Source: Candidatus Uhrbacteria bacterium
GTDB taxonomy: Bacteria > Patescibacteriota > Patescibacteriia > UBA9934 > GWF2-40-263
DNA: 64,000 bases
Direction of reading: 5' to 3'
Assembly: GCA_016188475.1 (NCBI GenBank)
Contig: JACPHT010000006.1
Location: 68,313 to 132,312 of the forward strand
Shown: piece by piece, positions 1-64,000 of the stretch
Numbering within the stretch: position 1 is the stretch's first letter
How the letters are laid out: the number at the start of each line of letters is the position of its first letter
Program-made: the position numbers and the translations under genes
The notes under the pieces: generated by a model
The model's input: the letters and a program-made list of their open reading frames with translations, nothing else
Databases searched by the model: none
Told to the model about the DNA's origin: nothing

Positions 1-1213
1 TGTTGATCTGGAAGCAGGTCCAGACATGGTGAGAATTATGACAGTTCACGGCGCAAAAGGATTGGAGTTTCGATATGTTTTTGTTGTAAATCTTGTTGAT
101 CGTAAGTTTCCAACTCAACGCCGCGGTGAAGCGATTCCTCTTCCCGATGAAATTTTGAATAACGAAAAAACACTTGACGAATCGCTGAATCATCTTGAAG
201 AAGAGCGTCGGTTATTTTATGTTGCAATGACCCGAGCAAAAGAAGGTTTGTTTTTTACATCAGCGGAAGATTATGGTGGAGCTCGAAGTAGGAAGTTGTC
301 GAGGTTTTTAGATGAAGTAGGAATTGAAAAAGGTCTGAAAGGACAGAAAGGTCGGGAAGGTCAAGAGATCATCGAATTTTTTGATGATGATCAAGAGGTA
401 ATAGACAAAACAGAATTGCAATCATACACTCCAAAACGATTTTCGTTCACACAACTTGCGGCTTTTCAAACTTGTCCATTGCAATATAAGTTCGCGCATA
501 TTCTTCGGGTTCCAGTTCTTGGAAAATGGACATTTTCGTTTGGTAAAACAATGCACAATACATTGCATCGATATTTTTTAGCTTGGATGGAACGATCTGG
601 TCAGCGACAAACAACACTTTTTGCAAAAGAAAATCGAGACGCATCAAAAGACGGTTTACCAGTCGGGATTGATGAACTTTTTGAAATGTACAATTCTTGT
701 TGGCAAGATGATTGGTATCCAAACGATCAAACGAGAGAAAAGTATCGTAAAAATGGAAAGGATCAACTTGTTTCTTACGTTTCATTTTTAAAAGAAAATC
801 CTCCAGAGCCGATTGCCCTTGAACAAGGTTATACATATAAAATCGGTGACATTGTTTTGAAAGGTCGTATGGATCGAATCGATCGTTTTGAGGACGGCGT
901 TGAAATTATTGATTACAAAACTGGAAGTCCTAAAATAGAAAAAAAACTTGATCGCTTTGACAAAGAACAATTATGGTTGTATCAGCTTGCCGCGCGCGAT
1001 GTTCTTGGCTTAAACGTGAAAAAACTTTCGTTCGTATATTTGGAAAACAATTCCGTTGTTTCTTTTCTTGGAACAGATGATGATCTTTTGAAATTGCAAG
1101 AAGATATAGTCGATCGAGTAGCGCGAATCCGTGAAAGTCATTTTCCTCCAACTCCGGGATTTCATTGCCAGTATTGTGATTTTGCTGACATCTGTGAGTT
1201 TCGACAGATTTAG
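1..1213 (+). CDS. UvrD/PcrA-family helicase C-terminal region fused to a PD-(D/E)XK Cas4/AddB-like nuclease domain (5'-partial; start lies upstream of the window)
   Basis: ORF 26..1213 opens with helicase motif VI-like VHGAKGLEF...YVAMTRAKEGL. The downstream part carries nuclease motifs (GRMDRID...IIDYKTG...YQLAA) with a Cys near its N-terminus (QTCPLQY) and C-terminal CQYCDFADIC (4-Cys cluster typical of Cas4/AddB). The frame is open to position 1. Confidence 0.7.
   Translation, partial: VDLEAGPDMVRIMTVHGAKGLEFRYVFVVNLVDRKFPTQRRGEAIPLPDEILNNEKTLDESLNHLEEERRLFYVAMTRAKEGLFFTSAEDYGGARSRKLSRFLDEVGIEKGLKGQKGREGQEIIEFFDDDQEVIDKTELQSYTPKRFSFTQLAAFQTCPLQYKFAHILRVPVLGKWTFSFGKTMHNTLHRYFLAWMERSGQRQTTLFAKENRDASKDGLPVGIDELFEMYNSCWQDDWYPNDQTREKYRKNGKDQLVSYVSFLKENPPEPIALEQGYTYKIGDIVLKGRMDRIDRFEDGVEIIDYKTGSPKIEKKLDRFDKEQLWLYQLAARDVLGLNVKKLSFVYLENNSVVSFLGTDDDLLKLQEDIVDRVARIRESHFPPTPGFHCQYCDFADICEFRQI
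327..366. repeat. 9-bp-periodic GAAAGGTC-type tandem array (copy 1 of 4), inside the helicase-nuclease CDS
   Basis: aaaaggtctg|aaaggacag|aaaggtcgg|gaaggtcaa; translated in frame as the collagen-like GXY stretch EKGLKGQKGREGQE. Confidence 0.45.
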
Positions 1214-1228
1214 GATAGAATATCCAAT

Positions 1229-1549
1229 ATGTCCCTTACTCCAATACGCGATTTGCTTACAACAGCGCTTAAACGAGCAAATGTTTCAACACAGGTGAAC
1301 GCAACACAAGTTGTAACAAAAGCAAACGAAGAGATCGCGAGAATACTGCCTCAAGAACAAAATTCCGACGCTCGCGCAGTTTCCTTGAAGGATAATATAT
1401 TAACGATCGAAAGTTGTCACTCATCAACCGCCCAATTCGTATCAGAATTTGAACAACAGATTTTAAACGAGATAAAAAAAAAATTTCCCGAACAAAAAAT
1501 TATAAGAGTCAGATATCGAATAAGTAAAACATCAAATATCGCATTATGA
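1229..1549 (+). CDS. small DUF721-like protein (putative nucleic-acid-binding protein)
   Basis: 106 aa ORF; N-terminal RDLLTTALKR motif reminiscent of DUF721. It sits tightly spaced after the helicase gene. Confidence 0.35.
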   Translation: MSLTPIRDLLTTALKRANVSTQVNATQVVTKANEEIARILPQEQNSDARAVSLKDNILTIESCHSSTAQFVSEFEQQILNEIKKKFPEQKIIRVRYRISKTSNIAL

Positions 1550-1929
1550 CATTGCGTTGGTTTTTGACAATAATGACATTGTCAACTGTTGCGGCCTGGA
1601 TAGGTTGGGTCTTTGTGCTTAATACAACCGATCCGATAACAACGGGTTTAGTCGGATATTTACTTTTTTATTTGACCCTTGCAATTGCATTTTCTGGTAC
1701 AACAGCTTTATTTGGAACTTTAATTCGAATTTGGTTTCATCCTGATGGTATTCCTTATCGTCAGACAGTTCGTGCGCTGAGACAGAGCGTTATTTTTACA
1801 GGACTTTTCGTTAGCGCAATGATACTTCTTTCGTTTGATATAATGCGATGGTGGTCAGCCATTCTGCTTGTTGTGTTGTTTTCTTTGATTGAGCTATTAT
1901 TTTCAGCTCATAACAATCAATCCTTTTGA
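1546..1929 (+). CDS. hypothetical integral membrane protein
   Basis: 127 aa with 3-4 hydrophobic helices; 4-bp overlap with the upstream ORF. Confidence 0.4.
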   Translation: MTLRWFLTIMTLSTVAAWIGWVFVLNTTDPITTGLVGYLLFYLTLAIAFSGTTALFGTLIRIWFHPDGIPYRQTVRALRQSVIFTGLFVSAMILLSFDIMRWWSAILLVVLFSLIELLFSAHNNQSF

Positions 1930-1995
1930 ACACTAAATATATTCAACAGTGGGCTTGCTGTTGTTTTTGTTGTCGAGTAAACTTCTTGTAGTAAT

Positions 1996-3048
1996 ATGTT
2001 TAACAAGTTTTTCGGACGTTTCTCAAAAGATCTGGGTATTGACCTTGGCACGTCAAATACACTCGTCTACTCAAAAGACGGCGGCATTGTTGTAAATGAA
2101 CCGTCGATTGTAGCTGTCAACACTAGGACAAACCAAATTTTAGCTGTTGGAAAAGACGCAAAAGACATGCTGGGAAAAAATCCTCCTCACATTGAAATGA
2201 CAAAACCACTTACAAAAGGAGTTATTTCAGATTTTGAGGTCACTGAAAAAATGCTTAAGTATTTCATTGATAGAGTGCATTCTGAATCTTTTACAATAGT
2301 TCCTCGACCGCGTGTTGTTATAGGTGTTCCTCTTGAAACAACAGAAGTTGAGCGTAAAGCAATTGAAGATGCCGCGCTTTCCGCTGGTGCGCGTCAGGTT
2401 TTTCTTGTTGAAAATCCCATGCTCGCGGCTCTTGGGGCAAGACTTCCGCTTTCTGAATCTGTTGGAATGATGGTTGTTGATCTTGGAGGTGGCACAACCG
2501 AAATCGCGGTTATGTCGCTTGCAGGAATTGTGACCTGGAAATCTCTTCCGATTGCAGGTGACGAGTTGAACAAAAACATTATTCAATATGCGCGCGATGT
2601 TTTCAATCTTCTGCTTGGCGAACGTGTTTCTGAAAAAATCAAAATGAGAATAGGAACAGCAATCGAACAAGACGAACCTCTTGAAATGGAAATGAGAGGA
2701 AGGGATTTATTGACCGGCCTTCCAAAAGAAATCATAGTTAACGACACACAAATTCGTGAAGCATTGGAACGATCGATCAGAACAATTGTTGATAATGTTA
2801 AAGCCGTGCTTGAAACGACACCTCCTGAACTTGTTGCTGATATTTATGAGCGCGGAATTGTTCTAACAGGCGGAGGCGCATTGCTTCGCGGTTTGGATAA
2901 ACTTATTTCTCGTCAAGCCGCGATTCCTGTTCGAATCGCTGATGATCCGCTAACATCAGTGGTTCGTGGAGCTGGTTTTCTCCTTGACCAAGAGGATTTA
3001 CTCAAAGATATATCGCTTCCATCAGCCACCGAAGGTAACATTTTGTAG
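1996..3048 (+). CDS. mreB: rod-shape-determining protein MreB
   Basis: GIDLGTSNTLVY actin-fold phosphate-1 motif and DLGGGTTE phosphate-2 motif; 350 aa. Confidence 0.92.
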   Translation: MFNKFFGRFSKDLGIDLGTSNTLVYSKDGGIVVNEPSIVAVNTRTNQILAVGKDAKDMLGKNPPHIEMTKPLTKGVISDFEVTEKMLKYFIDRVHSESFTIVPRPRVVIGVPLETTEVERKAIEDAALSAGARQVFLVENPMLAALGARLPLSESVGMMVVDLGGGTTEIAVMSLAGIVTWKSLPIAGDELNKNIIQYARDVFNLLLGERVSEKIKMRIGTAIEQDEPLEMEMRGRDLLTGLPKEIIVNDTQIREALERSIRTIVDNVKAVLETTPPELVADIYERGIVLTGGGALLRGLDKLISRQAAIPVRIADDPLTSVVRGAGFLLDQEDLLKDISLPSATEGNIL

Positions 3049-3053
3049 TTTAT

Positions 3054-3797
3054 ATGAAACGTCGCGCTCGTTTATCATTAATTGTTTTAATAATTGTTTT
3101 TTTGCTCATTTTTGCAAGAGGTTGGTTTGAGCGCGGAATCCAAATTGTGCAAAGGCCATTGGCGCGAGCAGGAACTTGGTTTTATAAACAGCCGAATTTT
3201 TTAGAAGTTGAAGATAAATTTGTCTCACTCGCGATTGATAAAGCAAAATATGAACAGCTGGTTCGAGAGAATCAGGAATTAAAAGACGCTTTGAATTATA
3301 TCGAGCGGTCGGATTTATCGTCTGTAATAGCAACGGTTATTGCTAGATCAAATACAGTACAGACTTCGACATTTTCAATTGATCGCGGAGATCAGGATGG
3401 AATAAAAGTCGGTGATCCTGTAATTATTAAAGACGGGGTTCTTGTCGGAAAAATTATTTCTGTTACGCAAAAAAGTTCAACTGTAAGAACTTTAGCTGAC
3501 CCTTCTGTTGCGACAGCGGTTAGTTTGTTAAACCAGTCTCAAACAATCGGCGTTGCAGAAGGAATGACAGGAAATTTGCTGAAATTGAAATTTATTCCTC
3601 AGGAAACAAAAATTGATATTAATAATTTGGTTGTGACTTCGGGGCTTGAACCGCGTATACCGGCCGGATTACTTGTCGGAATTATTAATGACGTCCGACC
3701 TGAACAAAACGCTCCGTTTCTGGAAGCAATCATTGAACCGCTCGTAGATTCTCGTTTGCATACTTTGGTGAATATACTTATTCAGAAACAAATATGA
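3054..3797 (+). CDS. mreC: rod-shape-determining protein MreC
   Basis: N-terminal TM helix, coiled coil, then beta domain with the LVVTSGLEPRIPAGLLVG motif; position directly after mreB. Confidence 0.8.
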   Translation: MKRRARLSLIVLIIVFLLIFARGWFERGIQIVQRPLARAGTWFYKQPNFLEVEDKFVSLAIDKAKYEQLVRENQELKDALNYIERSDLSSVIATVIARSNTVQTSTFSIDRGDQDGIKVGDPVIIKDGVLVGKIISVTQKSSTVRTLADPSVATAVSLLNQSQTIGVAEGMTGNLLKLKFIPQETKIDINNLVVTSGLEPRIPAGLLVGIINDVRPEQNAPFLEAIIEPLVDSRLHTLVNILIQKQI

Positions 3798-4297
3798 TGC
3801 GAGTCGCAGTCTCAACAATTTTATTTCTTATTGTATTTCTTATTGAAATAAGTTTTATAAGTTCACTTCCTTCGGTTTTTTCAACGATCCCTCTTATTTT
3901 TGCGCTAAGTGTTTATTTGATTCAGCATCAAGGAGTCACTGATGGAATCGTGTGGATGATCGGTTATGGTTTTTTAATAGATTTGATGCATTTAAGCAGC
4001 ACTCGATTCTCAACAATACCTGCGATAGCGGCATCAATAGTTGCCGCAATTTCAGCAAAGCATCTTTTTTCAAACCGATCTTTTTACGGAGTTATTGCTT
4101 GCGCTGTAAGCAGTTATTTGACATACATTATTTTTGAGATTTTTTTGACACGAGCTGAATGGTCAATATTTTTTCAAACTCATGCTGAAAGACTCGGAAT
4201 GTTGATAGTTGTCGTAGTAATATTCTTTTCGCTCGCGCCTAGCATAAGAAGAATAGTTCAAGTGATGTTTATATCATCACATAAACGATTATATTAA
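3794..4297 (+). CDS. mreD: rod-shape-determining protein MreD (polytopic membrane protein)
   Basis: 167 aa multi-TM protein overlapping mreC by 4 bp and followed by PBP2. Confidence 0.55.
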   Translation: MMRVAVSTILFLIVFLIEISFISSLPSVFSTIPLIFALSVYLIQHQGVTDGIVWMIGYGFLIDLMHLSSTRFSTIPAIAASIVAAISAKHLFSNRSFYGVIACAVSSYLTYIIFEIFLTRAEWSIFFQTHAERLGMLIVVVVIFFSLAPSIRRIVQVMFISSHKRLY

Positions 4298-6202
4298 ATG
4301 TCAAATCAAATACCTCATTCTAGATTGTTCGTTTTGCAGGAAAACGGACCGATTGGAAAACTCACAGAAAGAAGTGGTGTTGCTGTTTTTGAACAACTTC
4401 CAAATACAAGGTGTATAGGATCGGTGATCACTTTGGGTCGTTTGCGTTTTTCACTTATTATTTTTTTCACACTGTTATTTATTTTTTTTGTTCGTTCGGT
4501 CCAACTTCAAATTTTTCAAGGAAATCATTTCCGCGCTCTTGCTGAATCGAATAAATATAGAACCGAACGTCTTGTTCCACAACGAGGTTTGATTTTTGAT
4601 AGAAATGGAATCGTGCTTGCACAGAACATTCCATCTTTTGTCTTAACAATGACAATAGCGGATTTGCCAAAGAACGAACAAAAGCGTTATGAGTTATTTG
4701 ATATTGTAAGCAAATTGGCCGGTGTTCAACCAACAGACTTGGATTTACTCATGACTCAATATGCGAAAAATCAAACCGAAGCGATCCCAGTTAAGAGAAA
4801 CATAAATTTTGAAAGAGCAATGAATCTTGAAATCGAAATCAAAAATCTTCAAGGATTTAATTTACAAACTTCAACTTTAAGAATGTATCCGCAGACGATC
4901 CCTTCACTTTCACATATTCTTGGATACACAGGGAAAATTACCGAAGATGATCTTTCTGTTTTAAAAGATCAAGGATATAAACCAATTGATGTTATTGGAA
5001 AAACAGGCGTTGAACGCGTAGATGAAAGCTTGTTACGAGGTCAGCCTGGCGAGGTCGTGACCGAAGTTGACGCAAGAGGAAAAGAATTGACAGTTGTGTC
5101 ACGTACTAATCCTGTTGTCGGAGCTAATCTGACTCTTACAATAGACTCTGAATTTCAAAAGTTTATTGAAACGCGACTTGAAAAAACAATGCAATCCGTT
5201 GGTTCAACAAAAGGTTCGGTCGTTGTGCTGAATCCAAAAAACGGAGAAGTTTACGCGCTCGTGAGCTTGCCGACTTTTGATAACAATCTTTTCGCGCAGG
5301 GAATCGAAGAAGATACATATAAAAAATTAGCTGACGATAAAGATCAACCTTTATTTTTTCGAGCGATTGCGGGTGAATTTCCATCAGGCTCCACATTCAA
5401 ACCGTTTGTTGCCTACGCCGCGCTTGTTGAAAAAATTATTAACGAAAATACGTCGTTTCTTTCAACAGGCGGAATTAGAATTAACGAATGGTTTTTTCCT
5501 GATTGGAAAGCCGGTGGGCACGGGATTACAAATGTTAGAAAAGCGCTTGCTGAATCAGTGAATACATTTTTTTACATTATTGGCGGCGGGCTTGATCAAA
5601 TCAATGGTTTAGGTGTTGAACGGATAACTGATTACGCAAGACGTTTTGGATTTGGTAAACCAACAGGGATTGATCTGCCGTCAGAAGCCGATGGATTTTT
5701 GCCTTCGAAGGAATGGAAAGAAGAAGTCAAAGGAGAACGTTGGTATGTCGGCGACACGTATCATCTTGCGATTGGACAAGGAGATTTATTAACAACGCCG
5801 CTTCAGATGGCGCACGCGACCGGAATTATAGCGAACAAAGGTGTGGATGTTTTACCACATGTCGTAAATAAAATAAACGATGTTGAAAAAGATATATCAT
5901 CTCAAACACTCGACTCGCTTGATTCGTATGCTCTTTCTGTTGTGAGACAGGGAATGCGACAAACTGTGACACAGGGAAGTGCGCGTTCGTTGTCTGTATT
6001 ACCGGTTTCTGTTGCTGGAAAAACTGGAACAGCCCAAGCTCCAGGACATGAGAAATATCATTCATGGTTCACGGGTTTTGCTCCGTACGAGGATTCGGAA
6101 ATCGCCTTAGCAATCATTGTTGAAGACGGTGGAGAGAGCACTGACGCCGCAGTCCCTCTTGCAAAGGAAATAATCTATTGGTGGTTGACAAATCGCAGAT
6201 GA
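4298..6202 (+). CDS. mrdA: penicillin-binding protein 2 (peptidoglycan D,D-transpeptidase)
   Basis: N-terminal TM helix, dimerisation domain, SGSTFKPF (SxxK) and KTGTAQ transpeptidase motifs; sits in the mreBCD context. Confidence 0.85.
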   Translation: MSNQIPHSRLFVLQENGPIGKLTERSGVAVFEQLPNTRCIGSVITLGRLRFSLIIFFTLLFIFFVRSVQLQIFQGNHFRALAESNKYRTERLVPQRGLIFDRNGIVLAQNIPSFVLTMTIADLPKNEQKRYELFDIVSKLAGVQPTDLDLLMTQYAKNQTEAIPVKRNINFERAMNLEIEIKNLQGFNLQTSTLRMYPQTIPSLSHILGYTGKITEDDLSVLKDQGYKPIDVIGKTGVERVDESLLRGQPGEVVTEVDARGKELTVVSRTNPVVGANLTLTIDSEFQKFIETRLEKTMQSVGSTKGSVVVLNPKNGEVYALVSLPTFDNNLFAQGIEEDTYKKLADDKDQPLFFRAIAGEFPSGSTFKPFVAYAALVEKIINENTSFLSTGGIRINEWFFPDWKAGGHGITNVRKALAESVNTFFYIIGGGLDQINGLGVERITDYARRFGFGKPTGIDLPSEADGFLPSKEWKEEVKGERWYVGDTYHLAIGQGDLLTTPLQMAHATGIIANKGVDVLPHVVNKINDVEKDISSQTLDSLDSYALSVVRQGMRQTVTQGSARSLSVLPVSVAGKTGTAQAPGHEKYHSWFTGFAPYEDSEIALAIIVEDGGESTDAAVPLAKEIIYWWLTNRR

Positions 6203-6253
6203 TATTGTAAAATTCTGTTTCTCGATTTTCGAGAAATATGGAGGAATGGAACC

Positions 6254-6487
6254 ATGTCATCTAGGCTTTCGATGGCTGGAATTAGCAAACTCTTCGAACT
6301 TTTGTCGAAGTCGTATCGTCCGCCTCAAGTCCTGAAACTTATCGATGAAATAAATGCGGCAACACGTGTCGCATTAGTAAGAAATTCTGCCGGTATGTTA
6401 GTCGGAACTGAAATCCAAAGAATCGAAAAGATGAAACAAGAATTGGAGTGTCTTTATATGGCCTGGGTGCAGGGCGAGATCGAATAA
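6254..6487 (+). CDS. hypothetical small protein
   Basis: 77 aa ORF followed immediately by an intrinsic terminator. Confidence 0.35.
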   Translation: MSSRLSMAGISKLFELLSKSYRPPQVLKLIDEINAATRVALVRNSAGMLVGTEIQRIEKMKQELECLYMAWVQGEIE

Positions 6488-6490
6488 CTG

Positions 6491-6520
6491 CTCGTGAGAT
6501 ATCTACTCGCGAGTTTTTTT
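6491..6520 (+). terminator. rho-independent terminator
   Basis: ctcgtgag-atatcta-ctcgcgag hairpin (8 bp, one G-U pair) followed by TTTTTTT. Confidence 0.5.
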
Positions 6521-6529
6521 GATAAATTA

Positions 6530-7333
6530 TTATTTGTTTGAAAAAATAAACGAAATAAGAAATATAAACGCGCCGACAAGAACGATTGTGGCGCCTGAAG
6601 GAAGATCATAAAAAAATGAAAGTGCCAAACCGAACACAATAATTATCTCTGAAAATAGAACTGCGAGAATCATGTGCGCACGAAAACTTTTTGCGTGCAG
6701 ACGGCTAATCGCTGGTGGAATAATAATAAGAGCTGAAACAAGAATTATTCCCAAAATTTTTACCCCTAGAACAGTTGCAATTGAAAGCGCAACATATAAA
6801 ACAGCCGTTTGAAAACGAACGGGAATTCCACTAACGATCGCTTGTTCTTCTGATAAAGATAAAAAAGTAAGTTGACGCCGTGAAGCAATGAGCCAAGTTA
6901 GAATTAAAATTGTTAAAATTGCTATTATCCACAAATCAATGACTGAAACGGAAAGTATACTTCCAAATAAAAAAGAAAGAAGTTCTGGCTGATAACCTGA
7001 AGTGAAATTCATCAAAATAACTCCAAGTGCCATTGCTGAAGTAAAAAAAATGCCAATCACTGTATCGATCGGAAGTTTTGTTTTTTGTTCGAGTATAAAA
7101 ATTAAAAGAGCAAGGAGGATTGCCCAAACTATGGCAACCGGTAACGGGCTAAATCCTGTAAGAATTGCAATTGCAATTCCCGCAAGTGAAGCATGGGCGA
7201 TTCCTTCACCAAAAAAAGCCATTTTTCGAAGTGTTACAAAAATTCCCAATCCTGCCAAAAGAATTCCAAGAAACATTCCAGCAATCAACGCGCGTTGCAT
7301 GAACGGATATTGTAAAAATTGAAACAAGTCCAT
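6530..7333 (-). CDS. metal (Zn/Mn-type, ABC-3 family) ABC transporter permease
   Basis: 267 aa, 8-9 TM helices; typical ZnuB/MntB-like architecture next to an ATPase and a TroA-like SBP. Confidence 0.8.
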   Translation of the reverse strand: MDLFQFLQYPFMQRALIAGMFLGILLAGLGIFVTLRKMAFFGEGIAHASLAGIAIAILTGFSPLPVAIVWAILLALLIFILEQKTKLPIDTVIGIFFTSAMALGVILMNFTSGYQPELLSFLFGSILSVSVIDLWIIAILTILILTWLIASRRQLTFLSLSEEQAIVSGIPVRFQTAVLYVALSIATVLGVKILGIILVSALIIIPPAISRLHAKSFRAHMILAVLFSEIIIVFGLALSFFYDLPSGATIVLVGAFIFLISFIFSNK

Positions 7334-7335
7334 AT

Positions 7336-8082
7336 TTAGTAATGCCTATGGTGAAAATAAAGTGACGTGTCCGTTTTGCCGTAAAGCTCTGAAAGTTTTT
7401 CTTGCGTTAGCGCTTGCTTTGGAGGACCAAAACAAACCAATTTTTTGTTTACACAAATTACTTGATCAACAACATTTGAAATAACCGCGATATCGTGCGA
7501 AACAAGAACGACTGTTGTTCCATGCTGATCTCGTTGTTCTTTTAGAAGATCATAAAATTGTTCCTCGCCAACTATGTCAATTCCTGTTGAAGGTTCGTCC
7601 AAAATAAGAAGAGACGGATGATGAATAGTTGCTTGTGCAATAAGAACTCGTTGCAGTTGTCCGCCGGAAAGCGACCCAAGAGGTTTATGAAGAATTGATG
7701 CTTCAAGACCAACCTCTTTTAATTTATGCGCATGTTCATGTTTGTGAACGTGAGGCTTTGGCAAATCAAGATATTCGCGCACTGTGATAGGGAAGTTGGG
7801 ATCGAAACGGAATCTTTGAGGAACATATCCGACATGCGAGCGAACATGAGACGGAGGTTCGTTGTCAATCAAAACTTCGCCATCAGACGGTATCAAACCC
7901 AACACCGCTCGAATGAGTGTTGTTTTTCCAGAACCGTTTGGACCGATGATCGCAGCAATTTCGCCGTGGTTTACATCAAACGAAACATGAGACAAAATAG
8001 TTTGATTGCCAAAAACGACCGATAGATTTTTCACTTGAATCATCGGATGCTGATTATTGATTTTTTGCGATTGTTCGCGCAT
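7336..8082 (-). CDS. metal ABC transporter ATP-binding protein (ZnuC-like)
   Basis: Walker A GPNGSGKTT, signature LSGGQLQRV, Walker B LLILDEP. Confidence 0.85.
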   Translation of the reverse strand: MREQSQKINNQHPMIQVKNLSVVFGNQTILSHVSFDVNHGEIAAIIGPNGSGKTTLIRAVLGLIPSDGEVLIDNEPPSHVRSHVGYVPQRFRFDPNFPITVREYLDLPKPHVHKHEHAHKLKEVGLEASILHKPLGSLSGGQLQRVLIAQATIHHPSLLILDEPSTGIDIVGEEQFYDLLKEQRDQHGTTVVLVSHDIAVISNVVDQVICVNKKLVCFGPPKQALTQEKLSELYGKTDTSLYFHHRHY

Positions 8083-8911
8083 TTGAAATCATCATGTTTA
8101 TGTATGAAGTAGATTCTGCGCCACCGCCTTCAGGATCGACAGTTGCTACAGAAATATCATGATCTTTGAGAAACGCTTCCATTCCTCGAGTTGAAAATTG
8201 CGGTTCGGCATAAAGTACGCGCACTCCTGTCTCTTTTATTTTTTGTGAAAGTTCTGCGAGATATTGTGGTGTTGGTTCGCGTCCGACAGTCGGTTCGAAC
8301 GTTCCTGCAATGTTCAAGCCGTATTCCTCTGCGAAATAATACCATGCATCGTGAAATGTGATTAGGTCGCGGTTTTTCACGCTTGCCAATTCCGATTTAA
8401 TTTGTTCATCCATTTTTTCAAGTTCTATTTGATAGAGCTTTTGGTTTTGGATTATCGTTTCCGATAATTCAGGGAAAGTCGATTTGAGAGAATCAGCAAC
8501 GGTTTGTGAAATCAGTATTGCGTTTTTGCCAGTTAAAAAATAATGAGGGTCGTCTGGTCGAAGAGCGATTCCATTATCAACAGCCAAAATTTTGCTTGAA
8601 TCATCAACTAAATTTTTAGTCCAATCATCCAGCCCATGACCGATCATAAAAACAGTTTGAGCATTTCCAACTTCGCGCAATATCGTAGGCGTTGGTTCAA
8701 ATGTGTGTGGACTCGCTCCTGGAGGTAAAATCAGGACGACGTTTATTTGATCACCTGCTATGTTTTTTACGATATCGTAAAGAGGGAACAGTGTCGCGGC
8801 AACGGTTGGTTTTTGATCGTTAGTATTTGATGATTCAGGAAATCCAAGAAACAAACCATAAGCGGCAAGGATCAATATAATGGTGATAAACGTAAGTCTA
8901 AAGAGTTTCAT
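8054..8911 (-). CDS. metal ABC transporter substrate-binding lipoprotein (ZnuA/TroA-like)
   Basis: Signal/TM N-terminus and TroA-like fold motifs (His-containing ...GHGLDDW, ...DPHYF...). Confidence 0.75.
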   Translation of the reverse strand: MKLFRLTFITIILILAAYGLFLGFPESSNTNDQKPTVAATLFPLYDIVKNIAGDQINVVLILPPGASPHTFEPTPTILREVGNAQTVFMIGHGLDDWTKNLVDDSSKILAVDNGIALRPDDPHYFLTGKNAILISQTVADSLKSTFPELSETIIQNQKLYQIELEKMDEQIKSELASVKNRDLITFHDAWYYFAEEYGLNIAGTFEPTVGREPTPQYLAELSQKIKETGVRVLYAEPQFSTRGMEAFLKDHDISVATVDPEGGGAESTSYINMMISNARTIAKNQ

Positions 8912-9008
8912 AAATATTACTGTCTGAGCCTGTCGAAGGCTGTTGATTACTTAAATCAATTACTAACGACATTATGACCGTATTTCCTAAAAAATACCAA
9001 TTCTGTTT

Positions 9009-9050
9009 GACCTTTCAGTCCTTTCCGACCTTTCTGACTTTTCAGACCTT
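9009..9050. repeat. 9-bp-periodic GACCTTTC tandem array (copy 2 of 4), directly upstream of the pilM -35 region
   Basis: gacctttca|gtcctttcc|gacctttct|gacttttca|gaccttt, followed by TTGACA (9055-9060) and AGGAGG (9108-9113) before the ATG at 9121. Confidence 0.5.
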
Positions 9051-9120
9051 TGCATTGACACTGTCCACGAAGTATGTTCAAATAAATTCGCTGAAGGCAA
9101 AAGCCTTAGGAGGTACAGTA

Positions 9121-10317
9121 ATGTCGCGAAAATTGCTCCTTGGACTGGATATCGGTTCTTCTTCAATCAAGCTGTGTCAACTCGCAGAGACTGGAACTGG
9201 GCTCAAGCTAGTCAAGTTCGATCAGTGTATGTTGCCACCAAAGGCTATCGTAGATGGTGCTTTGATAGACTACAGGGCAGTCGTGGAAAAGCTTCGTGAA
9301 ACAGCAAGACTGAACAAGTGTGAAGGTGCTCAATGTGCGATCTCGATGTCAGGGCACAATGTTATCGTCAAGCAGATCTCGATTCCAGAGATGACTCAAA
9401 AGGAACTGGAAGAGTCAATGCAGTGGGAAGCGGAGCAGTACATTCCGTTTGACATAAAGGATGTCAACGTTGATGTTCAAATCCTAAATCCCAAAGCAGG
9501 TTATGGACAGATGAAGGTTCTGTTCGTTGTCGCGAAGAAGGACACCATTAATGACTACATTCATGCGGTCCAAGAAGCGGGTCTTCGTCCAGTAGTCGTG
9601 GACATCGACACGCTCGCGGTCCAAAACGCATTCGACTTAAACTACGGCTGTCCTCCAAACGAGGTTGTTGCGCTTATCAATGTTGGTGCGTCATGCATCA
9701 ACATCAATGTGATTTCAAACGGAATTACAACCTTCACGCGTGACATATCGAATGGCGGGTTGCTCATGACAGAAGAGACAATGAAACAGCTCAATGTTTC
9801 GTGGGAAGAGGCTATGCACTACCAAATCGCTGGTGATGACACGGTTTCAGATTCCGGGACAGAACTCTTTCGTGAAGTGAGAAAACTTGAGGAACGCGTT
9901 TCCGAAATTCTTGTAACTGAAATTCAGCGTTCTCTCGATTTCTTCGCTGCAACGACCATCAATGCTGACATCGCACGAATTTACTTGAGCGGCGGTGCTT
10001 CTCAACCTTCAGCTTTCATAAGGGCTCTTGAGCGGCGACTGAAAATTCCTGTTGAGATAATCAATCCGTTCAAGAACATTAGCGTTGACCCGTCCGCTTT
10101 CAACCCCGATCTTCTTCGCACGATGGAACCGATTGCCGCAGTCGCGGTTGGTCTTGCAAGACGTTTCAAGGGCGACACAAGGATCGGTGGAAATGATGTC
10201 AGGATCAATCTCTGCCCATCTGACACGAAGTCTTCAAGATACTCACTCGGCAATCCTTTCAAACTTCCAATCTCTGTCAGGATTCCTTTCACTAAGAGAG
10301 TATTGACTCTCTCGTAA
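9121..10317 (+). CDS. pilM: type IV pilus assembly protein PilM (actin-like ATPase fold), fused at its 3' end to a remnant of the pilN start
   Basis: LLGLDIGSSSIKL, KQISIPEMTQKELEESMQWEAEQYIPFD and VVDIDTLAV are typical PilM blocks. AGGAGG lies 7 nt upstream of the ATG at 9121. The C-terminal tail ...GGNDVRINLCPSD resembles the PilN N-terminus (MxRINLLP). Confidence 0.8.
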   Translation: MSRKLLLGLDIGSSSIKLCQLAETGTGLKLVKFDQCMLPPKAIVDGALIDYRAVVEKLRETARLNKCEGAQCAISMSGHNVIVKQISIPEMTQKELEESMQWEAEQYIPFDIKDVNVDVQILNPKAGYGQMKVLFVVAKKDTINDYIHAVQEAGLRPVVVDIDTLAVQNAFDLNYGCPPNEVVALINVGASCININVISNGITTFTRDISNGGLLMTEETMKQLNVSWEEAMHYQIAGDDTVSDSGTELFREVRKLEERVSEILVTEIQRSLDFFAATTINADIARIYLSGGASQPSAFIRALERRLKIPVEIINPFKNISVDPSAFNPDLLRTMEPIAAVAVGLARRFKGDTRIGGNDVRINLCPSDTKSSRYSLGNPFKLPISVRIPFTKRVLTLS

Positions 10318-10340
10318 CAGCCTATTCTGGCTGTTTTTTG
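10318..10340 (+). terminator. rho-independent terminator after pilM
   Basis: cagcc-tattct-ggctg hairpin followed by TTTTTTG. Confidence 0.5.
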
Positions 10341-10382
10341 TTTCCTGACTTACGGCAGGCAAGTGTGGTAAACTATAAATCT

Positions 10383-11480
10383 ATGAAAAGATGGGTCATT
10401 ATTTTAAGTTTGTTTCTGTCCGCTCTTACAACAACGAATGTCCTTGCTCAAGTAGCGACAGAACCAAGAGAAGTAAAAGCGACAATCACAAACATTCAAG
10501 ATCAAGTGTCAGATGGAAAACATTTTTATAATTTTGAAGCAAAAGATTCTTTTGGTGAAATTTTTAAGGCTGACACGACTGCATCGTATCCAAATGGTCT
10601 TTTTATACCGCTCAAAATTGGCGACAGAGTTCGATTGAGAATTGTAGAAAATCCTGACGGTACACAATCAACTTTTTTTGATGACAAAATCCGAACAGGA
10701 TCTCTCGCGGCTTTATTTTTTATTTTTGCGGTAATTGCAATAGCTATAGGATTTTTTCGAGGATTGTTTTCACTCATTGGCCTTGCATTTACGCTCATTG
10801 TTTTATTTTGGTTTTTGTTTCCTCAAATTCTCGCGGGCCGCGATCCGATTCTTATGACAGTTCTGGCTTCGATCGTAATATTATTCGTCAACATTCATTT
10901 ATCTCACGGTCTTCGTGTCCGAACTTTTTTTTCATTTCTCGGGACAGTTGCGGGATTATTTGTAGTCGTGGTATTGAGTTATATTTTCACGCACGCAAGT
11001 TCACTTTCTGGAGTTGGAACAGAGGAGTCAACATTTCTTTTGTGGGAAATTAAAACGATAAAAGATCCCGTTGCACTTTTTATCGCGGCGGTTATATTAG
11101 GTACAGTTGGAGTTTTGGACGATGTTGCTGTAACACAATCTGAAGTTGTTGGTGAGATGCTTGAAGTTGATTCAACACTATCGCGTAAGGATTTATTTTT
11201 TAGAGCAATGCGAGTTGGACGGCATCATATTGCCTCGACCGTAAATACGCTTGTTCTTGTTTATGCAGGAGCCGCGCTTCCGATATTTCTGCTTTTCTTT
11301 TCGTCGTCTTCGGATGTTGGTACGTTTTTGAATAACCAAGCCGTTGCTGAAGAATTTGTCAGAACGATAGTCGGAACGATTTCCCTAATGTTAACAGTTC
11401 CGTTTGCAACAGCGTTTGCTACAATTCCAAGGTCGAAGCATGCAAAAGAATTTGTTGACATTCATTCAAAAGAACGGTAG
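10383..11480 (+). CDS. YibE/F-family integral membrane protein with N-terminal extracytoplasmic domain
   Basis: Signal peptide (MKRWVIILSLFLSALTT), soluble domain, then ~8 TM helices. Likely start at 10383 rather than the ORF-track start 10338. Confidence 0.55.
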   Translation: MKRWVIILSLFLSALTTTNVLAQVATEPREVKATITNIQDQVSDGKHFYNFEAKDSFGEIFKADTTASYPNGLFIPLKIGDRVRLRIVENPDGTQSTFFDDKIRTGSLAALFFIFAVIAIAIGFFRGLFSLIGLAFTLIVLFWFLFPQILAGRDPILMTVLASIVILFVNIHLSHGLRVRTFFSFLGTVAGLFVVVVLSYIFTHASSLSGVGTEESTFLLWEIKTIKDPVALFIAAVILGTVGVLDDVAVTQSEVVGEMLEVDSTLSRKDLFFRAMRVGRHHIASTVNTLVLVYAGAALPIFLLFFSSSSDVGTFLNNQAVAEEFVRTIVGTISLMLTVPFATAFATIPRSKHAKEFVDIHSKER

Positions 11481-11498
11481 GTTTTACGAATACATATT

Positions 11499-11951
11499 AT
11501 GGTTTATCTATCAAAAGAAAAATTAGAAGACTTAAAAGACGAACTTGAAAAACGATCAAGACAAACACGTCGCGAAATAGCGGATATAATTAGCTCTTCA
11601 AAAGAGCTCGGAGATTTATCCGAGAATTTTGAATATCAGGATGCAAAGGAACAGCAAGCTTTAAACGAAGCGCGAGTTGTTCAACTTGAAGACATGATTC
11701 ACAATGCTGTTTTGGTTCAATCAACAACCGGAACCGATTTAATCAATCTTGGATGCACTTTCAAAACTCTTGTGAATGGTGTTGAAAAAATTTTCGAATT
11801 GGTTGGTTCAACCGAGGCTGATCCTATTTCAGGAAAAATCAGCAATGAATCTCCGCTCGGCCAAGCATTTGTCGGACACAGGGAAGGGGACATTATTTCA
11901 ATTAATGTTCCAAACGGTACAATCGAATATAAAATTATTAAAATTTTATAA
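11499..11951 (+). CDS. greA: transcription elongation factor GreA
   Basis: LSKEKLEDLKDEL...coiled coil, GDLSENFEY, C-terminal FKBP-like domain; 150 aa. Confidence 0.9.
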   Translation: MVYLSKEKLEDLKDELEKRSRQTRREIADIISSSKELGDLSENFEYQDAKEQQALNEARVVQLEDMIHNAVLVQSTTGTDLINLGCTFKTLVNGVEKIFELVGSTEADPISGKISNESPLGQAFVGHREGDIISINVPNGTIEYKIIKIL

Positions 11952-11980
11952 TGAACTTGATTGCATATAATACAAAATTT

Positions 11981-12062
11981 TTAATGCAGTTGTTGTACTA
12001 TGTCTCCGGGCCATCGGACTGTCGCCGTTGTTCCCTCCGACACAGCACAACAACTGCATTAA
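11981..12062. repeat. structured hairpin element S (copy 1): 23-bp stem, ~36-nt loop; related copy at 29977..30057
   Basis: ttaatgcagttgttgtactatgtc...gacacagcacaacaactgcattaa. The stem is perfect on the minus strand with two G-U pairs. The loop tccgggcca(t/g)cggact... is shared with copy 2. Confidence 0.6.
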
Positions 12063-12141
12063 CCGAAAAACTTTACTTCTATTCTAAAACCATTCACCTT
12101 TGCTACTTTTCTCCTCTGATACTTTTCTTCTAATATAATCT

Positions 12142-13617
12142 ATGATAGATGAAACACAAGCAAGGCTCGCGCGACTTCAAGCAATGCGCGATGCTGGAAT
12201 CGAGCCGTATCCATCAACAGCGCAAAGGACAAATACAATTTTCGAATTTTCAAACTCTTTCGAAACTTTCCAAAATTCACAACAAGATTTGTCTTTAGTT
12301 GGCCGAATTAGATTGATTCGAACTCACGGCGGTTTAACTTTTTGTCAGATTCAAGATGGAACAGGGATCGTTCAAATCGTGATTCGCAAGGATCATTTAG
12401 GAGAAACACAATACAAACAGTTTTTGCAAATGATGGATATTGGAGATTTTTTGCAATGTACTGGAAAAGCTTTTGTAACAAAAAAAGGAGAAAAAAGTTT
12501 AGATGTTTTTGTATACGTTCCTCTTGCTAAAGCACTGCTTCCTTTGCCTGAAAAGTGGCACGGACTTTCGGACGTTGAAACACGTTTCAGAAAACGTTAT
12601 TTGGATTTGATAATGAATTCCGACGCTCGCGAGCGTTTACTTGCAAGATCGAAAATTATTGCCGCAATTCGCAACCTGCTTGATTCGCGAGATTTTATTG
12701 AAGTTGAAACACCAACACTTCAGCCTATATATGGAGGTGGTTTTGCACGACCTTTCAAAACTCATCACAACGCGCTTGACGCTGATTTTTTTCTTAGAAT
12801 TTCAGACGAGATGTATCTGAAACGGTTAATTGTTGGTGGTTTTGAAAAAGTTTATGAAATTACAAAGGTTTTTCGCAACGAAGGAATCGATCACGATCAT
12901 AATCCAGAATTTACAATGTTTGAAGCACAGATAGCATATAAAAACTATCTCTATGGAATGGATTTATTTGAAGAGATTTTTGAAACAGTTGCAAAACAAG
13001 CACTTGGAAAAACAAGTGTTCAGCACGGTGAAATAACAATAGAGCTCGCGCGTCCATGGAAAAGAATGAAGCTTGTTGAAGCTGTTGAAAAAATCGGCGG
13101 TCTTGGTTTGGATATATGGTCAAATGAGAAACAAGCGAGAAAAGAATTAAAAAATAAACTTCCAAAGTCTCAACACGAAATTGTTGATTCCATGAAAACC
13201 GTCGGTGAACTTATCGCGTTTGCGTTTGAGGAACTCGTTGAAGAAAAACTTATTCAGCCGACAATAATTTACGATTATCCAGTTGAAGTTTCTCCGCTTG
13301 CGAAAAAAAGTGATGATCCTCGATTTGTCGAACGGTTCGAGGCTTTTGCACTTGGAAGTGAGATTGGAAACAACTATTCTGAACTTAATGATCCGGTTGA
13401 TTTGGAAAAGCGTTTTATTGCAGAAAAAGCTCGGGAGAAAGCTGGTTTTGAAGAAGCCCATCAGACCGATTATGATTATTTGGAAGCGATCAAACATGGA
13501 ATGCCTCCTGTTTGCGGACTTGGAATAGGAGTTGATCGAATGGTCATGCTTTTAACCGGCGCGGAAAACATAAAAGAAGTTATTTTATTTCCGACATTGC
13601 GTCCGGAAATAAAATGA
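12142..13617 (+). CDS. lysS: lysyl-tRNA synthetase (class II)
   Basis: N-terminal OB anticodon-binding domain and class II motifs (..FRNEGID.., ..GLGIGVDRMVMLLTG..); 491 aa. Confidence 0.9.
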   Translation: MIDETQARLARLQAMRDAGIEPYPSTAQRTNTIFEFSNSFETFQNSQQDLSLVGRIRLIRTHGGLTFCQIQDGTGIVQIVIRKDHLGETQYKQFLQMMDIGDFLQCTGKAFVTKKGEKSLDVFVYVPLAKALLPLPEKWHGLSDVETRFRKRYLDLIMNSDARERLLARSKIIAAIRNLLDSRDFIEVETPTLQPIYGGGFARPFKTHHNALDADFFLRISDEMYLKRLIVGGFEKVYEITKVFRNEGIDHDHNPEFTMFEAQIAYKNYLYGMDLFEEIFETVAKQALGKTSVQHGEITIELARPWKRMKLVEAVEKIGGLGLDIWSNEKQARKELKNKLPKSQHEIVDSMKTVGELIAFAFEELVEEKLIQPTIIYDYPVEVSPLAKKSDDPRFVERFEAFALGSEIGNNYSELNDPVDLEKRFIAEKAREKAGFEEAHQTDYDYLEAIKHGMPPVCGLGIGVDRMVMLLTGAENIKEVILFPTLRPEIK

Positions 13618-13618
13618 T

Positions 13619-14005
13619 ATGAAAAAACTCGTGCTTGTATTCGGAACATTTGACGGACTTCATGCCGGTCATTTGTTTTTTTTGAAACAAGCAAAAAGGG
13701 AAGGGGACATGCTTTTTGTTTCGGTTGCCCGCGATGAGCATGTTTGGATTTTGAAACAAAAAAAACCTAAATTTAATGAGCAAAAACGTTTGCAAACAGT
13801 ACGCTCGATTCCGTTTGTGGAGCACGCGCAATTTTCTGATCAAGTACTTGGAAGTTATAGCGTTTTTGAAAACGTAAATCCAGATGTGATAGTTTTTGGT
13901 TTTGATCAGCAGCAACTTAAAGCCAGTGTTGAAAAATGGATGAACGAACACAGACGTTCTATTAGAACAAAAATGATTGGTCAAAAAGAAAATTTTTCAA
14001 ATTAA
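13619..14005 (+). CDS. cytidylyltransferase-family protein (TagD/RfaE-domain-like nucleotidyltransferase)
   Basis: VFGTFDGLHAGHLFFL is the (H/T)xGH motif of the cytidylyltransferase superfamily; 128 aa, similar in size to TagD. Confidence 0.6.
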   Translation: MKKLVLVFGTFDGLHAGHLFFLKQAKREGDMLFVSVARDEHVWILKQKKPKFNEQKRLQTVRSIPFVEHAQFSDQVLGSYSVFENVNPDVIVFGFDQQQLKASVEKWMNEHRRSIRTKMIGQKENFSN

Positions 14006-14010
14006 CACAA

Positions 14011-14044
14011 TCACACTTAACTACCGATCGGTAGTTAAGTGTGA
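14011..14044. repeat. perfect 34-bp palindrome P (copy 1 of 3): tcacacttaactaccgatcggtagttaagtgtga
   Basis: Read directly; lies between the cytidylyltransferase stop and the alr start. Same core at 30930..30961 and 32219..32254. Confidence 0.7.
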
Positions 14045-14052
14045 TAATGAAT

Positions 14053-15186
14053 ATGGAACGAACATGGATTGAAATTGATGAACAAGCAATTATTTCAAAT
14101 ATAAAAACATTGCGCTCTCTGTCACAGGGAACTTGTTTTTGCGCAATCGTTAAAGCAAACGCATACGGACATGGAATGAAAGAAGTCGCTCAAATTGCGG
14201 CCCGTGTCGGAGTACAATCATTCGGTGTTGATACTTTGGAAGATGCGTTTATTCTTCGTGAAATTTTACCGAGCGCGCAAATAATAGTGCTTGGATACGT
14301 CATGCAACACGATTATCCGGAAGCTGTAAGAAATGCAATTGAATTAACGATTTCTGATCGTGAAGATATTGAACAATTGGAGCGTGTATCTTCCGCAACA
14401 GCGTCAACGGCTCAAATACACGCCAAAATTGAAACGGGAACATCAAGGAGAGGTATTCTAATGGAAGAACTTGTTGATTTTTTGCTTGAAATCAAGCGTA
14501 GTCATCATGTTTCAGTCAATGGAATATCAACGCACTTTGCCAATGTTGAAGATACTGGAAATTCCGAATATGCTTCAGTTCAATTTTCTCGATTTTCTGA
14601 AGCCATAAATGAATTTCAAAATTACGGTTTTAATCCTCCCTATATTCACTGCGCTTGTAGTGCGGCTATACTTCTTTATCCAGCCACTCACGGAACTCTT
14701 GTAAGAGCTGGAATCGGTCTTTATGGATTATGGCCTTCAGAATCTGTTGAACAAACAATGCACAAACAAAACATTTCATGTGAGTTGCGTCCAGTTTTAA
14801 AATGGAAAACACGTATTGCGCAGGTGAAGTCGTATTCTATTGGAACACCGATCGGATATGGATCAACAGAAAAGCTGAAACAACGAAGTCGTATTGCTGT
14901 TCTTCCGGTTGGTTATTGGGATGGGTATGATCGGTCGCTATCTTCCATTGGCGAAGTTCTTGTCGGGGGTTATAGATGTAAAGTTGTGGGAAGAGTTTGC
15001 ATGAATATGATGATGATTGATGTTTCATCTGTTCCAACAGTCGAAAAAGAACAAGTTGTGACATTGCTTGGAATTGATGGAAGACATGAAATTAGTGCGT
15101 CTGAGATCGCTAGAAAAATTCAAACCATACCTTATGAAATTGTGACAAGAATCAATCCACAGCTTCCTCGAATTGTACTTTCGTGA
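14053..15186 (+). CDS. alr: alanine racemase
   Basis: PLP-binding motif AIVKANAYGHG and overall Alr length. Start most likely the ATG at 14053 (MERTWIEIDEQAI); the ORF track gives an alternative start at 14041. Confidence 0.85.
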   Translation: MERTWIEIDEQAIISNIKTLRSLSQGTCFCAIVKANAYGHGMKEVAQIAARVGVQSFGVDTLEDAFILREILPSAQIIVLGYVMQHDYPEAVRNAIELTISDREDIEQLERVSSATASTAQIHAKIETGTSRRGILMEELVDFLLEIKRSHHVSVNGISTHFANVEDTGNSEYASVQFSRFSEAINEFQNYGFNPPYIHCACSAAILLYPATHGTLVRAGIGLYGLWPSESVEQTMHKQNISCELRPVLKWKTRIAQVKSYSIGTPIGYGSTEKLKQRSRIAVLPVGYWDGYDRSLSSIGEVLVGGYRCKVVGRVCMNMMMIDVSSVPTVEKEQVVTLLGIDGRHEISASEIARKIQTIPYEIVTRINPQLPRIVLS

Positions 15187-16018
15187 AGATATGAGACGTA
15201 GAAATTTTTTTCGAAAAACTCAACAAAAGCGATATGCGTCTCGAACATTTCGAAACCCATATTTTCGTGAGAAAATTGATAAGCGACCAGCCGTTATTCT
15301 TTATGGTGTTATGATCTCATTTTTGTTTATTTTAATCGTGTTGATTATTATTTTTCTTAAACCGTCTTTCAAAATTAACGAAATTCACGTTGTCGGACTT
15401 GAAACAATTTCAAAAACTGAAATTGATGACGCTTTGAGATCTTACGCAGGCGAAAATCTGTTTCTCTTCTTTCCGCGCCAGAACAGATACTTATTCAATC
15501 AAGAAAGGCTTGTTGTGTACTTAAAAAATAGGTTTACTCTGCGTGATGTTACGATTAAAAGGATCAAAAATAAAATTGAAATTCAAATTGTCGAACGATC
15601 ATCTTTTTTGATTTGGCAAACAAAAGGAAAGTCGTTCGTAGTTGATCTTGAAGGTGTAGTAATTCGTGAATCAGAAGAAGAGGAGATTTCCTCACTGCCA
15701 ATTTTTGTTGACAGGAATAACGTTGAAATAAATATAGGAGACGCAGTTCTTTCACCAGAGGAAATTTCTTCAGTTCTAAAATTCGAGGAACACCTTAGAG
15801 CGCAAAATATTTCATATAAACAAGTTGAGTTTGATCGTCTGGCAGGGAAGTGGACCGGAGTTTTAACAAATGACGGCTACAGAATCTTATTTGATGTTAC
15901 AGGCGACATTGAAGCTCAAGCGCAAAGACTCGAACTCATTAAAAAAGAAAAAATCACAGATGTTTCTAAGCTTGAGTATATCGATCTTAGGTTTGGAGAT
16001 CATGTGTATTATAAGTAA
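15173..16018 (+). CDS. cell-division protein FtsQ/DivIB-like (POTRA domain)
   Basis: Basic N-terminus, single TM helix (VILYGVMISFLFILIVLIIIFL), POTRA-like INEIHVVGLETISKTEIDDAL... Confidence 0.55.
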   Translation: MYFREDMRRRNFFRKTQQKRYASRTFRNPYFREKIDKRPAVILYGVMISFLFILIVLIIIFLKPSFKINEIHVVGLETISKTEIDDALRSYAGENLFLFFPRQNRYLFNQERLVVYLKNRFTLRDVTIKRIKNKIEIQIVERSSFLIWQTKGKSFVVDLEGVVIRESEEEEISSLPIFVDRNNVEINIGDAVLSPEEISSVLKFEEHLRAQNISYKQVEFDRLAGKWTGVLTNDGYRILFDVTGDIEAQAQRLELIKKEKITDVSKLEYIDLRFGDHVYYK

Positions 16019-16242
16019 GAGGAAAGAAGAGAGTTGAAAAACTGGTGTGTCGTAAAATAAAATTTTCTCAAGAAAAAAGTAGATGAGAGAGAAGCACACG
16101 TTAAACTAAGGAATGGAAGATATTATGATTCAGTGTAAGTTTGTAAAATTCACCAAGATCTTATATGACTTGGTTTAAATTAGTTTCTTGCTTAAAAATC
16201 TAATCATGTGTCGTATAAGATACATTGTGCGACGCCACTAAT

Positions 16243-16446
16243 TTATCCAAACAAATTAGTGAGGTATAGAATGAGCAGTAAAATGGATCCCATGAAGAAG
16301 AAAGCAAGCCCGATAAGGACAAGCGCATTAACAACGACATCATCCCCCATTGCCCCCTTTATAACGTAAAAACTTACGCAGACGAATGCTAAAGTTGGAC
16401 CTAGTACAAACAACCATCCAATAACAGTAAGAGCTGCTTCTAACAT
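16243..16446 (-). CDS. hypothetical small membrane protein
   Basis: 67 aa with two hydrophobic helices; 3 bp after the M23 peptidase gene. Confidence 0.3.
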   Translation of the reverse strand: MLEAALTVIGWLFVLGPTLAFVCVSFYVIKGAMGDDVVVNALVLIGLAFFFMGSILLLILYLTNLFG

Positions 16447-16449
16447 ATT

Positions 16450-17646
16450 TTATTTTAAGTATGGAATAGGATCCGTTGGAATACCATCCTTACGAACCTC
16501 AAAATGGAGATGCGGACCAGTTGAAAGGCCTGTGCTACCAACCGCGCCTATAACTTGTCCTCGGGCTACAAACTCGTCAGGTTTCACGTCAATTCTGGAA
16601 AGATGAGCATAAAGCGTTGATAAACCGTTTGAATGAATAATCATGACGTAGTTTCCATACAAGCGTCCTTTTTTAGCCCATGCTACATAACCAGGCGCGG
16701 CCGATCCGATCGGAGTTCCTTTCGGTGCCGGCAAATCAATTCCTGAATGTTCAAAAAGATTTCGATAAGGATATGTTGGGTCGTTGAAATAAACAGAAAT
16801 ACCTTTTAATGGGTTAAACGGCCAGGACATCAAAGAGCTGTCACCTGAATTTTCTGATGCGCTCAACTTCCCTTCTATTTCTTTTTGTAAAACAGAAATT
16901 TGTTGAGTGATGAATTGTTCCTCTTCTTTCAGTTGCTGCAAAAGCAATCGGAATTGATTTTCAGAATTTTGTGTTTCACTTATTAGTATTTTTTGTGAAT
17001 CAACTTCTTCTTCGAGTTGATCCTTTTCACGCTCAAGTGCGAGTTGCATCTCCTGCATTTGGTCTCTTTTTGTTTGTTCAGTTTCACGCTTGCTTTCTAT
17101 TGCTATCTTAGATTGTTTCGTCCTTTCAAGAGTTTGTTTTAAATCTTTGTTGATTGTTTCGAGTGATTGAACCTCATCAAACAATTGAGACAAAGAGTCT
17201 GATCCAAAAAAAACTCTAAGCGGTAAATCCTGATCCTTGACTTGAATTTTTTGTAAAACAGACGCAAGAAGTTGTCTGTCTTTCTGTAAGGTCTTTTCAA
17301 GATCAGTCAGTTGATTGTTCAATAATGCAATTTCTGTGTTGACAAGGTCAATAGTTTGCTCTGTTTCCTCAATTTCAAGTTTCGTTTTTGCAATTCTATT
17401 ATCAAGTAAATTAACCTCAACCGTTAGAGAAGTTTTTTCAGCTTGTTTTTTTTCAATTTTTTTCTTGTATTCGTCAATTCTGTCATTTAGATTATCGATA
17501 TTCTTCTTTTTTTGTGAAATTTGGTCATTGAGGGCGTTGATTTCTGACGAAGCGCCACTAGTTTGCGCAAAAACAATCCCCATTAATGGTTGTATGGCAA
17601 AATAAAGTATAAAGATACTAAGAAAGAATTTTAACCGCATGTTCAA
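16450..17646 (-). CDS. M23-family metallopeptidase with N-terminal coiled coil (EnvC-like murein hydrolase activator)
   Basis: Long coiled-coil region, then an M23 domain (GIDLPAPKGTPIGSAAPGYV...HSNGLSTLYAHL...GSTGLSTGPHLHFEV). Confidence 0.8.
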   Translation of the reverse strand: MNMRLKFFLSIFILYFAIQPLMGIVFAQTSGASSEINALNDQISQKKKNIDNLNDRIDEYKKKIEKKQAEKTSLTVEVNLLDNRIAKTKLEIEETEQTIDLVNTEIALLNNQLTDLEKTLQKDRQLLASVLQKIQVKDQDLPLRVFFGSDSLSQLFDEVQSLETINKDLKQTLERTKQSKIAIESKRETEQTKRDQMQEMQLALEREKDQLEEEVDSQKILISETQNSENQFRLLLQQLKEEEQFITQQISVLQKEIEGKLSASENSGDSSLMSWPFNPLKGISVYFNDPTYPYRNLFEHSGIDLPAPKGTPIGSAAPGYVAWAKKGRLYGNYVMIIHSNGLSTLYAHLSRIDVKPDEFVARGQVIGAVGSTGLSTGPHLHFEVRKDGIPTDPIPYLK

Positions 17647-19075
17647 TACGTTTTAGGGATTCTTGTTTTTGGAGCACCCAAAGCAATTCAAACGGGCTTG
17701 GCGATCGTTCTGCGCCTGAAAGTGAAACACGAAGCGGCCACAAAACATTTCCATTTTCCAGATCGTTATCCTTAATATACCTTGATATCGCTTGTTCGAT
17801 CAATTGCGGATCGTTGAAAACGATTTCGTCAATTGAAGATATAAATTCAAGAATATTTTTTAATTGTAGTTTCGCATCTTTACTGTCTGATTTTTTCCAT
17901 ACAAGCAGTTCTTTTTCATAAACAGGATTGGATTGGTAAGAGTCAACGACTGCAGATATGTCAGACAATAAGTTTATTCTAGATTTCTCGATTTTACAGA
18001 TGCGTCGCAAAATATCGTCTTCAACTTTTCCCTTCAAAAATGGCTTAACTCTCGATACAAAATCTTCATCTGAAAGTTTTTTTATATACTGACCGTTCAT
18101 CCACAAAAGTTTGTTAACATCAAACACCGCTCCGCTTTTGTTAATTTTTTTAAGATCAAAATGCTCAATCAATTCTTCTCGAGTATATATTTCCCTATCA
18201 GCTGTTGGATTAAAACCAAGCAGTGAAACGAAATTTTCAAGCGCCTCTTCCAAAAATCCTTTTGCAAGATAATCTTCAACAGCAACATCTCCTTGTCGTT
18301 TTGAAAGTTTTGTTTTATCTGGATTCAAAATGAGTGGAAGATGCGCGAAAATTGGAATAGGAAAACCAAACCAATTATAGAGAATTACATGTTTTGGAAC
18401 CGAAGAGATCCACTCTTCCCCACGTATGATATGGGTCACACCCATCAAATAATCATCAACAACGACTGCTAAATGATAAGTTGGGAAACCGTCGGCTTTG
18501 AGAAGTACTTGATCGTCAATTTCTTGATTGTCGATCGTAACATCGCCTCGAATTTCGTCGTGAAACATTGTCTTCCCATCTGGAATTTTCATTCGTATAA
18601 CATTTGATTCACCTGATTGCAATTTTGTTTGAATTTCTTCTGCTGATAGCTTTAAACAATTTCGATCGTATTTTGTTGTTTGCTTAATTGCTTGTTGTTG
18701 TTCGCGTAATTTAGTAAGACGTTCTTTTGAGCAAAAACAATAATACGCATGGCCTGAATCAACTAATTGATTTGCGTATTTTTTATAAATTTCAAGACGA
18801 GCAGATTGAACATAAGGCCCATTGTTTCCTTTTTCAACAATCTTTCCATTTCTTACAACAGGACCTTCGTCATAATCAATTTTCATTCTTTCAAGTGTTC
18901 CAATAAGCGACTCAACAGCGCCTTCAACATATCGCTCGCGATCAGTGTCTTCAATTCGCAAAAGAAATTTACCATTATACTTTTTTGCGAAAAAATAATT
19001 ATAGAGCGCTGTTCTAAGCGATCCTACATGCAGATATCCTGTTGGAGATGGCGGAAAACGAGTTTTAACATTCAT
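17618..19075 (-). CDS. gltX: glutamyl-tRNA synthetase
   Basis: RFPPSPTGYLHVGSLRTALYNY (HIGH motif) and KLSKRQG (KMSKS-like); 485 aa. Confidence 0.9.
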   Translation of the reverse strand: MNVKTRFPPSPTGYLHVGSLRTALYNYFFAKKYNGKFLLRIEDTDRERYVEGAVESLIGTLERMKIDYDEGPVVRNGKIVEKGNNGPYVQSARLEIYKKYANQLVDSGHAYYCFCSKERLTKLREQQQAIKQTTKYDRNCLKLSAEEIQTKLQSGESNVIRMKIPDGKTMFHDEIRGDVTIDNQEIDDQVLLKADGFPTYHLAVVVDDYLMGVTHIIRGEEWISSVPKHVILYNWFGFPIPIFAHLPLILNPDKTKLSKRQGDVAVEDYLAKGFLEEALENFVSLLGFNPTADREIYTREELIEHFDLKKINKSGAVFDVNKLLWMNGQYIKKLSDEDFVSRVKPFLKGKVEDDILRRICKIEKSRINLLSDISAVVDSYQSNPVYEKELLVWKKSDSKDAKLQLKNILEFISSIDEIVFNDPQLIEQAISRYIKDNDLENGNVLWPLRVSLSGAERSPSPFELLWVLQKQESLKRIEHAVKILS

Positions 19076-19078
19076 AAT

Positions 19079-19840
19079 TTATTTGTGCTGTTTCAGTTTA
19101 TCCCAAATAACAAGCAATGGAAAGACGACAACAGCATTGAGAATTCTGCAAATGCGTTTTGGTTCAATTATAACTCTCCAAAGCCATTCCAGCCCATTTT
19201 TACGCATCCATAACGGCGCTCTTTTCAGACGACCGGAAATTGTGTCGAACGCTCCCCCTACACCGATAATTATTTTTAACGAAGGAATCTTTTGACTTAT
19301 TTCCAAAATGAATCTTTCCTGTTTCCCAAAAGATAACGCAACTGCAAGAACGTTAGGTTCTGATTTGATTATTTCATTGGTTAGTTCGTCTGAAATTGAA
19401 ACCGATTCTGAATTTCCCAAAACCAAACCCAGATCAACTGAATCAACGTTTAGATTATGAAATCGTTTCTTTAATATGTTTGCCGCTGATTGAGAAACAA
19501 AATTTTTTCCGCCCAACAAAACCAATTTTTTATTTGTCATTGAACATATTCCAGCCAATAGAATCAACGCGTCAATTCCTGTTTGACGATTTTTTAGTTG
19601 TCTGTTTGTTAGCGCAGATATTGCAAATTTAACACCAACACCATCTGCCAGAGACAGATCGCTTTGATTTAATACGTTCGTAAAATCTGAATCCTTTCGC
19701 GATTTTAAAAGAAATTCTGGGTTTGGAGTGAAAACTATTTTTGCCTGTGCTCCATTTAACCATTTCAAAAACAAGTCAGTTATTTCCTGCGTTGAAATAT
19801 CATCAAAAGGAACCCCGAAAATTTTGTGTCTTTCTGTCAT
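19079..19840 (-). CDS. WecB/TagA/CpsF-family glycosyltransferase (GT26)
   Basis: 253 aa; KIFGVPFDDIS...IVFTPNPEFL...LADGVGV... is characteristic of the WecG/TagA family. Confidence 0.7.
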   Translation of the reverse strand: MTERHKIFGVPFDDISTQEITDLFLKWLNGAQAKIVFTPNPEFLLKSRKDSDFTNVLNQSDLSLADGVGVKFAISALTNRQLKNRQTGIDALILLAGICSMTNKKLVLLGGKNFVSQSAANILKKRFHNLNVDSVDLGLVLGNSESVSISDELTNEIIKSEPNVLAVALSFGKQERFILEISQKIPSLKIIIGVGGAFDTISGRLKRAPLWMRKNGLEWLWRVIIEPKRICRILNAVVVFPLLVIWDKLKQHK

Positions 19841-19887
19841 AATCTGTTGTATTTTGTCTTCGGATGTTAATATAAAGTTATATTACT

Positions 19888-20289
19888 ATGCTTTACATAA
19901 AAAATCCTTTAAGTTTGATTTCAGGTTTGATCGTTTTACCGCTTATCACCTCTTTGATAATACCTTTGATAATTAGTGATATTTGGGTTGAAATTTATCA
20001 CAGAATCTGTTTTCCGCTTTATCACATACCGTGCGTTCGTAGAAAAAGTTACATCCAAATTATGGATAGATCAAGGCTTCCGTATTTAAGTTGGCTCCAA
20101 AAACTCTATTGCATGTATTGTGGATATGGAAACGGTGTTATCCGTTATTGGTCGCAGATTGCTGGAAGAACAGAGCACTATTGGTGCGGGATTCAACATA
20201 AGAAAATTGTTTCTTTTGTAGAACAAGAACATCAAAAAGATTTTTCAAAATATGACGATGAAGAGGATTTTAAAAAGAAGTATCTTTAG
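19888..20289 (+). CDS. hypothetical Cys/His-rich membrane-anchored protein
   Basis: N-terminal TM segment, then C..C/CxxC/HxxC spacing (CFPLYHIPC...CMYCGYG...HYWCGIQH) suggesting a zinc-binding module. Confidence 0.35.
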   Translation: MLYIKNPLSLISGLIVLPLITSLIIPLIISDIWVEIYHRICFPLYHIPCVRRKSYIQIMDRSRLPYLSWLQKLYCMYCGYGNGVIRYWSQIAGRTEHYWCGIQHKKIVSFVEQEHQKDFSKYDDEEDFKKKYL

Positions 20290-20310
20290 AAAATCAAAAA
20301 TTGAAACAAT

Positions 20311-20339
20311 TTGACAAACTTACGTTAGCACTCTAGTAT
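20311..20339 (+). promoter_or_regulatory. sigma70-like promoter of clpB (-35 TTGACA 20311-20316; -10 TAGTAT 20334-20339, 17-bp spacer)
   Basis: Consensus -35 with a near-consensus -10 at 17-bp spacing; overlaps the CIRCE operator. Confidence 0.45.
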
Positions 20340-20351
20340 TACGAGTGCCAA
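20325..20351. promoter_or_regulatory. CIRCE operator (HrcA binding site): TTAGCACTC-N9-GAGTGCcAA
   Basis: Matches the CIRCE consensus TTAGCACTC-N9-GAGTGCTAA with one mismatch; ends 3 nt before the clpB ATG. Confidence 0.7.
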
Positions 20352-20354
20352 AAT

Positions 20355-23036
20355 ATGTTACCAAACAATTTTACACTAAAATCTCAAGAAGCTTTGCAGC
20401 GAGCTCATAATATTGCTGTTGAAAGAGGCCAACAAGCTCTTGAGCCAATACATCTTTTAGCATCACTTCTCACTCAAGATGACGGAGTTATATCAGCGGT
20501 AATTGACAAAGTAACGCAAATGAAAGAAGAGCTTCAGCACGATGTTGATGAAATTTTGAATTCCCTTCCCTCATCAACAGAAGCAATGCCAAGTCATGGC
20601 GGAATGGCTCAAATTTATATGAGCCAACAAATGGCAAACGTCCTAGCAAGCGCTCATAAAATATCAAAACAATTCAAAGACGATTACATTTCAACAGAAC
20701 ATTTACTGCTTGGACTTTTATCAAACAAAGCGATTTCTCGTCTTCTTTCAAATTATCAAATAAATGAAGAAGCAGTGATGCGCGCATTAAAAGATATTCG
20801 AGGATCTCAACGTGTTGACACGCAAGAGCCAGAATCCAGATATCAAGTTTTGCAAAAGTATGGAATTGATTTAACTGAATCGGCTCGTTCAGGCGAGCTT
20901 GACCCAATTATTGGACGAGATAATGAAATCCGTCGCATCATGCAAGTTCTGTCTCGCAGAACAAAAAACAACCCAGTTCTTATTGGTGAAGCAGGAGTTG
21001 GAAAAACAGCGATTGTTGAAGGCCTCGCACAGAGAATTGTTTCTGGTGATGTTCCAGAATTATTAAAAGACAAATCAGTAATCATGCTTGACATAGGCGC
21101 AATGGTTGCTGGAACAAAATTCAGAGGCGAGTTTGAAGACCGTTTGAAAGCTGTGATAAAAGAAATTGAAAATTCTGATGGGAAAATTATTTTGTTTATC
21201 GATGAACTTCACACATTGGTCGGAACTGGAACAACAGAAGGCGGATCGCTTGATGCGTCCAATATGCTTAAACCAGCTCTTGCTCGAGGAAAATTACGAG
21301 CGGTTGGGGCAACAACTCTAAAAGAATACCAGAGATATATCGAAAAAGATCCAGCTCTTGAACGAAGATTTCAACCTGTGATTGTTGATGAACCTTCGAT
21401 TGACGACACAATCGCTATCTTGCGAGGAATAAAAGAAAAATACGAAGTCCATCACGGAGTTCGAATTTCGGATTCAGCAATTATTGCCGCGGCTCAACTT
21501 TCTGCTCGATATATCACAGAGCGTCATCTGCCAGACAAGGCTGTTGATTTAATTGACGAAGCCGCTTCAGCGCTTCGCATGCAAATTGATTCAATGCCGG
21601 AAGAGCTTGATGTTCTTAAGCGAGATATAATGCGTTTGGAAATTGAACAGCGAGCTCTTCAAAAAGAAGAAGACAAAGAATCAAAAAAACGATTGAAAGA
21701 AATTGAAAAGCAATTGGCTGATCTACAAGAGCAAGCCGGCGCTCTTGAAGGTCGTTGGAAAAATGAAAAAGAAAAAATTACAACTCTTCAAGAAATCAAA
21801 GCCAACATTGATCGTCTTCGCGCGCGTGCTGAAATGGAAGAGCGTAAAGGTGATTTGGAAAAAGTTGCGGAGATTCGTTATGCGAAAATTCCATCAGAAG
21901 AAAAGAGATTGAAAGACACAGAACAGCAACTTTCTAAAATTCAAAAAGAGCGCGGCTTGTTAAAAGAAGTAATAAACGAAGAAGATGTTGCGACTGTCGT
22001 TTCAAGATGGACACATATTCCTGTCTCAAAAATGCTTGAGTCCGAAATGGAGAAGCTTTCAAGAATGGAGGACGAGCTTTCAAGGCGTGTTGTTGGGCAA
22101 CAAGAGGCCATTAGCGCTGTTTCAAACGCTCTAAGGCGTTCTAGGGCTGGAATTGGCGAAGAAAGCCGTCCGATCGGATCTTTTATTTTTCTTGGACCAA
22201 CAGGTGTTGGAAAAACAGAGTTGGCACGAGCTTTGGCCTCATTCTTGTTTAATGATGAAACCTCGCTTATTCGTTTGGACATGTCTGAATACATGGAAAA
22301 ACACGGTACAGCAAAAATGATCGGTTCACCTCCCGGATATGTTGGATATGAAGAAGGCGGCCAGCTGACTGAAATGATTCGAAGAAAACCTTACAGTGTT
22401 GTCTTGTTCGATGAAATTGAAAAAGCACATCCTGATACATTCAATTTGCTTTTGCAGATTTTGGAAGATGGAAGACTTACTGACGCAAAGGGTCGTGTTG
22501 TGAATTTCAAAAACACAATTATTATCATGACAAGCAATATCGGCTCAGACATGATCTTGAGTTCTGGAACATCAAAAGAGCAAATGGGTTTTGAAACAGA
22601 CCGCTCCGAGACAAGTGAAGACGACGAAATGAAGAAACGAATCATGGGACTTTTGAAAGATCATTTCAGACCGGAATTTTTGAATCGTGTTGATGATATT
22701 ATTGTTTTCCATTCTCTATCACAAAAACAAATTGGAGAAATTATTGAACGACAATTGCAAATTGTTTTCCACCGTTTGCAAAAACAACGTTCAATAAATA
22801 TATCAATAACGTCTGGAGCAAAAGATCTTATTGCTGAGCGTGGATTTGATCCATCTTATGGCGCGAGACCTCTTAAGCGCGTAATCCAGTCTTTGATTTT
22901 AGATCCTCTTGCTCTTGAAATCGTAAAAGGAGAAATCCCAGAAGGATCAAATGTTTCAGTGTCTGTAAAAAATGACGGGATTCTCATTCAAAAAGAAATT
23001 AAAAAAGAAAGAAAACTGGTCAAAACCGCTGTTTAG
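20355..23036 (+). CDS. clpB: ATP-dependent chaperone ClpB
   Basis: N-domain, two AAA+ modules (GEAGVGKTA; GPTGVGKTE), long coiled-coil M-domain between them; 893 aa. Confidence 0.92.
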
Positions 23037-23051
23037 AGATACAATGTAGTC

Positions 23052-24482
23052 ATGAGATCGCCGGATTTATTTAAGAAAAATATCGCTATTTTGTTTATTT
23101 TGAGCCTTGTTTCACCGCAGGGTGTTTTAGCTTCGCAAGATCATGTTTCAATTGAAATTGACCCGGATAATCTTGCTAGTGACGAACAAATGTTAGATGT
23201 GTTCGCTTCAACAAAACAAGAACTCGACTCATTGCTTTCCAGAGGTTCTCTTAATGCTATGAAATTTGCAGATGTTTCGGGAGTTCAAAAAAAAGCAACA
23301 GATATAATTTGGGATACCGCGCAAAAATTTTCTTTGAATCCTAGATTTATAACAGTGCTATTGCAACGAGAACAAAGTTTGATTGAGGATCAAAATCCGT
23401 CAGATGACCAGTTGAATTGGGCAATGGGATATGCAATTTGTGATTCATGCTCAAAATCAGATCCACTCTTGCAAAAATACAAAGGTTTTGCAAATCAAAT
23501 TTTTTTTGCCGCAAAACGAATTCGCGAATCATATCTTTCTGATCTTGAACAGCGCGGATATACAGAAAGCGGAGTTGGTCCAGGGAAAAAAATTATTATT
23601 GATGGAGTCGGAGTAACACCGCAAAATTTCGCGACATCGGTTTTGTATACATATACTCCGCACTTGAATGGAAATCAGAATTTTGTTCGAATATGGAATA
23701 GATGGTTTAACAATCGATACTTTGACGGTTCATTGCTTCAAGACAAAACAACCGGTGGAATATGGCTCATTCAAAATAACTTACGAAGACCAATCGCTTC
23801 AAAAGCGGCATTCGCGTCACGGTTTAGTCAAAACAATATTGTTCAAGTCGGACCAAGCTTGCTTGAATTGTATGAAATCGGAGCCCCAATTATATTTCCA
23901 AACTATTCTCTTTTAAGATCTCCGCGAGGAACTGTTTATCTGATAGTTGACGATGAACGCCGCGGATTCAAATCACAAGAAGCATATCGCGCGCTTGGGT
24001 TTTCTCCAGATGAAATCGTAGATGTAACTTGGCAAGATTTGGATTCTTACAAGGAAGGTGAACCAATCGATACACAAGCTGTTTATCCTCAAGGTACACT
24101 TTTACAAAACAACAAAACTGGAGGCGTATTCTTTATTCAAGATGGAGTTAAACATCCAATCATGTCAAAAGAAATTTATCTTGCGAACTTTCCATCTTCT
24201 AAAGTTACACCAGTTAATCCAACCGATCTTGATGCGTACGAAACAGGAGACGCGTTGTTATTTCCAGATGGAACATTGGTCGCAACTCGAGAATCGCCTG
24301 AAATTTTTTTAATTTCTGACGGAGCAAGGCACCACATTGAGGATGAAGCAACATTTATTACGTTCGGATGGAGATGGAATCAAGTGGTCTGGACAAATGA
24401 AAGATCAATTTTGCTGCATCCGTTATCAAATCCTATAAGTACTTCAATCGTGGATTCTGACATCTCATTAGCAACCCAATAA
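23052..24482 (+). CDS. secreted hypothetical protein with four internal ~60-aa repeats
   Basis: Signal peptide. Repeated blocks: GGIWLIQNNLRRPIASKAAF / GTVYLIVDDERRGFKSQEAY / GGVFFIQDGVKHPIMSKEIY / EIFLISDGARHHIEDEATF. Confidence 0.5.
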   Translation: MRSPDLFKKNIAILFILSLVSPQGVLASQDHVSIEIDPDNLASDEQMLDVFASTKQELDSLLSRGSLNAMKFADVSGVQKKATDIIWDTAQKFSLNPRFITVLLQREQSLIEDQNPSDDQLNWAMGYAICDSCSKSDPLLQKYKGFANQIFFAAKRIRESYLSDLEQRGYTESGVGPGKKIIIDGVGVTPQNFATSVLYTYTPHLNGNQNFVRIWNRWFNNRYFDGSLLQDKTTGGIWLIQNNLRRPIASKAAFASRFSQNNIVQVGPSLLELYEIGAPIIFPNYSLLRSPRGTVYLIVDDERRGFKSQEAYRALGFSPDEIVDVTWQDLDSYKEGEPIDTQAVYPQGTLLQNNKTGGVFFIQDGVKHPIMSKEIYLANFPSSKVTPVNPTDLDAYETGDALLFPDGTLVATRESPEIFLISDGARHHIEDEATFITFGWRWNQVVWTNERSILLHPLSNPISTSIVDSDISLATQ

Positions 24483-24484
24483 GT

Positions 24485-25273
24485 ATGATTTGTTTTGCGG
24501 CTTTCACACCACATTCCCCTCTTCTCATTGATTCAATCGGAAAAGAAAATATAAAAAAATTGACTCAAACAAAAGAGGCGATGAATAAATTGTCAGATGC
24601 TTTGAAATTGAGTCGTCCTGATATTATTTTATTTGTTTCATCTCATAGCTACATGCACGAAAACGCGTTCACTTTGAATCTTCACGACGAGTACATTATT
24701 GAGTTCAATGAATTTGGTGACCTTTCCACGTCAACGGAATTCACGCCTGATCTCGAGCTTATTTCAGCAATACAAAGCGAAGCCAGAAAACAATCATTTC
24801 CTATTGTTGTTGAATCACACTCCTCACTTGATTATGGATGCGGTGTTCCCCTTTTTCTATTAAGCAAAGGAATTAAACCGCGCCTTGTTCCAGTTTCGTA
24901 TAGCGGAGTAGATCGTAAACAACATGTTATTTTTGGACGTCTACTAAACGAAGTCGTGCAACAAAGCCACAAGAGAATCGCTGTTATTGCTTCTGGCGAC
25001 TTGTCTCACAGTCTTTCAAGCGATGCTCCTATGGGATTTCATCCCGAAGGAAAGGAATTTGACGAGATGATGATTCATGCCGTTGAACAAAAATCAATTT
25101 CAAAATTACTTTCGTTCGATGAAAACAGTATTGAAAAAGCATCTGAGTGCGCTTTGAGACCAATGTTGATTCTTTTTGGAATAATCGACAAACTTAAGGT
25201 TCGCACTGAAAATCTATCTTATGAAGCTCCGTTTGGAGTCGGATATTTGGTAGTACAGTTTCATATTTTATGA
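24485..25273 (+). CDS. class III extradiol dioxygenase (LigB) family protein
   Basis: N-terminal AAFTPHSPLL and overall 262 aa size fit the LigB/YgiD family. Confidence 0.45.
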   Translation: MICFAAFTPHSPLLIDSIGKENIKKLTQTKEAMNKLSDALKLSRPDIILFVSSHSYMHENAFTLNLHDEYIIEFNEFGDLSTSTEFTPDLELISAIQSEARKQSFPIVVESHSSLDYGCGVPLFLLSKGIKPRLVPVSYSGVDRKQHVIFGRLLNEVVQQSHKRIAVIASGDLSHSLSSDAPMGFHPEGKEFDEMMIHAVEQKSISKLLSFDENSIEKASECALRPMLILFGIIDKLKVRTENLSYEAPFGVGYLVVQFHIL

Positions 25274-27075
25274 TAGCTGAAGTTTATCCACTTCGTCGGA
25301 TGCCGCGAAGATTTGGCCATTTTGATTATTTTGTTTCTGACAAAATATCACTTGAGCGCGGACAATTTGTTTTAATTCCATTTAGATCAACCACATGCGT
25401 TGGTGTTGTAAAACGCCTTAAAGAACAACAATTAAGAGGGATCGCTTTGAAGGATGTATTATCTATTTTAGATGGAATAAAATTAAGAGATGAAGAGCTT
25501 TCGTTTATTGAAACAGTTGCAAAAACGATTTTTCAGTCGGCTTCCACCTTACTTTTTTCAGCGTTTCCTCAACCTTCAAAATATTCACACAAACAATCAA
25601 ACAACATTGCACACGCAACACCGTTAACAGTTCCGAGCATCGAAAGTTCAACTATTGTGAGATTGGCAAACGCAATGACAGAAAGACGGATCGGCTTTAT
25701 TCAAGCTTTTGATCTTAGACGAACCAGCGCGATCATAGCCAAATTTTTATATGATCGTCCGAAACAAAAAGTCGTTATTTTATGTCCAAATGTTCGAGAC
25801 GCGAGGATTGTAGCAAAATTTCTTGAATCTTTTTCTCCATTTTGCGTTACCGGTGAAGAATCAAACAACGAAAGATTTTCAACGTGGAAATTATATAGGA
25901 AAAAAACAAACGGTCTGCTTATCACAACGCGTGTTGGGATATTTTTTTGTGATTCTTCGACGACAACGGTTGTTGTCGTTCGATCCGGCCATCAAAATCA
26001 CGTTGAACACAGACGTAATCCGCGAATCGATGCAAGAGAAATTGCATATTTATTTTCGCAAAATTTTTCAACGCAATTATTTTTTTTCGACGTTGTGCCT
26101 AGAGTAGATGATCTAATTCGATTTAAGGAAGAAAACATACTTCTGTATAATTCAAATACTGAAATTAAATTTGTGCGTCCATCAACGGAAAAATCCGTAT
26201 CAGAACACAATATAATTGTCTCATCAACAACAAAGTCGATTTCAGAAACTATTGAACAACATGGTCGGGTTCTTATTATCTTAAACAAAAAAGGTTATGC
26301 ATGGAGACTGCGTTGCGGAAATTGTGGGTATGTGTTTGTGTGCTCAAAGTGTGGCCATCTAGTACGTGTTGATGAACAAATATTGACGTGCATTCATTGC
26401 GGCACAATTGATCCTGTTCCATTACGTTGCCCGTCTTGTAACTCTTCAAAAATTGAATTTCGTGGTTTTGGAAGCGGTCGACTTGTTGAGATTTTAAAAA
26501 AATGCTTTCCAAAAACTTCAATTCAAGTCATTGATGCAGAAAAAAAGAATTTTGATCCTGGAACGGATATCACCCTTGCAACTCGAGCTTTTATTGAAAA
26601 TCTATTTGATCCTTCACAAAATAACATGTTTCAATGCGTAGTGTATCTAGACGCCGACCTCCCGTTATTTTCTCCAAATTTTCGAAGCGCTGAACAAGCT
26701 TCAATTTATTTTTATGAGTGGTTCGGATTAGCGCGAGCTAATCACGCGAAATATATCGTCCAAACAGAAGAACAAGATTTTTTTGAACAATATCTTTTCG
26801 AGCCCATTAAAATGTTGGGAGAAGAAAAAACGAGAAGATTAAAATTCCAACAACCGCCGTTTGAGTATTGGGTGCAAATAAAGCTCCGCGAAACAGAAGA
26901 AAGAAAACGTGAATTGCAATTAGATTTATTAAGACAACAACTAGAACGAATCCAATGCGTGCGAGTGACGCATGATTTTGTTGTAAGAGTTCCGTTTTCT
27001 CGAATAAAAGAAGTCCAGAAAATACTTGCGGATTTAAATGATCATTTTCTTATTGACACAAATGCTTTTTTGTGA
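25270..27075 (+). CDS. priA: primosomal protein N' (PriA)-like protein with degenerate ATPase motifs
   Basis: N-terminal 3'-DNA-binding region (GQFVLIPFRSTTCVGVV). PriA-type Cys-rich zinc region CGNCGYVFVCSKCGHL...CIHCG...CPSCN. Expected Walker A (GxGKT) and DEEH positions read QAFDLRRTS and VVRSGHQNH. Confidence 0.6.
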   Translation: MIAEVYPLRRMPRRFGHFDYFVSDKISLERGQFVLIPFRSTTCVGVVKRLKEQQLRGIALKDVLSILDGIKLRDEELSFIETVAKTIFQSASTLLFSAFPQPSKYSHKQSNNIAHATPLTVPSIESSTIVRLANAMTERRIGFIQAFDLRRTSAIIAKFLYDRPKQKVVILCPNVRDARIVAKFLESFSPFCVTGEESNNERFSTWKLYRKKTNGLLITTRVGIFFCDSSTTTVVVVRSGHQNHVEHRRNPRIDAREIAYLFSQNFSTQLFFFDVVPRVDDLIRFKEENILLYNSNTEIKFVRPSTEKSVSEHNIIVSSTTKSISETIEQHGRVLIILNKKGYAWRLRCGNCGYVFVCSKCGHLVRVDEQILTCIHCGTIDPVPLRCPSCNSSKIEFRGFGSGRLVEILKKCFPKTSIQVIDAEKKNFDPGTDITLATRAFIENLFDPSQNNMFQCVVYLDADLPLFSPNFRSAEQASIYFYEWFGLARANHAKYIVQTEEQDFFEQYLFEPIKMLGEEKTRRLKFQQPPFEYWVQIKLRETEERKRELQLDLLRQQLERIQCVRVTHDFVVRVPFSRIKEVQKILADLNDHFLIDTNAFL

Positions 27076-27563
27076 CAAAATTGATTACCACTATGAAAAT
27101 GCGTGTTTTAACTCATCCAAACAAAGCACTTCACGAAAAATCTAAGATTGTTGAAGCTGATCAAATTAAAAGTGAAACCACTTTATCGCTTGTTAATGAT
27201 CTTAAGGAAACGATGATTGAAGAAAACGGTGTCGGGATTGCGGCGCCTCAAATTGGTGTTCAAAAACAAATAATAATTATCGAAACAGAAGCCGGCCCAC
27301 AGGCATTCTTTAACCCGACAATCATACGACATTCAATTCGTAAAATTGAAAGTGAAGAAGGATGTTTGTCAGTTCCAGGAGTTTTTGGAATCGTTCGAAG
27401 ATATAGAAATATCACGGTACAAGCACTTGACGAACAAGCTCGTGTTGTCACAATCAAACTTGGCGCTTTTCCTGCGATTGTGTTTCAACACGAAATTGAT
27501 CACTTAAACGGTATTCTTTTCATTGAAAAGGTTGAAAAATTTACCGATCATAAAAATATATAA
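27072..27563 (+). CDS. def: peptide deformylase
   Basis: GVGIAAPQIG, EGCLSVPG and QHEIDHLNG motifs. Confidence 0.92.
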   Translation: MTKLITTMKMRVLTHPNKALHEKSKIVEADQIKSETTLSLVNDLKETMIEENGVGIAAPQIGVQKQIIIIETEAGPQAFFNPTIIRHSIRKIESEEGCLSVPGVFGIVRRYRNITVQALDEQARVVTIKLGAFPAIVFQHEIDHLNGILFIEKVEKFTDHKNI

Positions 27564-27565
27564 AC

Positions 27566-28507
27566 ATGAAGATCGTTTTTTTTGGCACACCATCCTTTGC
27601 GATTCCATTTTTAAAAGCTCTCATAAGCGAGAATGGTTTTGAGGTTATTGGTGTTGTCACTCAACCAGACAAACCTTCAGGACGCGGCAAGAAAATCCTT
27701 TCGTCTGAAGTTAAACAATTCGCCGTACAAAAAGGAATAGCTGTATTTCAATTTGCAAGTTTAAAAAAACCCGAAGCAGTTGAGGCACTTTCTTCATTGT
27801 GCGCTGACGTGTTTGTTGTTGTAGCTTACGGAAAAATTATTCCAAATCAAATTTTAAACATACCTCCTAAAGGTGTCGTTAACGTCCACCCTTCGATGTT
27901 GCCGAAATATAGAGGCCCTTCCCCGATGCAATGGGCAATTTTGAATGGGGATAAAAAAACTGGAATTTCAATAATGTTGTTAGATGAAGGAATGGATACC
28001 GGTCCGATACTCAAACAAACATCAATTGATTTATCCGAAAACGAGACAACAAAATCACTGGAAACAAAAATACACTCTGTTGGACCAAAATTTTTGTGTG
28101 AAGTTTTGAAATCGTACGAAAAAGGAAATTGTGCTCCATTCAAACAAAAAAAAGATGGCGCAAGCGGAACTCGACTTTTAACAAAAGAAGACGGACAAAT
28201 AAATTGGGACACTGACGCAAAAAGCATTGAAAGAATAATTCGAGCTTATACCGAATGGCCAACAGCTTGGTCAAAAATTAAGATAAATAACAAAACAACA
28301 AGACTAAAAATTTTGCAAGCAAAAGTCGTTCAAAAGAATTTTAATAAACCAAACGGAACATTGATCGAAGATGGAGGAAAACTTTTTATCGCTGTCAATT
28401 CAGAAGCTTTAGAACTCATGACTCTTCAGCCTGAAGGGAAATCACAGATGCCGGTGCAGGCATTTCTTGCTGGACGGAAAGATTGGATTGGTAAGATTTT
28501 TGAGTAG
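27566..28507 (+). CDS. fmt: methionyl-tRNA formyltransferase
   Basis: N-terminal formyltransferase domain (NVHPSMLPKYRGPSPMQWAILNGD) plus C-terminal domain; follows def. Confidence 0.9.
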   Translation: MKIVFFGTPSFAIPFLKALISENGFEVIGVVTQPDKPSGRGKKILSSEVKQFAVQKGIAVFQFASLKKPEAVEALSSLCADVFVVVAYGKIIPNQILNIPPKGVVNVHPSMLPKYRGPSPMQWAILNGDKKTGISIMLLDEGMDTGPILKQTSIDLSENETTKSLETKIHSVGPKFLCEVLKSYEKGNCAPFKQKKDGASGTRLLTKEDGQINWDTDAKSIERIIRAYTEWPTAWSKIKINNKTTRLKILQAKVVQKNFNKPNGTLIEDGGKLFIAVNSEALELMTLQPEGKSQMPVQAFLAGRKDWIGKIFE

Positions 28508-29966
28508 CTAAAGATTCAAATTCTTTTGGAACAAAGATCATCGTAAAAAGAATGAACCCCAAACCGATTGGATGATTTAGATACGGAGAAAATATGTGGG
28601 TTGCAAAGAGAAATACAAGACCACAAATCAGCCCAATTGAGATCCAAGAGTGTTCAGATTTCAAAAGCGTCATAAGGCGCTTGTTTATATATAAGAACAA
28701 AAACAAAAATCCAATAGGACCAAGTACTCCCATTTTCAACCACAACTCCAACCAGCCCCATTCCATAGCGTAAGTTGACCATTTTCCATCTACTTGAATT
28801 TCTCTTGCTCTTGGATCGTCAGTCTCAAAAGTTACCTCTTTGCCAAAACCATTTCCTATTATTGGATTTGATGAAATAGTTTGTATCATTGGGTCAACCA
28901 GTTTCCAACGACTTGAAATTGCCACGTCATCATTTTGTGTAAAACGTTTTACAAATAAATCAGATAAATCATGCCCTCCTACGCGTTGAGTTGGAAATGG
29001 AAATAAGACAATGATTGCAATAAAAAATAATGATAAAATTACGGAACTCAAAAAACAAATCAAACACAATTTCAATTTTATAACTTTCTTATTATCTCGA
29101 TGCAAGATAGTTACAAGAACAATAAGCGCAAAAATTATTCCTATCCAAAAACTTCTAGACAAACTTAAAATAAGAGTCGCAAACACCGCACTTAATAAAA
29201 CAACAGCTTGAACAGTTTCTCGTTTAGACTTTATGGAAGAAATCAACGCAAGAATGAATGTTCCAAAAACCAATGAAAAAAATTGAGTTTGAATAAAAAC
29301 ACGATAAATAGATGACCCGAGATTTGTAATTTCGGCTAATCGCACATCTCTTAAAAAAATGTAAGCCGTTTTAATTAACGTCTCTGAAACGTGTGTAAAA
29401 AAATAAAGAATAAAAAATGACAATAAGATATTCCACACTGCTCCGGCCGCGAAAACTTGAAGAAATTGCCCTTTTGATTTTTGGTTCCAATTGATTGAAA
29501 AAATTGGAAATGCGTAAAGCAAATAAAAATACGCGTTCCCGTCCTTAAAAACATTTAGCGCTTCATTCGAAATAAAACCTTTAACGAATCCGATTGATAT
29601 TGCAATCGCTAAAATCAAAAATGCAAAAATATCTTTCGATCTAACCAATGGTTTTCGTTTTGTTTTGATCAAATAAATTAAATAACCAATAAAAAAACCA
29701 ACAAAAACAGACATCCTTAGAGAAACGTTAAATGAAAATATTTCTGTTGATATTAGTTGCCCATGAGGGCCTGAAAAAAGTTCCAAAAAAACACCAAGAA
29801 GACCAAAAACTGGATTATATGCTGTAAAAAAAATCATGATCAAAACAATGAGAACCAAAAAGATGTCTGATCCTCCAACGAAATACGAAAGTAATGAAGT
29901 CAAAAACAAAACAAACAAAACGCAAAGCGACAAATAGAAAGTTTTGCCAAAGAATTGATCAATCAT
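28416..29966 (-). CDS. O-antigen ligase/polymerase (WaaL/Wzy_C)-like polytopic membrane protein
   Basis: About 12 TM helices; LSLSRSFWIGI and the periplasmic loop ...YAMEWGWLELWLKMGVLG resemble the Wzy_C/WaaL signature. Its 3' end overlaps fmt convergently by 92 bp. Confidence 0.55.
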   Translation of the reverse strand: MIDQFFGKTFYLSLCVLFVLFLTSLLSYFVGGSDIFLVLIVLIMIFFTAYNPVFGLLGVFLELFSGPHGQLISTEIFSFNVSLRMSVFVGFFIGYLIYLIKTKRKPLVRSKDIFAFLILAIAISIGFVKGFISNEALNVFKDGNAYFYLLYAFPIFSINWNQKSKGQFLQVFAAGAVWNILLSFFILYFFTHVSETLIKTAYIFLRDVRLAEITNLGSSIYRVFIQTQFFSLVFGTFILALISSIKSKRETVQAVVLLSAVFATLILSLSRSFWIGIIFALIVLVTILHRDNKKVIKLKLCLICFLSSVILSLFFIAIIVLFPFPTQRVGGHDLSDLFVKRFTQNDDVAISSRWKLVDPMIQTISSNPIIGNGFGKEVTFETDDPRAREIQVDGKWSTYAMEWGWLELWLKMGVLGPIGFLFLFLYINKRLMTLLKSEHSWISIGLICGLVFLFATHIFSPYLNHPIGLGFILFTMIFVPKEFESLATQKSYQSNLSVQQEMPAPASVISLQAEES

Positions 29967-29976
29967 ACAATTCAGT

Positions 29977-30057
29977 TAAATCAGTTGTCGTGCTATGTCT
30001 CCGGGCCAGCGGACTCTTCGCCGCTGTTCTCTACGACATAGCACGACAACTGATTTA
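29977..30057. repeat. structured hairpin element S (copy 2): perfect 22-bp stem, ~36-nt loop
   Basis: taaatcagttgtcgtgctatgtc...gacatagcacgacaactgattta. Shares loop and stem positions with copy 1 apart from compensatory changes. Confidence 0.6.
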
Positions 30058-30072
30058 GAAATCTTATTAGTA

Positions 30073-30918
30073 TCACATTGGTTTTAATAATGAAGCAATC
30101 ACACTGAATATCCAAAAAACTGGCTCTAGCAAAGTAAAGATTGAACCTATTACAATTCCAAAATGTTTACGCACGTACCTTCTAACGCTTCTGCGAAACA
30201 TGTTTTGTTTTTTTAGAGTTCCAACTCGATCAAAACTGCTTCCCTTTTTATGCTTTGCTTCAATATTTGCAAAATAGTGAACACGAAATCCAGAATTTTT
30301 CGCGCGTTTGCAATAATCAACTTCTTCGTACCACATAAAAAAATCATCATCCAGAAGGCCAATTCGATTGATCAAGGATCTTTTTATGCAAAAAAACGCA
30401 CCCATTACCTGATCAACATCAGCATCTCTTGAATAATCAAAATCATCCATTCGCCAGTTTGAAACTACTCGAACCGATGGAATTAAATGGTGAACTTTAA
30501 ACAAAAGAGCCAGTTGATTAGTTGGTGTTGGAAAACGCCACACGCATTTTTGTTGTGTCCCGTCAAAATTTTTCAGTGAAACACCACCGATGCCGATATC
30601 GGTTTCTTTGTCCATGGCATCTCTTAATTTATAAATTGAATCTTGAGTAAAAATAATGTCAGGATTTATTAAGACGATATAATCACCGTGCGCAGATTTA
30701 ATTCCTAAATTACATCCGCCGGCAAAACCAAGATTCACATTACTATAAATTATTCGAACACATGGAAAACGCATTGCGATTTTTGAGAGATCATCCCCGG
30801 AATTGTTTTCAACAACAATTACTTCAATATCATCTTTTGTGTGATTTGCAAAAAGACTTTCGAGCATGCGTTCGAGATAATCTGCTGTTTTATAATTGAC
30901 GGTAATTGTCGAGATCAT
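30073..30918 (-). CDS. family 2 glycosyltransferase
   Basis: ISTITVNYKTADYL...IEVIVVENNSGDD...INPDI; GT-A DxD-type architecture. Confidence 0.8.
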   Translation of the reverse strand: MISTITVNYKTADYLERMLESLFANHTKDDIEVIVVENNSGDDLSKIAMRFPCVRIIYSNVNLGFAGGCNLGIKSAHGDYIVLINPDIIFTQDSIYKLRDAMDKETDIGIGGVSLKNFDGTQQKCVWRFPTPTNQLALLFKVHHLIPSVRVVSNWRMDDFDYSRDADVDQVMGAFFCIKRSLINRIGLLDDDFFMWYEEVDYCKRAKNSGFRVHYFANIEAKHKKGSSFDRVGTLKKQNMFRRSVRRYVRKHFGIVIGSIFTLLEPVFWIFSVIASLLKPM

Positions 30919-30929
30919 AATTCAGACAT

Positions 30930-30961
30930 TTCACTTAACTACCGATCGGTAGTTAAGTGAA
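30930..30961. repeat. perfect 32-bp palindrome P (copy 2 of 3): ttcacttaactaccgatcggtagttaagtgaa
   Basis: Lies between two GT2 genes; the TAA stop of the upstream GT2 (30953-30955) sits inside the right arm. Confidence 0.7.
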
Positions 30962-31675
30962 ATTCTTAAATTTTAATCGATGTTTTATTTTAATCACTTT
31001 TTCTGCATTTTTAAAATCTCGTATCGTTTTTGGAGTCCATCCAATTGCGTACCACGGAATTCGATATAAAATAGATGGCGTCCATTTTGAAATATTTTTT
31101 CTTCCACTGACGTTTCTCACATAAAATAAAATCTCGTTAATCTCCATTCCAATTTTATTATTTTCAAGCATTGTCAACCACAAATCCCAATCTTGCAAAC
31201 GCTTAATTTTCGGATCAAATCCAGGGAAATCCTGTTTTCTTATGAGCGAGGTCGTATGTATGTAATTCGATTTACGAAGTTTGTCAGCGTCAAAGGTTTG
31301 AGCTGGAAATTTCTTATTATCCCAAAGAAATCCGCAATAAACATACGAAACGTCTTTGTGTGTTTCCAAAACAGAAAACATTTTTTCAAGCATGTTTGGT
31401 TTGAAGAAAATATCTGCATCAGAAAAAAGTAAAAAATTTCCAGTTGCTAGTTTAGCGCCGTTATTTCTTGCTGTCGGAGCACCTTGATTGTTTTGAAACA
31501 CGTATTTAATTTTATCACCAAAACGATCAATACGAATTTTTGTATCATCTGTTGATCCATCATCAACAACAATAATTTCTTTTGGAAGAAGTGTCTGCGA
31601 CAATAAAGAATCAATACAGTTTTCTATTGTCTTTGTATGTTGGAAGGTTGGAATGATCACCGAAATCTCATTCAT
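30953..31675 (-). CDS. family 2 glycosyltransferase
   Basis: ISVIIPTFQHTKTIENCIDSLLSQT...EIIVVDDGSTDDT. Start taken at the internal Met (MNEISVIIP) rather than the ORF-track start at 31711. Confidence 0.8.
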   Translation of the reverse strand: MNEISVIIPTFQHTKTIENCIDSLLSQTLLPKEIIVVDDGSTDDTKIRIDRFGDKIKYVFQNNQGAPTARNNGAKLATGNFLLFSDADIFFKPNMLEKMFSVLETHKDVSYVYCGFLWDNKKFPAQTFDADKLRKSNYIHTTSLIRKQDFPGFDPKIKRLQDWDLWLTMLENNKIGMEINEILFYVRNVSGRKNISKWTPSILYRIPWYAIGWTPKTIRDFKNAEKVIKIKHRLKFKNFT

Positions 31676-32769
31676 AAATACGGCTCGAGTTTTGCAAACT
31701 GTTGTGAACAAGTGAAATTTTGTTCAACATGTTCTTTTGCTTGTTTTCCTAATCTGATTCGCATTTCAGTTGAATTAGAAAGAACAGAAATTGCGCGACA
31801 CAAGTCTTCATGATCGTTTGGTTTAACTAAAAGTCCGGTTTGATTGTTAATTATAGCCTCGTTAATTCCGCTAATTTGAGTGCTGATTGACGGGACTTCA
31901 TAATTTGCGGCTTCTATAAACACAAATCCAAAACCTTCTTTGTCTTTTACATCATCGATAACCGGCATTAAAAATATGTCGGCGTTCATGTAAAAATTTA
32001 CTAATTGCTCATCGTTCACTAAACCATGAAATACAACCTCGTCCAAATGAAATTGTCCTGCGAGATCTTTGAGAGTTTGCAACATTGGCCCATCGCCAAC
32101 AATGTCATATTGAAAACTTGGGATTGATTTGGATTTTTTAAGTTCAGCAAGCGCCATCAAAACTTGTGTGTGACCCTTTCGTTTTACCAATCGACTGACA
32201 GTCAAGAATCTAAGCGTTATCACACTTAACTCCCGATCGGTAGTTAAGTGTGATTGGGTTTTTGTTACAGATTCCAAACATGGATACACAACGAGAGGTA
32301 AGGTTACGTCAAAAATTTCTGCGACTTCTTGCGCGAGTGATCGTGAATTTGCAACCACAACTCGCGCGTGCTTAAAAACAACTTTTGCAATTTGTTTTTT
32401 TATAAAGTTTGAACACGCGAGCCGAACATCCATTCCGTGAACAAAAATAACATACTGCTTTTTCGTAAACAAAGAAGAAAAAAATGCCGCTGTCCCAAAA
32501 GGAAGGACATGACTTAAAAGCGCGATATCATAAGATTGTCGAAATGTAAAAAACAATCTAACTGATTCAATCCACTTCGGCCAAAAAAATGGATTTAGAA
32601 GTTGCTGTTCAAGAACGGGAAACGGAGTTGTTTGCGCTGAATTTTTCACCGAAGAAATAACAAGAATGCGCGAAGAAAAATGTGTCGCCAGTTTTGATAA
32701 ATATCTAGCAACTCCTCCATTATTTGGTGGAAAATCCGGTGTTAGCAATAATAATCGATTTTCCCTCAT
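31672..32769 (-). CDS. family 4 (GT-B, GT1-superfamily) glycosyltransferase carrying an in-frame palindromic insertion
   Basis: LLLLTPDFPPNNGGVARY N-terminus and C-terminal ...SRLVKRKGHTQVL...GDGP...E(X7)E-type region. Residues SHLTTDRELSVI are encoded by palindrome P copy 3. Confidence 0.7.
   Translation of the reverse strand: MRENRLLLLTPDFPPNNGGVARYLSKLATHFSSRILVISSVKNSAQTTPFPVLEQQLLNPFFWPKWIESVRLFFTFRQSYDIALLSHVLPFGTAAFFSSLFTKKQYVIFVHGMDVRLACSNFIKKQIAKVVFKHARVVVANSRSLAQEVAEIFDVTLPLVVYPCLESVTKTQSHLTTDRELSVITLRFLTVSRLVKRKGHTQVLMALAELKKSKSIPSFQYDIVGDGPMLQTLKDLAGQFHLDEVVFHGLVNDEQLVNFYMNADIFLMPVIDDVKDKEGFGFVFIEAANYEVPSISTQISGINEAIINNQTGLLVKPNDHEDLCRAISVLSNSTEMRIRLGKQAKEHVEQNFTCSQQFAKLEPYL
32219..32254. 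repeat. 36-bp palindrome P (copy 3 of 3, one arm mismatch), inside the GT4 coding frame
   Basis: atcacacttaactcccgatcggtagttaagtgtgat. Length is a multiple of 3 and it is read through without a stop. Confidence 0.65.
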
Positions 32770-34193
32770 ATACTTGATCTAAGTGTTTTGAAATCATTAC
32801 GAGTTATCATTCCTGTAACAAACAAACAAGCAATGTACGCAATCACACAAATAGGAATCACAGCCAACCATCCGATTTGAGTTATAAGCAACTTCCCTAT
32901 CACGACCATAATAATTCCTGAACCAACAATTAAAATTGAATTTTTCAAAAGTGGCGCAAACTTGAATGACAAAATTACTTTTGGAACAAAGTAGAGTCCC
33001 ATCAAAAACATGAGTGAAAAACTAATCAACGCAGCATAAGCCGCTCCTTTAATTCCAAAATTTGGAATAAACAATACGTTCAAGATTATATTGAGCACCA
33101 TTGTTATTCCCATTATTGTTGTTTTTGTAGATTGTTTGTTCGCGGCATTTAATAATGAACCGATTGGAAAATCCAAAAAAATCGGAAATAAAACAAAAAT
33201 CAATACAGATAGAACCGGAGCTGATGCACTGTAAGAATCGCCTGCAAGCAAGACAACGTTTGGCGCGATCAACCAAAGTCCAAAAACAATCGGTGTTGAT
33301 AAAATCAACATGTACCACATTGATCTGTTAAACGTTTTGCTAAGGTTTTCATTATCAGAATCAATAAGTGAACTTAGGTTCGGGTACAAAGCGGCAATGA
33401 ATGCAAGAGGTAAAAATTGAAATGCGTATGTAAATTTATACGCCAGACCATAAAGACCAACTGAAGTGGCATCCATGAATTTTGAAATAAACACAGTGTC
33501 AACGTATGAATATACTTTTACAAAAATTGCCGCAAGAGCAAATGGCAAAGCGGCTTTAAGTAAAAATCTGATAAACTTCCAATCCAAAATTGGTAAAAAT
33601 AATTTAAAGCCAAATTTTCGAATTAAAACAGAACTTGATAGTACGACATTTGTGAGACTTCCGGCCATAAGAGCTAATACAAGAAGTTGCAAAGAAGGAT
33701 GGAGCCAAAGTATCAAAGCACCGACAATCGCCGTTATAAGTTGTCCTGAAAACATTCCAATCGACTCAATCGAGAGAATGTGATGACCTCGCAACACACC
33801 GTAAAAAAATAAATGAATCGAATCGAGAATCAAAACAAGTCCAGTGAATAAAACAAGTGACAAAATCTGAATTTCATATCCCATCAAAAAAGTTGAACCA
33901 ACAGCGAGAAAATAACCGATGAATAAAAGCGGAAATTTTACTGTCAGAGTTCTTCGAATAAGTTTATGAGTATCATCAGGGTGCTTTGCAATTTCACGAA
34001 TTATCACAGGCGTAATTCCAAAGTCTGCGATTACCGAAAAAATCATTGATATTGAAACCGCCAAAAAATATATTCCGGTTTGTTCCGGCATCATTATTCT
34101 TGCAAGGAAAAGAAAATAAACAAATGCGATGGCTTTTTGGCCAATTGAAGCGATCGTTAAAAACATGGTATTTTTGGCAAGACGACTCATCAT
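32766..34193 (-). CDS. oligosaccharide flippase (Wzx / polysaccharide biosynthesis protein, MOP superfamily)
   Basis: 475 aa with about 12-14 TM helices; N-terminal KNTMFLTIASIGQKAIAFVYFLFLAR is typical of Wzx-type flippases; sits in the glycosyltransferase cluster. Confidence 0.7.
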   Translation of the reverse strand: MMSRLAKNTMFLTIASIGQKAIAFVYFLFLARIMMPEQTGIYFLAVSISMIFSVIADFGITPVIIREIAKHPDDTHKLIRRTLTVKFPLLFIGYFLAVGSTFLMGYEIQILSLVLFTGLVLILDSIHLFFYGVLRGHHILSIESIGMFSGQLITAIVGALILWLHPSLQLLVLALMAGSLTNVVLSSSVLIRKFGFKLFLPILDWKFIRFLLKAALPFALAAIFVKVYSYVDTVFISKFMDATSVGLYGLAYKFTYAFQFLPLAFIAALYPNLSSLIDSDNENLSKTFNRSMWYMLILSTPIVFGLWLIAPNVVLLAGDSYSASAPVLSVLIFVLFPIFLDFPIGSLLNAANKQSTKTTIMGITMVLNIILNVLFIPNFGIKGAAYAALISFSLMFLMGLYFVPKVILSFKFAPLLKNSILIVGSGIIMVVIGKLLITQIGWLAVIPICVIAYIACLFVTGMITRNDFKTLRSSI

Positions 34194-34239
34194 ATGTTTG
34201 AAATCTTACGATAATTTACTGATTTTGGGAAGTTTTAAT

Positions 34240-34267
34240 AAAAAAACTCGGTGTGTTAATCACCGAG
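34240..34267 (-). terminator. rho-independent terminator of cassette gene A1 (hairpin ctcggtg/caccgag + T7 on the minus strand)
   Basis: The A1 stop codon lies in the hairpin loop; a 7-nt A-run on plus becomes a T-run on minus. Confidence 0.5.
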
Positions 34268-35080
34268 AAAAGTCAGAGAAGTGAGCCTTTCACGCCTGTC
34301 TTTAACAATCTCGCTTAGAGAACCTGACCCTATTTTGGTCTGGCCAATAGCGTCAAGTTTGTAACCAGAGAGACGCAACTGTTTAGACTGATTACCTTCA
34401 GCAAATTCCGCTCGCCAAAGGCTCTGAAGCACTGGTACGAAGTTATCTTGAACGATCTTTTCGACTTCTTCGTGATGAGTTTCAAGCCATTCGTCCTTTG
34501 CTGGAACATCTGGAATTGGAAGTAATGGTTGACCGATCTTCCACCACAGAAACTTCCAGTGGCCGAACAGATTTCCGGCACGTATTACTTCGTTCTCAAG
34601 AATGATGCGGTCTCGTTCGCGAACCAGATGAGCGATTGTGGACGCTTTCCACTCAACACTTGGAGTTCCATCTCGTAAAAACGCGAAACATATCTGAAGA
34701 GTGGTTTGCGTTGGAGGTCTTAAAGACGAAAGTTGAACGTGAGCGACTCGAAGCGCGTCCACAAGATCGTAGCGAACTCCTTCAACTTCGCGTTTCAGTT
34801 CACCTTTTTCTCGGCCGAGAAGTCGTTTGAGAAGTTGCTCGTCGTTTGGAGAAAAGACAACTCTCCATTTGTCTTGGTGTTCGAACATTCCGTCGTAACG
34901 AAGTAAAAGTTCTGTTCGAAATCCAACAACAGCTGGAATCAATCCGATGTGAACCAAATTCACTAAATCGATTCCATCAGGCAGATCATCAGTGAAGATA
35001 TTGAGTTCCCTGCTAACTAAGGGACCTTTTAGAGCGTCCACGAGTGATACGTGAACAGGAACAAACCTTCTTTCTTCCAT
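34256..35080 (-). CDS. hypothetical protein A1 of divergent two-gene cassette (no recognisable domain)
   Basis: Start preferred at ATG 35078-35080 (MEERRFVPVHV...), preceded by AAGGAGA. G/C-ending codon bias differs from neighbouring glycosyltransferase genes. Weak R-x6-H (RAGNLFGH) motif only. Confidence 0.5.
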   Translation of the reverse strand: MEERRFVPVHVSLVDALKGPLVSRELNIFTDDLPDGIDLVNLVHIGLIPAVVGFRTELLLRYDGMFEHQDKWRVVFSPNDEQLLKRLLGREKGELKREVEGVRYDLVDALRVAHVQLSSLRPPTQTTLQICFAFLRDGTPSVEWKASTIAHLVRERDRIILENEVIRAGNLFGHWKFLWWKIGQPLLPIPDVPAKDEWLETHHEEVEKIVQDNFVPVLQSLWRAEFAEGNQSKQLRLSGYKLDAIGQTKIGSGSLSEIVKDRRERLTSLTFLGD

Positions 35081-35212
35081 GGTTCTCCTTATTAAGCCTA
35101 AAGGTACGACCATAGAAGTTAAACATTGTTCGTATTGATTGTCAAAGCTGATCGTGCTAGTTTAATTCATGGTGAAAACGAACGTTCCTTTCAATTTATC
35201 GGAGGTGTGCTA

Positions 35213-36505
35213 ATGGAACTTACATCGATCCAAGATGCTGAAACGAAAATTTCGGAGCTTGTTGAGCATTCAAGTCGGCTTCAAGCTGAGTTGCGTGAAA
35301 TTCAAACAAGATCAAGATACGCTGACAGCGAGAAGGATGTCGGGTATTTTAATGAAGAGCGCATTCGTATTCGCAATAACATTGATACTACCCAGAGAGA
35401 GATACTTATCCTAGAACAATATATTCGTGAAGCCCGAGTTAGGACTCTGTCATCTCCTCCAAGAACTATAAAGTCAGCACGAGATGAAGTGGATACTCTT
35501 TTGGTCCAACTTCCTGAACTCCGATCGAGGATTGATTCAACTTCTGAAAGGGGTCTGTCATACACAAAGATGATTGCTCAGAGAAGATTTATCTCTGCTA
35601 GGCTCCATTTTCTTGGTGATTGGATCAAAGAACAAAGACAGCTCCCGAATAACACCGTCGTCAAAGTCGACGATACCATACCGAGTTGTTCAGGAGATGC
35701 GGCTAGAGAGATAAACACACTATCAGAAAAAATCGCCGATCTGATACGTGTATTTGAAGACTTCGATGTTTCTGGACTTTCAGAAGAACGCCTCTCACTT
35801 CTGCTTCAAATAAAGCAGAAAGAAGCGCGGATCGGATTTTTGAGAGAACTTTTGCCTCGGCTTTCCAGAAACCGTCTTCCTACGAACTTTGTTCCTCCAG
35901 ACAGTGTCGCTGAAGCCAGATCTGAATGTGAAAGACTGGCAAAAGAAGTGAACTCGATACAACACAGTCTGAAACGCCTGCCAAGACACGACAATTCTGG
36001 ACGACGTGCAGAACTGGCCAACATGAAATGTGGGGTCGATCAGCGCTTAAACCAACTGCATCGCTGGATCAGTGAACAGGATGAGATAACACGAGCTGGA
36101 ATAACGCGAGAGTATGGAGACATACTTAAGAAAAGCGCGACAGACGAACCAGAGTCAATACAAAACGCAACAACAGAGTTCAAGAGAATTGTCACCTTCC
36201 TTGGCGCACACAAGGAGTCAGAAGTTTCATGTGTGGAAACTTTCAATAAGCTCCGTCAGCGCAAGAACTTTCTTGCTCGATGGATTTCGGAACTACGACA
36301 CAAAGATGGAAATGAATTCGCTGGTATTGATCTTGAAACTCAAGAAGGAATCCTGTCCGCTGTTGACAGACTTTTATCTCTAATCTCACAGGATGATAAA
36401 ACGATAATATTCGATCATCCTGAAAGAGTGGCGGTCTGGAATGCTTTACGAAGCAGGATCGGTTTCAAACCCATGCATTGCAACGTCAGCAAGCTTACTA
36501 CTTAA
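35213..36505 (+). CDS. hypothetical protein A2 of divergent two-gene cassette (430 aa, all-helical, Arg/Glu-rich, internal repeats)
   Basis: GGAGG lies 7 nt upstream of ATG 35213. Four repeated helical blocks: RRFISARLHFLGDWIKEQ / RIGFLRELLPRL / QLHRWISEQDE / NFLARWISELR. No TM helix, no catalytic motif recognised. Confidence 0.5.
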   Translation: MELTSIQDAETKISELVEHSSRLQAELREIQTRSRYADSEKDVGYFNEERIRIRNNIDTTQREILILEQYIREARVRTLSSPPRTIKSARDEVDTLLVQLPELRSRIDSTSERGLSYTKMIAQRRFISARLHFLGDWIKEQRQLPNNTVVKVDDTIPSCSGDAAREINTLSEKIADLIRVFEDFDVSGLSEERLSLLLQIKQKEARIGFLRELLPRLSRNRLPTNFVPPDSVAEARSECERLAKEVNSIQHSLKRLPRHDNSGRRAELANMKCGVDQRLNQLHRWISEQDEITRAGITREYGDILKKSATDEPESIQNATTEFKRIVTFLGAHKESEVSCVETFNKLRQRKNFLARWISELRHKDGNEFAGIDLETQEGILSAVDRLLSLISQDDKTIIFDHPERVAVWNALRSRIGFKPMHCNVSKLTT

Positions 36506-36536
36506 AAACAGAGGTTTCCCCTCTGTCTTTTTTTAA
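36506..36536. terminator. bidirectional rho-independent terminator between cassette gene A2 and rpsI
   Basis: acagagg-tttcc-cctctgt hairpin flanked by an A-run (5') and a T-run (3'). Confidence 0.55.
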
Positions 36537-36937
36537 CGTTTTGACCATTGCGGTGATCGGCGAGCAGATTTTTTTCCGAACTTCTTTCGTTCACGGATGC
36601 GCGCGTCTCGGCTTAAGAAGCTTGATTTTTTTAATACTGCTCGAAATTCAGGATTAAAATCAACAAGTGCGCGAGCAATCCCTAATCGAATACTGTCTGC
36701 TTGTCCGTGAATTCCGCCGCCTACAACCTTCACCGAAACATCAAACATATTTTCTGTTCCAGTTTGTTTAAATGGTGAAAGCACGGATTGACGCAAGAGC
36801 GCAACAGGAAGATAAACTTCGAGTGTTCGTTTATTGATCAAAAATGCTCCTGTTCCACCGTTTACAAGCCGTACACGAGCGATCGCGGCTTTGCGTCGTC
36901 CAACTGCCTCAATATATTTTTTTGTAGATTCAGTCAT
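36533..36937 (-). CDS. rpsI: 30S ribosomal protein S9
   Basis: GGGIHGQADSIRLGIARAL...KKFGKKSARRSPQWSKR C-terminus. Confidence 0.92.
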   Translation of the reverse strand: MTESTKKYIEAVGRRKAAIARVRLVNGGTGAFLINKRTLEVYLPVALLRQSVLSPFKQTGTENMFDVSVKVVGGGIHGQADSIRLGIARALVDFNPEFRAVLKKSSFLSRDARIRERKKFGKKSARRSPQWSKR

Positions 36938-36938
36938 A

Positions 36939-37298
36939 CTAGTTCTTCACTATAAGACGCTTCATGCGTTCTGTGCGATGTTTATTTTTAGGAAGCATTC
37001 TTGAAACAGCACGCCGTAAAACATCAGATGGATCTTTGCTCCACAAAGCTTTTAATCCAACCATGCGAAGTCCTTGTCCATGTGTTGTGTGGTGCCAATA
37101 AACTTTTTGATCCATCTTATTTCCAGAAAAAATAATTTTTGACGCATTCACAACTTGAACATGATCGCCCAAATCGCGATTTGGTTCAAATACAGGTTTG
37201 TCTTTTCCAATTAAAATAGTGGCGATATGTGATGCTAATCGTCCAAGTGTTTGTCCTTCAGCGTCTATTGTTTTAATGTCGCGTTGTTCTTCTCGCAT
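36939..37298 (-). CDS. rplM: 50S ribosomal protein L13
   Basis: Typical L13 sequence (LGRLASHIATIL...VVNASKI...YWHHT..). Confidence 0.9.
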   Translation of the reverse strand: MREEQRDIKTIDAEGQTLGRLASHIATILIGKDKPVFEPNRDLGDHVQVVNASKIIFSGNKMDQKVYWHHTTHGQGLRMVGLKALWSKDPSDVLRRAVSRMLPKNKHRTERMKRLIVKN

Positions 37299-37299
37299 A

Positions 37300-37653
37300 T
37301 TATTTTACAAATTCTATCTGAACCATGTCAGCTCCATCAGAAGGACGGTGACCAAGTTTGGTGATTCGAGTATATCCCCCAGATCGGCTTGCATAACGAG
37401 GACCCAAAACTTCCAGAATCTTCTTAACTGGATGTTCTGTGTAAAAAAAAGTCATGAGTTTACGACGTGTTGCAAGCGTCGGCTTTTTTCCAGAAGTTAT
37501 TGCCTTTTCAACAATCGGACGAACCATCTTTGCTTTTGCTTCAGTCGTCTTAATTTTTTCGTGTAATACAAGACTTGCGGCAAGACTTCTCATCATTGCG
37601 TTTGTTGCAGTTGCTGAACGTCCAATTTGTTTCTTAACCTTACGATGACGCAT
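37300..37653 (-). CDS. rplQ: 50S ribosomal protein L17
   Basis: MRHRKVKKQIGRSATATNAMMRSLAASLVLHEKIKTT... Confidence 0.9.
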   Translation of the reverse strand: MRHRKVKKQIGRSATATNAMMRSLAASLVLHEKIKTTEAKAKMVRPIVEKAITSGKKPTLATRRKLMTFFYTEHPVKKILEVLGPRYASRSGGYTRITKLGHRPSDGADMVQIEFVK

Positions 37654-37654
37654 A

Positions 37655-38338
37655 TTATTTTATGAGCAATGAAAAGTGATCAATCAAAAATTGCGCTGAC
37701 TGCTTCACTGCTTCCTCTGGAGTAATAGTTCCGTCAGTTTCAATCGTCATTATCAACTTGTCGTAGTTTGTAATTTCTCCGACACGTGTATCTTCGACAC
37801 GATATCCTACATTTCGAATTGGTGAAAACAAAGCATCGATTGCGATTGTTCCTAGATCTGACGCTTCTCCGGTTCGTTCCTCTGTTGGAGAGTAACCGCG
37901 TCCTTTTTTAACAGTCACCTCCAAATCGATTTTGCTTTTTGGATCTGTTGTTGTCATTATTTTCATTTCAGGATTTACGATTTCAACATCTGCATTCGAT
38001 TCAAAATCTGCTGCTGTGATTATTTTTTCTCCTGATACCGAAAGTTTGAGTGTTACTGGTTCGTCTGAAAACATTTTAAGCCTAAGAGCTTTGAGATTTA
38101 AAATAATTTCCAGTGCATCTTCCTTAACATGCTCAACCGACTGAAATTCATGATTTACTCCTTTCATTTTGATCGCTGTGACGGCGGCACCAGGAAGTGA
38201 AGAAAGCAAAACACGGCGCAAAGCATTTCCAAGCGTTGTGCCATAACCATGAAAACACGGCTCAATAATCAACACTCCTTCGTTAGGCCTCTGACCTTTC
38301 TCAAAAGTGATGGAAGATGGTAGACGAATATTTTCCAT
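37655..38338 (-). CDS. rpoA: DNA-directed RNA polymerase alpha subunit, N-terminal domain only (227 aa, no alpha-CTD)
   Basis: ALRRVLLSSLPGAAV... alpha-NTD motifs. The ORF ends about 100 aa short of canonical alpha; next gene is rplQ. Confidence 0.85.
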   Translation of the reverse strand: MENIRLPSSITFEKGQRPNEGVLIIEPCFHGYGTTLGNALRRVLLSSLPGAAVTAIKMKGVNHEFQSVEHVKEDALEIILNLKALRLKMFSDEPVTLKLSVSGEKIITAADFESNADVEIVNPEMKIMTTTDPKSKIDLEVTVKKGRGYSPTEERTGEASDLGTIAIDALFSPIRNVGYRVEDTRVGEITNYDKLIMTIETDGTITPEEAVKQSAQFLIDHFSLLIK

Positions 38339-38347
38339 ACAAATATA

Positions 38348-38962
38348 TTAACGAGAATAAAATTCAACGATCATTGTTGGATCAAAGATTTGGTCGAGTT
38401 CCTCTCCTTGCGGAATTGCCGTGACTTTTCCAGAAAATATCTTTTCATCGCGAGAAAGCCATGAAGGAAGTTTGCTTGCAGTCATTGCTTCTGGAATTTG
38501 TTTAATGATCCCTTTTTCTTTTTTATTTTCTTTGATAGTAATTTGATCTCCAATAGAAACACAAAACGAAGGTATATTAACACGCTTGCTGTTCACCAAA
38601 ATAAATCCATGACTTACCATTTGGCGCGCTTGGCGTCTTGTTTTGGCAAAACCCAGACGATAAACAGCATTGTCAAGACGCAGTTCCAAAAATTGAACGA
38701 AAGCTTCAGCTGTATTCCCTTTCTTACGGCTAGCTTTTTCAAAAATTTTTCTCATCTGGCGTTCCAAAATTCCGTAAAGCGCTTTCGCTTTTTGTTTTTC
38801 TTGCAACTGTTCTCCATATGAAGAAAGACGAGCGCGAGAACGCGCTTGTTTTGGCCCGTGAATACCGGGCGGATAATTACGTCGACGAGCGGCTTTTTCT
38901 TTTCCAAGCACAACTCCAAGACGACGTGAACGTTTAACAATTGGTGTAAAATCCTTTGCCAT
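38348..38962 (-). CDS. rpsD: 30S ribosomal protein S4
   Basis: AKDFTPIVKRSRRLGV...S4 domain. Confidence 0.9.
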   Translation of the reverse strand: MAKDFTPIVKRSRRLGVVLGKEKAARRRNYPPGIHGPKQARSRARLSSYGEQLQEKQKAKALYGILERQMRKIFEKASRKKGNTAEAFVQFLELRLDNAVYRLGFAKTRRQARQMVSHGFILVNSKRVNIPSFCVSIGDQITIKENKKEKGIIKQIPEAMTASKLPSWLSRDEKIFSGKVTAIPQGEELDQIFDPTMIVEFYSR

Positions 38963-38965
38963 ACT

Positions 38966-39391
38966 TTATATTCGACGAGGTTTAGGTGGACGGCAACCGT
39001 TATGAGGAAGAGGAGTCGTGTCCTTAATCGACAAAATTGTTAGTCCATTAGCATTCAAGGCGCGAACCGCTGAATCTCGGCCAGAACCAACACCGCATAC
39101 AAACACATTTAATTCCTTTAATCCTGTTTCTTTTGACCTTTCAACAGCGTCCTTTACAACAATCCCTGCCGCATATGGAGTTGATTTTTTCGGACCTTTA
39201 AATCCGCAGTGCCCAGCGCTTGACCACGCGAGTGTGTTTCCATTCAAATCTGTAAAAGTGACGATCGTATTATTAAACGTCGCTTGAATATACGCGCAAC
39301 CTTGTGAAACCTGACGAACCGATTTCTTTTTTCTTGATTTCGAGGTTTTCGGCGCCGTTGTTGCTTTTGATGTTTGTTTTTCCATTTCCAT
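38966..39391 (-). CDS. rpsK: 30S ribosomal protein S11
   Basis: AYIQATFNNTIVTFTDLNGNTLAWSSAG... Confidence 0.9.
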   Translation of the reverse strand: MEMEKQTSKATTAPKTSKSRKKKSVRQVSQGCAYIQATFNNTIVTFTDLNGNTLAWSSAGHCGFKGPKKSTPYAAGIVVKDAVERSKETGLKELNVFVCGVGSGRDSAVRALNANGLTILSIKDTTPLPHNGCRPPKPRRI

Positions 39392-39453
39392 AATTTTAGC
39401 GTTTCTATTCTCTTATTTCTTCCTTACCACTCGCCCCTTATCTACCCATTCTT

Positions 39454-39843
39454 TTATGTCTTTGTAAGAACACGACGACCGCTTCCAGTTGTACGCCTTG
39501 CATTTCCTCGCACTGTTCGGGAGTTTGATTTTGTTCGTTGACCGCGAGCCGGCAAATGCTTTGCATGTCTACTGCCACGATAAGAACCTATTTCTTTCAA
39601 ACGTTTTATGTTTCCGAGAACATCGCGCCTCAAATCTCCTTCAAGCCGTGTTTCAGGAACTTCCAAAATTGCACGGATCGCTTTGACTTGATCATCAGAA
39701 AGATCTTTAGTGCGAATACTTTCATCTACACCGGCTTGTTTCAAAATTTTTTGCGACATTGGTTTTCCAACTCCATAAATATACGCCAGAGCAATGACGA
39801 TTCGTTTTTCAGATGGAATATTAATACCTGCTATTCTTGCCAT
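39454..39843 (-). CDS. rpsM: 30S ribosomal protein S13
   Basis: [26 protein letters not shown]... Confidence 0.92.
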
Positions 39844-39851
39844 AATTTTGT

Positions 39852-39965
39852 TTAACCTTGACGTTGTTTGTGTTTAGGATTTTTACAAATGACAACCACA
39901 CGTCCTTTTCGACGCGTCACTTGACAATCGCGACAAATTTTTTTTGCTGATGCTCTAACTTTCAT
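39852..39965 (-). CDS. rpmJ: 50S ribosomal protein L36
   Basis: Not in the ORF track (below 60 aa). Manual translation of the minus strand gives [37 protein letters not shown]. Confidence 0.85.
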
Positions 39966-39967
39966 AA

Positions 39968-40189
39968 TTAAAAACGATAAACGACTCTGCCCTTAGTAAG
40001 ATCATAAGGACTGATTTCGACCTTCACCTCATCTCCAGGAAGTAATCTTATTCGAAACCTGCGCATTTTTCCTGAAAGATGGCCAAGAATCATTTGACCG
40101 TTTTCAAGCTTAATTTTAAAATTTGCGGACGGCAGAAGTTCTTCCACTGTGCCTCGCATTTCAATGAAATCTTTTGTAGACTGACCCAT
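39968..40189 (-). CDS. infA: translation initiation factor IF-1
   Basis: [63 protein letters not shown]. Confidence 0.92.
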
Positions 40190-40216
40190 AATTTAATGAA
40201 TTTGTGAGGCGGCGGT

Positions 40217-40245
40217 ATTTTACGCATTCCTGCGATTGCTGTCAA
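40217..40245 (-). promoter_or_regulatory. sigma70-like promoter of the infA/r-protein/rpoA operon (minus strand: TTGACA-N17-TAAAAT)
   Basis: Minus-strand reading of 40245..40217 gives TTGACAgcaatcgcaggaatgcgTAAAAT, about 30 nt upstream of infA. Confidence 0.5.
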
Positions 40246-40283
40246 GAAACCTCACGTGGATAATGGAAAAAGTTGTTTTTTTG

Positions 40284-42152
40284 CTAATTTAAGCTAGCTT
40301 TTATACGTCTGACTCCAGATCCGACAGACTCCTCTTTTTGAATTTTAAAGCGACCGAGTTCGCCCGTATTCTCCACATGAGGGCCTCCACAGACTTCTTT
40401 GCTAAAGGATTCACCTATAAAGTATACCTTTATCTTGCCTCCAAGTTGAGCATATTTATCATCAAAAACTCCAATTGCACCTTTTTGTTTTGCGGTTTCT
40501 AAATCTAAAATTTCAAAATGTACCGGAAGATTTTTTTGGATATTTTCGTTCACGATCGATTCGACTTGTTTGATCTGCTCGTCGGTCAATCGATCTGGAT
40601 GAGAAAAATCGAATCGTAATCTCTGGTGAGTTATATTTGAACCGCGTTGAAAAACATGATCGCCAAGAACTATTCGAAGCGCCTGATTTAACATGTGAGT
40701 TGCAGTGTGAAGTTTAACTGTTTCCGTAGAGTGATCAGCAAGTCCACCAATAAATTTTTCTGTTGATCCAGCACGAGAAAGATTTTGATGTTTACCAAAC
40801 TCTTCTGAAAAAATTTGTTTATCTATTTTCTGTCCTTTTTCTTGAGCCATTTCTTCTGTAAGTTCAAGTGGAAATCCAAATGTTGCATACAGCAAGAACG
40901 CGTCTTGACCAGAGATTTTGCCGTGTTCAGAAAATATTTTTTCAAACTCACGTTCTCCCTTTGAAAGAGTCTTGAGAAATTTCTTTTCTTCCTCATTTAG
41001 TTTATCTAAAATAATTTTGGTCTGTTTTTCAAGTTTAGGATAATTATTTTTATAGGCGTCAATCAAAGATTGAGCGATTTGGGAACAAAAAAAATCTTGA
41101 ATCTCAAGTTTATGACCAAATCTCACAGCGCGTCTAATTAAACGCCGCACAAAATATCCTTGATCTTTATTTGAAGGCGTAACACCGTCGGCGATTAAAA
41201 ATACAGAAGCGCGTATATGATCCAAAATTACACGAAAATTGAATTTAAAATCATCGTTATCATTATATTTTTTTCCAATAATACTCTCTATTTCTTTTCT
41301 CGCTTGATCAAATGCATCAATCAAAAAAATGTCTGGTGTGTTGTTTATTGCCGCTGTGATGCGTTCAAGCCCTCCTCCGAAGTCTACGTTTTTATTTGGC
41401 AACGCCTCAAAACCGGTTTCTGTTTTTTTATATTGCATGAAAACATTGTTCCCTATTTCTAAAAATCGCCCACAATCGCAGTTGACATGACACTGTTCAT
41501 CCTTGAATCGTGAGTTTTCGTGCAATTTAAGTTCCTCTCCAAAATCCCAAAACATTTCGCTATCAGGTCCGCCAGGTTCTCCAACAGGCATATTCTCTGG
41601 AACTCCAGACCGCGACCACCAGTTTTTAGTTTCATCGAAATAAAAAATTCTTCCGCTTTGCATTCCATCCCGTTCTGAAAAATCAACATCAACAGCATCA
41701 ATTCCAACTTCTGCAAATGCTTTTTTCCAAAGTTCAACAGATTCGCTGTCGCGAGGAATTCCAAGTGATTCATTGCCGCGAAAAACAGTCACAAATAATT
41801 TATTTGGATCTAGTCTGATTTCTTTTGTTAAAAATTCAAATATCCAACCGATCTGTTCTTCTTTGAAATAATCTCCAAGCGACCAATTTCCAAGCATCTC
41901 AAAAAAAGTTGTATGACGATTATCTCCAACCTCATCTATATCTTGTGCACGAAAGCATGTTTGACTGTTTGTAATTCGTTTTCCAAGCGGATGTGCCTGA
42001 CCCAAAAGATACTGAACCATTGGTTGCATTCCTGAACCAGTGAAAAGTGTTGTTGGATCGTTTTCAGGCAAAAGCGAAGCAGATGGCACAATCTTGTGTC
42101 CTTTCTTTTCAAAGAAATCCAGGTATTTTTTTCTGACATCACTAAGTTTCAT
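40284..42152 (-). CDS. alaS: alanyl-tRNA synthetase (short form, 622 aa)
   Basis: N-terminal KYLDFFEKKGHKIVPSASLLPENDPTTLFTGSGMQP aminoacylation-domain signature. C-terminal HxxxH-type editing region (HTATHMLNQALR). Lacks the C-Ala domain. Confidence 0.85.
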   Translation of the reverse strand: MKLSDVRKKYLDFFEKKGHKIVPSASLLPENDPTTLFTGSGMQPMVQYLLGQAHPLGKRITNSQTCFRAQDIDEVGDNRHTTFFEMLGNWSLGDYFKEEQIGWIFEFLTKEIRLDPNKLFVTVFRGNESLGIPRDSESVELWKKAFAEVGIDAVDVDFSERDGMQSGRIFYFDETKNWWSRSGVPENMPVGEPGGPDSEMFWDFGEELKLHENSRFKDEQCHVNCDCGRFLEIGNNVFMQYKKTETGFEALPNKNVDFGGGLERITAAINNTPDIFLIDAFDQARKEIESIIGKKYNDNDDFKFNFRVILDHIRASVFLIADGVTPSNKDQGYFVRRLIRRAVRFGHKLEIQDFFCSQIAQSLIDAYKNNYPKLEKQTKIILDKLNEEEKKFLKTLSKGEREFEKIFSEHGKISGQDAFLLYATFGFPLELTEEMAQEKGQKIDKQIFSEEFGKHQNLSRAGSTEKFIGGLADHSTETVKLHTATHMLNQALRIVLGDHVFQRGSNITHQRLRFDFSHPDRLTDEQIKQVESIVNENIQKNLPVHFEILDLETAKQKGAIGVFDDKYAQLGGKIKVYFIGESFSKEVCGGPHVENTGELGRFKIQKEESVGSGVRRIKASLN

Positions 42153-42172
42153 AGAAGAACCTTTGGGATATT

Positions 42173-43777
42173 CTACCCAAGTGTTTGAGTTGCGTCCACT
42201 TGCGCTTTTTTAAGAATCTTCTTCTGCATTGACTCGACAAACGCTTTCATCTCATCCGCTTTTAACAACCACGCTATCAAAAAGTATGCAAACAATCCAA
42301 CTCCTCCAGCAACGAGTCCTTGAAAAAACACATCAAAAAAAGTGTGCAGAGGTAAAAATAAAACCAAAACATATTTTATTCCCTGCATAACAACACCGCT
42401 GATTAATCCTGAAACTGCAAATTTTATAATTGACTGTAATATAGACGCCTCATCAAGAGATTTGATTCTTTGTCTAAGAGGAACCCATAAAAGAACAGCA
42501 TTGATAATAGCAGATAGTGAGTATGCCATTCCAAGTCCGACAACTCCAAAAGTTGGGCTGAATAAGTAAGCGCTTATAATTCCTATCAATGCTCCGACAA
42601 GTCCTGCTGTAAGAGGCGTGATGCTGTCATGAAGCGCGAAAAAAGCACGAGCTAAAATAAAAACAAAAGCTTGAGGTATAAAAGTAAGAGCAAAAAACGC
42701 AAGAGTGTCGGCCGTTAGAACTGTTGAAGTCCAATCAAAAGCCCCAGCCCCGACAACAACACGAACAATTTGAGAACGCAAAATCAAAAACAAAAGCATG
42801 AACGGAATAAGCAAAAATAAAGTTTGACGAATCGTTGAGGAAAAAGATTCACGGAAAGATTTTATATCATCATGAAGTATATGTTCTGAAAAAAGCGGAA
42901 AAGCCGCGATTGCAAATGAAACTCCAATAATTCCAACTGGAAAAAATTGAATATTGTACGCGAATTGAAAAACCGTAACGCTCCCGGTCGGAAGAGTTGT
43001 CGCTATAATCATCAAAATAAAAAACAATAATTGATTAACAACGATTCCAAGCATTCTCGGACTTGTCATTCTAACCATCTCTTTGATTTCTTTTGTATTT
43101 TTTGAAAAAACAAATTTGTGGCTATAACCAGACCTTCTACATTCTATCCATTGACTTAAAACGTGCAAAAACGCACCGAGCACAACGCCCCATGCCAATC
43201 CAATCGGTCCAAAAAATTTAGTAAAAAACAAGGCACCAAAAATAATTCCAATGTTGTAAAAAATCGGAGCAAGAGAATAAAGAAAAAATTGTTTGAAACT
43301 TTGAAGAACACTTCCAAAAACCATTGAAAAAGAAAGTAGCACTTGCGCTATCAGCATAACACGCATGAACTCACTCACTGCCTCTCGCTTAACATCATTA
43401 AACCCAGGAGCAATCAACGCACTTATTGGATTTGAAAACAATAACAAAATTATAGATAAAACGATCATGATAAGGCCCAAGATATGTAAAACTGTGTTTG
43501 TGAATTTCCATGCCTCCTCTTTTCGATTTCCAAAATATAATTCTGAAAAAAGAGGAATAAAGCTTGATGAGATCGCACCAACAACAATTAAATTAAACAT
43601 CAAATCAGGAACTTTAAATGCGGCGTAATAGACATCCAACGTGTCCCCTGCTCCAAAAGCACCGGCAAGTAAACGATCGCGAATAAAACCAACAAATCGA
43701 CTGACAAACGAAAGAGCGCCGACAATCGCGGCGGCTCCAATTATTGTTTTTGATTCTGTGTGAAGAAAGCGGAACAT
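42173..43777 (-). CDS. murJ: lipid II flippase MurJ (MviN)
   Basis: 534 aa, 14 TM helices; N-terminal AAAIVGALSFVSRFVGFIRDRLLAGAFGAGDTLDVYYAAFKVPDLMFN is MurJ-like. Confidence 0.8.
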   Translation of the reverse strand: MFRFLHTESKTIIGAAAIVGALSFVSRFVGFIRDRLLAGAFGAGDTLDVYYAAFKVPDLMFNLIVVGAISSSFIPLFSELYFGNRKEEAWKFTNTVLHILGLIMIVLSIILLLFSNPISALIAPGFNDVKREAVSEFMRVMLIAQVLLSFSMVFGSVLQSFKQFFLYSLAPIFYNIGIIFGALFFTKFFGPIGLAWGVVLGAFLHVLSQWIECRRSGYSHKFVFSKNTKEIKEMVRMTSPRMLGIVVNQLLFFILMIIATTLPTGSVTVFQFAYNIQFFPVGIIGVSFAIAAFPLFSEHILHDDIKSFRESFSSTIRQTLFLLIPFMLLFLILRSQIVRVVVGAGAFDWTSTVLTADTLAFFALTFIPQAFVFILARAFFALHDSITPLTAGLVGALIGIISAYLFSPTFGVVGLGMAYSLSAIINAVLLWVPLRQRIKSLDEASILQSIIKFAVSGLISGVVMQGIKYVLVLFLPLHTFFDVFFQGLVAGGVGLFAYFLIAWLLKADEMKAFVESMQKKILKKAQVDATQTLG

Positions 43778-44842
43778 TTATTTTTTATTCAATTTCCAAA
43801 ATACAGAACCGCCAGTTGCGAGCAAAATTACAAGAAATCCAATCAACAGATCGATATATATATTTTCCAAAGTAAAAAACGGAACCAGAACCGTAGTCGA
43901 TTCTTTTTCTGAAAGCCCGTCTTCTGAAATCTTTGAAAGTGTCACAACATAAGCGCCGCTCTTTTTGTATTCGTGCGTAGTATTTATCTTGTTTGATTTA
44001 ATTCCATCTCCGAAGTTCCATTCGTATTGAGAACTCTTGTCAATTGGTCCTACAACTGAAAACGTAAATGTATTCCAACTGTCGTGTGAATAGCCAAAAA
44101 CCGTGTGAGGTGAGAACATCAGGGAATCAGAAACGACTGGTTCTTCTTCACTTACTTTTTCAGTGTTCTGCAAATCCGCAACGACCTGATTTACAATTTT
44201 TGAAAATGTTTCCGATAGATTTGTTTGTTTCGCGTCATTTGGAAAAGAATCTTTTTTATCAACAACTCCGTCGGCATCTGTATCTTTTTGAATTGGTTTT
44301 GATCCAAGTTCTGCTTCAACCTCATCTGACAATCCGTCGTTGTCGTCGTCTTCATCACATAAATCACCTAAACCATCTGCGTCAAAATCATTCTGGTCCG
44401 CGTTCGCTAAATTTAGACAATTATCTTTTTCATCAATAACACCGTCTGAATCTTGATCGTGAACCGGTTCAAACATTCCAGTAATTGCCGTATTATTGTT
44501 CAAGTTTGTATCTGTGGGATCAGTACCTTGAATTTCTGCTCTTATATTAAAAACCCCTGATGGAACAGTAAAATCAATATACACTTCTTCAGGCAAACCG
44601 CCGCTTAATAATGAAATCACTTGAGAGTTTCCCAAAACTGTTGTGCCTTGAAAAAAAGTCACATAACCAGTGACATCTTCTTCACCAACATTTTGAACAC
44701 GCGAATAAAGTCGTACTTTTTCGCCAGAAACAAGAGTCTCTTTTGAAAACCGAATATCGCCTGCGCTAATGGAAAGATCAACGACAGCCGCGCTAACCAC
44801 CAATGGGAACATTATTAAAATTGTGAATAAAATATAACGCAT
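43778..44842 (-). CDS. secreted thrombospondin type 3 (Ca-binding Asp-rich) repeat protein with C-terminal membrane anchor
   Basis: Signal peptide; multiple DxDxDGxxDxxD repeats (DQDSDGVIDEKDNC..DFDADGLGDLCDEDDDNDGLSD); C-terminal hydrophobic helix. Confidence 0.55.
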   Translation of the reverse strand: MRYILFTILIMFPLVVSAAVVDLSISAGDIRFSKETLVSGEKVRLYSRVQNVGEEDVTGYVTFFQGTTVLGNSQVISLLSGGLPEEVYIDFTVPSGVFNIRAEIQGTDPTDTNLNNNTAITGMFEPVHDQDSDGVIDEKDNCLNLANADQNDFDADGLGDLCDEDDDNDGLSDEVEAELGSKPIQKDTDADGVVDKKDSFPNDAKQTNLSETFSKIVNQVVADLQNTEKVSEEEPVVSDSLMFSPHTVFGYSHDSWNTFTFSVVGPIDKSSQYEWNFGDGIKSNKINTTHEYKKSGAYVVTLSKISEDGLSEKESTTVLVPFFTLENIYIDLLIGFLVILLATGGSVFWKLNKK

Positions 44843-44845
44843 AAA

Positions 44846-45763
44846 TTATAATCTATGTTTTTTCACAATAAACATAACGATCGCAAACATCACTAACAAT
44901 GAAAACACGAAAATGAAAAATACAAAATCCGGTCTATGCGCGAAAGGAAGCCAAGGAACATTCATTCCATAAAAACCCGCAATAAAAGTTGGAACCATTA
45001 TTGAGGCTGAAATTATTGTCAGAAAAGTAATGACATCGTTTGTCTTATGAGAAAGTAAAGCCTCGTTAACATCGAATAATCCATCGACAAATAATTTTAA
45101 GTTGTCGGTAGATGACCAAACAGTATCGAGACTATCTTTCAAATCATCAAAATATACATTAAAATCTTCAGAAATAAATTGACGTTTAGAAACAGTGAGG
45201 TTCGAAACAATTGTGCGTTGCGGATCAATCAAATGCCGAAGGAATAAAATATTACGTCTTGTTTTTCCAAGATCAACTGTAATTTTTTTATCATGACTAT
45301 TGTTTATTGCTTCTTCAAGTCTTGCGACCTCACTTGTTAGAAATGAAACAATAGATTGAGTTTCACGAAATGCGTCCATTAAAATTCTGTAAAGCATAAA
45401 CGCTGGACCTTTCGACAAAACATTATTTCTAAACTTATTTACTTTTTCCATGTGATCATAAAGTTTTTCAATTGAAACGATCGGTTCACGAGTTAGAGTT
45501 ATGATGTTTTTATCATTCAAAAAAATATACAATTCATTTCCACCAACTGTTTTTCCATCTTTTTTCAAAACCGGAATATGGAAAGTAAAAAAAAGATAAT
45601 GTTTGTACGTGTCTATTTTGGAAAGAGATGTCCCTGCTCGGATATCGTCGTAATCAAGATGATGAAATTTAAAATTTTGTTTTAGATAATCCAAGTCCGC
45701 TTCATTGACACGGCTTATGTGAATCCAGCCGATGTCTTTTACCTCAAGTATTTTGTTTGTCAT
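44846..45763 (-). CDS. corA: CorA-family magnesium/cobalt transporter
   Basis: C-terminal two TM helices with the YGMN motif (GFYGMNVPWLPF). Confidence 0.8.
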   Translation of the reverse strand: MTNKILEVKDIGWIHISRVNEADLDYLKQNFKFHHLDYDDIRAGTSLSKIDTYKHYLFFTFHIPVLKKDGKTVGGNELYIFLNDKNIITLTREPIVSIEKLYDHMEKVNKFRNNVLSKGPAFMLYRILMDAFRETQSIVSFLTSEVARLEEAINNSHDKKITVDLGKTRRNILFLRHLIDPQRTIVSNLTVSKRQFISEDFNVYFDDLKDSLDTVWSSTDNLKLFVDGLFDVNEALLSHKTNDVITFLTIISASIMVPTFIAGFYGMNVPWLPFAHRPDFVFFIFVFSLLVMFAIVMFIVKKHRL

Positions 45764-45921
45764 ATTCGCATCAGGAATTAGATCTGTTGCTAAATAATCA
45801 TTTAGGACAAAATTATGATATTTCGAGTCAAAAGTAGAAAAACAAATTTTGAAGTTTAGCTGAGCTAAGCAGAAAAATTTTTTTTCGCTTTTGGCCGAAA
45901 GAGCAAATTTTGAACAAATTA

Positions 45922-46650
45922 TTATTTAGCAGCAGATCTACTATTGCGTTTTTTTGAATGACCAAACGTGTAATGAAAACGATTGTGTCGAATAGGACCT
46001 ATAAAAGCTGTGTGAAGCTCGGCAAGTAAATACTTAATCGCTATATTGATTCTCCCGTCACGATCGAGCCTGCGTATTGAAACAGGAATTTTTGTTTGTT
46101 TTAAAAATCCGAACTCGCCGACATCAAGAAAACGGCGCGCATAATCATGGTCTTCACAAAATGTGACACTCTCATCAAATCCTTTAATTTTGTCATGCTT
46201 GTCTTTTCTCACAAACATACAAAAACCGGGAGCGTGCGGAAACAATGATCCCCACGCGCGAGCATATGTATTATAAGCTTTATGCATGAAGTGATCTAGC
46301 AGATCATCTGAAAGAGGAAACACATCGCATGTTGCAAGATCAAGTTTCCGTTCTTTCATTTCCCCAATCGCTTTTTCTAAAAATTCTGGATCGCGCAGTT
46401 CAACATCAGCATCTAAAAAAAGAACGAATTCCGTTTTTGCGATTGACGCGCCTCGATTGCGCCCGACTCCCGGCATTCCTCCTTCTATTACTCGTGCCCC
46501 GTACGATCGCGCAATTTCTTGTGTTCGATCTGTTGATCCTGAATCTGCAACGATAATTTCAGAAGGTTGAATGGTTTGTTTGCGAATCGAATCAAGAAGT
46601 TTTGGTAAAAATTCTTCTTCGTTTTTTGTAGGAATTACAACAGTCAACAT
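45922..46650 (-). CDS. family 2 glycosyltransferase (polyprenyl-phosphate glycosyltransferase-like)
   Basis: LTVVIPTKNEEEFLPKLLDSI...IIVADSGSTDRT...FLDADV. Confidence 0.75.
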   Translation of the reverse strand: MLTVVIPTKNEEEFLPKLLDSIRKQTIQPSEIIVADSGSTDRTQEIARSYGARVIEGGMPGVGRNRGASIAKTEFVLFLDADVELRDPEFLEKAIGEMKERKLDLATCDVFPLSDDLLDHFMHKAYNTYARAWGSLFPHAPGFCMFVRKDKHDKIKGFDESVTFCEDHDYARRFLDVGEFGFLKQTKIPVSIRRLDRDGRINIAIKYLLAELHTAFIGPIRHNRFHYTFGHSKKRNSRSAAK

Positions 46651-46743
46651 AATGCAAATAGTTTAGCGAAAAAAGGGTTTATTGACAAATGAACACCGAC
46701 GCAGTAAGACTAATTTGTCATCAACTTTGGAGGCAATACGTCG

Positions 46744-48222
46744 ATGGCACGTGAATCATTGATCAGGTTTGCTGAAAACGATTCTCCAGTTCATTCCAAT
46801 TCATATCGCTTACGGCGCTTTCTAAACTGGTTCCCTCTCGGATTCGGTTATGCAAGTCTCGTGTTCATGCGCTATGGTTTAAACGCTGGCCAGCACGCGC
46901 TTGGAGACGACAACCTAATGTCAGAAGCGGATTTCTACAACATCTTCGCCTGGGGCGCGGCGTCCTACGTGATCGGATTTCTAACCCTAAGCCCACTTGT
47001 TGATCGAAAAGGCGGACGCTGGGGCATGATAACAGGACTCATGGGAACGATCTCTGTCAATCTAATAATGGCGCTCGTAGTGAGGAAGACGATTGACGAA
47101 ACTGCACACCTGCCGTTCGTATTCTGCATGACAGCGCTTTATTGCGCGAACATGTTCTTCCAGTCGCTTGGAGCGATGTCGATCGTTGCCGTAAATGTTC
47201 CGTGGTTTCATGTGCGAGAGCGCGGAAAATTCGCGACGATCTTCGGAGTGCTAATAGCGCTTGGCAACTACTTCGCGTTCGATTGGGGGTACGCGATCGT
47301 TGATGCGACGCGCAAATACATCAATCTTGACAAGCTTTCATTTACAGCTTCCATTTTCCAAGGGCTTCTTGGAACTGGTGGAAAAGCCGTAAACGAAAGT
47401 TGGTGGTTGTTCTTGTTCCCTGCGCTGTTCGGACTCTTCTGGCTTATTCCCATAGTGATCACACTTCGAAATTCACCAAAAGAGGCAAGCTTCAACGATT
47501 TCGAAACAGGTATCGAGCACATGAGTGCTTCTCAACTTACGATGTTTCAAATGTTGAAGGAAGTCTTCCTCAATCCAAAACACAGAGTCGTCCTGGTTAT
47601 CTGTCTTATCGAATTCTGCTCTGGCGCAATTCGAAATGGAAGTATTCAGACATATCCTAAGTTCGCAGAACATATAGGATTCAAACACGACTTTGCGCTT
47701 TCTGAACATTGGGGACTCTTTCTTCTGATCGCCGGGGTAATCGGAGCTAACGCGACTGGATTCATATCTGACAAGTGCTTCAACTCGCGTCGCGGTCCTA
47801 TGGCGGTAATTCTGTATGTGCTCATGGTATTCGGAATCTCGATGATACTTTTTTCGCTTGGTTCAAACGCGCCGCATAGCGGATCTATCAATACTGGAAT
47901 CGGACTGTTCATCCTTGCAACTTGTGTAATAGGCGTTCACGGAATTCTATCAGGAACAGCCGCGGCTGAATTCTCTGGCACGAAAAACACGGCAAAAGCA
48001 GTCGGAATCATAGACGGTGCTGTATATCTTGGAACATCCGCACAATCGTTTTTGATGGGCCTGTTCGTTCCAATCTTCCAGCCGGGAGCATTAGCTCACA
48101 AGATCACGGATCCATCCTCATGGATGGCTTGGCCAATCATCCTATTACCGTTTGCAGTGATAGGAACCATACTCGGAACGAGCATTTACAGCGCTTATCC
48201 GAAAGGAAAACATACTCACTGA
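46744..48222 (+). CDS. MFS transporter, organophosphate:Pi antiporter (OPA)-like (sugar-phosphate/glycerol-3-phosphate transporter type); compositionally atypical gene
   Basis: 12 predicted TM helices and a DRKGGRW motif in loop 2-3 as in the GlpT/UhpT family. Noticeably more G/C-ending codons than flanking genes. Confidence 0.55.
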   Translation: MARESLIRFAENDSPVHSNSYRLRRFLNWFPLGFGYASLVFMRYGLNAGQHALGDDNLMSEADFYNIFAWGAASYVIGFLTLSPLVDRKGGRWGMITGLMGTISVNLIMALVVRKTIDETAHLPFVFCMTALYCANMFFQSLGAMSIVAVNVPWFHVRERGKFATIFGVLIALGNYFAFDWGYAIVDATRKYINLDKLSFTASIFQGLLGTGGKAVNESWWLFLFPALFGLFWLIPIVITLRNSPKEASFNDFETGIEHMSASQLTMFQMLKEVFLNPKHRVVLVICLIEFCSGAIRNGSIQTYPKFAEHIGFKHDFALSEHWGLFLLIAGVIGANATGFISDKCFNSRRGPMAVILYVLMVFGISMILFSLGSNAPHSGSINTGIGLFILATCVIGVHGILSGTAAAEFSGTKNTAKAVGIIDGAVYLGTSAQSFLMGLFVPIFQPGALAHKITDPSSWMAWPIILLPFAVIGTILGTSIYSAYPKGKHTH

Positions 48223-48276
48223 ACAACTTGGGCTTCTTCACAGAAGCTCTTTTTTCATATAATGTGACGTCTATAT

Positions 48277-49131
48277 ATGCCAAAATCTGGATTTGTAGTG
48301 CTTTTCGGCCGTTCAAACGTTGGAAAATCAACGCTTCTTAACGCTATCATCGGATCGAAAATTTCCATTACAACTCCGAAACCTCAAACAACGCGTTTGC
48401 CAATTCAAGGAATTCTCACTCGCGATGAAGGTCAGATTGTTTTTGTTGATACACCGGGAATTTACAAAAAACGACGCGACGAATTAACAAAAAAATTACT
48501 TGAAACAGTAAAACAATCTTTGAAAGAAGTTGATGTGGTCGGATATGTCATTGATCCAACTCGAGAAATTGGAGATGAGGAACGTGAGGCTTTGAGAATT
48601 ATCAAACAGATTGACGCAAAAAAAATTCTCATAATCAACAAAATAGACGAAAGAAAAAAACCTTTCATTGATTTTTACCGTGATCTTTCACCAGAATTTG
48701 ATGCAACGATCGAAGTTTCTGCATTGCGCGAAACAAACATCCAAGCGCTTATCAACATTTTGTTTTCGTTTCTTAAAGAGGGCAACTATTTTTATCCGGA
48801 ACATCAGATCACAAATATACCAAATGCTTTTTGGATCGCTGAATTGATTCGAGAAAAATTATTTCTGCGACTTCGTCAGGAAGTTCCTTACACAACCCAC
48901 GTTGAAGTAACTGATATTGAAGAAAAAGAAAACGGAATGTTGGTTATTTCTGCAACTATTTTTACAACAGATGATCGTTATAAAAGAATGATAATTGGAA
49001 AAGGTGGACAAGGAATCAAAGAAATAGGACAATCGACTCGAAAAGAACTTGAAGGCGCGATGAATCGAAAAATCTTTCTTGAACTTACTGTTGACGTTGA
49101 TCCACATTGGACGGAGAGATTTGAAATGTAA
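48277..49131 (+). CDS. era: GTPase Era
   Basis: G1 GRSNVGKST, G2-G4 motifs and C-terminal KH domain; 284 aa. Confidence 0.9.
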   Translation: MPKSGFVVLFGRSNVGKSTLLNAIIGSKISITTPKPQTTRLPIQGILTRDEGQIVFVDTPGIYKKRRDELTKKLLETVKQSLKEVDVVGYVIDPTREIGDEEREALRIIKQIDAKKILIINKIDERKKPFIDFYRDLSPEFDATIEVSALRETNIQALINILFSFLKEGNYFYPEHQITNIPNAFWIAELIREKLFLRLRQEVPYTTHVEVTDIEEKENGMLVISATIFTTDDRYKRMIIGKGGQGIKEIGQSTRKELEGAMNRKIFLELTVDVDPHWTERFEM

Positions 49132-49173
49132 AATTTTAGGAGTAACTGATTTCTAATGGCTAATAGCTAATGG

Positions 49174-50088
49174 CTAAAGGCTGATATCAGTTACTTCATA
49201 TCCCCAAAATGCTTCTCCAAGGGCTTTTCGATTAAAAATGTTAGCTGTTCCTCGCGAAGCAGGTGAAAGCATTATCTCCAAAATAAGCGGGTTATTTTCG
49301 TTTGCCAAAATTGTATAACGAGCAAAAGCGTTTTGCGCCTGAATCGCGCGAACATCTGTCAAAACTCCGTTGACTTTTAACCTGAACGTTTTCCAATCAA
49401 TATCCGCCTCGATTTCTGAAATATTTTTTTGATCTTTGACTTGCGGTTTTCCTTTAAGTTGATCTATAAACGATTCAATCTGATCAGTGATTCCTGTTAC
49501 ATACGACACAGAATCATCAAACAATCCAAGATGAATCTCGGTGCGACGATTTTCAACAAGTTCTTTATATTGTTTGTTTGAAAGCCAGATGAGTGTCGAA
49601 TCGCTTTTTAGGTTTTCGTCTTTTTGCCAAAAAAAAGGTAAAAGTATTTTATTTCCATTTTCAAGCGAGTTTGTTTCAAGTATGCCTTTTTCCAAAATAT
49701 TTTCGTAAACTGGTTCTGGAGGATTTGGTAATTGTGTGCCGATCGCGGCTGAAGTGTAGTCGTCAAAATATTTTTTGCGCGTAGCAGTTGAAGCATCGGT
49801 TTCTTTTTTCAAAGATCGTTCCCAAGAAAAAACTCCTCTGACTTTCGGTTCCCAAAAATTTACCGAAATGATTCGATCGGCATCTGTTCCTTCAAATAAG
49901 GAAATCGCTTTTCCACCAACACCAAATATAGTCTCTCGCAAAATGATTTTCGAACCAGCTTCAATATTGAGAAGCGCTGCCGCTTGTTCCGGAGTTTTAT
50001 CTGAAACAATCTGTTGAGTGCAACCTGCCCCAACAAAAAGAATCGCACAACATGTCAGAGCGACAGAACGATTCAGTCTTAAGTTCAT
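49174..50088 (-). CDS. hypothetical lipoprotein
   Basis: Signal peptide with lipobox-like LFVGAGC; no recognisable domain. Confidence 0.45.
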   Translation of the reverse strand: MNLRLNRSVALTCCAILFVGAGCTQQIVSDKTPEQAAALLNIEAGSKIILRETIFGVGGKAISLFEGTDADRIISVNFWEPKVRGVFSWERSLKKETDASTATRKKYFDDYTSAAIGTQLPNPPEPVYENILEKGILETNSLENGNKILLPFFWQKDENLKSDSTLIWLSNKQYKELVENRRTEIHLGLFDDSVSYVTGITDQIESFIDQLKGKPQVKDQKNISEIEADIDWKTFRLKVNGVLTDVRAIQAQNAFARYTILANENNPLILEIMLSPASRGTANIFNRKALGEAFWGYEVTDISL

Positions 50089-50097
50089 AAAAGTTCA

Positions 50098-50346
50098 TTA
50101 TGAGGCCCATTTGCGAACTTCATCTTCTGAAGCTTCGCCGCAAATTGATTTGCCTGTCTCTTCATTAAAGAAGAACGGAACTCCTCCGCATTTTCCACCG
50201 TCTTTTTGATCAAAAATTTTCGCGTTTTCTGGATGATGCCAAGTTTCGAGCTTGGTAATTTCAACACCTTCGGCGATTAACTTATCCACAAGTGGCATCA
50301 TAACATGACAATGAGGACATTCATCCCCGTAAAAAAAGTATTTCAT
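50098..50346 (-). CDS. glutaredoxin/thioredoxin-like small redox protein
   Basis: 82 aa with YGDECPHCHVM (CxxC) near the N-terminus and a thioredoxin-fold-like remainder. Confidence 0.6.
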   Translation of the reverse strand: MKYFFYGDECPHCHVMMPLVDKLIAEGVEITKLETWHHPENAKIFDQKDGGKCGGVPFFFNEETGKSICGEASEDEVRKWAS

Positions 50347-50347
50347 A

Positions 50348-50986
50348 TTGTGCTATTATCTTAACATGCAACAAACTCGTATTCAAATTCTAGTAGCCGC
50401 TCTATTTTTCACCGTAATTGCCGGCCTTCTTTTAATTCGACGTTTCGATACTCTTCCAGAAGAAATAGTAACTTTAGTTTCAACTACGGGATCAGATAGA
50501 ATTATTGGAGAAAAATTTCGTCGAGGCGAATTTATTGAAACAAAAGCAGGAGAGCATCTTGCTATCAGTATTGGAAACAACATTCAAATTGGAATTGATG
50601 AGCGTTCAAGACTTGAACTCTATCGGCTGTTCAAAGATGAACGTAAAATCCGCTTTCAAAAAGGAAGAATCATCATTATCAATAAAGAACGAATCCCTCT
50701 TTTTATAGAAACGAATAAAACAGAGAACGTTTTAGCAAGTGGTTCAGCAACGTTAATCAACTATGATTATCAACAATTAGTGACAATTGCGCCGCTCGAA
50801 GGATCGATTCAAACTCACATAAAAGGAATGAATGAGTACATGCTTATACCAATTCCAATCAGTGTAAATGAAAAAGATCCGGCTTCATATTCGAAAACAA
50901 AAACAGACCCATTGTCTGGAGCAAAAAAATTTTATGAGTGGTTTTACTCAATTATTCCTCCACCCAACATCACTTCCCCATCATAA
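50348..50986 (+). CDS. hypothetical membrane-anchored protein
   Basis: N-terminal TM helix (ILVAALFFTVIAGLLLI), soluble remainder with no recognised domain. True start may be the Met at 50366. Confidence 0.35.
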   Translation: MCYYLNMQQTRIQILVAALFFTVIAGLLLIRRFDTLPEEIVTLVSTTGSDRIIGEKFRRGEFIETKAGEHLAISIGNNIQIGIDERSRLELYRLFKDERKIRFQKGRIIIINKERIPLFIETNKTENVLASGSATLINYDYQQLVTIAPLEGSIQTHIKGMNEYMLIPIPISVNEKDPASYSKTKTDPLSGAKKFYEWFYSIIPPPNITSPS

Positions 50987-52086
50987 AAAACAATTGATTG
51001 TCCCGATGTTACTGCGCGCTGTGGTTTATCAAATTTAACCACAGCTTTTTTTTGTGGAAGAAAAGTTACTGCGCAAGATTGAAGCGGCTGACGATAACGA
51101 ATTCTCGCTTCGCATTTGATTTTTTTTGGAAGTGATTCTACTAGCAAATTAATTTGTTCAATTTCCAGTTCATCTTTATACAAAGACGGATGATAATTAC
51201 TTGTGACAACAAGCTCTTTCGTTTTCTCACGTTTTTCAACAACATAGTAAGGATTTCCACCACCGATATTCAAGCCATGGCGTTGACCGATTGTGAAAAA
51301 ATTTATTCCGGAATGTTCACCAACGATTTTTCCATCTGAAGTTACTATTTTTCCAGGATCCTCTTTAATTCTTGTTTTTAAGAATTCACGCATCTCAACT
51401 TCACCAACAAAACAAATTCCAACGCTGTCTTTTTTTTCAGCCACATCGAGCCCGAGCTTTCGAGCCTTTGCGCGAACTTCTGGTTTTGTCATTTCTCCAA
51501 CAGGAAAAATTATTCTCGGTAAAATTTTTTTATCAATCGCCCACAAAAAATACGTTTGGTCCTTGTTTGAATCTTTCCCAGCTAAAACACACTTTTTGTC
51601 ATTGCGAGGGAGCGCAGCGACCGAAGCAATCTCTTTTCCTAGATTTCTTCGCTTCGATCGCAATGACGGAAAGGTGGCTATACGAGCATAATGCCCCGTC
51701 GCAACATACCCACACCCAAGCCGATCAGCTTCTCTCACAAAACGATCAAACTTGATGAATTTGTTGCACATAACGTCCGGATTTGGCGTTCGTCCTGCAG
51801 ATGATTCGCGAAATAAATATTCGATAACATCTCGCCGATATTCTTTTTCAAAATCAAAAGTTAAAAATGGAATTCCGAGTTTGGCCGCAACACGCGCCGC
51901 ATCACGCCTTTCTATTTTCCAACCGCACTCTTTGAACTCTGGTCCTTCACATTCATTTTCAGACCAATTTTTCATGAAAGCTCCGATCACTTCATATCCT
52001 TGTTCCAACAACAAAGCCGCTGACACTGACGAGTCAACACCTCCTGACATTCCAACAAGAACTTTTTTCTTCCTTGTCATAATCAT
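50944..52086 (-). CDS. mnmA: tRNA-specific 2-thiouridylase MnmA
   Basis: PP-loop VLVGMSGGVDSSV and catalytic Cys regions; 380 aa. Confidence 0.9.
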   Translation of the reverse strand: MIMTRKKKVLVGMSGGVDSSVSAALLLEQGYEVIGAFMKNWSENECEGPEFKECGWKIERRDAARVAAKLGIPFLTFDFEKEYRRDVIEYLFRESSAGRTPNPDVMCNKFIKFDRFVREADRLGCGYVATGHYARIATFPSLRSKRRNLGKEIASVAALPRNDKKCVLAGKDSNKDQTYFLWAIDKKILPRIIFPVGEMTKPEVRAKARKLGLDVAEKKDSVGICFVGEVEMREFLKTRIKEDPGKIVTSDGKIVGEHSGINFFTIGQRHGLNIGGGNPYYVVEKREKTKELVVTSNYHPSLYKDELEIEQINLLVESLPKKIKCEARIRYRQPLQSCAVTFLPQKKAVVKFDKPQRAVTSGQSIVFYDGEVMLGGGIIE

Positions 52087-53456
52087 GAAAACGTTCTTTT
52101 CAAATTTTCAAATTTCTCTGAATCTTCACGCAGAACAAAAAAATCAGTGAAATTTAGCTTCTCATTATATTTTTGTAGCAAATCTGAATACTTAAAAATA
52201 GGAATATACTCCACGCCATTTACCAATCGTTTTGCAACATAGATCATCGTTGCACGCTCTGAATCGCCTTCCCCAAAATGAGAAAGTTCGTTCAAAACAG
52301 AATAAGTAAAATACCTGATCTTGTTTTGATAACAAAATTCTGACAAACCCGAGAGCAAAATTTGATCTTCTTCTTTGGATTTTTGTAAACGCAAAATTCG
52401 TTTCGCTGGAATTCGTTTTACAATATGCTCTGACCAATAATTTTTCGGATTTTTTGATGACTCAAAAATTTGCTCAATCACAGGACCGTCGCGCAACTGC
52501 GTATATAAGTATGGATCCGTGGGAATTTTCAATGAGATCTCTCTGGTTCGAATTGCTTCTTCCAAATAATGTGAAAATCCCGCCTTTGTTTTATGATAAT
52601 AAACTTGATCTATCATGTGATAACGAGCAAGAAGCATGTCTTCATACGCTCGCACTCCGTTTTCAGAAAGAGTCATGATCAGTTGATCATCGTGCTGTGC
52701 AACCCCAAACGATGAGATCAACCAATCAACATCATAATTCCCATACGCGACTCCACAAAAATAACTGTCACGCAAAAGATAATCCATTCGATCAGAATCT
52801 GCCTCGCCAGAAATAAGTCCTTTGAGAACTCGTCCGAGCCCAGGAATACGTACTGAAATTTTTTCCAAGTATTCAGACGGAAAAATATCTTTGTGCATGA
52901 TCGATGCGACATCTTGTGCGAACGATTTTTCCAAAACACCTTCTTGAACAAGAGTTTGAATCAATAGAATGCTGTAATCTTCGTGAGCGGATTTTCGATT
53001 AGGTTTTTGTTTCCACCAAGACCAGTCAAATGGAAAATCCTCGAGCGATGGAAAAATATATTCTGACGCGTGAGAAAACGGACCGTGCCCAATGTCGTGT
53101 AAAAGTCCTGCAACACGAACACGAGAACGAAGGGCTTGAATGTCAACATCAAAAATTGGAACGTTTCGTGAATCTGAAAACAAATGATCAAATAGTCGTC
53201 CGGCAACATGCATTGTCCCAATCGAGTGTAAAAATCTGTCGTGAGTTCCACCAGGATAAACATAAGAATGCAAAAAACCAAGCTGGCTTATGAAACGCAA
53301 ACGCTGAAAAAACGGATGATCAATGATCGTCCGTTCAAATTCGCTAAATGAAATGCGATGATGAATTGGATCGCGAAGTTCGTATGAGGACATAAAAAAG
53401 TAGCTGATACTTCTTTCTTCTTGATACTTGCTACCAATTATCATTCGAAATGTCAA
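52083..53456 (-). CDS. HD-domain phosphohydrolase, dGTPase-like (dNTP triphosphohydrolase family)
   Basis: HDRFLHSIGTMHVAG...LLHDIGHGPFSH...DSDRMDYLLRDSYFCGV HD motifs. 4-bp overlaps with the genes on both sides, so co-operonic. Confidence 0.75.
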   Translation of the reverse strand: MTFRMIIGSKYQEERSISYFFMSSYELRDPIHHRISFSEFERTIIDHPFFQRLRFISQLGFLHSYVYPGGTHDRFLHSIGTMHVAGRLFDHLFSDSRNVPIFDVDIQALRSRVRVAGLLHDIGHGPFSHASEYIFPSLEDFPFDWSWWKQKPNRKSAHEDYSILLIQTLVQEGVLEKSFAQDVASIMHKDIFPSEYLEKISVRIPGLGRVLKGLISGEADSDRMDYLLRDSYFCGVAYGNYDVDWLISSFGVAQHDDQLIMTLSENGVRAYEDMLLARYHMIDQVYYHKTKAGFSHYLEEAIRTREISLKIPTDPYLYTQLRDGPVIEQIFESSKNPKNYWSEHIVKRIPAKRILRLQKSKEEDQILLSGLSEFCYQNKIRYFTYSVLNELSHFGEGDSERATMIYVAKRLVNGVEYIPIFKYSDLLQKYNEKLNFTDFFVLREDSEKFENLKRTFS

Positions 53457-55423
53457 TCAAACTTGATGGTTTGCCCTGGTTTTAATGTGCCTGTATTTTT
53501 TTGCACGGTAGGTGTTGAAGAAAGTAAAGGGGTATTAGGAATCTGAACATTCGGTTTCTTATTTCGATTACGTTTTCGTTTTTTAGGTGAACTAACAGAA
53601 AAATTTACTGGCGACCCAATTGAGTTCGCCTTTGGAAGTGAAACGACTGGCGGTTTTTTAATTTCACTTGAAAGCCAATCATCTTTAAGCTGAGAAGCGG
53701 GCGTTGAAGCACTGCCTTCGACCACCGGACTTGGCGAGGTCACATCTGAAAGCTGGGCAAGCTCAGGCAATACATGTGTTTTCTCTTCAGCCCTTTCAGT
53801 CCTTTCAGTCTTCTCTGGCTTCACATTCAACCTGTTCAAACTAATTGGCTCAGAAGTTGTCTGACGCTCAACTATCGTTCCTTCAGACGGTCTTGGCGGT
53901 AATTCAGATTTTGAACGAACCTCTGTTCGTTTTGGTTTACCATGCTTACGTTCTTCTCTAACAATTTCAATACACTCCTCGCAATAAATCGGTCGAGAAC
54001 GATCAAGTTCAACCGCTAAAACAATTTGTTTATTACATCGTGTGCAATTATATTCAAAACGAGGTTTGCGCGATGATTTTACAAGTTTCTTTTTTTCTTC
54101 TGCTTCCTTAAGCAATGTGTCCATGTCAGCATCTTCCATCCCGCTCCATTTCAAAATCTTTTCTTCAATTTCTTTTCGTGGATTTGCGAAACGTTCACGC
54201 GAAACTTTAATGACCCTATCAGCAGAACCGGTTTTTTTTGAAATTGGTGGCAACGTAATCGCTGAAAACGGCTGGCTTGAAACTCCATCAATAAGCAACT
54301 TCAAATAAACGTTGTATTTGGGAAGATTAATAATATCTTCGGGCATAAAACGCGGAGCGAATTCCTTTTCCATATACAATCCGTCTGGCGAACCGACACG
54401 ATATGAAATTATTGTTCCAACGTTTCCGAAGACCGCTTCGCGAACTTCATCAGTGAGTTGCGCGATATATTGATGAGCCATTGTTAAACACAAACGATAT
54501 TTGCGAGCTTCGGAAAGAATTCCTGCAAACGACTCGACAGCAAAATTTTGAAACTCATCAACGTACAAATAAAAATCTTTTCGATCTTTTTCAGGAACGT
54601 CTACTCGTTCCATTGCGGCAAGCTGAAGTTTCGTGATGAGGAGCCCGCCAAGCAAACGAGAGTTGTCTTCACCAATGCGACCCTTTGAAAGATTTATGAT
54701 GAAAATCTTTTCAGAATCCATTATTTCGCGAATGTGAATCGTCGATTTTACTTGCGCGACAATGTTTCGAATAACTGACGCTGATAAAAATTGCCCGATC
54801 TTGTTTTGAATTGGTGCAACTGCCTCTTGCGCGTACTTATCGTTATACGATGCGAATTCTTTGAGCCAAAATTGCTTGACAACAGGATCTGTGACATTTC
54901 CGACAATTCGATTTCTAAATTCTTCCTCTGAAAGCATGCGATTTATTCCAAGTAATGTCTGTCCGGGATTATCAAGAAGAGCCAAGATCGTGTTATTCAA
55001 AATGTATTCCATACGCGAAGACCACATGTTTTCCCAAATCTTCTTGAAAACACCCATCATTCCGCTCGCAACCAAATGCTTATGGCGTTCGCTCACAGCT
55101 TCCAAAATATTAAAACCAATCGGGAAATCAACATCAGACGGATTGAAATAAATTACATCGTTGATTCGCCAGCTTGGAATGTAATCAATCAATTTTTCAG
55201 CCGTGTCTCCGTGTGGATCAACATAACAACAGCCGTGTCCTGCATAAATATCAGACAAAATAAAATTTTCGAGTAAAGTCGTTTTTCCCATGCCTGTTTT
55301 TCCAATCACATAAACATGGCGACGTCTATCGTCGGTTTTGATTCCAAACTTTGTCATCGAATTTCTGAAATTCGTTTTTGCAAAGTATGTGACTTCATTT
55401 TCGTGGTCGTGATTATGGGACAT
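53453..55423 (-). CDS. FtsK/HerA/TraG-superfamily P-loop ATPase with C-terminal CxxC-N17-CxxC zinc ribbon and Lys/Ser/Pro-rich tail (T4SS coupling-protein-like)
   Basis: Walker A VIGKTGMGKTT, Walker B FYLYVDEFQNF, zinc ribbon CTRCNKQ...CEECIE. No TM helix. The first ATG is at 55423; the ORF-track start at 55438 is a TTG. Confidence 0.55.
   Translation of the reverse strand: MSHNHDHENEVTYFAKTNFRNSMTKFGIKTDDRRRHVYVIGKTGMGKTTLLENFILSDIYAGHGCCYVDPHGDTAEKLIDYIPSWRINDVIYFNPSDVDFPIGFNILEAVSERHKHLVASGMMGVFKKIWENMWSSRMEYILNNTILALLDNPGQTLLGINRMLSEEEFRNRIVGNVTDPVVKQFWLKEFASYNDKYAQEAVAPIQNKIGQFLSASVIRNIVAQVKSTIHIREIMDSEKIFIINLSKGRIGEDNSRLLGGLLITKLQLAAMERVDVPEKDRKDFYLYVDEFQNFAVESFAGILSEARKYRLCLTMAHQYIAQLTDEVREAVFGNVGTIISYRVGSPDGLYMEKEFAPRFMPEDIINLPKYNVYLKLLIDGVSSQPFSAITLPPISKKTGSADRVIKVSRERFANPRKEIEEKILKWSGMEDADMDTLLKEAEEKKKLVKSSRKPRFEYNCTRCNKQIVLAVELDRSRPIYCEECIEIVREERKHGKPKRTEVRSKSELPPRPSEGTIVERQTTSEPISLNRLNVKPEKTERTERAEEKTHVLPELAQLSDVTSPSPVVEGSASTPASQLKDDWLSSEIKKPPVVSLPKANSIGSPVNFSVSSPKKRKRNRNKKPNVQIPNTPLLSSTPTVQKNTGTLKPGQTIKFD
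53784..53816. repeat. 9-bp-periodic GAAAGG(A/G)CT tandem array (copy 3 of 4), inside the ATPase CDS
   Basis: Plus strand ctcttcagccctttcagtcctttcagtcttctc; encodes ...ERTERTERAEE... on the minus strand. Confidence 0.45.
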
Positions 55424-55466
55424 AGGAAGAAAGGTCAAAAAGTACGGAAAGGTCTGAAAGGTCGAA
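55424..55466. repeat. 9-bp-periodic GAAAGGTC tandem array (copy 4 of 4), in the 5' leader of the ATPase gene
   Basis: gaaaggtca|aaaagtacg|gaaaggtct|gaaaggtcg. In mRNA sense it reads GACCTTTC x4 just upstream of the ATG, as at pilM. Confidence 0.5.
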
Positions 55467-55471
55467 AAACG

Positions 55472-57040
55472 TCAAACTGGTAAATTTGGTGGAACAAAAT
55501 CGTCACTTTGCGTTAATGGTTTTTCTTTTACCGGACTTGTTGGTGGTTTAACATCTGGGACTTCGGCGGAACCTATTGTGTCTTCGATCTTCGTTTCACG
55601 CTGGTTAAAGCCAGTGGCTTCAGCGTCTTCCTCCTTTCCTTCAGTTTTATTCATCCCTTCCATTTCTTCCTTCTCTTCCCTCCCCACTGCCAAGGTCTCC
55701 TCTTCAAACGTAATTGGAAGTCCAACAGGAGGTTCAGCTCGTCGAGCTTCGGCTTTCTTAACCAACGGCGCCTTAAATCCAAATGTCGGGAAGTGCCAAA
55801 GCGAAGCTATTTCCTCAACATTCAGAAATGATGGATCGGCTCCGATTCCCCAGCTTCGGTTTTGGTACGCCTTCATAAGCGTATGCTGTTTTTTTGTATA
55901 AACCCAACGCATCCAAAAATAATCATCTTTAGGAACTTGTGGAATAAAGAGCTCAAACTTATTCAACGCAAGATCAGCATATTGATTCAGGATGCCTTTT
56001 ACCATTCCAGTTCGTTCAACTTTCACAAACGCGTTCTTTTTCGCGACATAAAGAATTCGAATTTTTGTTCCCATTCCAACTTTTGAAAGTTTTCGGTATA
56101 AAGCATCTGCCTCTTTTGTTTCTTGTAAAGGCAGTAAAACATACGGCTCTTTTTTTGTTTCTTCTGTTGTGATGCCAAATAAGCCTCCAAGATCAGTTCC
56201 GGTTGCATTTGCGACCACTCCAATTGGCCACGAAACAACTGAATCAATAGCGGAAACTATCGCGCTCTTTTTTGCTTGCTCTGTTTTACCATAAAGTTTA
56301 TTGAGTCGTGCAATTCCTTCCTTAATCCAATCGTTCGTCGATGGCTGAACGATCATTTGAAACCAAAAATGTTCTCCTGGACGCATTTTTGCGAGTTGTT
56401 CAAGCGTGTGTCCAAGTGGATCCTTGATCTCTCCAGTTACCTTATCCTCAAATTCTATGTATGTACGAATTGGATACATTGAAGGTTTTGCAAGTTTGAA
56501 TTCCCCGCCCCACATTTCATATTCATTATCTGGATATACATTTGGAAATTTGGTTGAATAATCCTCGACTTCTGAAATTTCAGCATCAGGATAATGAGCA
56601 TAAATTCCGGCTTCGATCATGTCACGAAAACGAGTTTGCGTTCGAACAAGAAATTGGATATACCCCTCGGCTGAAATTATTTCAAAAGAAAAACTTGGAT
56701 GATATTTTCCAACTATCCACGTTTCCTTCCAAGTTAGAGTCGACTTGGATCCATACAAACTCGAAAACAAATTCTCAAGCGCTTTTGGCGTTTGTTCTGT
56801 CATTGAAGGAACGTCTATCGCTAACAAAACAAATTTTAAAGTCTTTGACCATTCGCCCTGACGATAGTTTTGCCACATCATCACAAAACCCCAACCAAGT
56901 GTGATCGCAATCGGAATCCATCCAAACCAAATAAAAAAATTAAAAAGAATGACGTCAATTGGACGTTCAAAAAACGGAACTGCTACAGCTGAAGTTTGAA
57001 CTGCTTGTTGAACGATTGGTATTGCAAAAAGCGGAAGCAT
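55472..57040 (-). CDS. hypothetical membrane-anchored protein (2 N-terminal TM helices, large soluble domain, acidic C-terminal tail); partner of the ATPase
   Basis: 522 aa. TM helices around residues 1-25 and 35-60, no recognised domain, C-terminal Glu/Lys/Pro-rich low-complexity region. 33-bp gap to the ATPase gene. Confidence 0.45.
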   Translation of the reverse strand: MLPLFAIPIVQQAVQTSAVAVPFFERPIDVILFNFFIWFGWIPIAITLGWGFVMMWQNYRQGEWSKTLKFVLLAIDVPSMTEQTPKALENLFSSLYGSKSTLTWKETWIVGKYHPSFSFEIISAEGYIQFLVRTQTRFRDMIEAGIYAHYPDAEISEVEDYSTKFPNVYPDNEYEMWGGEFKLAKPSMYPIRTYIEFEDKVTGEIKDPLGHTLEQLAKMRPGEHFWFQMIVQPSTNDWIKEGIARLNKLYGKTEQAKKSAIVSAIDSVVSWPIGVVANATGTDLGGLFGITTEETKKEPYVLLPLQETKEADALYRKLSKVGMGTKIRILYVAKKNAFVKVERTGMVKGILNQYADLALNKFELFIPQVPKDDYFWMRWVYTKKQHTLMKAYQNRSWGIGADPSFLNVEEIASLWHFPTFGFKAPLVKKAEARRAEPPVGLPITFEEETLAVGREEKEEMEGMNKTEGKEEDAEATGFNQRETKIEDTIGSAEVPDVKPPTSPVKEKPLTQSDDFVPPNLPV

Positions 57041-57063
57041 AGGTGCCTATAAAAATAGTATAT

Positions 57064-57096
57064 CAAAAAAACGGACTGCTGTCGTCCGTTTGTTTT
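57064..57096 (-). terminator. rho-independent terminator downstream of secF
   Basis: Minus-strand hairpin aaacggac-gacagca-gtccgttt followed by TTTTTTT. Confidence 0.6.
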
Positions 57097-57128
57097 TACC
57101 TCCAGCTTCTTCATCCTCTCCAGCTTCT

Positions 57129-58022
57129 TCAGCTTCTCTTCTTCATCTTCTCCCAAACCACGAGCAGTGGACTTGCTAAAAAAATTGAAGAGTATGTTCC
57201 AACTGTGATTCCAATAATAAGGGCAAGCGCAAAAGGTTGCGTGCTATCGCCGCCAAAAATGAAAATTGCAATCAAAGCAAGGATTGTTGTCAAACTTGTA
57301 TTGAGTGATCTAAGAAGAGTTTGCTCAATGCTCATTTCTACTGTTTCCGATAATGTATGAGCTGTTCTACGAAGCAAGTTCTCGCGTGTGCGGTCAAAAA
57401 CAACGATTGTATCGTTGATTGAATAGCCAAGAACTGTCAGTGCGGCCGCGATAATCGCGGCACCGACTTCCCATCCAAACCAAACACCAAATAACGCGAA
57501 TGCCCCGATCATGATAACAACATCATGAAATGCGGTTAGGACTGTAATGGTTGCATATTTCCACGAAGCAACAGGTTCCGAAACCTTACGAAACGCCCAT
57601 GCAACATAAAGTCCAATCAAAATAAGCGTCAAAATAACACCAATAGTCGCTGTGCGTCTCAGTTCGCTCCCGATCACTGGTCCAACTGATTCAAAACTCA
57701 ACTCTGTTAAATTACCATGGGCTGTTTTTATTGCACCTAAAACCGATTGATGCTCATCTTCCGAAAGCATCTGCGTGCGAATCAAAAAACCATTTTCACC
57801 TGACGTTTGAATCGTGGCGTCTTTATATCCAGCATCATCAAACGTCTGTTTCATTGCGCCAACACTTACAGGTTGATCGAATTTAATTTCAATGAGACTT
57901 CCACCTGTAAAATCAACTCCATATTTCAATCCCGGATAAACAATAAGAACAAGGCTCGCAACAACGAGAAATCCTGAAAGAAAAAACCAGTAATTTCTAT
58001 TTTTGATAACTTGTAATTTCAT
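57129..58022 (-). CDS. secF: protein-export membrane protein SecF
   Basis: 297 aa, 6 TM helices, N-terminal ...GVDFTGGSLIEIKF periplasmic domain signature. Confidence 0.85.
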   Translation of the reverse strand: MKLQVIKNRNYWFFLSGFLVVASLVLIVYPGLKYGVDFTGGSLIEIKFDQPVSVGAMKQTFDDAGYKDATIQTSGENGFLIRTQMLSEDEHQSVLGAIKTAHGNLTELSFESVGPVIGSELRRTATIGVILTLILIGLYVAWAFRKVSEPVASWKYATITVLTAFHDVVIMIGAFALFGVWFGWEVGAAIIAAALTVLGYSINDTIVVFDRTRENLLRRTAHTLSETVEMSIEQTLLRSLNTSLTTILALIAIFIFGGDSTQPFALALIIGITVGTYSSIFLASPLLVVWEKMKKRS

Positions 58023-58023
58023 A

Positions 58024-58162
58024 CCCGGTAGTACAACAATGATTTATATTATCGATTAATTATTTCTTTTGCTAACATTGGTTCGACTACTCATGTTGAA
58101 TGTCATACAGGCTGTGTTAAAGCACGGAAGAACAGGCGACAGATCATTGTTGTCCTACCGGG
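58024..58162 (-). promoter_or_regulatory. ~139-bp structured element E (copy 1) with 20-bp terminal inverted repeats, abutting the secF start codon
   Basis: cccggtagtacaacaatgat ... atcattgttgtcctaccggg (1 mismatch). The 3' arm (mRNA sense) ends 1 nt before the secF ATG. The secD TAG stop lies in the other arm. Confidence 0.5.
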
Positions 58163-60164
58163 CATTATTCGATTTTTTTACGCAAAAGAGCGCAAACTTC
58201 CGCGCCCATTTCCATGCGAGAACATTTTTGAGATAAACACGACTTACCATTATCGCACTAAACATGCTCAATATAACTCCGATCGCAAGTGTTAGCGCAA
58301 ATCCGCGAATAAAACTTGAACTAAACCAGTACAAAACAGCGGCCGCTATCAATGTTGTTAGGTTTCCATCACGAATTGAAGTCCACGCGCGCGTGAACGC
58401 CTCATCAGTCGCTGAACCGAAATCTCGTCCAGAATGAAGCTCTTCCTTCAAGCGCTCAAAAATAAGAACGTTAGCGTCAACTGCCATACCAATCGACAAA
58501 ACAAATCCCGCTATTCCAGCAAGCGTTATTGTGACATCAAAAAAACGATATGCCGCAAGGTTTATAACTGCGAAAAACAAAAGCGCAAGAGTCGCAATAA
58601 GTCCTGGCAATCTATAAAAAACTAGCATGAAAAGCCCAACAAGAATTAACCCAATAAGCCCAGCGTTGATACTTTTTGCAAGTGATACAGCTCCGAGAGT
58701 TGGACCAACGGTTTGTTGTGAAACCAAATTTATCGGAACTGGCAAAGCTCCAGCATTCAAATCCTGCGCAAGCAAACGCGCTTCATCAACAGTGAAATCA
58801 CTAGTTATTACAGCTTGACCGCCATAGATTGCCTGTTGAACTCTCGGAGCTGAAATAAGTCCTCCATCAAGAAAAATCGCTATCGGTTCTCCAACATGAG
58901 CCTCTGTTAGTTTTCCAAATAAATCAGAACCTTCATCGTTGAAGTCAAGCAAAACATTCGGCGCTCCTGATCTTTGGTCAAATTGAACTGACGCTCGCTT
59001 TAGGTGTTTTCCTGAAAGCGCTGTATTTTTCCAAGGTGAACTTGGAACAATGTCAGCTTCGGTTGTGAACGGCATCAAAATGCGCTTTACAGTTACAGCC
59101 GAGACAGGACGCTCATCGCGTTTATAAATTATGTGAAAACCAAACTCTGATTCAACAACATCTGAAATTTCTCCAACTGGAGTTGAAAGAGCCGCAAGCG
59201 CAAAAGCGTCAACGTACTTATCTGGTGTTGCCCACCCAAGATCTTCCACTCCTTCGAGTGTTGAGAAGCTTTCCGGAGTTGCAGATTTTTTCAAATTTTG
59301 AATTTTGATTGAAGCTTCAATTTCAGGGATTGGTTTTTCACATCGCAGTTTACCTTCGTAGCAAACAAGAACATGCGAAAGCAACATTTCTTTTGTATCA
59401 CCAACTTCTTCAACACGGAAAATACTAATACCTTCGTTAGTTTCCAAAACCGAATTTGAAATTTGACCGGCCTTCAACTTTTTTTGTTTGGCTTGAATAA
59501 AATAATCTGAAAATTGAGAATTTGCTGTAATATTTTTGATTGTTGATTTTGCGAGTGGAACTTTGCTATTTTCGGAAATAAGTTTGTCAAAATCTTCGCC
59601 AGCGAGCGCTCGGTCCAAAACAGCATTCGCAGATGCTCGATCATTTTTTTGCATTTCTTTAAGTTGCGTTTTCTCGTCATCGGTCAAAGCGCGTCCAGGC
59701 TCTTTAACAGGTTCCTTAAATTCAAGAACTGGTGTTTTGCCGATTTGCTCAATAGCTTGTGTAACATCTTTGATTCCTGCGAGTTCGATTACCAAACGAT
59801 ATGTGCCGCCAGTTGAGATTGTTTGAACAATAGGCTCTGAAACTCCAAACGAATTAACACGACGTTCGATCACGTTTTTAACTCCATCGAGAGCGTTAAC
59901 TCGCTCTGTAGCAGGTATTTCCGTCATGTCAGCCTCGTAAACAAGATGCGTTCCACCCTGAAGATCGAGTCCAAGACGAAAAGGAGTTTCGGCAATTTTC
60001 ATTCCATCAAGACTAACAGCGCGCACAGCTTGATTCCACAACTGTGGAAAATCATAGCCAGCGAACACAAGTGTCAAGACAATCATGAGTACGCCAATGA
60101 TTCGTCTTGCCCAAGGTTTTTTAGTTTTATTAACTGACTTTCTTTTAATTTTCCATGTTTGCAT
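58155..60164 (-). CDS. secD: protein-export membrane protein SecD (long form)
   Basis: 669 aa; N-terminal TM helix, large periplasmic region, C-terminal 5-TM SecD/SecF core (..LIGLILVGLFMLVFYR...). Confidence 0.85.
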   Translation of the reverse strand: MQTWKIKRKSVNKTKKPWARRIIGVLMIVLTLVFAGYDFPQLWNQAVRAVSLDGMKIAETPFRLGLDLQGGTHLVYEADMTEIPATERVNALDGVKNVIERRVNSFGVSEPIVQTISTGGTYRLVIELAGIKDVTQAIEQIGKTPVLEFKEPVKEPGRALTDDEKTQLKEMQKNDRASANAVLDRALAGEDFDKLISENSKVPLAKSTIKNITANSQFSDYFIQAKQKKLKAGQISNSVLETNEGISIFRVEEVGDTKEMLLSHVLVCYEGKLRCEKPIPEIEASIKIQNLKKSATPESFSTLEGVEDLGWATPDKYVDAFALAALSTPVGEISDVVESEFGFHIIYKRDERPVSAVTVKRILMPFTTEADIVPSSPWKNTALSGKHLKRASVQFDQRSGAPNVLLDFNDEGSDLFGKLTEAHVGEPIAIFLDGGLISAPRVQQAIYGGQAVITSDFTVDEARLLAQDLNAGALPVPINLVSQQTVGPTLGAVSLAKSINAGLIGLILVGLFMLVFYRLPGLIATLALLFFAVINLAAYRFFDVTITLAGIAGFVLSIGMAVDANVLIFERLKEELHSGRDFGSATDEAFTRAWTSIRDGNLTTLIAAAVLYWFSSSFIRGFALTLAIGVILSMFSAIMVSRVYLKNVLAWKWARKFALFCVKKSNNAR

Positions 60165-60165
60165 A

Positions 60166-60303
60166 CCCGGTAGTACAACAATGATATTTATTATCTGTTA
60201 GTATTTATTTGTAGGACATTATTACAACTCCTTAAGTGGGGTGTCGTACAACCAAAATCAATGCACAATAGAACAGGTGACAGATCATTATTGTCCTACC
60301 GGG
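60166..60303 (-). promoter_or_regulatory. ~138-bp structured element E (copy 2) with the same 20-bp terminal inverted repeats, abutting the secD start codon
   Basis: cccggtagtacaacaatgat ... atcattattgtcctaccggg. The conserved ~37-nt distal end agaacagg(c/t)gacagatcatt(g/a)ttgtcctaccgggcat is shared with copy 1, but the interiors differ. Confidence 0.5.
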
Positions 60304-60374
60304 CATACGGCGATAAGTCTAAAAGAAAACCACGATTGGCGCAAGTGGATGAAAAATCGTAAAATACATAAATT

Positions 60375-61625
60375 ATGAACATCAAAAAAACTCTCAAACG
60401 GCTCGGACCTGGATTTATCACCGGCGCTGCCGACGATGATCCGTCTGGAATCGCAGCTTATTCACAATCCGGAGTTCATTTTGGATACGGACAACTTTGG
60501 ACAGCTCTATTCTCATTTCCATTTATGGCCGCTGTTCAAGAAATGTGCGGTCGAATCGGAATGGTAACTGGCAACGGATTGTCTGGAGTGATTCGCAAAC
60601 ATTATTCCAAGCCAATACTTGGAATCATGGTAACACTCCTTGTTGCCGCAAACACAATAAACATAGGAGCGGATTTGGGCGCAATGGCATCAGCTACTCA
60701 ACTGATACTTGGTTTGCCTTTTATTTTTTGGCTTCTTGTTTTAACAGCGTCCACACTTGTACTAGAAATTTTCATTTCATATCCAAAGTATTCCAAAATT
60801 CTAAAATATCTCACTTTTTCATTATTCGCTTACATCATTGTTGCTTTTATTGTTAAACAAGATTGGAAACTCGTTGCTTTTTCAACTTTCATACCATCGT
60901 TTTCACTTGAAAAAGAATATCTGCTGAACATTGTCGCAATCCTTGGAACAACAATCTCGCCGTATCTTTTTTTCTGGCAAGCTGACGAAGAAGTCGAAGA
61001 AGAAGTCGAAGAACACAAAATTTCCGGAATTGGAGAAGGACAACCTAAATTCAATCTTGGTGACTTAAAAGGAATGCGGATTGATACGATCTTGGGAATG
61101 TTTTTTTCAAACCTTGTGATGTTTTTTATTATCATGACAGCCGCATCAACAATAAGATTGAGCGGAATAACAAGCATTGATACCGCTTCGCAAGCCGCGG
61201 AAGCGCTTCGTCCGTTGGCTGGAGATTTTACTTTTTTAATTTTTACTTTGGGAATTTTAGGAACAGGATTGCTCGCGGTTCCAATTCTTGCTGGTTCTGC
61301 ATCGTACGCAGTTTCAGAAGCGTTTGGATGGAAAAGTGGATTATATAGAAAATTTAAAGAAGCTCACGGATTTTACGGAGTTATAACTGTCGCTATCATA
61401 GTTGGACTGATTATAAATTTTCTAAATATCCCTTCATTCAAGATGTTATACTACACAGCGATCTTCAATGGACTTGCCGCGCCTCCACTTCTCATTTTGA
61501 TTCTTCTGATTTCAAACAACAAAAAAATAATGGGGAAATACACAAACGGAAAACTTTCAAATGTTTTGGGTATTTTGATTGCTGGAATCATGATCATCGC
61601 AGGAATTGCAATTTTCGTGTTGTAA
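60375..61625 (+). CDS. mntH: NRAMP-family divalent metal (Mn2+/Fe2+) transporter
   Basis: GPGFITGAADDDPSGIAAYSQSG...AAVQEMCGRIGMVTG N-terminal NRAMP signature; 416 aa, about 11 TM helices. Confidence 0.85.
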   Translation: MNIKKTLKRLGPGFITGAADDDPSGIAAYSQSGVHFGYGQLWTALFSFPFMAAVQEMCGRIGMVTGNGLSGVIRKHYSKPILGIMVTLLVAANTINIGADLGAMASATQLILGLPFIFWLLVLTASTLVLEIFISYPKYSKILKYLTFSLFAYIIVAFIVKQDWKLVAFSTFIPSFSLEKEYLLNIVAILGTTISPYLFFWQADEEVEEEVEEHKISGIGEGQPKFNLGDLKGMRIDTILGMFFSNLVMFFIIMTAASTIRLSGITSIDTASQAAEALRPLAGDFTFLIFTLGILGTGLLAVPILAGSASYAVSEAFGWKSGLYRKFKEAHGFYGVITVAIIVGLIINFLNIPSFKMLYYTAIFNGLAAPPLLILILLISNNKKIMGKYTNGKLSNVLGILIAGIMIIAGIAIFVL

Positions 61626-61631
61626 GTGTTG

Positions 61632-64000
61632 TCACACACCATGACAACGCTTGAATTTCTTCCCGCTTCCGCAATAGCATGGGTCATTTCGTCCGAGTTT
61701 TTTATCCTCTCCCACTCGCCCCATTTCTCCCTTTTCTCCCTCTCCTCCAGCCATAACAATTCCCTTCTTTTCAAAAACTGAACGATCAAGCTCTGCTTGA
61801 ACTTTCATATCAACCGCGTGTTTGGCGTATTTGAAAAACGAATATGTAATTTCAGAATTGATCGAGGACAGTAATCGCTGAAATAAATCAAATCCTTCTT
61901 TTTTATATTCAACGAGCGGATCGCGCTGACCATATCCGCGCAAACCAATTCCAGTGCGAAGCGCTCCCATTCCAGCCAAATGATCAATCCAAAGAATATC
62001 TATCGCCCGCAAAATCACTCCGCGTTCGATGTGATAAATTTCTTTTTTGTCTTCAAACAAATCATAAAGTTGATTATATGAACCGCGAACAATTTCCATA
62101 ATTGCCTCAATCAATTTCGTTTGTTTTTCCGCCAGATCTTTTTTATCTTCAAGCGAACCATATTCTAATTTTAGAATTTCATCTTTTTGAATTTCCGAAA
62201 GCGGAATAATAGTTTGAAGTGTTTCAACAATCTCTGACTTTTTTTGTTTTCTATCTTTGCTCTCTTGGTCCTCTGGGCCATTCCCCAAATGGAACAAAAC
62301 GACCTGTTCAACTTCACCCTCGATAATATCGAGCACACGTTCTTTCAATTTCTCCGGCGAGTTCGCAAACGTTTCCAAAATATCTCGACGTCGCGCGTAA
62401 ATGACTTCTCGATGTTTGTTCAAAACATCATCGTACTCAAGCAAATGTTTTCGAGTGTCAAAATGATGACCCTCAACACGTTCCTGCGCTTTTTCCATTG
62501 CGCGCGAAACCATTTTGTTTTCAATCGGCATGTCGTCAGGAATTCCAAGACGATCCATCATTGACTTTGTTCGATCTGATCCGAAAATTCGCATAAGATC
62601 ATCGTCCATTGAAAGATAAAACTGCGATGAACCAGGGTCTCCCTGACGCCCTGAACGGCCGCGCAACTGATTGTCAATGCGACGAGCGTCATGACGCTCT
62701 GTACCTATAACATGCAACCCACCGAGTTCTTTTACGCGCTGTTCTTCTAAAGCGTCCGGCGGATTTCCACCTAAACGAATGTCAACTCCGCGTCCTGCCA
62801 TGTTTGTTGCGATAGTAACAGCGCCGACTCGTCCGGCTTGAGCAATGATTTCAGCTTCGCGCGCGTGGTTTTTCGCGTTCAAAACCTCGTGCGGAACTCC
62901 AGCTTTTGTTAATAGTTCAGAAAGCACTTCGTTTTTTTCAACTGAAACTGTTCCAACTAACTGCGGTTGACCTTTTTCATGAAGCGCTTTGATTTCTTGA
63001 ACAAGCGCTGTAAATTTTCCTTTTTCAGATTTATAAATTCGATCTGGCAAATCATTTCTAGCTGCGGGTTTGTTTGTTGGAATTTCAGTCACTTCCAAAT
63101 CATAAATTTTCGCAAATTCTTCTGCTTCTGTTGCGGCAGTTCCTGTCATACCTGAAAGTTTTTCGTACATGCGAAAAAGATTTTGAAAAGTAATTGTCGC
63201 GAGTGTTTGGCTTTCTTTTTGAATCGCAACTCCTTCTTTTGCTTCGATTGCTTGATGAATTCCTTCTGAAAAACGACGGCCTTGCATAAGACGACCAGTA
63301 AATTCATCAACAATAATTACTTCGCCGTCTTTCACGATGTAATGAATGTCTTTTTTGTAATTCGCTCGCGCTCGAAGCGCAGTGTCAGCAAAACGAGCGT
63401 GCATTCCAGCTCCAACAGCATAAAGATTTTCAACTCCAAGAGCGCGTTCAATTTTTTCAATTCCGGCGTCTGAAAGTGTTGCTGTTCTCATTTTTTCGTC
63501 AACGTTAAAATCTTCATTCTCTGTTAAACCTGCTACAATTTGCGCAAAACGAGAATACAAAACATCTGATTCCTCTGACGGAGCTGAAATAATAAGTGGA
63601 GTTCGAGCTTCATCAATCAAAATAGAATCGATTTCATCAACGATCGCGTAATGCAAATCTCTCATCACGCACTGCTCAACAGTCGGCGACATGTTGTCGC
63701 GCAAATAATCAAAACCAAATTGATTGTTTGTACCATACGTGATGTCAGCCGTGTATGCTTCTTTGCGCGGACACGGTCGCAAATAATCTTCGCGAACGTG
63801 AAATGATTCGGTTTGAATTTCAACCTCTGTCTCCACTTGTCTTCCATTGTCTTCCATTTGCTTATATTCCGGATCATAAATCAATCCACCATCTTGCTGA
63901 ATACATCCAACGCTCAAACCTAAAAAGTGAAACACTTGTCCCATCCAAACAGTGTCACGGCGAGCGAGATAATCGTTGACCGTAACAAGATGACAACCTT
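61632..64000 (-). CDS. secA: preprotein translocase ATPase SecA (N-terminus extends beyond the window end)
   Basis: DEAD-like motifs (MAGRGVDI, TNMAGRGVDI), C-terminal zinc finger KLGRNDPCYCGSGKKFKRCHG. The minus-strand frame stays open to 64000 (..HLVTVNDYLARRD..). Confidence 0.9.
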   Translation of the reverse strand, partial: GCHLVTVNDYLARRDTVWMGQVFHFLGLSVGCIQQDGGLIYDPEYKQMEDNGRQVETEVEIQTESFHVREDYLRPCPRKEAYTADITYGTNNQFGFDYLRDNMSPTVEQCVMRDLHYAIVDEIDSILIDEARTPLIISAPSEESDVLYSRFAQIVAGLTENEDFNVDEKMRTATLSDAGIEKIERALGVENLYAVGAGMHARFADTALRARANYKKDIHYIVKDGEVIIVDEFTGRLMQGRRFSEGIHQAIEAKEGVAIQKESQTLATITFQNLFRMYEKLSGMTGTAATEAEEFAKIYDLEVTEIPTNKPAARNDLPDRIYKSEKGKFTALVQEIKALHEKGQPQLVGTVSVEKNEVLSELLTKAGVPHEVLNAKNHAREAEIIAQAGRVGAVTIATNMAGRGVDIRLGGNPPDALEEQRVKELGGLHVIGTERHDARRIDNQLRGRSGRQGDPGSSQFYLSMDDDLMRIFGSDRTKSMMDRLGIPDDMPIENKMVSRAMEKAQERVEGHHFDTRKHLLEYDDVLNKHREVIYARRRDILETFANSPEKLKERVLDIIEGEVEQVVLFHLGNGPEDQESKDRKQKKSEIVETLQTIIPLSEIQKDEILKLEYGSLEDKKDLAEKQTKLIEAIMEIVRGSYNQLYDLFEDKKEIYHIERGVILRAIDILWIDHLAGMGALRTGIGLRGYGQRDPLVEYKKEGFDLFQRLLSSINSEITYSFFKYAKHAVDMKVQAELDRSVFEKKGIVMAGGEGEKGEMGRVGEDKKLGRNDPCYCGSGKKFKRCHGV

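What the first reader, a model, noticed from the sequence alone, without database searches (positions are those of the whole stretch)
8974..10345. Compositionally foreign orphan pilM fused to a fossil pilN start, with its own SD and terminator
A clear PilM (actin-like T4P inner-membrane platform protein) starts at 9121 after a canonical AGGAGG. Its codon usage is G/C-richer by eye than the flanking Zn-ABC and YibE/F genes. The ORF runs through the expected PilM end (..GLARRF) into ...DVRINLCPSD, which matches the conserved PilN N-terminus (M-x-RINLLP). It stops about 30 codons later at a rho-independent terminator, and no pilNOPQ follows. This looks like a horizontally acquired pilMN fragment, now a PilM with a novel C-terminal tail or a decaying pseudogene, preceded by the 9-bp repeat array.
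Basis: partly seen in the sequence, partly recalled or inferred. Interest (0 to 1): 0.55.

Follow-up and report, generated by a model that had tools for sequence, protein, structure and literature searches.

The report
Lone PilM with tethered PilN peptide
A tiny symbiotic (CPR, Uhrbacteria) bacterium carries a single pilus-machine gene, pilM, taken long ago from Myxococcota-like bacteria; it has kept only the short PilN peptide that PilM normally clamps, fused to its own end, and it is a conserved working gene rather than a decaying fragment.

Summary
ORF 9121-10317 (398 aa) is a bona fide PilM, with its own promoter, AGGAGG and terminator. Its GC3 is 0.50 against about 0.30 for the window. 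A 50-aa tail carries RINL, and no other pilus gene lies in the 64 kb.

The "decaying pseudogene / recent foreign orphan" reading fails. The same gene sits at the same site (ZnuBCA | pilM | YibE/F) in three related genomes that have diverged to dS of about 0.6-1. dN/dS is 0.13-0.20 for the core and 0.09-0.30 for the tail. Tail-bearing solitary copies form one clade in Uhrbacteria, Magasanikbacteria and Falkowbacteria. That clade is sister to 351-353-aa Myxococcota PilMs (60-66% identity), which sit in pilMNOPQ operons where pilN often starts in frame just after the pilM stop.

The tail aligns with PilN residues 2-16 (hhalign 88%). It lacks the transmembrane helix and the periplasmic domain.

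AlphaFold models keep the tail ordered. They best match PilN-bound PilM, including the engineered PilM:PilN1-12 chimera 5EOU.

Most likely it is a self-liganded PilM that works without PilN, derived from an old transfer that is still ameliorating. Its cellular role is unknown. It is a new variant of a known kind, of moderate interest.

The parts
9009..9051 (+). 9-bp tandem repeat GACCTTTCA x4.8. It ends 4 nt before the -35 box. It is specific to this genome and is not a conserved part of the pilM unit.
   Evidence: TRF. The array is absent from orthologous upstream regions in L001, L008 and L009. The same repeat family occurs at 329-363, 53786-53810 and 55429-55472.
9055..9083 (+). Likely promoter: -35 TTGACA (9055-9060), a 17-nt spacer, and an extended -10 TGTTCAAAT (9075-9083).
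   Evidence: Both boxes are conserved in the four syntenic orthologues while the surrounding sequence diverges. The simple scan missed it because the -10 lacks A at position 2. This is an inference from conservation, not shown by expression data.
9108..9113 (+). Shine-Dalgarno AGGAGG, 7 nt before the ATG.
   Evidence: Sequence. It is conserved in L008 and L009 and is AAGGAG in L001.
9121..10164 (+). PilM core, aa 1-348: actin-like ATPase fold with the nucleotide-binding motifs kept.
   Evidence: Pfam PF11104 at 1.3e-63 and TIGR01175 at 229 bits, cut-off 133. phmmer to M. xanthus PilM 3JC8 gives 4.9e-105. The AF2 model has pLDDT 86.6, and Foldseek matches 3jc8, 5eou and 2ych. D10, G12, K17, G291 and G292 are invariant.
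10165..10197 (+). Linker, aa 349-359 (FKGDTRIGGND). It corresponds to the former pilM stop and the pilM-pilN spacer.
   Evidence: Donor-type junctions such as NER*GGRRLAMIKINLLP and ADR*GSSMIRINLLP are in frame.
10198..10242 (+). PilN-derived peptide, aa 360-374 (VRINLCPSDTKSSRY). RINL (10201-10212) is invariant in the CPR clade.
   Evidence: R361, I362, N363 and L364 are invariant in 12 sequences. hhalign against 26 PilN N-termini gives 88%, E 3.1e-6, columns 2-16 to 2-16. The phmmer alignment to the PilM:PilN1-12 chimera 5eou_A runs to residue 365, but to PilM-only 5eox only to residue 348.
10243..10314 (+). Clade-specific C-terminal extension, aa 375-398. It ends in the conserved LP-x-S-[IV]-x-[IVF]-P-F-T-K-R-x-L-T-L-S motif (aa 382-398). 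It is predicted to form a beta-hairpin and has no transmembrane segment.
   Evidence: Conservation. Maximum Kyte-Doolittle 19-residue score is 0.60, against 2.1-3.3 in relatives that keep a TM. AF2 predicts strands at 384-387 and 394-397 with pLDDT 61-73. There is no alignment to the PilN TM.
10315..10345 (+). Stop codon TAA (10315-10317) and an intrinsic terminator: stem-loop 10316-10335 plus a T-run.
   Evidence: Terminator scan. An equivalent hairpin and T-run follow the gene in L001 and L005/L006.

Best explanation
The gene encodes a functional, solitary PilM xenologue. An ancestor in the CPR (Patescibacteria) acquired pilM plus the first ~45 codons of pilN from a Myxococcota-type pilMNOPQ operon. 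Alternatively it acquired an already fused pilMN.

Loss of the pilM stop put the PilN N-terminus in frame. In this clade the PilN transmembrane helix and periplasmic domain are gone. What selection has kept is the short PilN "clamp" peptide (V-R-I-N-L), held on a ~12-residue linker at the C-terminus of PilM.

The most likely mechanism is that this peptide occupies, in cis, the groove on PilM that normally clamps the N-terminus of a separate PilN. The protein would then sit permanently in the PilN-bound, folded, nucleotide-binding state without needing a cognate PilN. It would be a natural counterpart of the engineered PilM:PilN(1-12) chimera.

Because it has no membrane anchor from PilN, it probably acts as a soluble or peripheral adaptor or scaffold, possibly towards the cell's own type IV pilus ATPases or platform protein.

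- **Shown:** identity, foreign ancestry, age, purifying selection on core and tail, homology of the tail to PilN residues 2-16, absence of a TM, and solitary context.
- **Inferred:** cis docking of the peptide.
- **Speculative:** the cellular partner and role.

The raised GC3 is residual donor composition that is still ameliorating.
For: **Family membership**
- Pfam and NCBIfam cut-offs are passed. The fold matches PilM structures.

**Ancestry**
- The 12 tail-bearing CPR proteins are monophyletic. They are sister to unfused Myxococcota PilMs at 60-66% identity.
- Donor-type locus L007 has pilM-pilN-pilO-pilP-pilQ.
- Many donor junctions have pilN in frame after the stop.
- Full-length natural PilM-PilN fusions exist, for example the 581-aa Bradymonadia protein P0123. 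Intermediate forms with a TM but no periplasmic core also exist: P0124, P0126 and P0155.

**Age and selection**
- Synteny holds in L001, L008 and L009.
- PilM dS of 0.57-1.0 is like that of its neighbours. dN/dS is 0.15-0.20 overall. Split by region, the core gives 0.13-0.20 and the tail 0.09-0.30.
- RINL is invariant while the rest of the tail varies. Falkowbacteria P0056 keeps only ...ARINLLGSKK.

**Homology of the tail to PilN**
- hhalign gives 88%, E 3e-6, in register.

**Docking**
- In two independent AF2 models the tail is ordered, with pLDDT about 70. The free N-terminus of P0056 scores 39.
- Both models fit PilN-bound structures better (5eou TMq 0.77-0.82 at rmsd 3.0-3.4; 2ych rmsd 2.4-2.6) than PilN-free PilM (TMq 0.66-0.75, rmsd 4.2-5.3). 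Alignments to the chimera span 366 columns, which includes the tail.
- PilM clamping the PilN N-terminus in a groove is established (PMC5285504, PMC4471445; PDB 2YCH and 5EOU titles).

**Solitary context**
- The four syntenic ZnuBCA|pilM|YibE/F loci and five other genomic contexts have no pilN, pilO, pilP, pilQ, pilB or full-length pilC next to the gene. The divergent relative at L093 is followed by only a 66-aa T2SSF fragment.
- No pil genes were found in the window.
Against: - I could not see model coordinates or PAE, so peptide-in-groove contacts are not demonstrated. A pLDDT of about 70 is only moderate. AF2 may favour the PilN-bound conformation from its training data.
- Trans binding (head-to-tail oligomers) would fit the same data.
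- The conserved C-terminal hairpin motif has no explained role.
- No expression data are available.
- The rest of this genome, outside the 64-kb window, could not be searched for native pilus genes.
- dN/dS of the gene is about twice that of its neighbours.
- GC3 excess persisting at dS of about 1 is somewhat more than a crude amelioration estimate predicts. The parsimony direction test was inconclusive.
Confidence: 0.6

Rival explanations
1. Decaying pilMN fragment. The tail would be meaningless read-through of a fossil pilN start, and the gene would be on its way to loss.
For: - No pilN, pilO, pilP or pilQ partner is present.
- The PilN TM and periplasmic domain are lost.
- A more divergent relative (P0137, L093) is followed by a 66-aa T2SSF fragment, which looks like cluster decay.
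- dN/dS is about twice that of the neighbours.
Against: - The intact ORF is kept at the same site in four genomes at dS 0.6-1.
- Tail dN/dS is 0.09-0.30.
- The tail and RINL are conserved across Uhrbacteria, Magasanikbacteria and Falkowbacteria.
- Promoter, SD and terminator are conserved.
Confidence: 0.03
2. The tethered PilN peptide binds in trans. The tail of one protomer would insert into the groove of the next, producing head-to-tail dimers, rings or filaments instead of a self-capped monomer.
For: - The peptide and groove logic is the same as in the best explanation.
- Actin-like relatives (FtsA, MreB) polymerise, and FtsA binds a partner peptide (7Q6I appears among the fold hits).
- A second conserved C-terminal motif of unknown role follows a low-confidence segment at residues 369-383.
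Against: - The linker to RINL is short, about 12 residues, and is itself modelled as ordered (pLDDT 71) in a monomer prediction.
- The engineered chimera with a direct C-terminal fusion has the same order as this protein, PilM then PilN.
- The two cases cannot be separated without coordinates.
Confidence: 0.15
3. The protein is still membrane-tethered. The conserved C-terminal LPxSIxxRIPFTKRxLTLS segment would be a degenerate membrane anchor or peripheral membrane-binding element that replaces the PilN TM helix. The protein would then work like a minimal GspL-type PilM-PilN at the membrane, within the native CPR pilus machine.
For: - The 439-aa relative P0124, which lies outside the tail clade in the NJ tree but sits at a locus syntenic with Magasanikbacteria P0068, and also P0126 and P0155, keep a real TM after the peptide.
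- The segment sits where the PilN TM would be. It is conserved, with alternating hydrophobic and basic residues.
- CPR generally encode their own type IV pilus machinery (PMC11623550).
Against: - The maximum KD19 score is at most 0.69 in all 12 clade members.
- The Falkowbacteria member lacks the segment altogether.
- There is no hhalign match to the PilN TM.
- AF2 predicts a beta-hairpin, not a helix.
Confidence: 0.2
4. Recent horizontal acquisition, or an assembly or binning chimera, explains the foreign composition.
For: - GC3 is 0.50 against 0.30.
- It is a single-gene insert with its own signals.
Against: - Four independent assemblies show the same insertion site, with flanking CPR genes on both sides.
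- dS of pilM equals that of its neighbours.
- No relative was found in IMG/VR viral contigs.
- No mobile-element gene is adjacent.
Confidence: 0.03

Closest known systems
Canonical type IVa pilus PilM (TIGR01175 / PF11104; M. xanthus PilM in 3JC8, T. thermophilus 2YCH, P. aeruginosa 5EOX)
   Same: - Same family by curated cut-offs.
- 50% structure-based identity to M. xanthus PilM.
- Same actin-like fold and nucleotide-binding motifs.
   Different: - It is not encoded with pilNOPQ or next to pilB/pilC.
- It lives in a CPR genome.
- It carries a 50-aa C-terminal extension that includes its own PilN-type ligand.
Engineered PilM:PilN(1-12) chimera of P. aeruginosa (PDB 5EOU; McCallum et al. 2016, cited from memory and from the PDB title)
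   Same: - Same topology: PilM followed at its C-terminus by the PilN N-terminal peptide.
- The sequence alignment runs through RINL.
- It is the best or near-best structural match for both models.
   Different: - This one is natural and conserved, not engineered.
- It has a ~12-residue linker and a further ~34 residues after the peptide.
- Binding was not shown here.
Natural full-length PilM-PilN fusions and their analogues: GspL (T2SS), BfpC, the Amuc_1101 family (NF045709), and the 550-586-aa proteins found here (e.g. Bradymonadia P0123)
   Same: A PilM-like cytoplasmic domain is covalently joined to PilN-like sequence. The junction in P0123 (GDFRINLLP) is like the one here (PMC4471445 for GspL = PilM+PilN).
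   Different: - Those keep the TM helix and the periplasmic PilN/GspL domain.
- This protein has neither.
- It scores 150 bits against a 650-bit cut-off for NF045709.
FtsA (actin-like, binds the FtsN N-terminal peptide, has a C-terminal membrane-targeting sequence)
   Same: Same fold class. It has a partner peptide bound on the 1A/1C side and a flexible C-terminal tail with a terminal functional motif (fold hits 7Q6I and 4A2A).
   Different: - Only 13-19% identity.
- TIGR01174 scores 32 bits against a 176-bit cut-off.
- No amphipathic helix is predicted at the C-terminus.
PilM/N/O homologues co-opted outside pili (flagellar cage; PMC10823254)
   Same: It is a precedent for pilus alignment proteins being reused for another machine.
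   Different: There the whole PilMNO set is reused in a diderm. Here only PilM plus a PilN peptide is reused, after transfer between phyla.

Membership tests
PilM (TIGR01175 / PF11104) | Profile score above the curated cut-off over the full domain | tested here: met
   PF11104 gives 215.5 bits (cut-off 27) over residues 8-348. TIGR01175 gives 229.1 bits (cut-off 133) over residues 3-348.
PilM (TIGR01175 / PF11104) | Actin-like ATPase fold with nucleotide-binding motifs | tested here: met
   AF2 gives pLDDT 86.6 and pTM 0.84. Foldseek gives 3jc8_Ma at E 1.7e-35 and 2ych at TMt 0.89. D10, G12, K17, G291 and G292 are invariant. Actual ATP binding was not tested.
PilM (TIGR01175 / PF11104) | Encoded with pilN/pilO (and pilP/pilQ in diderms) as part of a pilus machine | tested here: not met
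   The gene is solitary in the window and in the other contexts examined. Only the divergent relative at L093 has a neighbouring pil remnant, a 66-aa T2SSF fragment. The rest of the genome was not searchable.
PilM (TIGR01175 / PF11104) | Clamps the N-terminal peptide of PilN in a groove | not testable with these tools
   Support is indirect only. The tail is ordered in two AF2 models, and the fit is better to PilN-bound structures.
PilN (PF05137) | Conserved cytoplasmic N-terminal motif (I/V)(R/K)(I/V)NLLP | tested here: met
   VRINLCP is at residues 360-366. RINL is invariant in the clade. hhalign to 26 PilN N-termini gives 88%, E 3.1e-6.
PilN (PF05137) | Single transmembrane helix after the N-terminal peptide | tested here: not met
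   Maximum KD19 is 0.60, against 2.1-3.6 in real PilNs and full fusions.
PilN (PF05137) | Periplasmic coiled coil plus ferredoxin-like core | tested here: not met
   The protein ends 34 residues after RINL. There is no Pfam PilN hit.
Full PilM-PilN fusion / Amuc_1101 family (NF045709), GspL-like | Score above the family cut-off, with a TM and a periplasmic domain present | tested here: not met
   149.8 bits against a 650-bit cut-off. The match covers only positions 7-368 of the 608-position profile.
Pseudogene / gene remnant | Disrupted frame or relaxed selection (dN/dS near 1), with no conservation among relatives | tested here: not met
   ORFs are intact in all relatives. dN/dS is 0.13-0.20 for the core and 0.09-0.30 for the tail.

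The most novel reading that the evidence does not exclude
The self-capped, anchorless PilM is a host-derived decoy. CPR episymbionts would have captured pilM-pilN' from the Myxococcota or Bradymonadia-type bacteria they live on. They would use a soluble PilM whose PilN groove is already filled to bind pilus motor proteins (PilB, PilT, PilC) without being recruited to a PilNOPQ scaffold. The target could be the host's pili, to manipulate them, or the symbiont's own divergent pilus motor, to rewire it. In that case the donor lineage of the gene would also point to the unknown hosts of Uhrbacteria and Magasanikbacteria.
Probability: 0.07. Interest if true: 0.8.

Novelty: new variant of a known kind. 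Interest (0 to 1): 0.5.

Why it matters
- **Structure-function.** This is a natural experiment on the PilM-PilN interface. Evolution stripped away everything from PilN except the ~5-residue clamp motif and kept it covalently attached through long divergence. That argues the peptide is needed for PilM itself (fold, nucleotide state or partner choice), not only for membrane anchoring.
- **CPR biology.** It shows a clear, datable transfer from Myxococcota to CPR of a cytoplasmic machine part. The part has been domesticated as a stand-alone gene in several CPR lineages.
- **Host clue.** Because CPR hosts are largely unknown, the donor lineage is a testable hint about ecological partners.
- **Annotation.** These proteins are currently labelled plain "PilM". 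That label hides both the fusion and the absence of a pilus operon around them.

Tried and rejected
1. **Pfam on tails.** A scan of ten isolated tails and one true PilN N-terminus showed that the PilN model does not cover the N-terminal peptide, so it was uninformative.
2. **phmmer of the tail against PDB.** Only the PilM C-terminus matched.
3. **Profile search with the C-terminal 85 aa against 5.8 billion proteins.** It gave 2 hits and did not even recover the queries, so it was useless for sizing the family.
4. **Genome-contig scan.** Falkowbacteria L011 was the only CPR locus, so the taxonomic range is under-sampled.
5. **Parsimony test of GC->AT against AT->GC changes at four-fold sites.** The ratio differs from the neighbours (Fisher p=0.004), but parsimony bias at dS of about 1 makes it inconclusive on amelioration versus selection.
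6. **Extending beyond the window.** The attempt to look for native pil genes returned only short Logan contigs of the same region.
7. **Metagenome scan with YibE/F for an empty insertion site.** Only 4 loci came back, none informative.
8. **Viral contigs.** No relative was found, so there is no sign of phage carriage.
9. **The 447-aa start at 8974.** Rejected, because the extension is not conserved and consists of translated repeats.
10. **The 9-bp array as a regulatory part of the pilM unit.** Rejected as a conserved feature.
11. **Primary papers.** Karuppiah & Derrick 2011 and McCallum 2016 are not held in the library. Statements about them rest on PDB titles, secondary citations (PMC5285504, PMC4471445) and my own knowledge.
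Full report
**What is there**

The window is low-GC (38.8%). It is typical of a CPR/Patescibacteria genome, with MreBCD, PBP2, ZnuABC, GreA, LysS, ribosomal proteins and SecDFA. The identical protein is deposited as PilM of a Candidatus Uhrbacteria bacterium.

ORF 9121-10317(+) encodes 398 aa. Residues 3-348 are a full-length PilM. Pfam PilM_2 gives 1.3e-63. NCBIfam TIGR01175 gives 229 bits against a cut-off of 133. phmmer against Myxococcus xanthus PilM (3JC8) gives 4.9e-105.

The expression signals are as follows.
- AGGAGG at 9108-9113.
- A stem-loop terminator at 10316-10335 that overlaps the stop codon.
- A -35 TTGACA (9055-9060) and an extended -10 TGTTCAAAT (9075-9083). Both are conserved in the orthologous upstream regions of three related genomes.

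The mechanical 447-aa ORF from 8974 merely translates the upstream repeat and is not conserved.

**Composition**

GC3 of the gene is 0.50. The other 47 ORFs have a mean of 0.30 (sd 0.04). Only an MFS transporter at 46744-48222 is comparable.

**The tail**

Canonical PilMs of the nearest non-CPR relatives end at ..GLGLRRxGD(K) and are 351-353 aa long. This protein continues FKGDTRIGGND-VRINL-CPSDTKSSRYSLGNPFK-LPISVRIPFTKRVLTLS.

Eleven other proteins carry the same architecture: P0002-8, P0028, P0068, P0111 and P0056. Those with a source name are Magasanikbacteria, Falkowbacteria or "Patescibacteria group". R-I-N-L is invariant in all of them. Most also share a second conserved C-terminal motif. 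The Falkowbacteria member stops right after ARINLLGSKK.

A profile of the tails aligns in register with a profile of 26 PilN N-termini taken from Myxococcota/Deltaproteobacteria loci. hhalign gives 88%, E 3.1e-6, columns 2-16 to 2-16. The remaining ~25 residues do not align with the PilN transmembrane helix. They are far too polar to be one: the maximum 19-residue Kyte-Doolittle score is at most 0.69 in all clade members, against 2.1-3.6 in real PilNs.

**Where it came from**

After the CPR clade, the best hits are 351-353-aa PilMs of Myxococcota/"Deltaproteobacteria" at 60-66% identity. In a neighbour-joining tree of the PilM core, the 12 tail-bearing proteins are monophyletic and sister to that Myxococcota group.

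A donor-type locus (L007) shows pilM-pilN-pilO-pilP-pilQ. In many such loci pilN begins in the same frame a few codons after the pilM stop. Examples are ADR*GSSMIRINLLP, NER*GGRRLAMIKINLLP and GDR*MLAMVRINLLGRAKG.... A single stop-to-sense change there reproduces the arrangement seen here (GD-TRIGGND-VRINL).

An exhaustive HMM search shows the same fusion in other states.
- Full-length PilM-PilN proteins of 550-586 aa with a TM and a periplasmic domain, for example Bradymonadia P0123.
- Short forms of 416-478 aa. Some still have a TM but no periplasmic core (P0124, P0126, P0155). Others have none (P0161, P0215).

P0124 sits at a locus syntenic with Magasanikbacteria P0068 (pilM | P-type ATPase | translin). 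The common denominator across all these forms is PilM plus the PilN clamp peptide.

**Age and selection**

Three related contigs (L001, L008, L009; PilM 73-76% identical) have the gene at exactly the same place: ZnuBCA | pilM | YibE/F-GreA-LysS-....

| Measure (Nei-Gojobori) | PilM | Eight flanking genes |
|---|---|---|
| dS | 0.57-1.0 | 0.3-1.2 |
| dN/dS | 0.15-0.20 | 0.04-0.18 |

Split by region, dN/dS is 0.13-0.20 for the PilM core and 0.09-0.30 for the tail. The gene was therefore present before these genomes diverged, is inherited vertically, and is under purifying selection including its tail. This excludes a pseudogene, a recent arrival and an assembly chimera.

All four orthologues still show GC4 of 0.40-0.51 against 0.17-0.36 for their neighbours. 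Excess GC3 is also seen in the Magasanikbacteria (L002) and P0124 (L091) loci. It is not seen in L005 or L090, where host GC3 is already about 0.42-0.54.

My rough two-state estimate says that a dS of about 1 should remove roughly 60% of a compositional offset. The data then fit an older transfer from a GC-richer donor that is still ameliorating. This is inference. A parsimony test of substitution direction was inconclusive. No relative was found in IMG/VR viral contigs.

**Context**

The four syntenic ZnuBCA|pilM|YibE/F loci and five other genomic contexts (L002-4, L005/6, L090, L091, L092) have no pilN, pilO, pilP, pilQ, pilB or pilC next to the gene. The more divergent Magasanikbacteria relative at L093 is followed by only a 66-aa T2SSF fragment, with T2SSE genes elsewhere on the contig.

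In the window, tblastn with Myxococcota PilN, PilO, PilP and PilQ, and with CPR T2SSE and T2SSF queries, finds nothing. Pfam on the unassigned ORFs shows no pilus families. A TrwB/VirD4-like protein is present at 53453-55438.

I could not search the remainder of the genome. The literature reports that most CPR phyla have their own pilB, pilT, pilM and pilC, with pilM, pilN and pilO in pilus loci in Saccharibacteria (PMC11623550).

**Structure and mechanism**

AlphaFold2 with a 64-sequence alignment gives pLDDT 86.6 and pTM 0.84. Confidence along the tail is:

| Residues | pLDDT |
|---|---|
| 351-360 | 71 |
| 361-370 | 73 |
| 371-380 | 35 |
| 381-390 | 61 |
| 391-398 | 73 |

A beta-hairpin is predicted at 384-387 and 394-397. 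A second model of the minimal-tail Falkowbacteria protein keeps its C-terminal ...ARINLLGSKK at pLDDT about 70. Its genuinely free N-terminus scores 39.

Foldseek places both models closer to PilN-bound PilM than to PilN-free PilM.

| Target state | PDB | TMq | rmsd (Å) |
|---|---|---|---|
| PilN-bound, PilM:PilN1-12 chimera | 5EOU | 0.77-0.82 | 3.0-3.4 |
| PilN-bound, PilM-PilN complex | 2YCH | not quoted here | 2.4-2.6 |
| PilN-free | 5EOX, 5EOY, 5EQ6 | 0.66-0.75 | 4.2-5.3 |

The alignment to 5EOU spans 366 columns. phmmer aligns the query through residue 365 to the chimera, but only to residue 348 for PilM alone.

PilM is known to clamp the short cytoplasmic N-terminus of PilN in a groove, and PilM+PilN together correspond to GspL (PMC5285504, PMC4471445).

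My best explanation is therefore a self-liganded PilM. The tethered PilN peptide fills the groove in cis, so the protein is independent of a separate PilN and is no longer membrane-anchored through it.

I could not inspect coordinates or PAE, so docking is inferred and not shown. Trans binding (head-to-tail oligomers) and a residual peripheral membrane role for the C-terminal motif remain open. The cellular partner is unknown.

**Comparison with known systems and novelty**

It is a member of the PilM family by profile and by fold. It fails the contextual criterion of being part of a pilMNO(PQ) unit. It is not a PilN, because it lacks the TM and the periplasmic domain. It does not reach the cut-off of the Amuc_1101-type full fusions (150 against 650 bits).

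Full PilM-PilN fusions (GspL, BfpC, the Amuc_1101 family and the 550-586-aa proteins found here) are known in kind. A conserved, solitary PilM that retains only the PilN clamp peptide, in a lineage that obtained it by transfer between phyla, is something I did not find described. The searchable library is incomplete. I rate it a new variant of a known kind, of moderate interest.

**The 9-bp array**

The array is real: 9009-9051, GACCTTTCA x4.8. It is not part of the conserved unit, because it is missing upstream of the three orthologues. It belongs to a repeat family dispersed in this genome, described under items noticed in passing.

Noticed in passing
window 329-363, 9009-9051, 53786-53810, 55429-55472: A dispersed family of 9-bp tandem repeats (GACCTTTCN) occurs in this genome. 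One array lies just upstream of the pilM -35 box. One fills the 5' UTR up to 4 nt before the ATG of the TrwB/VirD4-like gene, with no visible SD. Two lie in frame inside ORFs on the opposite strand, encoding KGLKGQKGREGQ and ..ERTERAE... A 17-mer with up to 3 mismatches gives 9 hits against 0.2 expected (0 of 100 shuffles). The family is absent from the syntenic relatives L001, L008 and L009.
   Followed up: partly
window 46744-48222 (+): A 492-aa MFS transporter is the only other strong compositional outlier in the window (GC 0.476, GC3 0.50 against about 0.30). It is distantly similar to organophosphate:phosphate antiporters (PgtP, UhpC, UhpT, GlpT), far below their cut-offs. It is a second candidate for horizontal acquisition, of a type used by obligate symbionts to import phosphorylated metabolites.
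   Followed up: partly
window 53453-57040 (-): A TrwB/VirD4-like coupling-protein homologue (661 aa; PF10412 at 1.9e-11) is followed upstream by a 522-aa membrane protein, called DUF8128 in the precomputed annotation of L094. The pair sits among housekeeping genes with no other conjugation genes in view.
   Followed up: no
L093 7883-9427 (Magasanikbacteria GCA_026396495.1): A more divergent short PilM-RINL fusion (P0137, 443 aa, annotated partial) runs into sequence resembling the start of PilC (by eye, not tested). It is followed by a 66-aa T2SSF fragment. Two T2SSE (PilB-like) genes lie elsewhere on the contig. This looks like a fragmenting pilM-pilN'-pilC' remnant.
   Followed up: partly
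window 34256-36505: Two divergently oriented ORFs (285 aa on the - strand, 459 aa on the + strand) have moderately raised GC3 (0.37-0.38) and no Pfam or NCBIfam match. The 459-aa protein appears to have repeated coiled-coil-like segments (judged by eye).
   Followed up: no
L009 2868-3305: One of the syntenic relatives has an extra 145-aa ORF with no Pfam hit, inserted between ZnuA and pilM. The ZnuA|pilM intergenic region is therefore a variable spot in this lineage.
   Followed up: no

Follow-up and report, generated by a model that had tools for sequence, protein, structure and literature searches.

The window analysed here, a stretch of 64,000 nucleotides (64 kb), belongs to the core, syntenic chromosome of Candidatus Uhrbacteria (CPR/Patescibacteria), an uncultured groundwater bacterium. 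By Pfam, its genes encode a UvrD/PD-(D/E)XK helicase-nuclease, DciA, MreBC, PBP2, ZnuABC, PilM, GreA, LysRS and Alr, then FtsQ, GluRS, ClpB, PriA, Fmt, cell-envelope proteins, AlaRS and MurJ, and further an HD-domain protein, a VirD4/TrwB-like ATPase, DUF8128 and SecDF. Most genes of the lineage are not preceded by a Shine-Dalgarno sequence. The original prediction had regarded the pilM and ATPase genes as atypical or accessory. However, both of them lie in conserved synteny in several Uhrbacteria relatives: the gene order around pilM was the same in L003, L004, L005, and L215, and that around the ATPase gene was the same in L153, L155, L156, L158, and L159. The PilM of the window is identical to a database protein assigned to Candidatus Uhrbacteria. 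It also resembles the Myxococcota PilM (60-66% identity), but it is nonetheless fixed in the lineage. The ATPase has hundreds of homologues, 65-88% identical, in Uhrbacteria and other Patescibacteria. Given the synteny of the two loci in relatives and the conservation of the ATPase across the lineage, the idea that short repeats at these loci mark accessory or horizontally acquired genes was rejected.

Four arrays with a period of 9 bp had been proposed in this window, and all of them were present at or beside the predicted positions. Their unit is G[A/T]CCTTTCN, repeated with a strict 9-bp period in 3-5 units per array. The period of 9 was also reported for all four arrays by Tandem Repeats Finder, with unit matches of 72-93%. 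Array A (9009-9053, forward strand) consists of five units, GACCTTTCA GTCCTTTCC GACCTTTCT GACTTTTCA GACCTTTGC, and occupies non-coding DNA between the znuA and pilM promoters, which point in opposite directions. Array B (328-363, unit on the reverse strand, four units, GACCTTTC orientation) is located within the coding sequence of the UvrD/PD-(D/E)XK helicase-nuclease. Array C (53786-53812, forward strand, with the ATPase gene on the reverse strand) has about three degenerate units, GCCCTTTCA GTCCTTTCA GTCTTCTCT; it encodes EKTERTERAE in the variable C-terminal tail of the ATPase and is the weakest member of the four. Array D (55424-55471, unit on the reverse strand) has four units (55429-55466) and a degenerate first unit reaching 55471. 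On the reverse strand, from 55471 to 55424, it reads CGTTTTTC GACCTTTCA GACCTTTCC GTACTTTTT GACCTTTCT TCCT, followed by the ATG.

The exact 8-mer occurred 12 times in the window, compared with 2.1 +/- 1.4 copies expected, a count reached in none of 100 shuffles. With no more than one mismatch allowed, 9-spaced units formed four chains in the window, and 100 dinucleotide shuffles yielded no such chain, not even one pair. The 8-mer might simply have been over-represented, for example through a ribosome-binding-site-like GAAAGG bias, a concern raised together with the original prediction. This was not borne out by the word counts. When the arrays were masked, the 8-mer GAAAGGTC/GACCTTTC had 6 copies and ranked 1835 of 21551, its sub-words were unremarkable, and GAAAGG ranked 772 of 2070 hexamers. 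The six isolated 8-mer copies in the window had no periodic neighbours. The shuffles and the masked word ranks therefore indicate that the arrays exceed both chance and word bias. The four arrays are non-random and related to each other.

Twenty-three units from independent intergenic arrays were compared position by position. Positions 1 and 3-7 were 96-100% conserved and position 8 was 78% conserved, position 2 was A or T, and position 9 was almost without information, a pattern that stems in part from the search patterns with which the arrays outside the window were found. Arrays A and D had been identified with no search pattern; in these two, 6 of the 12 departures from the unit consensus fell at position 9. 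Moreover, position 9 agreed between adjacent units at only 2 of 17 junctions in A, D, and four arrays from other contigs. The near-randomness of position 9 and the A/T toggling of position 2 thus indicate that recent duplication of one 9-mer did not produce the arrays. The unit is almost stop-free in all six frames.

No inverted repeats or target duplications were found flanking the arrays, and no conserved flanks were shared among the copies. Array D was predicted to be unstructured (z = +0.57), and in the mRNA sense it forms a CU-rich run. A mobile element of the MITE or REP type was rejected on the lack of inverted repeats, fold and conserved flanks. A DNA uptake sequence, which occurs about once per kb in both orientations throughout a genome, did not match either: the 64 kb contained only 12 exact 8-mers, and 6 of these belong to the arrays. 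At the gathering threshold, Rfam gave no match in the window or in five array-bearing loci, and the L146 locus had none at E <= 1; a known RNA family was thus dismissed as the identity of the arrays.

The znuA and pilM genes are separated by a divergent gap of 209 bp, in which array A fills the space between two -35 hexamers. The putative pilM promoter (9055-9083, forward strand) consists of a -35 TTGACA (9055-9060), a 17-nt spacer, and a TG-extended -10 TCAAAT (9078-9083). This promoter was read from the sequence and its conservation; having no A at position 2 of its -10, it escaped the consensus scan. The block TTGAC(A/T), 17 nt, TGTTCAAAT upstream of pilM is conserved in L003, L004, and L215; in L005 it is degenerate, with TAGACC at -35. 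The putative znuA promoter (8971-9000, reverse strand; TTGGTA, 18-nt spacer, CATAAT) was found by the consensus scan, and its block is conserved in relatives. The 3' end of array A lies 1 nt before the pilM TTGACA, and its 5' end lies 8 nt beyond the znuA -35. The pilM coding sequence (9121-10317, forward strand, 398 aa) has a strong AGGAGGT Shine-Dalgarno sequence and a PilM_2 Pfam match (1.3e-63), and the gene call in L001/L002 agrees with the start at 9121. Array A had originally been placed in the pilM leader. It does adjoin the promoter, being 1 nt from the -35, but it lies upstream of this conserved promoter and is probably not transcribed. An extended pilM reading frame (8974-10317) that would translate array A was rejected, given a stop codon in L003 and the gene calls and the Pfam match starting at 9121. 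As a side observation, array A created a false 49-aa N-terminal extension of pilM in gene calling.

Array A was absent from the orthologous spacer in four relatives (L003, L004, L005, and L215), although the promoter was conserved. In these relatives the inter-promoter space was occupied by approximately 20-30 bp of unrelated sequence, and L215 carries an extra open reading frame there. Since array A is missing in L003/L004, L005, and L215, it is derived in the lineage of the window.

Array B is read in frame as part of the linker that joins the UvrD_C domain of the helicase-nuclease to its PD-(D/E)XK domain, and it encodes EKGLKGQKGREGQ / KGLKGQKGREGQ; its protein reading, GLKGQKGREGQ, comprises four G-X-Y triplets. 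The L005 orthologue (83% aa identity) has two units, GAAAAAGGAC TGAAAGGTC, encoding EKGLKGQ, and the linker of the window is 6 aa longer. The 2 units in L005 versus 4 in the window indicate that two units were gained in array B. Phase variation of the unit number between strains had been proposed as a check, and no such difference was seen among samples of this strain (2 other assemblies for A, 3 for B, and 1 each for C and D). Since these assemblies match the window exactly, they are probably one clone and say little about polymorphism.

The ATPase gene (53453-55423, reverse strand, 656 aa, Pfam TrwB_AAD_bind) lies directly downstream of the DUF8128 gene (55472-57040, reverse strand) in the same orientation. 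Only 48 nt separate the DUF8128 stop (55472) from the ATPase ATG (55423), and array D takes up nearly all of them. The start could be fixed at 55423 because L158 and L159 share the N-terminus MSHNHDHENEVTYFAKTNFRNS. In gene calling, the arrays also led to alternative ATPase start calls. A scan of the 48-nt gap found no Shine-Dalgarno sequence and no promoter-like site.

The gap was variable among the relatives. In L159 (GCA_016208545.1) it is exactly 48 nt and is identical to array D at 40 of 48 positions (83%), with no indels; the core ATPase of L159 is 96.5% identical to that of the window at the amino acid level, and the third codon positions of the adjacent gene are 66% identical. In L153 and L155/L156 (core 97.4% identical), unrelated repeats stand in place of array D, and the gaps of L155 and L153 have predicted hairpins (z = -3.5 and z = -2.0, respectively). 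In L158 (91% identical) the gap is 4 nt and array D is absent. L155 and L156 have identical ATPase proteins but different repeat numbers in this gap, indicating that slippage is active in the lineage. At the site of array C, a 9-nt-periodic (E/Q)(K/R)(T/S/A) repeat was present in L153, L155, and L156 and absent in L159; the L155 repeat reads GAAAAGTCG GAAAGGTCG GAAAGG. By this comparison of sequences, array C is an old coding repeat and a loose member of the family. A hairpin, attenuator or terminator role was rejected for array D, which does not fold, unlike the gaps of the relatives. A cis pairing of D with C was also rejected, as the two are not co-inherited: L159 has D without C, and L155 has C without D.

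A degenerate three-unit pattern was used to scan the whole collection and matched at least 114 stretches in many phyla. Most of the matches listed were collagen-like GKD/GQK/GPK coding repeats or unrelated tandem repeats, and the viral scan was alike. A random-sequence null is therefore wrong for this pattern, and the cross-phylum matches are not evidence of homology. For this reason the degenerate pattern was abandoned as a definition of the family, and a stricter pattern with alternating GAC and GTC was more useful. Non-collagen cassettes with this alternating core were found in an Uhrbacteria MAG and in low-GC metagenome contigs, which, apart from L121, are presumed to be Uhrbacteria-like. 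The MAG (L011, GCA_016208545.1), one of the matches of the degenerate pattern, carries GTCCTTTCC GACCTTTCG GTCCTTTCC GACCTTTCA GACTTGTCT in frame in KsgA; over 35 bp this run and array A have 91% identity and share even the unusual GACT unit. The further metagenomic arrays included a KsgA orthologue (L121) and a copy in the GyrB linker between the Toprim and C-terminal domains on a presumed Uhrbacteria-like contig (L149). Others lie in short gaps before genes for Lon (L124), a protein without a Pfam match (L139), and RNase H (L146), and, in the opposite orientation, before an amino-acid-kinase-family gene (Pfam AA_kinase; L134/L141). The genes neighbouring the arrays have no common function. 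A single genome can hold the array at several loci, as is seen from the four loci in the 64 kb and from the KsgA and ATPase-gap copies of GCA_016208545.1. A literature search on tandem repeats in Patescibacteria returned nothing relevant.

The coding arrays always lie in variable protein segments (loops, linkers, and tails), and they use three frames and both orientations. In KsgA, the loop from GDxL to NIPYNITS ranges from 40 to 75 aa across 120 homologues and holds many different repeat-derived insertions; the SDLSVLSDLSDLS array was found in only 3 of 122 aligned KsgA sequences (L011, L121, and P0241). The bases at the free position 9 were also compared between loci. L146 and the KsgA array matched at 4 of 4 positions, L139 and L134 at 3 of 4, and the order A, C, T recurred in A, D, L139, and L134. 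These shared states are suggestive of whole-cassette copying with a common cassette of at least 27 bp; the comparison is post hoc and fails a strict multiple-testing correction.

Two of the arrays are more conserved than their surroundings. The KsgA array is perfectly identical between L011 and L121 over 44 nt, in genes that are 79% identical overall and 60% identical at third positions, and no other identical stretch of the gene is as long (permutation p = 0.002). Array D likewise evolves more slowly than synonymous sites, with 83% identity between the window and L159 versus 66% at third codon positions. Judged from these alignments, nucleotide-level constraint, homogenisation between copies, or recent short-patch transfer could lie behind both conserved arrays.

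On about even confidence, we interpret the arrays as a lineage-specific family of dispersed short tandem-repeat cassettes, which are kept in permissive sites and are closest to the short tandemly repeated repetitive (STRR) sequences of cyanobacteria. The cassette comprises 27-45 bp of 9-bp units with the core GACCTTTCR-GTCCTTTCM-GACCTTTC. It would arise, or be copied elsewhere, through slipped-strand mispairing together with short-patch recombination or template switching, and its unit number would then shift occasionally by slippage. It would survive only where extra DNA is harmless, namely in short intergenic spacers and in hypervariable loops or linkers, and it could be tolerated there because whole 9-bp units keep the reading frame and the unit is nearly stop-free. 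As by-products, array A may have moved two back-to-back promoters approximately 26 bp further apart, array D may supply an unfolded, CU-rich stretch ahead of a start codon that lacks a Shine-Dalgarno sequence, and arrays B and C may add a few charged residues to flexible linkers. Both this copying mechanism and the lack of a dedicated function are what we infer. Gain, loss and length change support the cassette interpretation: A is absent in four relatives, B has 2 versus 4 units, and D is variable. The permissive sites, the functionally unrelated neighbours, and the wealth of other repeat families in the lineage support it as well, whereas the above-neutral conservation of D and the KsgA array and the pattern at positions 2 and 9 speak against it. 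The original suggestion of an insertion or recombination signature was thus upheld in part. The lineage-specific array A, the unit number of B, and the similarity of cassettes at unrelated loci speak for it, but the proposed link to accessory genes does not hold.

CPR genomes are small and streamlined, and hence the persistence of repeats in such genomes needs explaining. Very short tandem-repeat cassettes occur in at least one Uhrbacteria lineage, in intergenic slots and hypervariable loops, and the hosts of the in-gene copies are essential proteins (KsgA, GyrB, the helicase-nuclease, and the VirD4-like ATPase). On the present evidence this finding is modest and descriptive. Such cassettes can mislead gene callers and confuse assemblers, and they could serve as strain markers.

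The arrays had also been suggested to be iteron-like binding sites for a regulator. A regulon shared by pilM and the ATPase, with the arrays as its operator, is not supported, since the cassette also lies inside the KsgA, GyrB, helicase, and ATPase coding sequences and before unrelated housekeeping genes, and since four relatives have pilM promoters without A and three have other repeats or nothing in place of D. A broader form of this idea is possible but rather doubtful: the arrays would be cooperative sites for a sequence-specific DNA-binding protein, with one protomer per 8-bp core at 9-bp phasing, and this putative protein could act on nearby promoters or on general chromosome organisation. 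Such binding would be consistent with the strict phasing, the conserved 8-bp core with its one free position, and the occurrence of the core in at least two Uhrbacteria genomes, as well as with the position of array A against the -35 hexamers of two promoters, that of the L139 and L146 arrays directly upstream of -10-like elements, and the conservation of the D and KsgA arrays above the synonymous-site level. However, roughly every second array is intragenic, no common function links the neighbouring genes, and the orthologous control regions vary (A is absent from four promoters; D is kept in L159, but not in L153, L155, or L158). In addition, there is no room for a promoter between array D and the ATG, no candidate binding protein was identified, and the position-specific conservation is due in part to the search patterns. 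It is unlikely that the 8-bp core at 9-bp phasing forms a recognition array for a putative Uhrbacteria protein acting genome-wide; it might serve the nucleoid or segregation, DNA uptake or self-recognition in these pilus-bearing, competence-dependent cells, or the trans-acting enzyme behind cassette copying. If this were true, selection would keep the coding and non-coding arrays alike, which would explain the slow evolution of the KsgA and ATPase-leader arrays. Moreover, if the above-neutral conservation reflects protein binding, it would give initial access to the way in which these unculturable organisms organise or regulate their genomes sequence-specifically.

A role at the RNA level appears improbable. 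The GACCUUUC orientation would act as an unstructured pyrimidine-rich leader that aids ribosome loading on genes without a Shine-Dalgarno sequence, as a Rho-loading site, or through RNA duplexes between opposite-sense arrays (D with C or B). Array D is indeed single-stranded in its predicted fold (z = +0.57) and lies directly before a start without a Shine-Dalgarno sequence, in a lineage where most genes have none, and the L124 and L139 arrays are similarly placed. In silico, the pairing of D with C reached -33 kcal/mol, the best site in the ATPase mRNA, and that of D with B reached -46.6 kcal/mol; however, strong duplex energies are trivial because the arrays are mutually complementary, and D and C are not inherited together (D only in L159, C only in L155). 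Array A, upstream of a conserved promoter, is probably untranscribed, the L134 array has the opposite orientation in an equivalent gap, and where the window has D, other relatives show repeats that fold into hairpins or a gap of only 4 nt. Contingency loci, in which frequent slippage would vary the promoter spacing (A) or the protein length (B and C) within populations, are quite improbable as an explanation. The location of A at a pilus-gene promoter, a classic target of such variation, the 2 versus 4 units of B between species, and the different repeats of L155 and L156 fit this idea, but a 9-bp unit cannot switch a reading frame on or off, no unit-number variation of A-D was seen in the other, probably clonal, assemblies, and the D and KsgA arrays kept their unit number across species. 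The arrays are also imperfect (72-93% unit matches), with adjacent units differing at position 9 in 15 of 17 junctions, and interruptions between repeat units stabilise repeats. Finally, a coincidence of composition or coding, such as a Shine-Dalgarno-like GAAAGG bias or collagen-like Gly-X-Y repeats, is extremely improbable. Arrays of the same 9-mers are indeed spread over many phyla and viral contigs, mostly as coding sequence for collagen-like GKD/GQK/GPK; array B contains four G-X-Y triplets, and array C is an old coding repeat. Nevertheless, two of the arrays (A and D) do not code for protein, those that do are read in three different frames and in both orientations, shuffling never recreated an array, and the 8-mer is not enriched outside them. 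This reading is thus largely refuted by the shuffles and the masked word counts.

The cassettes were compared with known repeat systems. Tandem operators and iterons include the MetJ met-boxes (8 bp, 2-5 copies), the omega-repressor heptads, and plasmid iterons. The arrays resemble them as contiguous direct repeats of a short core (78-100% conserved) with fixed phasing at several loci, sometimes abutting a -35. They differ in having no coherent regulon or cognate protein, in their many intragenic copies, and in the absence of array A from four orthologous promoters. An identity as iterons or operators was not supported by location, since these stand at an origin or at coherent promoters, whereas two arrays of the window and the KsgA and GyrB arrays are intragenic and the neighbouring genes are unrelated. 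Contingency loci are exemplified by the 7-bp repeats of the Haemophilus influenzae hmw promoters and the TAAA tract upstream of Neisseria nadA. The arrays share with them short tandem repeats beside the promoter of a surface-structure gene and a unit number that can differ between lineages through slippage, but their repeats are imperfect, the unit is a multiple of 3, no within-strain polymorphism was seen, and the loci include unrelated housekeeping genes. A phase-variable simple-sequence tract is homogeneous and near-perfect, which the 72-93% unit matches and the agreement at 2 of 17 junctions do not fit. The 9-nt unit GGTCNGAAA or GGAAAGGAC underlies the GQK, GPK, and GKD of collagen-like Gly-X-Y repeats in many bacteria and phages, but a collagen-like repeat protein, with its long run of Gly at every third residue, was rejected: B has only four triplets, C and the KsgA and GyrB copies are read in other frames, and A and D encode no protein.

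Rickettsia palindromic elements are selfish DNA of 100-150 bp, palindromic, and found in frame in protein-coding genes. The cassettes are similar to them as a small repeat family of a reduced genome that lies in frame in permissive housekeeping loops as well as in intergenic DNA; in the KsgA loop the in-frame array is confined to 3 of 122 aligned sequences, the helicase linker is 6 aa longer than in L005, and a further copy lies in the GyrB linker. Unlike these elements, the cassettes are direct repeats of 27-45 bp with no hairpin potential. The STRR sequences are heptamer families of heterocystous cyanobacteria, and we know of no established function for them. Their likeness to the arrays lies in several families of 7-9 bp, with few tandem units at many loci, which are lineage-restricted and mostly placed in short non-coding gaps. 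The present arrays differ in their 9-bp unit, in having about half of the copies in frame in housekeeping genes, in their reduced CPR host genome, and in being short (3-5 units) and looking like copies of a defined 27-45-bp cassette. Occurrence at several loci in one genome and lineage-restricted, coexisting families were both found within the window and the fragments of the relatives, the taxonomy of the contigs being presumed. According to Tandem Repeats Finder, the intergenic gaps and protein tails of the relatives hold many further arrays, with 4-7 units of 7-9 bp each. In the lineage, the GACCTTTCN cassette is one repeat family among several: 5 of the 7 gaps of at least 30 bp in L159 hold short tandem repeats, and units of AAAACCY/GGTTTTR and of the AGTAGNAG type recur across loci and genomes (L153, L155, and L159).

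The gap between the stop codon of the DUF8128 gene and the ATG of the VirD4/TrwB-like ATPase gene was hypervariable among close relatives with the same gene order around the ATPase. In the window, the gap (55424-55471) holds a 9-mer array. The corresponding gap of L153 (9929-10000) contains a hairpin, GGTTTTGGG/CCCAAAACC, and those of L155 (4707-4872) and L156 (3200-3325) contain long repeats rich in purines, after which comes the complementary sequence; only 4 nt are present in L158 (9035-9038). The repeat number differed between L155 and L156 despite their identical ATPase proteins. In the hairpin-bearing relatives, the predicted fold of the gap juxtaposes the upstream stop codon and the downstream start codon.

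Other short tandem repeats in the window were found at 57100-57152, 55652-55679, 49153-49182, and 63828-63858. Their units are CTCCAGCTTCTTCAGCCT (2.2 copies, spanning the SecF 3' end and the adjoining gap), CATCTCTTC (3.1 copies, in the DUF8128 tail), CTAATGG (4.3 copies), and TGTCTTCCAT (3.1 copies). Different repeat units occupy the orthologous SecF-end and DUF8128-tail positions in the relatives. In KsgA/RsmA, the segment from GDxL to NIPYNITS ranged from 40 to 75 aa when the protein encoded by L011, a stretch of another Uhrbacteria MAG with a 9-mer array in KsgA (6392-6440), was compared with its homologues P0241-P0360. The in-frame insertions included TPSLHD repeats, SFGLRPQDD, and SLGFARDDRG. 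This loop is an Uhrbacteria hot spot of repeat-derived in-frame insertions.

Intergenic DNA holds four copies of a dispersed element roughly 72 nt long: two in the window (11989-12061 and 29985-30057), one in L011 (about 5424-5496), and one in L159 (about 2292-2360), a relative from GCA_016208545.1. The element is predicted to fold into a single long hairpin of 26 pairs, the inner core of which is conserved (ATGTCTCCGGGCCAnCGGACT...CGACAT), and the comparison of the four copies revealed compensatory double changes at nine pairs. The hairpin has no U-tail and matched no Rfam family. The element is a candidate for a new structured RNA or a REP-like DNA hairpin of Uhrbacteria.

A GC-rich hairpin, GCGGGGTCTGGGGACCCCGC, adjoins the 9-mer arrays in two low-GC metagenome contigs taken as Uhrbacteria-like (L139, about 820-835; L146, on the - strand, upstream of the array). 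In L146, four copies of ATCCGTAN form a second tandem array immediately upstream of the GACCTTTCN array; a long closing-helix sequence comes next, for which no Rfam family was matched.

The window PilM (CDS 9121-10317) shared 60-66% identity with the PilM encoded by Myxococcota and other deltaproteobacterial MAGs; judged from this likeness, the CPR PilM may stem from an old horizontal transfer. Unlike most genes near it and most genes of the relatives, which lack a Shine-Dalgarno sequence, pilM is preceded by a perfect one (AGGAGGT, 9106-9112). A block close to znuA, TTAGGAAATACGGTCATAATGTCG (- strand, 8967-8990), is similar to TTAGGAGGTACAGTAATGTCG (9106-9126), which comprises the ribosome-binding site and start of pilM. 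From this znuA-proximal block, a small 22-codon ORF could begin and extend into the start of znuA.

The cumulative GC skew reached its maximum near 28 kb of the window (region about 17-35 kb), where the gene orientation changes from mostly + to mostly -. This pattern could mark a replication terminus or could simply be transcription-linked skew; the four 9-mer arrays showed no consistent orientation relative to it. In SecD (58155-60164), PPIC-type peptidyl-prolyl isomerase (rotamase) domains are inserted in the periplasmic region, and the PPIC-type insertion is also present in the relatives.

Follow-up and report, generated by a model that had tools for sequence, protein, structure and literature searches.

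Two hairpins in gene spacers

The window is the whole 64,000-nucleotide stretch of Candidatus Uhrbacteria DNA analysed here, and it contains two copies of a structured palindromic element, each in a spacer between two genes. Copy 1 (11981–12062, minus strand) lies between greA (11499–11951) and lysS (12142–13617), both on the plus strand, and copy 2 (29977–30057, minus strand) lies between a Wzy_C/O-antigen-ligase-like gene (28416–29966) and a GT2 gene (30073–30918), both on the minus strand. Each is a short form of the element and folds into a stem of 23–24 bp around a conserved core. In copy 1 the two stem arms (11981–12004, TTAATGCAGTTGTTGTACTATGTC, and 12039–12062, GACACAGCACAACAACTGCATTAA) are 24 nt long, 92% complementary and separated by 34 nt, and the asymmetric core, a 40-nt variant at 12002–12041, reads GUC-GGA-GGG-AA-CAACGG-CGACAGU-CCGAUG-G-CCC-GGA-GAC on the minus strand. 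The arms of copy 2 (29977–29999, TAAATCAGTTGTCGTGCTATGTC, and 30035–30057, GACATAGCACGACAACTGATTTA) are 23 nt long, 100% complementary and separated by 35 nt, and its 41-nt core (29997–30037) reads GUC-GUA-GAG-AA-CAGCGG-CGAAGAGU-CCGCUG-G-CCC-GGA-GAC, again on the minus strand. The positions, the stem–loop fold and the flanking genes are those given by the first-pass annotation of this DNA.

The structure exceeds what chance would produce, as that annotation had also stated. All four folds (two copies, two strands) have folding-energy z-scores of −6.3 to −11.1 relative to shuffled controls, and the string shared by the copies, TATGTCTCCGGGCCA(T/G)CGGACT, is found at exactly two places in the window and not once in 100 shuffles. 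Differences between the stems of copies 1 and 2 are compensated, in line with the base changes first noticed there. The remark that copy 1 pairs better as minus-strand RNA, with two G.U pairs, was likewise borne out: the minus strand folds at −49.9 kcal/mol and the plus strand at −37.1 kcal/mol, because two A.C mismatches turn into G.U on the minus strand. A covariance model of the family, run over the entire 64-kb window with filters off, returned only copy 1 (87.3 bits, E = 3e-20) and copy 2 (92.8 bits, E = 1e-21). Loop-less palindromes also occur in the window; a hairpin at 58021–58165 and 36-bp palindromes were considered as a third copy and rejected, having no family match by the covariance model. 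Next to copy 1, a short tail (CATATAATACAAAATTT, 11964–11980) recurs, on reading by eye, at a copy of the same subfamily at a different locus (L107:805-888), which makes it probable that the repeat unit in this subfamily continues outside the stem.

No U-tract follows either copy, and terminator scans detect neither, which agrees with the earlier statement that these are not classical terminators. An intrinsic terminator was rejected as the general explanation, as the family is also found at divergent sites and within genes; normal terminators are present nearby. We also rejected an invertible promoter (inverton): recombinase synapsis would need more than the 35–40 nt that separate the arms, the arm sequences are not conserved, and nothing in the core resembles a −10 element. 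No promoter-like site was found upstream of copy 1 on the relevant strand, and many copies of the family occupy the entire gap between two genes; the element thus has no transcription signal of its own. Copies 1 and 2 have the same absolute orientation, yet their flanking genes are on opposite strands, so the G-rich strand is antisense to the operon at copy 1 and sense at copy 2. Gene strand and GC skew of the window both switch near 27–28.5 kb, with one copy on each side of this switch.

Anatomy and covariation of the family

The covariance model was built on 29 copies, and a later covariation analysis used 86 distinct copies. At E ≤ 1e-10 the model matched at least 87 copies in 587 kb of Uhrbacteria-type loci, with at least 18 of the 87 in the fetched pieces of a single metagenome-assembled genome (MAG), JAGVFR01. 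The short form of the element measures ~82–85 bp and the long form ~175 bp, with a stem of 16–24 bp. In the sense of the window's minus strand, the core consensus is GUC-GGA-GGG-AA-CA(G/A)CGG-CGAnnAGU-CCG(C/U)UG-G-CCC-GGA-GAC, which is 40 or 41 nt long and non-palindromic. From the outside inwards, the fold consists of a long outer helix, a symmetric 3×3 purine loop (G.A / N.G / A.G), a GGG/CCC helix, a 2×1 loop, a 6-bp helix and a purine-rich loop of 7–8 nt. The core was rejected as a coding peptide or conserved open reading frame (ORF), given that the change between 40 and 41 nt falls in the apical loop and shifts the frame, and that both orientations occur.

The stem only needs to pair, while the sequence of the core is kept. 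In the ungapped alignment of 29 copies, 20 of 23 outer-helix pairs have changed on both sides, and the covariation score is 0.516, compared to 0.162 for shuffled alignments and ~0.11 for slid partners. Among the 86 distinct copies, double changes affect 27 of 32 pairs, bases pair in 92.7% of cells (70.8% after shuffling) and the covariation score is 0.597 (0.171 shuffled, 0.06–0.12 for slid partners). The 86-copy alignment was fitted to the model, which favours structure, and the unfitted 29-copy alignment gave similar figures. All 23 outer-helix pairs vary among the 86 copies; the base of the core, GUC/GAC, also covaries (GUU/AAC, GCC/GGC, AUC/GAU), as does one pair of the inner helix (G-C or A-U). 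The core is otherwise nearly invariant while stems diverge. The stems nevertheless have a family-wide consensus, the commonest subfamily being AAAGGAGCGGTTTGTRCCAT, and conservation declines gradually outward from the core with no sharp boundary. As the stem is non-random and conservation tapers off in this way, we regard the whole hairpin as the repeat unit.

Long forms differ from short ones by optional extra hairpins that always arise from the same internal loop. In L082, L056, L120 and L148 (L numbers denote individual loci), a two-hairpin module of ~90 nt replaces one A of the AA loop, and in L136 and L054 a GC-rich hairpin stands at the opposite single-G bulge. L134 and L120 are 100% identical in flanks and stems, their sole difference being the 90-nt module. 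Optional stems emerging from one junction are a pattern typical of functional RNAs, and they count against a purely selfish reading of the family.

Distribution and novelty

Further copies in related genomes, which the first-pass annotation had proposed to look for, were found in Uhrbacteria MAGs and in a few groundwater and lake metagenomes. The window itself encodes a GreA that is 100% identical to a protein annotated in Candidatus Uhrbacteria. When one genome per species was scanned for the exact pattern, ~40 true copies emerged, together with chance matches in high-GC organisms. All true copies of that scan are in four Patescibacteria MAGs: JAGVFR01 ('DeMMO2_27'), JACRJU01 and JACQXU01 (both 'Candidatus Uhrbacteria') and VGKU01 ('Parcubacteria'). 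A stricter pattern identified 48 further stretches, from a handful of groundwater and lake metagenomes. A phage origin was rejected, there being no exact core match among viral contigs. Two copies (L078 and L084) are truncated, and the sequence downstream of them does not contain the missing half; no longer version of the family bearing an ORF was found.

Comparison with Rfam, another of the checks that had been suggested, gave no match at gathering score in Rfam 15 for the window and four loci, and searches at E values up to 10 with the short and long forms gave only chance-level miRNA and U6 matches. With nothing credible at either threshold, we rejected membership in a known RNA family. No description of such repeats in Uhrbacteria or Patescibacteria was found in the literature searched, whose coverage was incomplete, and this silence is weak evidence of novelty. 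The element appears to be a previously undescribed family of ~85-base palindromic repeats that lie between and even inside genes of Uhrbacteria. A known REP/BIME-type repeat family had been named at the outset as the outcome that would undo the idea of a conserved structure; the copies do form a dispersed palindromic family, with at least 87 members, but not a known one.

Gain, loss and inversion at orthologous sites

Orthologous sites of close relatives differ: copies have been gained or lost, and some are inverted or deleted. Between greA and lysS, two more distant relatives (L109 and L111) have overlapping genes and no element. In L107/L108, whose GreA is 86% identical, this spacer holds only a short palindrome, TTGATGCGATTGAACCGCATCAA, which is the outer stem of window copy 1 minus its centre. 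In DeMMO2_27 (L014), with flanks 91–93% identical to those of L107, the spacer contains a member of another subfamily, oriented opposite to the window's copy. At greA–lysS the wobble-compatible strand is antisense or sense according to the genome. Beside znuA, L107 has a further copy that shares its stem with window copy 1, and the corresponding site of the window is empty.

A similar turnover is seen between the GT2 and Wzy_C genes, which are separated by a 1-nt gap in L114. L113 has a short copy there in the window's orientation, with a stem just 13/23 identical, and L112 has the stem of L113 around an inverted core, in a partly deleted long form. Given a self-complementary stem, this arrangement represents inversion of the whole element relative to L113. 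Window copies 1 and 2 are more alike than are copy 2 and its L113 orthologue. The pilM–yibE spacer of the window (10318–10362), downstream of a canonical terminator, is empty, as it is in L107, and is filled in the DeMMO2_27 orthologue (L052:240-324), where the copy lies between the canonical terminator CAGCCAATTCTGGCTGTTTTT and the next promoter. Other filled and empty pairs are L104 with L048 and L155 (both empty), and L151 with L157. Stems of whole hairpins also recur at unrelated loci, as in window copy 1 and L107:805-888 or in L008, L052 and L093.

New copies are seen as insertions of ~85–96 nt and not as the product of point mutation. Filled and empty pairs revealed no consistent direct repeat, and the AT-rich palindromic ends would mask a TA duplication. 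No conserved flanking tetranucleotide could be defined, flank columns 1–4 and 82–85 of alignment A2 not being conserved. Decay by central deletion has produced the L107 remnant as well as P0245, a remnant inside a gene described below.

These sites bear on the idea that only the conserved core is a tiny element, which inserts in the middle of palindromes, the variable stems being pre-existing host hairpins. The bare palindrome of the L107/L108 spacer, the identical stems around oppositely oriented cores in L112 and L113 and the loop-less palindromes of the window would all fit such a process. However, whole stems are common to copies at unrelated loci, and the family-wide stem consensus fades gradually, with no abrupt edge. 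A flipped core within the same stem is simply an inverted whole element, and central deletion accounts better for the L107 remnant and the P0245 peptide. The empty sites in the HD-domain gene described below and in pilM–yibE contain no palindrome, which largely refutes core insertion and leaves it very improbable.

Copies inside genes

One HD-domain gene of the window (52083–53456, minus strand) has an empty site at 52987–52999, at which the L137 orthologue holds a 96-nt in-frame copy, so that its protein reads ...WWKQKQ[IKIETRRSCDTTSEGTAATVRWPGDVGSQLLP]NRKAVHEDY...; the gene is uninterrupted at this point in the window and in L152. Insertion has been more extensive in tgt (PF01702), in a single loop between ERSLRWAKRCK and LFGIVQG, where 25 of the 120 best homologues carry the element. 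Fourteen of the 25 have it in one orientation (MSPGHRTVAAVPSD; one of these is a long form), seven in the opposite orientation (MSEGTAATVRWPGD), two in other reading frames and two in part; P0245, the centre-deleted remnant, is outside the 25. Plain Tgt proteins have 25–26 residues in this loop. Both orientations were confirmed on DNA, and the consensus element is stop-free in all six frames. Intragenic copies, including the long form, are in frame and free of stops and are evidently translated, and an intron or otherwise excised element was rejected on the same grounds.

Comparison of five tgt copies that share one orientation gave identities of 92% for the core, 43–46% for the arms and 65–69% for the flanking coding sequence. 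The same loop hosts other recurrent insert peptides, which marks it as a permissive hot spot; repeated insertion there is no less likely than one ancient insertion. If a single ancient insertion did give rise to these copies, a 92% identical core would imply purifying selection or in-place homogenisation, neither of which is predicted for a purely selfish element. The many independent events in the loop weaken this objection without removing it.

One-strand wobble and orientation

Stem mismatches are unevenly divided between the two strands. Read on the G-rich strand, the stems contain 786 Watson–Crick pairs and 52 G.U, 10 A.C and 22 other mismatches, and the first copy set had already given a G.U to A.C ratio of ~29:3. 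Split by local skew, the ratio is 28:3 for copies with the G-rich strand on the G-rich side and 20:6 for copies with it on the C-rich side. As the same bias appears on either side of the GC skew, replication-linked mutation pressure does not explain it, and a replication-driven mutational skew was rejected as its source. Among tgt copies, reversal of the core reverses the wobble signature as well. The pairing constraint therefore acts on one strand of the element, as RNA or as single-stranded DNA, regardless of host transcription or replication.

The orientation of the element is random relative to flanking genes and GC skew. Compared with its neighbouring genes, the element is found in 13 same/same, 11 opposite/opposite, 4 convergent and 4 divergent arrangements, and its orientation relative to local GC skew splits 21:17. 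The first-pass annotation had implied a locus-specific small RNA or 3′UTR processing site, and this was not supported: orientation is random, copies are gained and lost between close relatives and some are translated in frame. A broader version would make the family a host-functional, multi-copy structured RNA, acting either in cis (as an mRNA stabiliser, RNase III site or unconventional terminator) or in trans by binding a protein, with the purine loops as its site. Such a function would account for the very strong covariation around a nearly invariant core, for a core better conserved than the adjoining tgt coding sequence, for variable optional stems from a single junction and for the many copies exactly between genes. 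It is hard to reconcile with an orientation that is random with respect to the transcribed strand, the wobble-compatible strand being antisense or sense depending on the genome at both greA–lysS and tgt, or with the empty orthologous sites of close relatives. Moreover, intragenic copies are translated rather than removed, most copies have no U-tract in genomes that possess ordinary short terminators, and no Rfam family matches. We consider a host RNA of this kind unlikely.

A host site at the level of DNA is a less probable explanation still. Here, a cruciform or hairpin would be bound by a nucleoid, topoisomerase or uptake-type protein, much as BIME/REP sequences bind gyrase and IHF, or as in uptake sequences, which transformation spreads. 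The core is kept whatever its coding context or orientation, and uptake sequences too occur in both orientations and inside genes; these bacteria also possess type IV pilus genes (PilM). Yet recognition of double-stranded DNA requires neither 20-bp covarying arms nor a one-strand wobble bias, and copies arise as insertions of ~85–96 nt instead of by point mutation. Copies are sparse (2 in 64 kb) and dispensable at orthologous sites.

Proposed mechanism

Taken as a whole, the family behaves like selfish mobile DNA and not like a gene-specific regulatory RNA. This reading draws on the many copies, the recurrence of whole units at unrelated loci, the insertion/deletion polymorphism and the presence of both orientations at one site, as well as on nested, truncated and centre-deleted copies, the absence of an orientation rule and the tolerance of in-frame copies within genes. 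We judge it slightly more probable than the alternatives combined that these are small, non-coding, non-autonomous mobile palindromic repeats restricted to the lineage of Candidatus Uhrbacteria, with a single-strand hairpin route as the favoured means of spread. The combination of a non-palindromic conserved tip, a stem free in sequence and a one-strand wobble bias suggests that one folded strand is the form that is propagated or maintained. New copies would arise through a single-stranded intermediate of the G-rich strand folded as a hairpin, and the unpaired purine loops of the core may be what a trans-acting enzyme, encoded at another place in the genome, recognises.

By analogy with known systems, the favoured route would be a single-stranded-DNA, HUH/Y1-transposase-like one ('peel and paste'; REP/RAYT- or IS200/IS605-like). 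To our knowledge, HUH/Y1 single-strand transposition (IS200/IS605, REP/RAYT) and attC recombination are the only established bacterial mechanisms that act on one folded strand, and it is for this reason that a REP/RAYT-like route is preferred. The HUH/Y1 route requires neither terminal inverted repeats nor target duplications. No transposase or partner gene was present in the 2–20 kb genome pieces read, where ORFs adjacent to copies are housekeeping genes; a transposase between paired copies was rejected, the intervening genes being recR, rpsB-tsf-gap and ribonucleotide reductase (nrd). Other observations also count against transposition as single-stranded DNA. Neither a target duplication nor a flanking motif could be defined, known single-stranded-DNA transposons show an orientation bias relative to replication, which is absent here, and the tolerance of G.U suits RNA at least as well as DNA. 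Effects of the element on its host may be mostly passive, in that any transcript crossing it would contain a very stable hairpin, and copies inside genes would be translated as an extra surface loop.

The same mobile element could instead be copied through RNA: the G-rich strand would be transcribed and folded, taken up by a reverse transcriptase or other RNA-templated enzyme and rewritten into DNA. We regard this as a serious alternative, though an improbable one. The tolerated mismatch is G.U (52:10 over A.C), the purine-rich internal loops (G.A / N.G / A.G) and optional hairpins from one junction resemble RNA architecture, and orientation is unrelated to replication. Against it, however, G.T is the least destabilising mismatch in single-stranded DNA as well, and the loci read contain neither a promoter nor a reverse-transcriptase gene, and none of the hallmarks of retro-elements such as poly-A. 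Where copies lie antisense to tightly packed operons, the strand needed would seldom be transcribed.

Beyond the favoured mobile repeat with its REP/RAYT-like route, the tip may be gripped by a new enzyme–substrate system of Patescibacteria. This would be either hairpin transposition that recognises the loop and leaves the stem free, or a host-functional multi-copy site made of structured RNA or single-stranded DNA, which selection would maintain within coding genes too. We see this as rather unlikely; if either version were correct, the one-strand wobble would be the trace of a process so far undescribed in bacteria.

Relation to known repeat systems

REP sequences and REPINs are the closest comparison in many respects. 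Like them, the Uhrbacteria family (87 copies, at least 18 in one MAG) consists of short, dispersed and mostly extragenic palindromes in tens of copies or more, which can form hairpins as single-stranded DNA or RNA and accumulate compensatory changes. Strand-specific imperfections, the lack of a coding sequence of their own and concerted similarity within a genome (as in window copies 1 and 2) are also common to both. In REPINs, compensatory changes maintain the hairpin, and the conserved parts are the two REP sequences, with a less conserved spacer (Bertels & Rainey 2011, PMC3116915). The Uhrbacteria element inverts this pattern of conservation, its tip being nearly invariant and its long stem free to vary. 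Its unit is also larger (82–85 nt as opposed to 20–40 nt), it has no GTAG-like flanking motif and forms no BIME-like arrays, some of its copies are inside genes, and no RAYT gene was seen in the 2–20 kb genome pieces read. The family may work as REPINs do, but its membership among them is not supported.

Rickettsia palindromic elements (RPEs; Ogata et al. 2000, listed in Delihas 2011, PMC3184786) offer a parallel in behaviour. Both are palindromic repeats of ~100 nt in small, streamlined genomes, found between genes and in frame within them, where they are translated as an extra peptide. Unlike RPEs, whose host is Rickettsia, the present family is hosted by Patescibacteria and combines a sharply conserved asymmetric tip with rapid stem covariation and a one-strand wobble bias, and its copies occupy one protein loop in both orientations and several reading frames. 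At most, the element may work like an RPE.

Bacterial MITEs (Correia/NEMIS, ERIC, RUP) resemble the family in being non-autonomous, with long inverted-repeat ends that form hairpins in transcripts, and in showing insertion polymorphism between strains and nested or truncated copies. MITEs keep their terminal inverted repeats, which are transposase binding sites, around a variable middle, and usually generate a target duplication such as TA. In contrast, the ends of the Uhrbacteria element are its most variable part and the middle is conserved, so that conserved terminal repeats are lacking.

The subterminal hairpins of IS200/IS605 and the attC sites of integrons are similar in another way, as recognition would likewise rest on hairpin shape and a few unpaired bases of one strand, leaving stems free to covary. 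Unlike attC sites, the Uhrbacteria copies have no conserved R″/R′ (RYYYAAC/GTTRRRY) at their ends and form no cassette arrays, standing alone between housekeeping genes. Unlike IS200/IS605, they show no paired left and right ends around a transposase gene and no replication-linked orientation bias.

Consequences for Patescibacteria genomes

Genomes of Patescibacteria are streamlined (~1 Mb) and are considered to contain little dispensable DNA, yet this family, and apparently others too, has spread into their short spacers and into protein loops that tolerate insertion. For a small repeat the design is unusual, joining an invariant non-palindromic tip to a freely covarying stem with one-strand wobble bias, and it provides a concrete bait for the protein that mobilises or binds it. 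The alternative alleles of related populations (filled, empty or inverted) form a natural system for studying the turnover of selfish DNA in uncultivated bacteria.

The element is also a practical cause of assembly breaks, over-extended ORF calls and odd protein insertions in MAGs. Tgt ranges from 359 to 480 amino acids among close homologues, and a Logan contig from the window's own population stops within copy 1, as expected where the sequence is a repeat.

Paired copies, tandem copies and assembly breaks

Among the loci fetched from related MAGs and metagenomes, paired copies of the hairpin element, an ~85-nt repeat with a conserved asymmetric core, flank highly expressed housekeeping units, namely rpsB-tsf-gap (L009:4570-7423) and ribonucleotide reductase (L020:3938-7402). 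The flanking sequence of three copies at these two loci is identical over more than 15 nt, and larger duplicated units therefore exist. At a further locus (L116:1192-1326), two matches to the core pattern lie 87 nt apart; the covariance model (built from 29 copies of the element) recognises a complete hairpin in the first but not in the second, as if the copy were in tandem or had been duplicated in part. The repeat also breaks assemblies. One short-read contig of the population that the window comes from stops in the interior of copy 1 (window 11981-12062, in the greA/lysS spacer), and the covariance-model match there (L163:13774-13823) is truncated at its 5' end.

Other inserts and repeat classes

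The loop of Tgt homologues (P0241-P0360) delimited by ERSLRWAKRCK...LFGIVQG has a plain form of 25-26 amino acids and measures 31-89 amino acids in many Patescibacteria homologues. Because recurrent peptides besides the element occur there, for example ..SL(H/N)DSTT(P/Q)RL.. and ..EIAS..PRNDE.., the data suggest that other small insert families share this permissive loop with the element. A second in-frame insert, GC-rich and containing ..LPKGDYPPTPMLRRAGRGLPALLDDE.., was found in the upstream part of the minus-strand HD-domain gene of L137, which also holds a 96-nt in-frame copy of the element; the GC-rich insert is missing from the window orthologue (52083-53456, minus strand) and may be related to GC-rich hairpins nested in two element copies (L136:6729-6853 and L054:1709-1837). 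In 'empty' alleles the spacers, and around some element copies the flanks, consist of short motifs repeated in series, either (GGCTAA/TTAGCC)n or (GTCATT/AATGAC)n (L157:1780-1900, L003:5550-5700, L084, L078 and L104:2790-3000), suggesting that additional repeat classes exist in these genomes.

Other features of the window

A second palindrome family has three members in the window, all at gene boundaries: two loop-less 36-bp palindromes (ATCACACTTAACTACCGA|TCGGTAGTTAAGTGTGAT; 14010-14045 and 32219-32254), one perfect and the other with 94% complementarity, plus an imperfect copy of greater length (30913-30978). Against the element's covariance model, these scored merely as generic hairpins. 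Another hairpin (58021-58165), with 23-bp arms that are 91% complementary and enclose 99 nt, gave no match to that model; its interior ends in GGAAGAACAGGCGACAG, which is similar to the 5' half of the element's core. It bridges the gap separating two minus-strand genes, for which PF02355 (SecD_SecF_C) was found in an identical Logan contig.

At ~27000-28500, GC skew changes sign and genes switch from mostly plus to mostly minus strand, with overlapping convergent genes at 28416-28507; the region looks like a terminus-like point of converging replication.
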